From assembly GCA_029572955.1 (NCBI GenBank), contig JAKPQE010000080.1, positions 1 through 29,099 on the forward strand: a stretch of DNA of 29,099 nt, written 5' to 3'. The position numbers and the translations under genes were made by a program. This document shows positions 1 to 29,099 of the stretch, one piece after another. Numbering within the stretch: position 1 is the first letter of the stretch; each line of letters starts with the position of its first letter. Below the pieces are notes generated by a model. The model did no database searches, was not told where the DNA came from, and worked only from the letters and a program-made list of their open reading frames with translations. The DNA comes from Pseudomonadota bacterium (GTDB taxonomy: Bacteria; Pseudomonadota; Alphaproteobacteria; Rhizobiales; JAKPQE01).

Positions 1-5
1 AGACC

Positions 6-644
6 ATGACCGACGAGACCGGTACCGAGAAGACCGCGCCCGAGGAGACCGCCGCGGCGCCTGCCGCTGCCGAGGCTCCGGCCGCGACCGATCCGGCGGC
101 GGCGCTTGCCAGGGAGAACGGCGAGCTGAAGGACCGCGTCCTGCGCACCATGGCCGAGATGGAGAATCTGCGCCGGCGCACCGAGCGCGAGGTGCGCGAT
201 GCCGGCCAGTACGCGATCGCCTCGTTCGCCCGCGACCTTCTGGCGGTCGCCGACAATCTGCGCCGGGCGATCGATTCGGTCGGCGAGGAGGCGCGCGCCG
301 GTGCCGAGCCGACCCTCACCGCGCTTCTCGACGGCGTCGAGATGACCGAGCGCGAGCTCCTCAAGGTCTACGAGAAGCACGGCGTGACCAAGATCGAGCC
401 GGCGGGTCAGAAGTTCGATCCGAATTTCCATCAGGCGATGTACGAGATTCCCGACCCGACCGTGCCGGCCGGCACGGTGGCGCAGGTGATGGCCGCCGGC
501 TATGTCATCGGCGAGCGCGTGCTGCGCCCGGCGATGGTCGGCGTCGCCCGTGGCGGGCCGAAATTCGTCGCCGAGACGCCGGCCGAGCCGGAGCCGCGCC
601 CGGCGGCGAGCGAGCCGGGCAGCACCGTCGACCGGGAAGCCTGA
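6..644 (+). CDS. grpE: Nucleotide exchange factor GrpE (DnaK co-chaperone)
   Basis: 212-aa ORF with an Ala/Pro/Glu-rich N-terminus followed by the conserved GrpE core ([11 protein letters not shown]..., [15 protein letters not shown]..., [23 protein letters not shown]). The ATG at 6 is preceded by only 5 nt of window. Confidence 0.9.
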
Positions 645-689
645 GACGACCGCTCCTCCGCGGCCACATTCTCAAGACCTGTCACCCGC

Positions 690-930
690 GGCTGCGGGCC
701 ATGCCATCCCCTCTCTAACCGTTTCGGACCTCCCCCTCCCCTCCCTCCCCCGGCGGGGGAGGGCTTCATCCGGGCCTATGGGGAATGCTCTGCCTCCCCA
801 GGCGGGTGCTTTGCCCGGCCTTTTTGGGGGAATGCCCTGCCTGAAGGCAGGGCGTCATCCCTCGCCGTCGGGGGAGGGCAACCGCAGCTTCGATTTGTCG
901 TTGCACGACAAATCGTTAGCGTAGGTCGGG
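690..930. repeat. Compound GC-rich palindromic (REP-like) repeat cluster in the convergent grpE / SPFH-gene intergenic region
   Basis: Seen directly: a perfect 9-bp GC hairpin ccctccccc-ggc-gggggaggg (743-763); cgggggagggc twice (754-764, 869-879); direct repeat ggggaatgcYctgcct twice (780-795, 827-842); hairpin gccctgcc-tgaa-ggcagggc (834-853); and a perfect 11-bp inverted repeat cgatttgtcgt-tgc-acgacaaatcg (891-915). Confidence 0.5.
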
Positions 931-986
931 AGGGGGCCGATGGCCGTCGCCTCCGCAAAGACCGCCGACCCTCGTTGCCCGTCTCG

Positions 987-2798
987 TTACTGCATCGCCG
1001 GTGCGGGAGTCGCCGACGGGCGATTGCCGCCGAGGGCCTGGCCGAGGATCGCCGCCGCGCCGGCAAGACCCTCGCCACCGGGCCCGGCGCTCACCACCGT
1101 GTTCGGCACGAGCTTGCTGACGAGGCCGACGAGTTCGGGCCGGCGTTCGAGCGCCGAGAGCGTCTTTTCGAGCGCCTGCAGCAGGGCGACCCGGTCCTGG
1201 CCGAGGACTTGGGCCTGGGCCAGCTGGCCTTTTGCGAGCTCTTCGAGGAACTTGCGCTCGGCGCGGCCGAGGGCTTCGCGTTCCTTTTCGCGCTGGTTGG
1301 CGACCTGCACGGCGATCTGTGATTCGACGAGGCGCGGCTGTTCGTTGGCGGTCGAACGGGCCTGCTCGGTCTCGATGCGCTTCTGCTGGGCCGCCGTCTC
1401 GCGCTCATAGGCGATCGAGAGCTGGTCGGCGAGCTGGACGCGCAGACGCGACAAGAGCAGCTCCGGCGGGATCGCCGGTTCGCCAAGGCGGATCTCGCGG
1501 ATGTCGACGCCGGCCTTCGCCCCTTCCGTCTTGATCTTGCCCTCGATCGTCTCTTCGAGCGCCTCGCGGTTCTCGATGAGATCGAGCACCCGGGTCGGCC
1601 GGATCTCGTACTGGACCGGGTCGGAAACGGTGCCGTCCTCGTTCTTCAGCGGCAGGCGCACGGTCGAGCCGGCGACGTTGCGCACGATCGAGCGGATCGC
1701 CGGCGTGAGGATGCGGTCCTCGATCTCGTCGAGGCCGCCGACCGAGGCAATCACGATCGGCGCATGCTCCGGGCTGACCTGGACGAGGGCGCGCAGCTCG
1801 AGCGGGATATCCCAGCCTTCGACCTTGATGAACACGGCCTTGTCGGCGGCGTTTTCGGGCACCGGCTCGTCGACGCGGCGTTCGGTCTGCTGCAGGTTGC
1901 CCTGCTGGTCGAGGGCGAGATCGACGATCCGCTTGGTATAGCCGCCCTTGTATTCCCAGGTCCGGACGCGAACGTCGACGAAGGTGACCTCGTAGGCCGA
2001 GCGGTTGAGGTAATAGGCGCCGGGCAGCAGCGGCTCCTTCCAGATGCCGACGCAGCCGCGCGGCACCAGCGGCACCGAAAGTGCGCCACGGGTCGGCGTC
2101 GTCGAGACCTCTTCCTCGCGGCAGCTGACGCCGGGCGTCGCGACGTTCGACTTCACGACGCCGACGAAGCCCTTCGGGATGATCGTCGCCTCGGTGTCGG
2201 TATCGATCTTCACGTCGAAGAGATAGCGGTTGAGGCGATACTGGCCGGGCTTCAGGACGGTTTCCTGGGGACCGCGATAGCCGCTCTTCTGCAGGAAGCT
2301 CGACGCGTCGAGCATGTCGGCGACCTGATCGTCCGGGAAGGCCGGGGCGATGAACATGCCGGCCGGCATCGGCTGGCCGTCGAGCGCGGTGAGCTGGCCG
2401 TAATAGCCCTCGGGCACCGAGACGACGTCGTATTCCTCGTAGGAATAGAGCACCCGGACGAAGGGCAGGAAATGGAAACCGGGACCGAGGATCTGGGCCT
2501 GCGGGCCCTTTTCGCCGGCAAGCGCCACGATGCGGCCGGGCGGCAGCTCGGAGAAGGCATAGATGCGCTTCAGATGCCCGACCCCGTCGGCGGCGACATA
2601 GATGAAGGACGTCGCGGCGAGGAGATAAAGGCCGACGAGGGTCGCGACGGCGCCGATGCCGCGGCGGCCGAGGGCGTTGGTCAGCTTGCCGAAGCGGCCG
2701 ATCGGTGGCGGCCCGCCCGCCGGCTTTGCCGGACGCATCAACAGGAACACGCCGAAGGCAACGAGGACTATTCCGACGATGATGCCAAGCATTGCCAA
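987..2798 (-). CDS. Large SPFH/band-7 (flotillin/YqiK-like) membrane protein
   Basis: 603-aa ORF with two N-terminal hydrophobic helices. It has a flotillin-like entry segment (FIYVAADGVG...ILGPGFHFLPFV) and an SPFH-like core ending AIRSIVRNVAGSTV...GVDIREIRLGEPAIPPEL. The C-terminus is a coiled-coil Ala/Glu/Gln/Arg-rich tail typical of flotillin EA repeats. Family assignment rests on motif recall only. Confidence 0.5.
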   Translation of the reverse strand: MAMLGIIVGIVLVAFGVFLLMRPAKPAGGPPPIGRFGKLTNALGRRGIGAVATLVGLYLLAATSFIYVAADGVGHLKRIYAFSELPPGRIVALAGEKGPQAQILGPGFHFLPFVRVLYSYEEYDVVSVPEGYYGQLTALDGQPMPAGMFIAPAFPDDQVADMLDASSFLQKSGYRGPQETVLKPGQYRLNRYLFDVKIDTDTEATIIPKGFVGVVKSNVATPGVSCREEEVSTTPTRGALSVPLVPRGCVGIWKEPLLPGAYYLNRSAYEVTFVDVRVRTWEYKGGYTKRIVDLALDQQGNLQQTERRVDEPVPENAADKAVFIKVEGWDIPLELRALVQVSPEHAPIVIASVGGLDEIEDRILTPAIRSIVRNVAGSTVRLPLKNEDGTVSDPVQYEIRPTRVLDLIENREALEETIEGKIKTEGAKAGVDIREIRLGEPAIPPELLLSRLRVQLADQLSIAYERETAAQQKRIETEQARSTANEQPRLVESQIAVQVANQREKEREALGRAERKFLEELAKGQLAQAQVLGQDRVALLQALEKTLSALERRPELVGLVSKLVPNTVVSAGPGGEGLAGAAAILGQALGGNRPSATPAPAMQ

Positions 2799-2877
2799 CC
2801 CCCCTCGAGCGAATCACCGAAGAACAGGATAGTGGCATTGCGCGGTGTCGGTACGACGGTTAGTCGCAAAAATATCG

Positions 2878-3543
2878 TCAGGTCTTGCCGTCGCCGGGTG
2901 CGGTCACCCGTCTGAGGGTCAGGTTGACGCGACCGCCGTCGGCAAAGACATAGCCATAGGGCGCAAGCAGCGTCGAGCTGCCGGCCATCAGGCGGTCGAT
3001 GCCGTGATAATAGAGCCGCGACGGTCCGCCGAGGACGAGCACGTCGCCGGAGGCGAGCGGGAAGGAGCGGGTCGGGCCGCCGCGCTCCGGACCGCCGATG
3101 CGGAAGCGGGCGGTGTCGCCGAGGGAAATCGAGACGATCGGAGCCGAAAAGTCGGCTTCGTCCTCGTCGCGATGGAGCCCCATTTTCGCGTCGGGGCCGT
3201 AATAGTTGACGAGGCAGGCTTCCGGCTCGTGCGGATAGCCGGCGAATTCCCGCCAGAGGGCGAGGACCGAGCCCGGCATCGGCGGCCATGGCCTGTTCGT
3301 TTCGGGGTGACGTTCGCCATAGCGGTAGCCGTTGCGGTCCGACAGCCAGCCGAGCTTGCCGCAATTGGTCATCCGCACGCTGAAGGGTCGACCGCTTCTC
3401 GGCATCACCGGCCGGTAGAGCGGGGCCTCGCGGATGACGCCAACGATATCGGCGAGAAGCGATTCGGCGCCGTTCCGATCGAGCGCGCCGGGATAGAGCC
3501 GAAGGCCGGGTATGTCGGTGCCGGCCTGCCGCCGCTCAGTCAC
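2878..3543 (-). CDS. alkB: Alpha-ketoglutarate/Fe(II)-dependent dioxygenase AlkB (alkylated DNA repair)
   Basis: 221 aa with AlkB motifs: MTNCGKLGW, NRPWPPMP, ACLVNYY.PDAKMGLHRDEDE, APIVSISLG, LYYHGI, RVNLTLRRV. GTG start at 3541-3543, overlapping the dnaQ stop by a few nt. Confidence 0.85.
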   Translation of the reverse strand: MTERRQAGTDIPGLRLYPGALDRNGAESLLADIVGVIREAPLYRPVMPRSGRPFSVRMTNCGKLGWLSDRNGYRYGERHPETNRPWPPMPGSVLALWREFAGYPHEPEACLVNYYGPDAKMGLHRDEDEADFSAPIVSISLGDTARFRIGGPERGGPTRSFPLASGDVLVLGGPSRLYYHGIDRLMAGSSTLLAPYGYVFADGGRVNLTLRRVTAPGDGKT

Positions 3544-4231
3544 CGAGGTATTTCCGCCAGATCGCCTTCTCGCCCATCTCTGCGATGAAGGCGATATGGG
3601 CCTCTCGCTCCGCCTCGGTCAGGCGCGGGCCTAGCGGGCGCGGGCGCGGCGGGATATCGCGGGCGCTGATCGCGCCGGCGTGGCCGCCAACCTCTTCCGC
3701 ATCGAGGGTCAGGAACGCCTGGCGGCCGCCGATCAGCTCCAGATAGACCTCGGCGAGGAGTTCGGCGTCGAGCAGCGCACCGTGCTTGGTGCGGCGCGAA
3801 TTGTCGATGCCGTAGCGCTGGCAGAGGGCGTCGAGGCTGTTGGAGCCGACCGGATGCTTCTTGCGGGCGAGCATCAGCGTGTCGACGACGAGTTCGGCCG
3901 GCAGCGCCGGGCGCCCGACATTGCCGAGCTCGAAGTTGAGAAAGCCCATGTCGAAGCTGGCGTTGTGGGCGATCAGCCGGGCGCCGTCGACGAAGGCGAG
4001 GAATTCTTCCACGACATCGCCGAACACCGGCTTGTCGGCGAGGAACTGTTCCGAGAGGCCATGAACGTTGTAGGCTTCGACCGGCATCGAGCGCATCGGA
4101 TTGATGTAGCGGTGGAAGACCTGGCCGGTCGGGATGTGATTGATCAGCTCGACGGCACCGATCTCGACCACGCGATCGCCGGTGCGGTGATCGAGGCCTG
4201 TCGTTTCGGTATCGAGGGTGATTTCCCGCAA
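3536..4231 (-). CDS. dnaQ: DNA polymerase III epsilon subunit (3'-5' proofreading exonuclease)
   Basis: Exo motifs REITLDTETTGLD (ExoI), GARLIAHNASFDMGFL (ExoII) and TKHGALLDAELLAEVY (ExoIII). There is no in-frame ATG, so a TTG start at 4229-4231 giving M-REITLDTETTGL is proposed. The longer 596-aa ORF in the track is an artefactual upstream extension. Confidence 0.8.
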   Translation of the reverse strand: MREITLDTETTGLDHRTGDRVVEIGAVELINHIPTGQVFHRYINPMRSMPVEAYNVHGLSEQFLADKPVFGDVVEEFLAFVDGARLIAHNASFDMGFLNFELGNVGRPALPAELVVDTLMLARKKHPVGSNSLDALCQRYGIDNSRRTKHGALLDAELLAEVYLELIGGRQAFLTLDAEEVGGHAGAISARDIPPRPRPLGPRLTEAEREAHIAFIAEMGEKAIWRKYLGD

Positions 4232-4281
4232 GGTTGCGGCTCCATCGATTCGGGGGCGATATGGCGGACCCCAAAGATCGG

Positions 4282-4905
4282 TCAGCGACCGGAGCCGTGC
4301 AAGGCCCGCCGCGCGGCTTTTCCCCGCATTCCGGCGACGGCCCTGAGGATGCCGGCGACGGCGGCGCGGGCGTTGTCGAAGCCGTGACCGGTATCGACGA
4401 GGAAATGGGCGGCGCGGCGTTTCTCGGCGTCCGGCATCTGGCGGGCGAGCATCGCCTCGAACAGCTCCTCGGTCACCCCCGGACGGGCCATGACCCGGGC
4501 GCGCTGGACAGCGGCGCCGGCGGTGACGACGACGACGGCATCGACCCGCGCGGCGCCTCCCGTCTCCAGCAGCAGCGGGATATCGAGAACGACGATGCGG
4601 TTCGATTCGGCTGCGGACCGAAGGAACTTCTGTTCCTCCTCGCGCACCAGCGGATGGACGATCGCCTCGAGCCGGGCGATCGCCTGGCGGTCGCCGGCGA
4701 CGATCGCCCCGAGCTTCTTGCGCTCGACGCCGTCCGGTCCGGTGGTTCCGGGAAAGGCCGCCTCGATCGATGGCACGGCCGTTCCGCGATAGAGCATGTG
4801 CACCGTGCGGTCGGCGTCGTGCACCGGGACGCCGGCCTCGGCGAACATCTTCGCCGTCGTCGACTTGCCCATGCCGATCGATCCGGTGAGGCCGAGGACG
4901 AGCAT
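4282..4905 (-). CDS. coaE: Dephospho-CoA kinase
   Basis: Starts [16 protein letters not shown] (P-loop) and carries CoaE-like ...VHDADRTVH... and IVVLDIPLL. The ATG at 4903-4905 overlaps the aroE stop by 1 nt (TGATG). Confidence 0.85.
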
Positions 4906-5741
4906 CAGGAACTCCCGATATGGGCAAGAACGACGGCGCGGAGCTCGTCGGTGACCTCCGGACGGAGCCCGAACCAGCGCTCGAAGCCCGGCACGGCCTG
5001 ATGCAGCAGCATACCGAGGCCGTCGACCACCGGGTTGCCACGCTGCCGTGCCGCCCGCAAAAGCCCGGTCTCGAGCGGCACATAGACGATGTCGGTGACG
5101 AGCGCATCGGCCGGGAGGCGGGAAAGGTCGATATCGACGTCGGGCTCGCCGGCCATGCCGAGCGAGGTGGTGTTGACGAGAAGGCGAGCATCTTCGAGAG
5201 CGGCCGATCGATTCTCCCACGAAACGGCTTCGATCGTCGGCCCGAAACGAGCCTTGAAATCGTCGACGCGGGTGAGCGTCCGGTTGGCGATGCGGATCGG
5301 GGCCAGGCCGCGCGCGGCAAGGGCATGGACGATGGCGCGGGCCGCGCCGCCGGCGCCGAGAACGACGGCCGGGCCTTTCACGTCGTCCCAGCCGGGCTGG
5401 CCGGCATCGAGATTGGCGAGGAATCCGTAGCCATCGGTGTTCGAGGCGCAGAGCCTGCCGTCCTCGAGCCAGAGCGTGTTGGCGGCGCCGAGGCGGGTGG
5501 CGATCTCGTCGGCGCGATCGGCGGCGGCGAAGGCGCCTTCCTTGTGCGGCACGGTGACATTGCCACCGACGAAGCCGTTCGCCGCGAGGCTGGCCAGGAA
5601 GCCGGCGAGGGCCGCGGGCTCGACCGGCACGGCCTCGTAGCTGCCGGCAAGACCATAGGTCTTCAGCCAGTGACCGTGGATGACCGGCGAGCGGGAATGC
5701 CTGATCGGCCAGCCGATGACGAAGGCGCGCGGTGCGGTCAT
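4905..5741 (-). CDS. aroE: Shikimate 5-dehydrogenase
   Basis: 278 aa with [25 protein letters not shown]...NTDG.GF and a GAGGAARA Rossmann motif. Its start overlaps the maf stop (ATGA). Confidence 0.85.
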
Positions 5742-6340
5742 GTCTCGAGGATCCCCCGATCACGCAGGAAGCCGAGCAGGGGCAGCAGCGGCAGGCCGAG
5801 GATGGTGAAATAGTCGCCTTCGATCGTCTCGAAGAGCTGGATGCCCGGCCCCTCGAGGCGATAGGCGCCGACGCTGGTCAGCGCTTCGCTGCCGACAAGG
5901 GCGAGATAGTGGCCGGCGAATTCGGGGGTGAAATCGCGCATGGTGAGATCGGCGCGCGAGATGTGGCGCCACAGCGTCTCGCCGTCCTTCACACAGGCGA
6001 TCGCCGAATGGAGCGAGTGCGTCGCGCCGCGCATGGCAAGGAGCTGGCGGCGGGCATCCTCGATCGTTTCGGGCTTGTTGAAGCGCTTCTCGCCGAGACC
6101 GAGGGTCTGGTCGGAGCCGATGACGAGCGCGCCCGGACGACGTTCGCTGACCTCCCTTGCCTTCGCCTCGGCCAGCACTTCGGCGATGTCGTCGGGGCCG
6201 AAATCCGCTTCGACGAGCGGCGCCTCGACGGCGCGTTCGTCGATATCGGCGGGGACGATGTCGAAATCGAGCCCGGCGTTCTGCAGCAGCATGATCCGCG
6301 ACTGGCTTTTCGAGGCAAGGATCAGGCGGGTATCGGTCAT
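5738..6340 (-). CDS. maf: Maf-like nucleoside triphosphate pyrophosphatase (septum formation protein Maf)
   Basis: 200 aa with [12 protein letters not shown], ...VIGSDQ..., ...KP.....A...L... and [11 protein letters not shown], the typical Maf/YhdE signature. Confidence 0.85.
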
Positions 6341-6361
6341 CTTGCGGTCCTCGACGGGCGA

Positions 6362-7210
6362 TCAGTCGCCGGCGGCTTCGAGCTGGGCCTTGCGGTGCGA
6401 CTGATAGAGCGCGGCGATCGCGGCGGCGGTTTCCTCGATCGAACGGCGGGTGACGTCGATGATCGGCCAGTTCTGGCGGCCGCAGGTCTTGCGCGTGAAG
6501 GCGATCTCCTCGGAGATCGAGGTGCGGTCGACATAGGCCGTGTTGCCGTCGCTGGCATTGAGGGCGAGAAGCCGGTTCTGGCGGATATGGGCAACGCGCT
6601 CGGGGCTGGCGATGAGACCGACGATCAGCGGCTTCTTGGCTTCGAACAGCCGTTCCGGCAGCGGGATGCCGAGAACGATCGGGATGTTCATGGTCTTGAT
6701 GCCGCGATTGGCGAGATAGATCGAGGTCGGAGTCTTCGAGGTACGGCTGATGCCGACGATGACGATGTCGGCCTCGTCGACATCGTCCGGGAACTGGCCG
6801 TCGTCGTGCATCATGGTGAAGTTCAGCGCGTCGATGCGATTGAAATAGTCGGCATCGAGGACGTGCTGGGCGCCGACGCGGCTCGTCGTCGGCTCGCCGA
6901 GGAAGGAGCGGAAGGCGGCGAGCACCGGGCCAATGATCGAGAGGCAGGGAAGGCCGATGCCGCGGCAGGCGGTCTCGATGCGCTCGCAGAGCTCCGGGTC
7001 GACGAGCGTGTAGAGGACGATGCCCGGGCGGCGACTGATCTCCTCGATGACGCGGTCCATCTGCTTGACGTTGCGCACCGCCGGATGAACGTGCTTGACG
7101 AGATCGACCGAGCCGTAATGCGCGGTGGCGGCGCGGGCGACGGTCATCAGCGTTTCGCCGGTCGCGTCGGAAATGAGATGGAGATGAAAGTGGTTGGCTT
7201 CGGTTTCCAC
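6362..7210 (-). CDS. DUF299 kinase/pyrophosphorylase (putative pyruvate,phosphate dikinase / PEP synthetase regulatory protein PpsR-like)
   Basis: Motifs [19 protein letters not shown] and [20 protein letters not shown] (P-loop-like) match the PDRP/PpsR family. A GTG start at 7208-7210 gives about 283 aa, with AAGGA about 13 nt upstream. This is the position of Caulobacter CC0001/RP001, the gene bordering Cori. Confidence 0.7.
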
Positions 7211-7629
7211 CGGATTATCCCCATCCTTGTCGAAAACACGGGAGAAAGGGCGCCTCGTGGCGGCTCCCGAGCGATCTATCCCCGAAACGGGGTTTTCATC
7301 AACAGGCGATGCGGGACGGGACAGCCGGCGATCGGTTCGGTGGAACTTCGGGAATCGACGAGGTCGTCGACTTTCCATCGGCGAAATGTCCACAGGATGA
7401 GACGCCCGGATCGAGCGCCGATTTTCACTCAATCTATTGTTTTCGCTATGAAATCCGGTCTATCTCATGGACGGATACGGATATGTGCAGAACTCTCGGT
7501 GATCGCGACGCGACCGAAGGTCCGCCGTGGCATCGTTGTGGAGAAAGCGAAATGAGTCTAATCCACGGTCAAAAGAAATAATCAAAAATCAAAATCAGGA
7601 TTCTTGGATTTTAGAATTGGAGTGGACGA
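7211..7629. other. Candidate chromosomal replication origin (oriC/Cori-like) in the DUF299-hemE divergent intergenic region
   Basis: DnaA-box-like 9-mers: ttatcccca (7215-7223, 1 mismatch to TTATCCACA), atgtccaca (7386-7394), tgtggagaa (7537-7545, 1 mismatch to TGTGGATAA) and taatccacg (7559-7567). A sharply AT-rich tract lies at 7569-7618 (aaaagaaataatcaaaaatcaaaatcaggattcttggattttagaatt) immediately upstream of the hemE start. The gene context matches the hemE/RP001 origin region of Caulobacter and other alphaproteobacteria. Confidence 0.5.
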
Positions 7630-8685
7630 GTGAGCGAAGGACAGAACGCGACCGCCGACCGAAAGCTCGTTCGGGTGCTCGATGGTGAGAGCGTCTTTCC
7701 GCCTCCGATCTGGCTGATGCGCCAGGCAGGACGGTACCTGCCGGAATACCGGGCGACGCGCGCCGAAGCCGGGAGCTTTCTCGATCTTTGCTACAATCCG
7801 GAACTCGCCACGGAAGTGACGCTCCAGCCGATCCGCCGGTTCGGCTTCGATGCGGCCATTCTCTTTTCCGATATCCTCGTCATCCCGGATGCGCTCGGCC
7901 GCAAGGTGCGGTTCAGCGAGGGACACGGACCGCAGCTCGATCCGATCACGACGGACGAGGAGATCGACAGGTTGCGGGTCGACGGGGCGGTGGAGCGCCT
8001 CGCGCCGGTCATCGAGACGGTGGGACGGATTCGGGCCGCGCTGCCCGAGGAGGTGACGCTGCTCGGTTTCTGTGGCGCGCCGTGGACGGTCGCGACCTAC
8101 ATGATCGCCGGCGAGGGAACCCCCGACCAGGCGCCGGCGCGGCTGTTCGCCTATCGCAACGAGGCGGCATTCGCGAAGCTGATGGAAAAGCTCGTTGCCT
8201 CGTCGGTCGATTATCTCGTGGCGCAGCTTGAGGCCGGTGCCGATGCCGTGCAGGTGTTCGATACCTGGGCCGGGGTGCTCGACGAGGTGTCGTTCCGCAA
8301 GTGGGTGATCGAGCCGACGCGGGCGATCGTCGATGGGGTGCGCGCCAAAGTGCCGGGCGCCCGGATCATCGGTTTTCCGCGCGGCTCGGGGCTGCTCTAT
8401 ACGGATTTCGTCGCCGAGACCGGGGTCAATGCGGTCGGTATGGACTGGACGGTGCCGCGGGAATTCGCGCGCGACCGGCTGCAGCCGAATGTTGCTGTCC
8501 AGGGCAATATCGATCCGTTGCTGATGATCGAGGGCGGCGCGGCGCTCGACGCCTCGGTCGACGATCTCGTCGAAAAGCTCGGGCGTGGCCGGCTTATCGC
8601 CAATCTCGGCCACGGCATTACGCCGCAGGGGCGCATCGAGAATGTCGAGCGCTTCATCCGGCGGGTTCGCGACGCCAGGCTCTGA
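7630..8685 (+). CDS. hemE: Uroporphyrinogen decarboxylase
   Basis: 351 aa with [16 protein letters not shown] and [14 protein letters not shown]; overall HemE-like throughout. GTG start at 7630 preceded by ggagtgg. Confidence 0.9.
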
Positions 8686-8703
8686 TCGGGGGAAGTCGCC
8701 GGG

Positions 8704-9126
8704 ATGCTCTACCTTTCGGTCAAAGCCTTTCACGTGATGGCGATCATTTCTTGGATGGCGGGGATTTTCTATCTGCCGCGGCTGTTCGTCTACCACGTCG
8801 AAGCGGTCAAGGATCCGCAGACCGCCGAGCTCTTCAAGACGATGGAGCGGCGGCTGATGAAGGCGATCATGACGCCGGCGATGGTCGCCTCGTGGATCGC
8901 CGGCCTGTGGATCGCCTACGACATGTCGTTCTTCGGCGATGCGTGGTTTCTCTGGAAGCTGGCGCTGGTCATCGCCATGACCGCCTATCACGTCTTCCTC
9001 GAATATTGCCGGTTCCAGCTTGCCGCGGATCGCAACACGCATAGCGGCAGGTTCTATCGGGTGATCAACGAAATCCCGACCCTCCTGATGATCGCGATCG
9101 TGATTTTCGTCATCGTGAAGCCGTAA
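8704..9126 (+). CDS. hemJ: Protoporphyrinogen IX oxidase HemJ (UPF0093/CopD-like membrane protein)
   Basis: 140-aa polytopic membrane protein with HemJ signatures: KAFHVMAIISWMAGIFYLPRLFVYH, MERRLMKAIMTPAM, YRVINEIP, ending ...VKP. It is adjacent to hemE, as is typical in alphaproteobacteria. Confidence 0.75.
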   Translation: MLYLSVKAFHVMAIISWMAGIFYLPRLFVYHVEAVKDPQTAELFKTMERRLMKAIMTPAMVASWIAGLWIAYDMSFFGDAWFLWKLALVIAMTAYHVFLEYCRFQLAADRNTHSGRFYRVINEIPTLLMIAIVIFVIVKP

Positions 9127-9330
9127 TGTCGGGGCACTGGACGAAAACCCTTGCCGGACAAGGCGGGAGCCGGTAGGTTCGCCCTGTCCCACCACATGCA
9201 GGCTGGCGCGGCTTCGATTCTTTCGAACACAAAGGGCGCCGACCTCGTTCCCTGACAGGAACGGGTGAAAGACCTGCTTCTTCCCTCCCCTTTCAGTCCG
9301 GCCTCTTCCGGCGAAAAAGAGATCGCGTCG
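9127..9330 (+). promoter_or_regulatory. Long rho 5' leader with a C-rich/G-poor rut-like tract (probable Rho autoregulatory attenuator region)
   Basis: A 204-bp untranslated gap lies between the hemJ stop and the rho ATG. It contains the C-rich tract ctgcttcttccctcccctttcagtccggcctcttccgg (about 9274-9310). Rho autoregulation through rut sites in its own leader is established for enteric bacteria; here it is inferred. Confidence 0.4.
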
Positions 9331-10596
9331 ATGCGAGAAATGAAACTCCAGGACCTCAAGATCAAGACGCCGACCGAGCTGCTCGCCTTTGCCGAGGAAC
9401 TCGAGGTCGAGAACGCGAGCACGATGCGCAAGCAGGAGCTCATGTTCGCGATCCTGAAGCGGCTGGCGGCACAGGATACGGAAATCATCGGTGAGGGCGT
9501 CGTCGAAGTGCTGCAGGACGGTTTCGGCTTCCTGCGCTCGCCCGACGCCAACTATCTGCCGGGTCCCGACGACATCTACGTGTCGCCGTCGCAGATTCGC
9601 CGCTTCTCGCTGCGCACCGGCGACACCGTCGAGGGCCAGATCCGCAGCCCGAAGGAAGGCGAGCGGTATTTCGCGCTGCTCAAGGTGAACACGATCAATT
9701 TCGAGGATCCGGAGAAGACGCGGCACAAGATCCATTTCGACAATCTGACGCCGCTCTATCCGGACGAGCGCTTCCGGATGGAAGTCGAGGATCCGACGAC
9801 CAAGGATCTTTCCTCGCGCGTCATCGATCTCGTGGCGCCGCTCGGCAAGGGCCAGCGCGCGCTGATCGTGGCGCCGCCGCGCACCGGCAAGACGGTGCTG
9901 CTGCAGAACATCGCCCATTCGATCACGGCCAATCATCCCGAGTGCTATCTGATCGTGCTGCTGATCGACGAGCGGCCGGAAGAAGTCACCGACATGCAGC
10001 GCTCGGTGAAGGGCGAGGTGATTTCCTCGACCTTCGACGAGCCGGCGGCGCGCCACGTCCAGGTTGCCGAAATGGTGATCGAGAAGGCCAAGCGCCTCGT
10101 CGAGCATGGTCGCGACGTCGTGATCCTGCTCGATTCGATCACCCGCCTCGGCCGCGCCTACAACACGGTGGTGCCGTCCTCGGGCAAGGTGCTGACCGGT
10201 GGCGTCGACGCCAACGCCCTGCAGCGGCCGAAGCGCTTCTTCGGCGCGGCGCGCAACATCGAGGAAGGCGGCTCGCTGACCATCATCGCGACGGCGCTGA
10301 TCGATACCGGCAGCCGCATGGACGAGGTGATCTTCGAAGAGTTCAAGGGCACCGGCAACTCGGAAATCATCCTCGACCGCAAGGTCTCCGACAAGCGCGT
10401 CTTCCCGTCGATGGACATCCAGCGCTCGGGCACCCGCAAGGAAGAGCTGCTGGTGCCGAACGATCAGCTGAAGAAGATGTATGTCCTCAGGCGCATCCTG
10501 ACGCCGATGGGCACGGTCGACGCCATCGAGTTCCTGCTCGACAAGCTGAAGCAGACGAAGAGCAACATCGACTTCTTCGATTCGATGAACACCTGA
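9331..10596 (+). CDS. rho: Transcription termination factor Rho
   Basis: N-terminus [43 protein letters not shown], Walker [13 protein letters not shown], and the Q/R-loop region. The ATG at 9331 is chosen over the track's upstream in-frame ATG at 9265, which would add 22 non-conserved residues. Confidence 0.9.
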
Positions 10597-10623
10597 CGTC
10601 CCGGACGTCGCTCGGAAACGAGA

Positions 10624-10659
10624 GGGCCGCTCTCCGGGTTCGGAGGGCGGCCCTTTTCG
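10624..10659 (+). terminator. Intrinsic terminator downstream of rho (hairpin plus T-tract)
   Basis: gggccgctctccg-ggtt-cggagggcggccc (13-bp stem with one mismatch, GGTT loop, 10624-10653) followed by ttttcg. It lies between the convergent rho and the thioredoxin-domain gene. Confidence 0.6.
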
Positions 10660-10666
10660 TTGCGGC

Positions 10667-12673
<2,007 letters not shown>

Positions 12674-12766
12674 GGATCGCGGCGTGCCCTTCGGGGTTTC
12701 GAGGTTTGCCACTAACTAGGCCATTGGCGCGGCGATGACAGGGTTTTCGGACGGGAAAAGGATCGG

Positions 12767-14095
12767 GTGAGGGGCAAGGACACCATATTCGCACTGTCGA
12801 GCGGGGCGCTGCCGGCCGGGATCGCCGTGGTGCGATCGAGCGGCCCGGCGTCGGGGGCCCTCGTCGCGGCGCTCGCCGGCCGAGTGCCGCAGGCGCGACT
12901 TGCGGAGCTCGCGACCTTGCGCGATCCGGCGACCGGCGAGGAAATCGATCGGGGTCTCTTGCTGTTCTTTCCTGGACCGGCGAGCGTTACCGGTGAGGAC
13001 GTCGCCGAGTTCCATCTCCATGGCGGTCGGGCGGTGGTGGCGCGCCTGCTGGCGGTGCTCAGCTCCGTCGCCGGGTGCCGGATGGCCGAGGCCGGAGAGT
13101 TCACGCGGCGCGCCTTCGACAATGGCAAGCTCGATCTCACCGAGGCGGAGGGCCTCGCCGACCTGATCGATTCGGAGACGGAAGGACAAAGGAAACAGGC
13201 GCTGCGCCAGATGTCGGGTGCGCTGCGGCTGCGCGCCGAGGGCTGGCGGGCCGGCGTCCTCGAGGCAATGGCGCTGATCGCTGCCGACCTCGATTTTTCC
13301 GACGAGGACGATGTCGGCGAGAAAGCGGCCGTCGGTGTTCGGGCGGTGATCATGGCGGTGCTCGGCGATGTCGAGGAAGCACTGTCGTCGAGCCGGATCG
13401 GCGAGCGGATCCGTGACGGCGTGCGGGTGGTGATCGCCGGAGCGCCGAATGTCGGCAAGTCGAGCCTCCTCAATCGCCTCGCCGGGCGGGACGTGGCGAT
13501 CGTCTCGAGGATCGCCGGCACGACACGGGACGCCATCGAGGTGCGGCTCGATATCGGCGGTGTGCCCGTCGATCTCGTCGATACGGCGGGCATCCGGGAA
13601 GCGGGAGACGAGATCGAGGCGGAAGGGATTCGGCGCAGCAGGGCGCGGATGGAGGATGCCGACCTGGTGCTGCATGTGATCGATGCGACGGCGGAACGAG
13701 ACGCCGCAGCAGCGGTCGATGTCGGAAGCGGTCCGGTTCTCCTCGTCCGGAACAAGATCGATCTCGGCGAGGTGGCGCCCGGGGTCAGAGAGGGTTTCGG
13801 AATATCGGCCGCGACTGGAGAAGGCCTCGACCAGGTGATCGCAGCGCTTGGCCGATTCGTTTCCGAAACATACGGGACGCGGGAAGGTGGAGTGGTGACG
13901 CGGGAACGGCAGCGGCGGCTCGTGGGTGATCTCGCCGTGGCATTGCGGGCAGCGCTGGGGCGCCTCGACGACATGCCGGAGCTGGCGGCGGAGGAGCTGC
14001 GTCGGGCGGCGCAGGCCATTGGCCGGTTGACCGGCACGATCGATGTGGAAGAAATGCTCGGGACCATCTTCGGCCGCTTCTGCATTGGTAAATAA
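12767..14095 (+). CDS. mnmE: tRNA modification GTPase MnmE (TrmE/ThdF)
   Basis: TIFALSSG..P.GIAVVR.SG N-domain, G-domain GAPNVGKSSLLN...DTAG, C-terminal ...CIGK. GTG start at 12767. Confidence 0.9.
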   Translation: MRGKDTIFALSSGALPAGIAVVRSSGPASGALVAALAGRVPQARLAELATLRDPATGEEIDRGLLLFFPGPASVTGEDVAEFHLHGGRAVVARLLAVLSSVAGCRMAEAGEFTRRAFDNGKLDLTEAEGLADLIDSETEGQRKQALRQMSGALRLRAEGWRAGVLEAMALIAADLDFSDEDDVGEKAAVGVRAVIMAVLGDVEEALSSSRIGERIRDGVRVVIAGAPNVGKSSLLNRLAGRDVAIVSRIAGTTRDAIEVRLDIGGVPVDLVDTAGIREAGDEIEAEGIRRSRARMEDADLVLHVIDATAERDAAAAVDVGSGPVLLVRNKIDLGEVAPGVREGFGISAATGEGLDQVIAALGRFVSETYGTREGGVVTRERQRRLVGDLAVALRAALGRLDDMPELAAEELRRAAQAIGRLTGTIDVEEMLGTIFGRFCIGK

Positions 14096-14109
14096 GGGAT
14101 TCTGGAATC

Positions 14110-14125
14110 CGTTTCACGTGAAACG
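14110..14125. other. parS centromere site (ParB binding) in the mnmE-mnmG intergenic region
   Basis: cGTTTCACGTGAAACg carries a perfect 14-bp palindrome and matches 14 of 16 positions of the consensus tGTTTCACGTGAAACa. The 17-mer ccgtttcacgtgaaacg is repeated at 16173-16189. Confidence 0.7.
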
Positions 14126-14188
14126 CACCCGAGTCGCACAGCTTCTCCACATATGGTGCCGTGCCCGAGGCGACATGGAAGGACAGAG

Positions 14189-16072
14189 ATGCAGGAAGAC
14201 CGGTTCGATGTGATCGTGGTCGGTGGCGGCCATGCCGGCTGTGAGGCCGCGGCGGCTGCCGCGCGCGTCGGCGCACGCACGGCACTCGTCACCCATCGCT
14301 TCGCGACGATCGGCGAGATGTCCTGCAATCCGGCGATCGGCGGTCTCGGCAAGGGCCATCTCGTCCGCGAGGTAGATGCCCTAGATGGCCTGATGGGACG
14401 CGTCGCCGACGCTGCCGGCATCCAGTTTCGTATCCTCAACCGGCGCAAGGGACCGGCGGTCCAGGGCCCGCGGGCGCAGGCCGACCGCAAGCTCTATCGT
14501 CAGGCGATGCAGGCGGCGATCCTGGCGACGCCGGGGCTGGAAGTGGTCGAGGGCGACGCCGCCGATCTGCTGCTCTCGGCGAATCGAGTCGGAGGCGTGA
14601 CGATCGCGAACGGCCGCGTTCTCAGGGCCGGCGCGGTGGTGCTGACGACGGGTACGTTCCTTCGCGGAGTCATCCATATCGGCGACCGCCAGATCCCGGC
14701 CGGGCGGGTCGGCGAGGCACCGAGCATCGGCCTCTCGGCGACGCTCGAGCGGGCCGGTCTGCGCCTCGGCCGGCTGAAGACCGGCACGCCGCCGCGTCTC
14801 GATGGCAAGACGATCGACTGGGCCGGGCTCGACGTCCAGAAGGGCGACGATCCGCCGGTGCCGTTCTCGATGTTGACGCGGGCGATCACGACACCGCAGA
14901 TCGTCTGCCACATCACGCGGACGACGGCGGCGGGGCATGATCTGATCCGCACCAATCTCGCGCGGGCGCCGATTTACTCCGGCCAGATCGGCAGCCGGGG
15001 GCCGCGCTACTGCCCCTCGATCGAGGACAAGGTGGTTCGCTTCGCCGATCGCGACAGCCACCAGGTGTTCCTCGAGCCGGAAGGGCTCGACGACGACACG
15101 GTCTATCCGAACGGCATTTCGACCTCGCTGCCGGAGGACGTGCAGGAAGGTCTGGTGCGGGCCATGCCCGGGCTCGAGAAGGTACGCATCCTCCGGCCGG
15201 GATATGCGATCGAATACGATCATGTCGACCCGACCGAACTCTATCCCTCGCTGGAGACGAAGAAGCTCGCCGGTCTTTTCCTCGCCGGGCAGATCAACGG
15301 CACGACCGGCTACGAGGAGGCGGCGGCGCAGGGTCTCGTCGCCGGCGTCAATGCGGCGCGGCTTGCCGGTGGCGGCGATGCGGTCGAGTTCGACCGGACG
15401 ACGAGCTATCTCGGCGTGATGATCGACGATCTCGTCACCAAGGGGATCAGCGAGCCCTATCGGATGTTCACGTCGCGGGCGGAGTTCCGGCTGTCGTTGC
15501 GGACCGACAATGCCGATATCCGGTTGACGCCGGTCGGTGATCGCCTCGGCTGCGTCCGGTCGGAGCGCCGTGCGCATTTCGATTCGCGATCGAAACGGAT
15601 CGATATGGCACGGGAGCTGCTGCGCTCGTTGCGGATGTCGCCGAGCGAAGCGGCGCGCCGCGGACTGTCGGTCAACCAGGATGGCGTGGTGCGCAGCGGC
15701 TTCGACCTCCTCGGCTATGCCGATATCGGCTTCGACGATCTGCGGCGGGTCTGGCCCGAGCTCGGGACGATCGACGAGGATGCGGCGACCTTCGTCGCGA
15801 CCGAGGCGCGGTACGCGGTCTATCTCGATCGCCAGGCGTCGGATGCCGAGGCGCTGAAGCGGGACGAGGATCTGCGCCTGCCGGTCGATCTCGACTATGC
15901 GGCGATCGGCGGCCTCTCGAACGAGGTTCGGGGCAAGCTCGCGAGCGCGCGGCCGGTGTCGATCGGTCACGCGGCGCGGATCGATGGGATCACGCCGGCG
16001 GCGCTGACGGCGCTCCTGGCGCATGTCCGCAAGCGGCCGGATCGATTCGGATCCGAAGCGGATGGCAGATAG
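14189..16072 (+). CDS. mnmG: tRNA uridine 5-carboxymethylaminomethyl modification enzyme MnmG (GidA)
   Basis: [19 protein letters not shown] motif, [14 protein letters not shown], and overall GidA-like across about 627 aa. ATG at 14189 with GAAGGA Shine-Dalgarno. Confidence 0.9.
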
Positions 16073-16120
16073 GTTCGGTTTCGTCGCCGGTCCGATGGCC
16101 GGCGCGGGAGGATGTGGGGA

Positions 16121-16779
16121 ATGGCTGCATCGCCGTTGGTCGATTCGATTGATATCGTTTCCGAAATCGTTCCCGTTTCACGTGAAACGGCAGAGCGGCT
16201 CGGCATCTATGTCGAACTCCTGAAGCACTGGCAGACGCGGATCAATCTCGTCGCGCCGTCGACGCTCGACGCCATCTGGCGCCGGCATGTGGCGGACAGC
16301 GTACAGATCCTGCCGCTCGTTCCGGATGCGAGGCGATGGCTCGACATCGGCAGCGGCGCCGGCTTTCCGGGCATGGTGACGGCGATCTTCCTCGCCGATG
16401 TCGCCGGGGCGCGGGTCGATCTCGTCGAGTCGAACGGCAAGAAGGCGGCGTTCCTGCGAACCGTCGCCCGCGAGACGGGAGCTGCGGCGAATATCCATTG
16501 CGCGCGCATCGAGGATGTGATTCCTAGCCTCACGGAGCCCGTCGACGCGGTCAGCGCACGGGCGCTCGCGAGCCTCGACATTCTCTGTCGGATGGTCGAG
16601 CCGTTGGTCCGCAAAGGTGCCGTCGCGGTTTTCCACAAAGGTCAAGATTTTGAGGCCGAGTATCGCGAATGCGCTAAATCTTGGGTCATCGATCTGGTAA
16701 AACACCAAAGTCGGATCGATCCCAAGGGGTCGATCATCCTCATTCGCGGCATCGAGCCGCTGGCGACAGGGATCCCCAC

Positions 16780-16783
<4 letters not shown>
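16121..16783 (+). CDS. rsmG: 16S rRNA (guanine527-N7)-methyltransferase RsmG (GidB)
   Basis: VSRET motif and SAM-binding DIGSGAGFPG. ATG at 16121 is preferred because GGGAGGA lies about 9 nt upstream. The stop overlaps the parA start (ATGA). Confidence 0.85.
16174..16189. other. parS centromere site embedded in rsmG codons (V-S-R-E-T)
   Basis: cGTTTCACGTGAAACg, part of an 18-bp perfect palindrome ccgtttcacgtgaaacgg (16173-16190). Matches 14 of 16 positions of the parS consensus. Confidence 0.7.
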
Positions 16784-17604
<821 letters not shown>

Positions 17605-17696
17605 CCGGTCGACATAAACGGGCCTAAAACGGCACAATTACCGATATCGATTCACAACCGAAACAACATAGGCGAGTCGTTTCAGGAATGGCGAAC

Positions 17697-18560
<864 letters not shown>

Positions 18561-18585
18561 GGCAGCTCGATTCCGGCAGCAGCGA

Positions 18586-18614
18586 ACCGGCCCTTTCGGG
18601 CCGGTTTTCTTTTT
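18586..18614 (+). terminator. Intrinsic terminator after parB
   Basis: Perfect hairpin aaccggccc-tttc-gggccggtt followed by ttttctttttg. Confidence 0.7.
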
Positions 18615-18642
18615 GATCAGAGATAGTTGTCCGATTTCCGCG

Positions 18643-19683
18643 TCAGCGGCGGGGGCGCGGCGTCGGGGCGGCGGCGCGGCCGATGCGGAACAACAGCGCG
18701 CCGATCAGCGAAAAAGCCATTTCGGGCTTCTGGCGAACGTCGAGCTGGGCTTCGTCGACGAGTTCGAGGGCTCGTTCGAGGCGCCTGCGATTCCAGCTTT
18801 CGAGGGCGGTCGCGACGGCGGCGCGGCGCTTGAAATGCATCGGCGGGGTCAGGTGCTCGACGATGGCGGAGGCGCGCTTGCCGGTTTCGACCTCGGCGCG
18901 CAGCCGGTGCAGCAGCTGAAAATGGCGCAGCACGGCGGTCATGATCGCCGAGGGGTGGATGCCGGTGCCGGCAAGGCGCAGGAGGCCGTGATCGACGGCG
19001 GCGAGGCGACCGGTCGCGGCGGCATCGATCACCTCGTCGATGACGATCGCCGAGGCATCGCCGCTGACGGCGACGACGTCGGCGAGCGTCACGGTGTCCT
19101 GACCGCGCGCATAGAGCTTCAGCTTGTCGATCTCGGCGCGGCTCGCCAGCCGGTCGGCGCCGAGCTGGGCGATGAGCGCGGCGCGGGCGTCGTGATCGAT
19201 GGCGAGGCCGTCGGCGGCGAACTCGCGATCGATCAGCTTTTCGAGGTCCTGGCCGGTGTCGGGATAGCAGGCGATGGCGACGGCCGAGCGGGCCTGCTCG
19301 AAGCGGCGGCGGATCGGCGAGCTTTTCTTCAGGTCGCCGGCCTCGACGACGATGATCGCCTCGGCGGGCGGCTGGTCGAAGACGAGATCGAGGGCGGGCA
19401 GGATCGAGCGGCCGGCGAGGCGGATGCGAATGGCGCGGCGGCCGCCGAACAGCGGGATGGTGTGGGCTTCGTCGGCGAGACGGGCCGGATCGCCGGCAAT
19501 GGCGTCGCCGTCGAGCTGGACGATGGCGAAAGGATCGGCGCCGTCGCCGATCGAGGCATCGATGATCTGGCGGGTGCGTTCGGAAACGAGACCGGTATCG
19601 GGCCCGAACACCAGGACGAGCGGCGTTTCCGGGTCCGGCGCCTTCAGAAAACGTTCGAGAGCGGCGCCCTTCGGCGTGGTCAT
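18643..19683 (-). CDS. holA: DNA polymerase III delta subunit
   Basis: 346 aa. N-terminus LVLVFGPDTGLVSER and length/position downstream of lptE match HolA of the leuS-lptE-holA cluster. Confidence 0.8.
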   Translation of the reverse strand: MTTPKGAALERFLKAPDPETPLVLVFGPDTGLVSERTRQIIDASIGDGADPFAIVQLDGDAIAGDPARLADEAHTIPLFGGRRAIRIRLAGRSILPALDLVFDQPPAEAIIVVEAGDLKKSSPIRRRFEQARSAVAIACYPDTGQDLEKLIDREFAADGLAIDHDARAALIAQLGADRLASRAEIDKLKLYARGQDTVTLADVVAVSGDASAIVIDEVIDAAATGRLAAVDHGLLRLAGTGIHPSAIMTAVLRHFQLLHRLRAEVETGKRASAIVEHLTPPMHFKRRAAVATALESWNRRRLERALELVDEAQLDVRQKPEMAFSLIGALLFRIGRAAAPTPRPRR

Positions 19684-19764
19684 GGCCCGTCCATTCCGGC
19701 CGCCGGACGGATGCGCCGGCGGACATCTCTCGCGGTCGCCGGACCCTCGGGCCGGGGACCGGCC

Positions 19765-20310
19765 TTACTGGCTCCGGGCGAGGAAGGCGGCGACCTTGGT
19801 GACGATGTCGTTGGCGATCGTCACGGCGGCGCGGTCTTCGGCGTCGCGCTCGGCCCTGAGGTTGGCGTAGCGCTGGTTGGAGAAGTCGAACGAGGCGTCG
19901 GCGAAGCTCTTGCCCTTGGTGAGTTCCTCGCCGGTGCCGGCGTCGACGAGACGATAGTCGGCCGAAACGGTCAGCACCTCGGCGGTCGGGGTGCCGGAGA
20001 TCTGGTGAATGCCGACGCTCGAACTCGACCGGACGACCGTGACCGCCAGGCGGTAGCGCGGGGAGACCGGCTCGACCGAACCGGACATGGCGTAGACGAT
20101 CTCGTTGCGGACCTGCTGACCGAGCCGTTCGGGGATCGGATCGACGGCGATGGTCGACAGCGTGTCGCTGAGGCGCGCGCCGGTCGACAGCGAGCCGTAC
20201 ATCGGGCGCACGTTGCAGGCGGCAAGCAGCACGGCGAGGCCGAGAACGGCGACGAAGGCGCCGAGACGGAGACCGCCGGCGGGCCGGGTCGAGAGATCAG
20301 GCGACGACAT
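19765..20310 (-). CDS. lptE: LPS-assembly lipoprotein LptE (RlpB)
   Basis: Signal peptide with lipobox LLAAC. It lies between leuS and holA, as in most proteobacteria. The ATG at 20308-20310 overlaps the leuS 3' end. Sequence is weakly conserved, so the call rests on context and the lipoprotein signal. Confidence 0.65.
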
Positions 20311-22894
20311 TGACGATCCTTTGCGGGACCACGATGACCTTGCGGGGCGGCTTGCCCTCGAGGAAGCGGGCGACCGATTCGAGCGCGAGGACGGCGCTTT
20401 CGATCTCAGCTTGCGAGGCATTGCGGGCGATTGTCAATTCGCCGCGCTTCTTGCCGTTGACCTGGACCGGCAGGACCATGGTGTCGTCGACGAGGAGCGA
20501 GGTGTCGACCGTCGGCCAGGATTCGCCGGCAACGAGCGTGTCGCGGCCGATGACGTGCCAGCATTCCTCGGCGAAATGCGGGGTCATCGGGGCGATGACG
20601 CGCAGCAGCATGGCGAGTGCCTCGCGGGCGGCGGCGGCAAGGCTCGCATCCTCGGCAAGGGCATCGCCGGAAATCGCGTCGGCGAGCGTGTTGACGAATT
20701 CGTAGACGCGGGCGACGGCGCGGTTGAAGCGCAGTTTCTCGATGTCTTCCTCGACGCCGGCGACGGTGCGGTGAATCGCCTTGGTCAGGGCCGTCGCGGC
20801 AGCGCTCGGCTCGCCGGCTTCGCCCGCCGGGGCCTCGGCGACGAGACCGACGAGGCGCCACAGGCGCTGGATGAACCGCCAGGCGCCTTCGACGCCGGCG
20901 TCGGTCCACTCGATGTCACGGTCCGGCGGTGTGTCGGAGAGCATGAACCAGCGCGCGGTGTCGGCGCCGTAGGTCTCGATGATGCGGGTCGGGTCGACGA
21001 CGTTCTTCTTCGACTTCGACATCGATTCGATGGCGCCGACGGTGACCGGCTCGCCGGTCGAAACGTGGAAGGCACCGCCGTCGCGCTTTTCGATGTCCTC
21101 GGGGAACAGCCAGCGGCCGTCGGCGCCCTTATAGGTCTCGTGCGTCACCATGCCCTGCGTGAACAGGCCGGCGAACGGCTCGTCGAGGCCGACATGGCCG
21201 GTCATCTTCATGGCGCGGGTGAAGAAGCGCGAATAGAGCAGGTGCAGGATCGCGTGCTCGACACCGCCGATATACTGGTCGACCGGCAGCCAGCCGTCGA
21301 CGGCGTCGCGCTCGGTCGGCGCATCGGCGCGCGGGGCGGTGAAACGGGCGAAATACCAGGACGAATCGACGAAGGTGTCCATGGTGTCGGTTTCGCGCCG
21401 GGCCGGCTTGCCGCATTTCGGACAGTCGACATGCTTCCAGGTCGGATGGCGGTCGAGCGGATTGCCGGGCACGTCGAAGGAGACGTCGTCGGGCAGCTGG
21501 ACCGGCAGGTCGGCCGCCGGAACGGGCACGACGCCGCAATCCTCGCAGTGGGTGACCGGGATCGGGCAGCCCCAGTAGCGCTGGCGCGAGATGCCCCAGT
21601 CGCGCAGACGATAATTGATCTCGCGGGCGGCCTGCGGCGCATCGTCGACGGTCTCGCGCTCGAGCCGGCTGGCGACGTCTTCCTTGGCCTCGGCGATCGT
21701 CATGCCGTCGAGGAATTCCGAATTGAAGATGCGGCCCTCGCCGGTATAGGCCTCGTCGCCGACGGTGAAGGCCGCCGGATCGGTGTCGTCGGGCAGCACC
21801 ACCGGCACGACGCGCAGGCCGTATTTGCGGGCAAAATCGAGGTCGCGCTGGTCATGCGCCGGGCAGCCGAAGATGGCGCCGGTGCCGTATTCCATCAGCA
21901 CGAAATTGGCGACATAGACCGGCAGCTCGACCGAGGAGAGGAACGGGTGCTCGACGGTGAGGCCGGTGTTGAATCCCTTCTTCTCGGCCTTGGCGATCGC
22001 CTCGGCCGAGGTGCCGGTCTGGCGGCATTCGGCGATGAAGGCGGCGAGCTTCTCGTCCTTGGCGGCAAGGGCGGCCGAGAGCGGGTGGTCGGGCGACAGC
22101 GCCATGAAGGAAGCGCCGAACAGCGTATCCGGCCGGGTGGTGAAGATCTCGAGGTGCGAGAAGCCCTCGGGCACCGGGAAGGCGAAGCGGAAGCGGATAC
22201 GCAGGCCCTCGGAGCGGCCGATCCAGTTCTTCTGCATCAGCCGGACCTTTTCCGGCCAGCGGTCGAGGCCGTCGAGGGCCGAGAGCAGATCCTCGGAGAA
22301 GGCGGTGATCTTGAAGAACCACTGGGTCAGCTCGCGGCTCTCGACGAGCGCGCCGGAGCGCCAGCCGCGGCCGTCGATCACCTGCTCGTTGGCGAGCACG
22401 GTCTGGTCGACCGGGTCCCAGTTGACCTTCGACTGGCGGCGATAGGCCAGGCCGGCCTCGAGGAAGTCGAGGAAGAGCTTCTGCTGGCGATGGTAGTATT
22501 CGACGTCGCAGGTCGCGAACTCACGCTCCCAGTCGATGGACAGGCCCATCGACTTCAGCTGGCCGCGCATCGTGGCGATGTTCGAATAGGTCCAGTCCTT
22601 CGGGTGGACCTTGTTCTGCATGGCGGCGTTCTCTGCCGGCATGCCGAAGGCGTCCCAGCCCATCGGATGGAGGACGTTGAAACCCTTGGCGCGCTTGTAG
22701 CGGGCGACGACGTCGCCCATCGTGTAGTTGCGCACATGGCCCATGTGAATGCGGCCGGAGGGATAGGGAAACATCTCCAGCACGTAGTATTTCGGCCGGG
22801 GATCGGCATTGTCGGTGCGGAAGATCGCGGCATCGTCCCACGTCTCGCGCCACCGGGCCTCGGTTTCCTTTGCGTTGTAACGTTCGCTCGCCAT
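20297..22894 (-). CDS. leuS: Leucyl-tRNA synthetase
   Basis: 865 aa with the HMGH motif ([15 protein letters not shown]), KMSKS motif (SMSKSKKN) and a CP1 editing domain. ATG at 22892-22894 with AGGA Shine-Dalgarno. The 1244-aa track ORF is an artefactual upstream extension. Confidence 0.9.
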
Positions 22895-23074
22895 GCGTCC
22901 TGGGTCCAATTCGCAAATGAAACGATGCTCCGCGCCGGGCGCGGAATCGCGCGACCTACACCAGAAAAGCCCTTGCCGGTCAACCGCAAAGAGGCCGAAA
23001 ACCGCCCTGTCGCATTGCCGGCGCGGGGTGCCGATGCATAATGGACGACGCATTTTCCATTCGATCGAGGCGGC

Positions 23075-23758
23075 ATGACGGCGGCGGACAATCTGAAGGG
23101 CATCGAGACGCGGATGGCGACGGCGGCGCGCGAAGCCGGGCGCGAGCCCGCGGCGGTCACCCTCGTGGTCGTCTCCAAGACGTTTTCGGCCGAGGAGATC
23201 CGGCCGGTGATCGCCGCCGGCCATCGGGTCTTCGGCGAAAACCGGGTGCAGGAGGCCAAGGGCAAGTGGCCGGAGCTTCTCGCCGAGACGGCGGGGATCG
23301 AACTCCACCTCATCGGGCCGCTGCAGTCGAACAAGGCACACGAGGCGGTCGAGCTCTTCGACGTCATCCACACCATCGACCGCGACAAGATCGCCTCGGC
23401 GATCGCCAGGGAAATGGCGCGCACGGGGCGCCGACCGAAGCTCTTCGTCCAGGTGAATACCGGCGCCGAGCCGCAAAAGGCCGGGGTCTTGCCCGAGGAA
23501 ACGGTGGCGTTCGTCGCGCGCTGCCGCGACGAATTCGGGCTCGAGATCGCCGGGCTCATGTGCATTCCACCGTTCGACGAGGCGCCGGCGCCGCATTTCG
23601 CGCTGCTCGCCAAGCTCGCGGCGGAGGCCGGCGTCGACGAACTCTCGATGGGCATGAGCGACGATTTCGAGGTCGCGATCCATCAGGGTGCGACGCTCGT
23701 CCGGGTCGGCAGCGCGATCTTCGGCGCCCGGCCGAAGCCGGCCGCGACGCAGGCCTAA
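23075..23758 (+). CDS. yggS: YggS-family pyridoxal 5'-phosphate homeostasis protein (PLPHP, UPF0001)
   Basis: [13 protein letters not shown] (PLP-lysine region), [10 protein letters not shown] and ELSMGMS.DF motifs. Its TAA stop overlaps the TAG stop of the convergent downstream gene. Confidence 0.85.
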
Positions 23759-24297
23759 CCGATCATCAGCGCGGAACCCGGACCGAGGCGCTCGAGCAAG
23801 CGTTCGAGCCGCGGGCGGGGCAGCGCGACGCAGCCTTCGGTCGGGGCAAGGCCGGGCCGGGCGACATGGAGGAAGATGGCGCTGCCGGCGCCATGGACCC
23901 GCGGGCGGATATTGCAGTCGAGAACGACGAGAAGGTCGTAGAGGCCGTCGTCGCGCCACAGGCGTTCGTGCGAGGCGGCATAGGGCAGGGGAACCGGGCG
24001 GTTGTAGTTGCGGTCGCCCGGCGCATCGCACCAGCCGTCGGCCGGGCGAATCGCCCGGCAGGGCAGGCGGGTCCGCGGCCGCCGCAGGCGATCGGCGCGG
24101 TAGAGCACTTCGAGAAGGCGGAAACAGCCGCGCGGTGTCGCGCCGTCGCCCTCGCGCTTGCAGGACGTGATGCCGGAGCGACCGAGGGCACAGGGGAAAA
24201 TGTCGGCGCCGAGGCGCAGCAGGCCATGGTGGACGGCGGCGCCGGGCCGGGCGCCGACCGCGATTTCGGACATTTCGCGCAAGATGCTCGCCGCCAT
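23755..24297 (-). CDS. L,D-transpeptidase (YkuD) fold protein; start uncertain
   Basis: Catalytic-like motif [23 protein letters not shown] (His/Cys pair). No obvious signal peptide from either the ATG at 24295-24297 or the longer track ORF beginning at 24471. Confidence 0.45.
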
Positions 24298-24461
24298 CGG
24301 GGTTTTCCGAAAATTCACCGACCTGCGGCCACGGTATCGGAGCGGGCCGAACCGCGAAAGGCAGGGATGGTCAAGAGCCGAACGGACGATACATAATGCG
24401 CCGCGCGGCCTGGGCGGAATCTGCCGTGTGCCTGCAACCGACAAACCCCGAGGGAAGACAG

Positions 24462-25145
24462 ATGACGGCAAGGCGTATCCTGCTCGTCGACGACGACACC
24501 GAACTTCGCGAGGCGCTGGTCGAACAGCTCGCGCTCTACGACGAATTCGAGACGGTCGATCTCGATACCGCGACGAAGGCCGTGCAATTCACCAAGGCCG
24601 ACCATGCCGATCTCATCGTCATGGATGTCGGGCTGCCCGACATGGACGGCCGCGAGGCGGTGAAGCTCATCCGCAAGAACGGCTTCAAGGCTCCGATCAT
24701 CATGCTGACCGGGCACGCCACGGATTCCGACACGATTCTCGGCCTCGAGGCCGGTGCCAACGACTATGTGACGAAGCCATTCCGCTTCGCGGTGCTGCTC
24801 GCGCGCGTCCGCGCCCAGCTGCGCCAGCACGAGCAGAGCGAGGATGCCGTCTTCACCATCGGCCCCTACAGCTTCCGCCCGAGTGCCAAGGTTCTCCTCG
24901 ACGAGAAAGGCAGCAAGGTCCGTCTTACCGAGAAAGAGACGGCGATCCTCAAGTTTCTCTATCGGGCCGGCGAAAAGGTCATCGGACGTGATGTCCTGTT
25001 GCATGAAGTCTGGGGCTACAATTCCGGCGTGACTACGCATACGCTGGAGACGCACATCTATCGCCTGCGTCAGAAAATCGAGCGCGATCCGTCGAATGCG
25101 GAGTTGCTCGTGACCGAGTCGGGCGGTTACAAGCTCGTGCCCTGA
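24462..25145 (+). CDS. OmpR-family two-component response regulator (receiver plus winged-helix)
   Basis: Receiver ILLVDDD...DLIVMDVGLPDMDG...KPF and C-terminal winged helix (LTEKETAILKFL..., THTLETHIYRLRQKIE, GGYKL). No histidine kinase gene is adjacent. ATG at 24462 with GAGGGA Shine-Dalgarno. Confidence 0.8.
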   Translation: MTARRILLVDDDTELREALVEQLALYDEFETVDLDTATKAVQFTKADHADLIVMDVGLPDMDGREAVKLIRKNGFKAPIIMLTGHATDSDTILGLEAGANDYVTKPFRFAVLLARVRAQLRQHEQSEDAVFTIGPYSFRPSAKVLLDEKGSKVRLTEKETAILKFLYRAGEKVIGRDVLLHEVWGYNSGVTTHTLETHIYRLRQKIERDPSNAELLVTESGGYKLVP

Positions 25146-25189
25146 GAGCCGCGCGCCGGCTCTCGCCAGATGAGGAATCCGCCCATTCC

Positions 25190-25648
25190 ATGAGCCTCGA
25201 CAGCGATATCGCGCTCTTGAAGAAGGTGCCCGTGTTCTGCGATCTGCCGGCGGAGCAGATTCGGGTCATCGCGTTTTCGGCCGAGCCGCTGACTCTCGTC
25301 GACGGCGCGGTGCTGTTTCGGGAAGGCGAGCGGGCGGACGCCGGCTATGTCGTGGTCAAGGGCACGATCGTGCTCGTCGCCGAGGACGGCGTCGCGCCGG
25401 TGCGGGCCGGGCCGGGCTCGCTCATCGGCGAGACGGCGCTGATTCTCGAAAGCCAGCGGCCGGCGACGGCGACGGCGGCGGGGCCGGCCGAGGTCATCCG
25501 CGTGCGGCGGGCGCTGATCCAGCGCATGATGGACGAATACCCCGACATCGCGGTGCGCATGCGCGACCGGATGGCGACGCGGGTCCGTCAGGCGACGGCC
25601 GAACTCGCCCGTGTCGGGCTGCGGCTCGAGGCGCTCGGCGACGAGTGA
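25190..25648 (+). CDS. Stand-alone cyclic-nucleotide-binding (CAP-effector-like) domain protein
   Basis: 152 aa with VPVFCDLPAEQIRVIAFSAEPLTLVDGAVLFREGERADAGYVVVKGTIVL...GSLIGETAL, a cNMP-binding beta-roll signature with no DNA-binding HTH attached. Confidence 0.65.
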   Translation: MSLDSDIALLKKVPVFCDLPAEQIRVIAFSAEPLTLVDGAVLFREGERADAGYVVVKGTIVLVAEDGVAPVRAGPGSLIGETALILESQRPATATAAGPAEVIRVRRALIQRMMDEYPDIAVRMRDRMATRVRQATAELARVGLRLEALGDE

Positions 25649-25694
25649 GACCGGCGACCCGCCGGGTGTCGTCCGCCTGACCGGATCTCTTCAG

Positions 25695-26495
25695 TCAGGC
25701 GAGCGTCGCGATGACCGGAACGTGGTCGGACGGGCGGTCCCAGCCGCGCGCGTCGGTCAGCACCTCGATCGCCGAGATCGAGGAATCGAGCGCCGGGGTC
25801 GCCCAGACATGGTCGAGGCGGCGGCCGCGATCGGCCTTTTTCCAGTCCTTCGCCCGATAGCTCCACCAGGTGTAGAGCTTTTCCTCCGGCGGCACGAAAC
25901 GGCGCATGACGTCGACAAGGCCGCCGGCGCGGCGCGCTTCCTCGAGTTTTTCGGTTTCGACCGGCGTGTGGCTGACGACTTTCAGCAGCTGGCGATGGGA
26001 CCAGACGTCGTGCTCCAGCGGCGCGACGTTGAGGTCGCCGACGACGAGGGCGCGCCGCTCGCCGCCATGGGTCTCGAGAAAGCCGCGGAACTCGTCGAGA
26101 AAGCTCAGCTTGTGGGCGAACTTGTCGTTGATCTCGGGATCGGGCTCGTCGCCGCCGGCCGGGATGTAGAAGTCGTGCAGATCGAACTCGGTGCCGCCGT
26201 GCGAGAAGCGCGCCGCGATGTGGCGGGCGTCGTCCTTGTCGCAGAAACCTTCCTGCCAGGTCTCCACGAAGGGCACGCGCGAGGCGATGGCAACGCCGTG
26301 ATAGCCCTTCTGGCCGTTGACGGCGATGTGGTGATAGCCGAGGTCCCTGAAGGCGCGCGCCGGGAAATTGTCGGTGCTGCACTTGATCTCCTGCAGGCAC
26401 AGGATGTCGGGCGCATGCTCGTCGACGAGGCGGGCGACGAGGTCGATGCGCAGGCGGACCGAGTTGATGTTCCAGGTGGCGATACGCAGGGGCAT
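25695..26495 (-). CDS. xthA: Exodeoxyribonuclease III (AP endonuclease)
   Basis: MPLRIATWNINSVR, ...DILCLQE..., GDLNVAP and the C-terminal SDHVPV motif. Confidence 0.85.
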   Translation of the reverse strand: MPLRIATWNINSVRLRIDLVARLVDEHAPDILCLQEIKCSTDNFPARAFRDLGYHHIAVNGQKGYHGVAIASRVPFVETWQEGFCDKDDARHIAARFSHGGTEFDLHDFYIPAGGDEPDPEINDKFAHKLSFLDEFRGFLETHGGERRALVVGDLNVAPLEHDVWSHRQLLKVVSHTPVETEKLEEARRAGGLVDVMRRFVPPEEKLYTWWSYRAKDWKKADRGRRLDHVWATPALDSSISAIEVLTDARGWDRPSDHVPVIATLA

Positions 26496-27010
26496 TGGTC
26501 TTTCCGCAGGTTCGCAGGTTGGGCGGCGACCCTATCGCGCCTCGGTCCGTACCGGAACCCGGAAGGCGCCGCAAAGAGCAGGGCTGAAACGATTAGCGCC
26601 CAGTCCCGGGGGAGAGACTGGGCGCTGCGCCTGTCGCGCTCGAGCGCTGGGAGGGAAAGCCAGCGCCGGCAGAACCGTCCTCGGCGAGACGGGGGGCACT
26701 ACCGATTTGGTGGGCGGCCCTGCCTGTAGGCTTGAATTGGGACTCGCTAGAACCGATTCAAGGCCCGATCCAAGTATCTTTTCAAAAAAGTTCCAATGTG
26801 CAATAGCAATTTCCGTCGAGACACGCGGCAATGCGCCGGCCTTGCCGTCCGAATGGCCGGGCAGCAGCCAGAGAGCGGTCCGACGGCCTGGGGTTTTTTC
26901 TCCCGAATCAACATCTTGACGACATCGCCCCGACAGCCGGTGCCGCGGCGCCGCCAGGCATAATCCATTCGTTTACCTCGAGCGCCAATTCGTTGCAGAT
27001 CCTGTTCCGC

Positions 27011-27041
27011 AAAAGCAAAAGGCGCCCCTTGCGGAGCGCCC
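27011..27041 (-). terminator. Probable intrinsic terminator of lolA
   Basis: On the - strand: ggcgctcc-gcaa-ggggcgcc (one mismatch) followed by ttttgcttttg, about 30 nt downstream of the lolA stop. Confidence 0.45.
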
Positions 27042-27072
27042 TTGCCTCGTTTGCGGTATTCGCCGGCGCCGG

Positions 27073-27705
27073 TCAGCGGCGATAGTGGTCGATCCAGAAG
27101 AGTTTCGGATCGACGCTCGCACCGGTTTCGATGTTGTAGAGCGCGACCGAGGTCTCCTGGCCTTGCGCGTCCGTCACGGTCCACTGCTTCAGCTCGAAGG
27201 TTTCAGTATCGAACAGGAGCTTGATCTTGCCGGTGCCGAGCGGGGTCTTCTCCTCGACGACCACGGCCGACATGTCGTTCTCGGCGTAGACCTCGAGGAC
27301 CTTGGAATCCTTGGCGAGATCGGCCCTTTCCGAGACGAGGAAGCGCAGCGGCGTCTGGCCGAGCGGGTAGAGGTCCTGGGTCTTCAGCTTCTTGTCGCGG
27401 ATGACCACGGCCTTGCCGTCGGCGACGATCTCGACGCGGACCGGCGGGTTGTAGCGGAAGAGAAGCCGGCCCGGCCGGCTGATGATGAAGGTGCCCTCGA
27501 CGCGCTGGCCGTCGGGGCCGACCTGCACGAACTCGCCCTGCATGGTGGTGATCGAGTTGATGTAGGAGCTGGCCTTGGCGATCACCTGCTCCTGATCGGG
27601 GGCGAAGGCGGCGCCGAGCGGCGTCGGCAACGCGGTCGCGAGAAGCGTGCCGACGAGCGCGGCGCGGGCGGCGAAGCGGCTGAAACGGGTCTTGATCCGG
27701 GTCAT
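27073..27705 (-). CDS. lolA: Outer-membrane lipoprotein carrier protein LolA
   Basis: Signal peptide MTRIKTRFSRFAARAALVGTLLATALP...; mature region is LolA-like (FVQ...G, F..SRPGRLLFRYNPP...I..DGK). The ATG at 27703-27705 has a GAAGG Shine-Dalgarno. The track ORF extends upstream artefactually. Confidence 0.8.
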   Translation of the reverse strand: MTRIKTRFSRFAARAALVGTLLATALPTPLGAAFAPDQEQVIAKASSYINSITTMQGEFVQVGPDGQRVEGTFIISRPGRLLFRYNPPVRVEIVADGKAVVIRDKKLKTQDLYPLGQTPLRFLVSERADLAKDSKVLEVYAENDMSAVVVEEKTPLGTGKIKLLFDTETFELKQWTVTDAQGQETSVALYNIETGASVDPKLFWIDHYRR

Positions 27706-27832
27706 GGTCGAGGCCTTCGGTGGCGTTTCTTCGGGGCCGCAGGGGCGGTCGAAGCGGATTCGTCGGTCGATCGGCGGCGCGGGTAACAGCCTTTCGTGGC
27801 GAAACCGCGACCGCTGCGGGTACGCGTCGAAC

Positions 27833-29099
27833 TCACAGATCGTCGTTGCCGTCGCCGCCGACGAGGATCTCGCGCTTGCCGGCGTGGTTGGCGGCACTGA
27901 TGATTCCTTCCTGCTCCATGCGCTCGATCAGCGAAGCGGCACGGTTGTAGCCGATGGCGAGGCGGCGCTGGACATAGGAGGTCGAGGCCTTCTTGTCGCG
28001 CAGGACGACCGCGACCGCCTGATCGTAGAGATCGGCCGATTCGTCGCCGCCGATCGCGCCGCCGCCCATGTCGAAGGGCGGCTCGCCGTCGTCTTCCTCG
28101 GTGATCGCCTCGAGGTATTCGGGCGCTCCTTGCGCCTTCAGGTGGGCGACGATCTCCTCGACCTCGTTGTCGGAGACGAACGGGCCGTGGACGCGCTGGA
28201 TGCGGCCGCCGCCGGCCATGTAGAGCATGTCGCCCTGGCCGAGCAGCTGTTCGGCGCCCTGCTCGCCGAGAATGGTGCGGCTGTCGATCTTCGAGGTCAC
28301 CTGGAACGAGATGCGGGTCGGGAAATTCGCCTTGATGGTGCCGGTGATGACGTCGACCGAGGGACGCTGCGTCGCCATGATCAGATGGATGCCGGCCGCG
28401 CGCGCCATCTGCGCGAGGCGCTGGATCGCGCCCTCGATGTCCTTGCCCGCGACCATCATCAGGTCGGCCATCTCGTCGACGATGACGACGATGTAAGGCA
28501 GGCTGGTGAGGTCCATCTCCTCGGTTTCGTAGATCAGCTCGCCCGTCTCGCGGTCGAAGCCCGTCTGCACCTCGCGGGTGATGATCTCGCCCTTGGCCTT
28601 GGCCTCGGCGATGCGCGCGTTGAACCCGTCAATGTTGCGCACGCCGACCTTGGACATTTTCTTGTAGCGGTCCTCCATCTCGCGCACCGCCCATTTCAGC
28701 GCCACGACCGCCTTCTTCGGGTCGGTGACGACGGGGGTGAGCAGATGCGGAATGCCGTCATAGACGGACAGTTCGAGCATCTTCGGATCGACCATGATCA
28801 GCCGGCACTGATCGGGCTTCAGCCGATAGAGCAGGCTCAGGATCATCGTGTTGATGGCGACCGACTTGCCCGAACCGGTGGTGCCGGCCACCAGAAGATG
28901 CGGCATCTTGGCGAGGTCGACATAGATCGGTTCGCCGCCGATCGTCTTGCCGAGCGCGATGGCGAGCTTGAGCTTGGAATCCTGAAACTCGACGTGGTCG
29001 AACATCTCGCGCAGAAACACCGTCTCGCGCCGCGCGTTGGGCAGTTCGACGCCGATCGCGTTGCGCCCCGGCACCACCGCGACGCGCGCCGAGATCGCG
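27833..29099 (-). CDS. ftsK: DNA translocase FtsK, C-terminal motor and gamma domains (N-terminus lies beyond the window end)
   Basis: Walker [15 protein letters not shown], Walker [26 protein letters not shown], and a gamma-domain winged helix ([38 protein letters not shown]). The ORF is open to the window edge. Confidence 0.9.

What the first reader, a model, noticed from the sequence alone, without database searches (positions are those of the whole stretch)
7211..7629. Probable chromosomal replication origin (oriC) between the DUF299 gene and hemE
The flanking gene order is (DUF299/RP001-like)-maf-aroE-coaE-dnaQ on one side and hemE on the other. This is the gene neighbourhood reported for the Caulobacter crescentus origin Cori, which lies in the hemE/RP001 intergenic region, and it is conserved at origins of other alphaproteobacteria rather than the dnaA-dnaN neighbourhood. 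rho, mnmE-mnmG-rsmG-parAB and two parS sites follow within 9 kb. In the sequence I see four DnaA-box-like 9-mers: 7215-7223 ttatcccca, 7386-7394 atgtccaca, 7537-7545 tgtggagaa and 7559-7567 taatccacg. There is also a 50-bp tract at 7569-7618 that is very AT-rich for this genome (A-tracts and aatcaaa repeats), a plausible DNA-unwinding element, sitting directly on the hemE promoter region. The hemE GTG start would be nearly leaderless if tagaat (7612-7617) is the -10 element. I found no CtrA-type TTAA-N7-TTAA motifs and only 3 GANTC sites, which is not enriched.
Basis: partly seen in the sequence, partly recalled or inferred. Interest (0 to 1): 0.75.

Follow-up and report, generated by a model that had tools for sequence, protein, structure and literature searches.

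The report
Likely chromosome replication origin beside hemE
This 419-base gap between two diverging genes has the sequence hallmarks of the chromosome's replication start site, as known from related bacteria, but the DNA strand bias that should flip at such a site does not flip here.

Summary
The intergenic region 7211-7629 lies between the DUF299/PpsR-family gene and hemE. It holds 7 DnaA-box-like 9-mers, against 0.8 expected by chance, and this is the only such cluster in the window. It also holds the least stable 50-bp duplex of all 29 kb, at 7569-7618.

The gene order dnaQ-coaE-aroE-maf-DUF299 | hemE-hemJ-rho is kept in about 68 of 80 Hyphomicrobiales loci. The boxes keep their order, orientation and spacing across these relatives, including an inverted pair 22 nt apart about 74 nt before hemE. 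On this evidence the region is the orthologue of the hemE-linked alphaproteobacterial oriC (Caulobacter Cori type). That makes it a new member of a known kind.

One test fails. At four-fold degenerate sites the + strand is G-rich on both sides of the region. The seven minus-strand genes to the left look like lagging-strand genes (p = 6e-5 against the right-flank plus-strand genes). The same anomaly extends 19-30 kb to the left in the closest high-GC relatives, whereas most relatives do flip at this spot.

I give active oriC about 0.62. The main rival is a retained DnaA-box module with initiation elsewhere, at about 0.25. The whole replicon is needed to decide.

The parts
6362..7210 (-). DUF299 / PpsR-family kinase-pyrophosphorylase gene (the RP001/COG1806 homologue) with a GTG start at 7210. 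It is the left boundary gene and is transcribed away from the region.
   Evidence: Pfam PF03618, E = 7.9e-88. NCBIfam NF003742 scores 335 bits against a cutoff of 225. The same gene call appears in L001.
7211..7629 (.). 419-bp intergenic region, the candidate oriC. Its GC content is 0.53 against 0.67 for the window.
7215..7223 (+). DnaA-box-like site TTATCCCCA (1 mismatch).
   Evidence: The TCCCC core is invariant in alignment A1 of 5 lineages.
7228..7236 (-). DnaA-box-like site TTTTCGACA (2 mismatches), followed by a conserved CGGGA.
   Evidence: The site is identical in L173. Relatives carry TGTGGACAA or TGTTGATAA at this position.
7296..7304 (+).
   Evidence: ATCAACAG is invariant in A1. 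Rhizobiaceae carry TCCACA boxes at this position.
7386..7394 (+). Central DnaA-box-like site ATGTCCACA(GG).
   Evidence: TCCACAG is found at the matching position in L015, L019, L083, L086, L024 and L014. L173 has TCAACAGGAT there.
7484..7492 (-). Weak box-like site TTCTGCACA (2 mismatches).
   Evidence: A reverse box-like site lies at a similar position in L173. This is the weakest of the seven.
7537..7545 (-). DnaA-box-like site TTCTCCACA (1 mismatch), the left member of an inverted pair.
   Evidence: TTGTGG is conserved in A1 and A2.
7559..7567 (+). DnaA-box-like site TAATCCACG, the right member of the inverted pair. It starts 22 nt after the left member, sits next to the AT-rich tract, and lies 71 nt (box start at 7559) before the hemE start at 7630; one search lists this distance as 74 because its slices ran 3 nt into hemE.
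   Evidence: The 22-nt spacing is found in the window, L015, L019, L067, L016, L063, L173, L014 and L039. A TAATCC box lies 60-74 nt before hemE in most loci.
7569..7618 (.). AT-rich tract (78% A+T) with AATCAAAA repeats, the candidate DNA-unwinding element.
   Evidence: It is the least stable 50-mer of the window, at z of about +5. The repeat TAATCCACGGTCAAAA / TAATCAAAAATCAAAA was reported. AAGAAATA is shared with the Rhizobiaceae origins.
7352..7356 (.). GANTC (CcrM-type methylation motif), GAATC.
7554..7558 (.). GANTC (GAGTC) directly before the TAATCCACG box.
   Evidence: GACTC or GAGTC sites are conserved beside the AT-rich tract in most relatives.
7599..7603 (.). GANTC (GATTC) inside the AT-rich tract.
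7620..7623 (+). GGAG Shine-Dalgarno-like motif 6 nt before the hemE GTG start.
   Evidence: Read directly from the sequence.
7630..8685 (+). hemE (uroporphyrinogen decarboxylase), the right boundary gene, transcribed away from the region.
   Evidence: Pfam PF01208, E = 1.2e-111. The same 351-aa gene call appears in L001.
14110..14125 (.). parS site CGTTTCACGTGAAACG, 6.5 kb from the region.
   Evidence: 2 matches against 0.02 expected.
16174..16189 (.). Second parS site, inside rsmG.
16801..18560 (+). parA-parB partition genes, part of the origin-proximal segregation module.
   Evidence: Pfam hits.

Best explanation
The region 7211-7629 is the orthologue of the hemE-linked chromosomal origin of Alphaproteobacteria (Caulobacter Cori type; the Rhizobiaceae origins sit at the same locus), in an uncultured Hyphomicrobiales bacterium.

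The proposed mechanism is inferred from known origins and is not shown here. DnaA occupies a row of six or seven weak boxes. These run from the DUF299 start to an inverted pair (TGTGGAGAA, then 13 nt, then TAATCCACG). The DnaA oligomer then opens the adjacent 50-bp AT-rich tract just upstream of hemE, where the helicase is loaded. The parS sites and parAB, 6-11 kb away, segregate the new origins. GANTC sites flanking the last box would report methylation state. No CtrA boxes are present, so direct CtrA repression of the origin is not expected.

What the data show is the set of sequence elements, their enrichment, and their conservation in position across relatives. DnaA binding, unwinding and origin firing are inferred.
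For: 1. Synteny. The order dnaQ-coaE-aroE-maf-DUF299 | hemE-hemJ-rho-mnmE is found in about 68 of 80 Hyphomicrobiales loci, with the same divergent arrangement and intergenic lengths of mostly 363-520 bp. Caulobacter Cori was mapped beside hemE and overlapping duf299 (PMC6393856). hemE/COG1806 are the accepted boundary genes for this origin type (PMC1914354).

2. Box enrichment. There are 7 boxes against 0.83 expected, with 0 of 2000 shuffles reaching 7. The density is about 30 times that of the rest of the window. This is the only cluster in the window, and none appears in the 30 kb to the left of hemE in relatives. The count is above the relatives' median of 6 and equals that of Ensifer (7); Agrobacterium has 8 and Brucella 9.

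3. Duplex stability. The tract next to the last box is the least stable 50-mer of the window.

4. Conservation. In alignments that are otherwise only 59-70% identical, the conserved islands fall on the boxes: TCCCC, ATCAACAG, TTGTGG and AATCCAC. The 22-nt pair spacing and the distance to hemE are also kept.

5. GANTC enrichment matches the relatives.

6. Two parS sites and parAB lie within 11 kb.

7. Gene orientation diverges at the region. In the window 7 of 8 genes to the left are on the minus strand, as are 16 of 19 in L169 and 14 of 20 in L170.

8. No RNA family, tRNA or credible ORF accounts for the region.
Against: Strand composition does not switch here. Coding-strand GC skew at four-fold sites is +0.05 for right-flank plus-strand genes (n = 11), -0.38 for right-flank minus-strand genes (n = 8), and -0.35 for left-flank minus-strand genes (n = 7). 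The left-flank genes are indistinguishable from the right-flank minus-strand genes (Mann-Whitney p = 0.87) and different from the right-flank plus-strand genes (p = 6e-5). The + strand therefore looks like the leading strand on both sides.

The same pattern holds to -19 kb in the L015 organism (L169) and to about -30 kb in Prosthecomicrobium sp. N25 (L170). It is weaker in the nearest relative L173. Most relatives, 41 of 55 by my count from the table, do show opposite polarity on the two sides, so the method can detect a switch at this locus.

Other points against: no box is a perfect TTATCCACA; there is no IHF consensus in the region; no regular DnaA-trio array is visible by eye. There is no functional data of any kind, and the replicon is incomplete.
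Confidence: 0.62

Rival explanations
1. The region is a retained ancestral origin module that no longer fires, or is not the main initiation site. Initiation has moved at least 7 kb to the left in this organism, and more than 30 kb in its closest high-GC relatives. The DnaA-box/AT-rich module persists because DnaA still acts there, either as a regulator of the divergent hemE and DUF299 promoters or as a DnaA-titrating or DnaA-reactivating locus comparable to E. coli datA or DARS.
For: Strand polarity at four-fold sites is uniform across the region in the window, in L015/L169, L019 and L074, and more weakly in L173. Polarity flips at this locus in most other Hyphomicrobiales. The anomaly is shared by lineages only about 60-65% identical in protein sequence, so it is old and at equilibrium. 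L015 and L074 have only 3 and 2 boxes. The window's left flank has been rearranged: band7-grpE was joined to alkB-dnaQ only in the window and L173.
Against: No alternative DnaA-box cluster or AT-rich element was found in the window or in the 30 kb to the left of hemE in relatives. No dnaA gene was found in any locus held. The window's module is as rich in boxes as origins of Ensifer, Agrobacterium and Brucella, and its architecture is under clear constraint. If the + strand were leading on the left, three quarters of the genes there would be head-on to replication. GC skew is known to be an imperfect origin predictor in Alphaproteobacteria (PMC1914354; PMC3794950).
Confidence: 0.25
2. The region is an active origin whose forks leave it asymmetrically. 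Replication would be unidirectional or strongly right-biased, or a second nearby initiation zone would exist, so that the left flank is usually copied by a rightward-moving fork.
For: It would reconcile an intact, conserved origin module with the uniform + polarity. Polarity on the left is weaker than on the right: r_left is about +0.1 against r_right of about +0.26 in L015, L023 and L026. A mixture of fork directions would produce this.
Against: I know of no precedent for this in bacterial chromosomes. There is no fork-barrier element or candidate protein in the window. The weaker left polarity rests on few plus-strand genes.
Confidence: 0.06
3. The region is an ordinary divergent promoter region. 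AT-rich composition would produce DnaA-box look-alikes by chance.
For: No box is perfect. The region must hold the promoters of both hemE and the DUF299 operon.
Against: Shuffles that preserve the region's own composition give 0.83 sites against 7 observed, and none of 2000 reached 7. The sites are conserved in position, orientation and spacing across families. No sigma-70-like promoter was found by the consensus scan.
Confidence: 0.03

Closest known systems
Caulobacter crescentus Cori (the hemE / duf299 = CCNA_00001 origin)
   Same: It has the same boundary genes in the same divergent arrangement and the same downstream order (hemE, rho, mnmE, gidAB, parAB with parS). Both have several weak, imperfect DnaA boxes, an AT-rich region on the hemE side, GANTC sites, and hemE transcription leaving the origin (PMC6393856).
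   Different: Cori has five CtrA sites (TTAA-N7-TTAA) and an IHF site. This region has no TTAA at all and no IHF consensus. No small RNA comparable to CcnA was detected. dnaA is not within 7 kb on the DUF299 side. From my own knowledge, not tested here, Caulobacter dnaA lies about 8 kb from Cori. The skew switch expected at Cori is absent here.
Rhizobiaceae / Brucellaceae hemE-linked oriC (Sinorhizobium meliloti oriC, Agrobacterium and Brucella chromosome I)
   Same: This is the closest sequence-level match. The intergenic length is about 385-430 bp and the boxes are in the same order. The conserved right-hand module is a reverse box, then a TAATCC box, then an AT-rich tract containing AAGAAATA and GANTC, ending 60-74 nt before hemE. 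CtrA boxes are usually absent.
   Different: Those lineages often carry perfect TTATCCACA boxes (27 of 68 loci) and show opposite strand polarity on the two sides. The window has neither. That the S. meliloti origin was tested experimentally is my recollection (Sibley et al. 2006); the paper was not available to read here.
Rickettsiales ori regions (Rickettsia hemE/COG1806; Wolbachia hemE/COG1253)
   Same: The prediction logic and the criteria of Ioannidis et al. 2007 apply: boundary genes, a 200-1000 bp intergenic region, binding-site enrichment, high A+T, conservation of the sites, and a skew shift (PMC1914354).
   Different: Those origins usually carry CtrA and IHF sites. In several of them the skew shift agrees with the predicted origin, though it is spread over about 20 kb.
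E. coli datA / DARS DnaA-box clusters (model for the rival explanation)
   Same: These are clusters of DnaA boxes outside the firing origin that are kept by selection for control of DnaA.
   Different: They have no adjacent unwinding element and are not orthologous to any origin. Nothing here was tested for titration or reactivation of DnaA.

Membership tests
Alphaproteobacterial hemE-linked oriC (Cori type; criteria of Brassinga 2001/2002 and Ioannidis 2007) | It lies between hemE and the COG1806/DUF299 (RP001) gene, which are transcribed divergently. | tested here: met
   Pfam and NCBIfam. The same arrangement is found in about 68 of 80 related loci.
Alphaproteobacterial hemE-linked oriC (Cori type; criteria of Brassinga 2001/2002 and Ioannidis 2007) | The intergenic region is 200-1000 bp long. 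| tested here: met
   It is 419 bp.
Alphaproteobacterial hemE-linked oriC (Cori type; criteria of Brassinga 2001/2002 and Ioannidis 2007) | DnaA boxes are present and are denser than in other regions. | tested here: met
   There are 7 against 0.83 expected, with 0 of 2000 shuffles reaching 7. It is the only cluster in the window.
Alphaproteobacterial hemE-linked oriC (Cori type; criteria of Brassinga 2001/2002 and Ioannidis 2007) | A+T is raised relative to the genome, with an unwinding-prone tract. | tested here: met
   GC is 0.53 against 0.67. The tract 7569-7618 is the least stable 50-mer of the window.
Alphaproteobacterial hemE-linked oriC (Cori type; criteria of Brassinga 2001/2002 and Ioannidis 2007) | Binding sites are more conserved than the surrounding sequence in related genomes. 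| tested here: met
   The invariant islands in A1 and A2 fall on the boxes, and the 22-nt spacing is kept. No formal site-versus-non-site statistic was computed.
Alphaproteobacterial hemE-linked oriC (Cori type; criteria of Brassinga 2001/2002 and Ioannidis 2007) | GC skew, that is leading/lagging strand composition, shifts at the region. | tested here: not met
   Skew is positive on both sides. Four-fold-site polarity is the same on both sides. Only 7.2 kb is available on the left. The criterion is described in the source as not universal, and the shift as possibly spread over about 20 kb.
Alphaproteobacterial hemE-linked oriC (Cori type; criteria of Brassinga 2001/2002 and Ioannidis 2007) | CtrA binding sites (TTAA-N7-TTAA) are present. 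| tested here: not met
   None is present, and there is no TTAA in the region. Only 10 of 67 Hyphomicrobiales relatives have one, so the feature does not define the origin in this order.
Alphaproteobacterial hemE-linked oriC (Cori type; criteria of Brassinga 2001/2002 and Ioannidis 2007) | An IHF site (WATCAN5WTR) is present. | tested here: not met
   No match falls in 7211-7629.
Alphaproteobacterial hemE-linked oriC (Cori type; criteria of Brassinga 2001/2002 and Ioannidis 2007) | It supports DnaA-dependent initiation (autonomous replication, DnaA binding, marker-frequency peak). | not testable with these tools
   This needs experiments or read-depth data.
dnaA-dnaN-linked oriC (the arrangement in most bacteria) | The origin is adjacent to dnaA and/or dnaN. 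| tested here: not met
The Pfam scans of window ORFs returned no dnaA or dnaN family, but dnaN was not searched for specifically and not every ORF was scanned.
Basal unwinding system with DnaA-trios (Richardson et al. 2016) | An array of at least 3 trinucleotide repeats (3'-[G/A]AT-5') lies next to a DnaA box. | tested here: inconclusive
   The sequence after the TAATCCACG box was inspected by eye, and no regular 3-nt array was seen. The trio orientation rules were recalled from memory and no formal scan was run.

The most novel reading that the evidence does not exclude
In this lineage, and independently in Ancalomicrobiaceae-like and Cohaesibacter relatives with strong strand bias, the deeply conserved hemE-linked DnaA-box/unwinding module is not where the leading and lagging strands switch. 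Either origin firing has moved tens of kb away while the ancestral module is kept for another DnaA-dependent role, or forks leave this origin asymmetrically.
Probability: 0.25. Interest if true: 0.65.

Novelty: new member of a known kind. Interest (0 to 1): 0.3.

Why it matters
If this is simply the oriC, it anchors the chromosome map of an uncultured wastewater/digester Hyphomicrobiales bacterium. It also adds one more case to a well-known rule, that alphaproteobacterial origins sit beside hemE. This particular case has no CtrA boxes. That is useful for annotation, for growth-rate estimates from read depth, and for vector design, but it is not surprising.

The only surprising element is that strand composition does not flip at the module, here and in a few related lineages. 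If that held up on complete genomes, it would give a natural test of how far a conserved origin sequence and the actual site of fork divergence can be uncoupled.

Tried and rejected
1. Extending the window to the left to find the skew switch failed. Exact-protein look-ups for hemE, hemJ and band7, and a metagenome scan with grpE, returned only contigs that end within about 30-230 bp upstream of grpE.

2. Walking left in the L015 organism worked once, through LpoA. The next step failed: a MutS fragment query did not return the exact protein.

3. The last protein search, with Band7, found the nearest relative, L173, which has the same arrangement. Longer contigs of 75-77% relatives have band7-grpE elsewhere in the genome, so they gave no further left flank.

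4. FtsK-orienting GGGNAGGG polarity was uninformative, with only 6 sites.

5. An RNA element was ruled out: there were no Rfam hits at gathering threshold or at E-value up to 1. The hairpin at 7280-7292 followed by TTTTCATC is not conserved in relatives, and its T-run overlaps a DnaA box.

6. The ORF 7309-7581 (90 aa) has no Pfam or NCBIfam match and was rejected as a gene.

7. The response regulator at 24396-25145 is not CtrA; it scores 109 bits against a cutoff of 350.

8. All-site GC skew alone was rejected as a test. Divergent genes produce a step at the region through coding-strand bias, so four-fold sites split by gene strand were used instead.

9. Expression-driven codon bias was considered as an explanation of the polarity and rejected. 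Weakly expressed plus-strand genes (rsmG, yggS and LysE here) sit near 0, whereas leuS, rph and ftsK on the minus strand sit at -0.3 to -0.5.

10. Brassinga 2001 (PMC95075) is not held in the library.

Full report
**What the window is.** It is a 67% GC segment from an uncultured alphaproteobacterium. The same sequence occurs in JGI digester/sludge metagenomes and in NCBI MAG GCA_035425065.1, on contigs of at most 10 kb. The nearest genomes belong to Hyphomicrobiales, with hemE at most 66% identical. The closest relative found is the MAG 'Hyphomicrobiales bacterium KDJ16', locus L173, whose Band7 protein is 80% identical and which has the same gene order.

**Genes.**
- Left of the region: grpE 6-644(+), a Band7/SPFH protein 987-2792(-), alkB 2878-3543(-), dnaQ 3536-4231(-), coaE 4282-4905(-), aroE 4905-5741(-), maf 5738-6340(-), and the DUF299/PpsR-family regulator 6362-7210(-).
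- The intergenic region: 7211-7629.
- Right of the region: hemE 7630-8685(+), hemJ, rho, a DUF255 thioredoxin-domain gene (-), mnmE, mnmG, rsmG, parA and parB (+), holA, lptE and leuS (-), yggS (+), ykuD (-), a response regulator (+), a cNMP-binding protein (+), xthA, lolA and ftsK (-).

**Checking the observation.**
- The DnaA-box signal is stronger than reported. Seven 9-mers lie within two mismatches of TTATCCACA, against 0.83 expected from shuffles that preserve the region's own dinucleotide content. None of 2000 shuffles reached 7. The density is 16.7 per kb against 0.56 per kb elsewhere.
- No other 400-bp stretch of the window has more than two such sites.
- The tract 7569-7618 is the least stable 50-bp duplex in the 29 kb, about 5 sd from the mean.
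- The two parS sites are real.
- The region contains no TTAA and the window has no CtrA-type site. No IHF consensus falls in the region.
- GANTC is three times denser in the region than in the flanks, the same ratio as in relatives. 'Not enriched' is therefore not quite right, although three sites alone are not significant.
- GGAG lies 6 nt before the hemE GTG, which argues against a leaderless hemE.

**Comparative evidence.** A scan of one genome per species with the hemE protein returned 80 Hyphomicrobiales loci.
- About 68 of them keep dnaQ-coaE-aroE-maf-DUF299 | hemE-hemJ-rho(-mnmE), with a divergent intergenic region of mostly 363-520 bp.
- The box-like sites of the window have counterparts in the same order and orientation in these regions.
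- In an alignment with the four most similar high-GC loci, which is only 59% identical overall, the invariant islands are TCCCC (box 1), ATCAACAG (box 3), TTGTGG (box 6) and AATCCAC (box 7).
- The nearest relative L173 keeps six of the seven sites, including an identical TGTCGAAAAC.
- The inverted pair TGTGGA...TAATCCAC has a start-to-start spacing of exactly 22 nt in nine loci from several families. The TAATCC box sits 60-74 nt before the hemE start in most loci, followed by an AT-rich tract with GANTC sites.
- The window's seven boxes compare with a median of six among relatives, and with 7, 8 and 9 in Ensifer, Agrobacterium and Brucella.
- CtrA boxes occur in only 10 of 67 relatives, so their absence is normal for this order.

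**Link to known origins.** Caulobacter Cori was mapped next to hemE and overlapping duf299. It has seven weak or moderate DnaA boxes, an AT-rich region, GANTC sites, five CtrA sites and an IHF site (PMC6393856). hemE/COG1806 boundary genes plus enriched sites, high A+T, conserved sites and a skew shift are the published criteria for this origin type. The same source warns that skew is not a universal predictor and that the shift can be spread over about 20 kb (PMC1914354). The window meets every sequence criterion except CtrA, IHF and the skew shift.

**The problem: strand composition.**
- GC skew is positive on both sides of the region.
- Divergent genes can fake a step in all-site skew, so I measured GC skew at four-fold degenerate sites on the coding strand, gene by gene. 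Right-flank plus-strand genes average +0.05 (n = 11). Right-flank minus-strand genes average -0.38 (n = 8). The seven left-flank minus-strand genes average -0.35.
- If forks diverged at the region, the left minus-strand genes would be leading-strand genes and should resemble the right plus-strand genes. Instead they are indistinguishable from the right minus-strand genes (p = 0.87) and distinct from the right plus-strand genes (p = 6e-5).
- The + strand therefore looks like the leading strand across the window from about 1 kb to 29 kb.
- The same holds in the closest high-GC relatives L015, L019 (Prosthecomicrobium) and L074 (Bauldia).
- Extending the L015 organism's contig shows the pattern to 19 kb left of hemE. 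A Prosthecomicrobium sp. N25 locus shows it at about 10-30 kb to the left.
- It is weaker but in the same direction in L173.
- By my count from the table, 41 of 55 relatives with enough genes show opposite polarity on the two sides, so the test does detect a switch at this locus when one exists. The exceptions are the lineages with the strongest strand bias: L015, L023/L026 Cohaesibacter and L007.

**What softens the conflict.**
- Only 7.2 kb lies to the left in the window, and every assembly of this organism breaks just upstream of grpE.
- The outer part of the left flank is a lineage-specific junction. band7-grpE sits beside ihfB-sppA-rpsA in relatives at 75-77% identity and is joined to alkB-dnaQ only in the window and L173.
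- No rival DnaA-box or AT-rich cluster exists in the window or in the 30 kb left of hemE in relatives, and no dnaA gene is in any held locus.
- Gene orientation diverges at the region. In the window 7 of 8 genes on the left are on the minus strand, as are 16 of 19 in L169 and 14 of 20 in L170. That is what an origin here predicts, and it would mean mostly head-on genes if the + strand were leading there.

**Verdict.** The sequence evidence makes this the orthologue of the hemE-linked oriC, and it is most likely still the origin (about 0.62). The mechanism is inferred. DnaA would load on a row of weak boxes ending in an inverted pair, and would open the adjacent 50-bp AT-rich tract at the hemE promoter. 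parS and ParAB nearby would handle segregation. There would be no direct CtrA control.

The main rival (about 0.25) is that the module is retained but initiation occurs elsewhere to the left. A small probability goes to asymmetric fork departure (0.06) and to a chance promoter region (0.03).

As an origin it is a new member of a well-known kind and of modest interest. The missing strand switch is unexplained and is the one thing worth following up on complete genomes.

Noticed in passing
window 700-900: The convergent grpE/band7 intergenic region is G+C-rich and carries inverted repeats and four GGGGAGGG motifs (734 and 743 on the minus strand, 756 and 871 on the plus strand). It looks like a REP-type element or a bidirectional terminator.
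   Followed up: no
window 1-70; L001, L089, L090: Every assembly of this organism ends within about 30-230 bp upstream of grpE, and L090 diverges from the window at about position 68. This suggests a repeat or strain-variable junction just left of the window.
   Followed up: partly
window 2800-3543; L173, L171, L172, L174, L175: alkB overlaps dnaQ by 8 nt and is appended to the dnaQ operon. band7-grpE is joined to this operon only in the window and L173. In relatives at 75-77% identity band7-grpE lies beside ihfB-sppA-rpsA-cmk-aroA. A lineage-specific rearrangement therefore lies 4-7 kb from the candidate origin.
   Followed up: partly
L015 about 9880-9900 and L019 about 6720-6740 (intergenic regions): The Ancalomicrobiaceae-like relatives carry a parS-like TGTTTCACGTGAGTCA inside their hemE intergenic region, just left of the TGTGG box. 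The window has no counterpart.
   Followed up: no
L007, L016, L023, L026, L015, L074 (left flanks): In the relatives with the strongest strand bias, the 10 kb left of hemE has the same four-fold-site polarity as the right flank. This pattern is not specific to the window.
   Followed up: partly
window 7309-7581; L169 18718-19038: A 90-aa ORF in the window and a called 106-aa gene in L169 lie inside the origin-like region and have no family match. They are probably spurious gene calls.
   Followed up: yes
whole window: GANTC occurs 71 times against about 198 in shuffles. The shuffle count may be doubled for this self-complementary pattern, which would make the expectation about 99. Either way the motif is depleted in coding sequence and relatively enriched in intergenic regions.
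   Followed up: no
L010: The record JAHREI010000001.1 is labelled Bacillus subtilis SK6B4, but it carries a Rhizobiales hemE locus with the same gene layout and intergenic coordinates as L009. It is a mislabelled or contaminated assembly.
   Followed up: no
window 14098-14135: Three GANTC sites (14098, 14105, 14131) flank the first parS site (14110-14125) in the mnmE-mnmG intergenic region.
   Followed up: no
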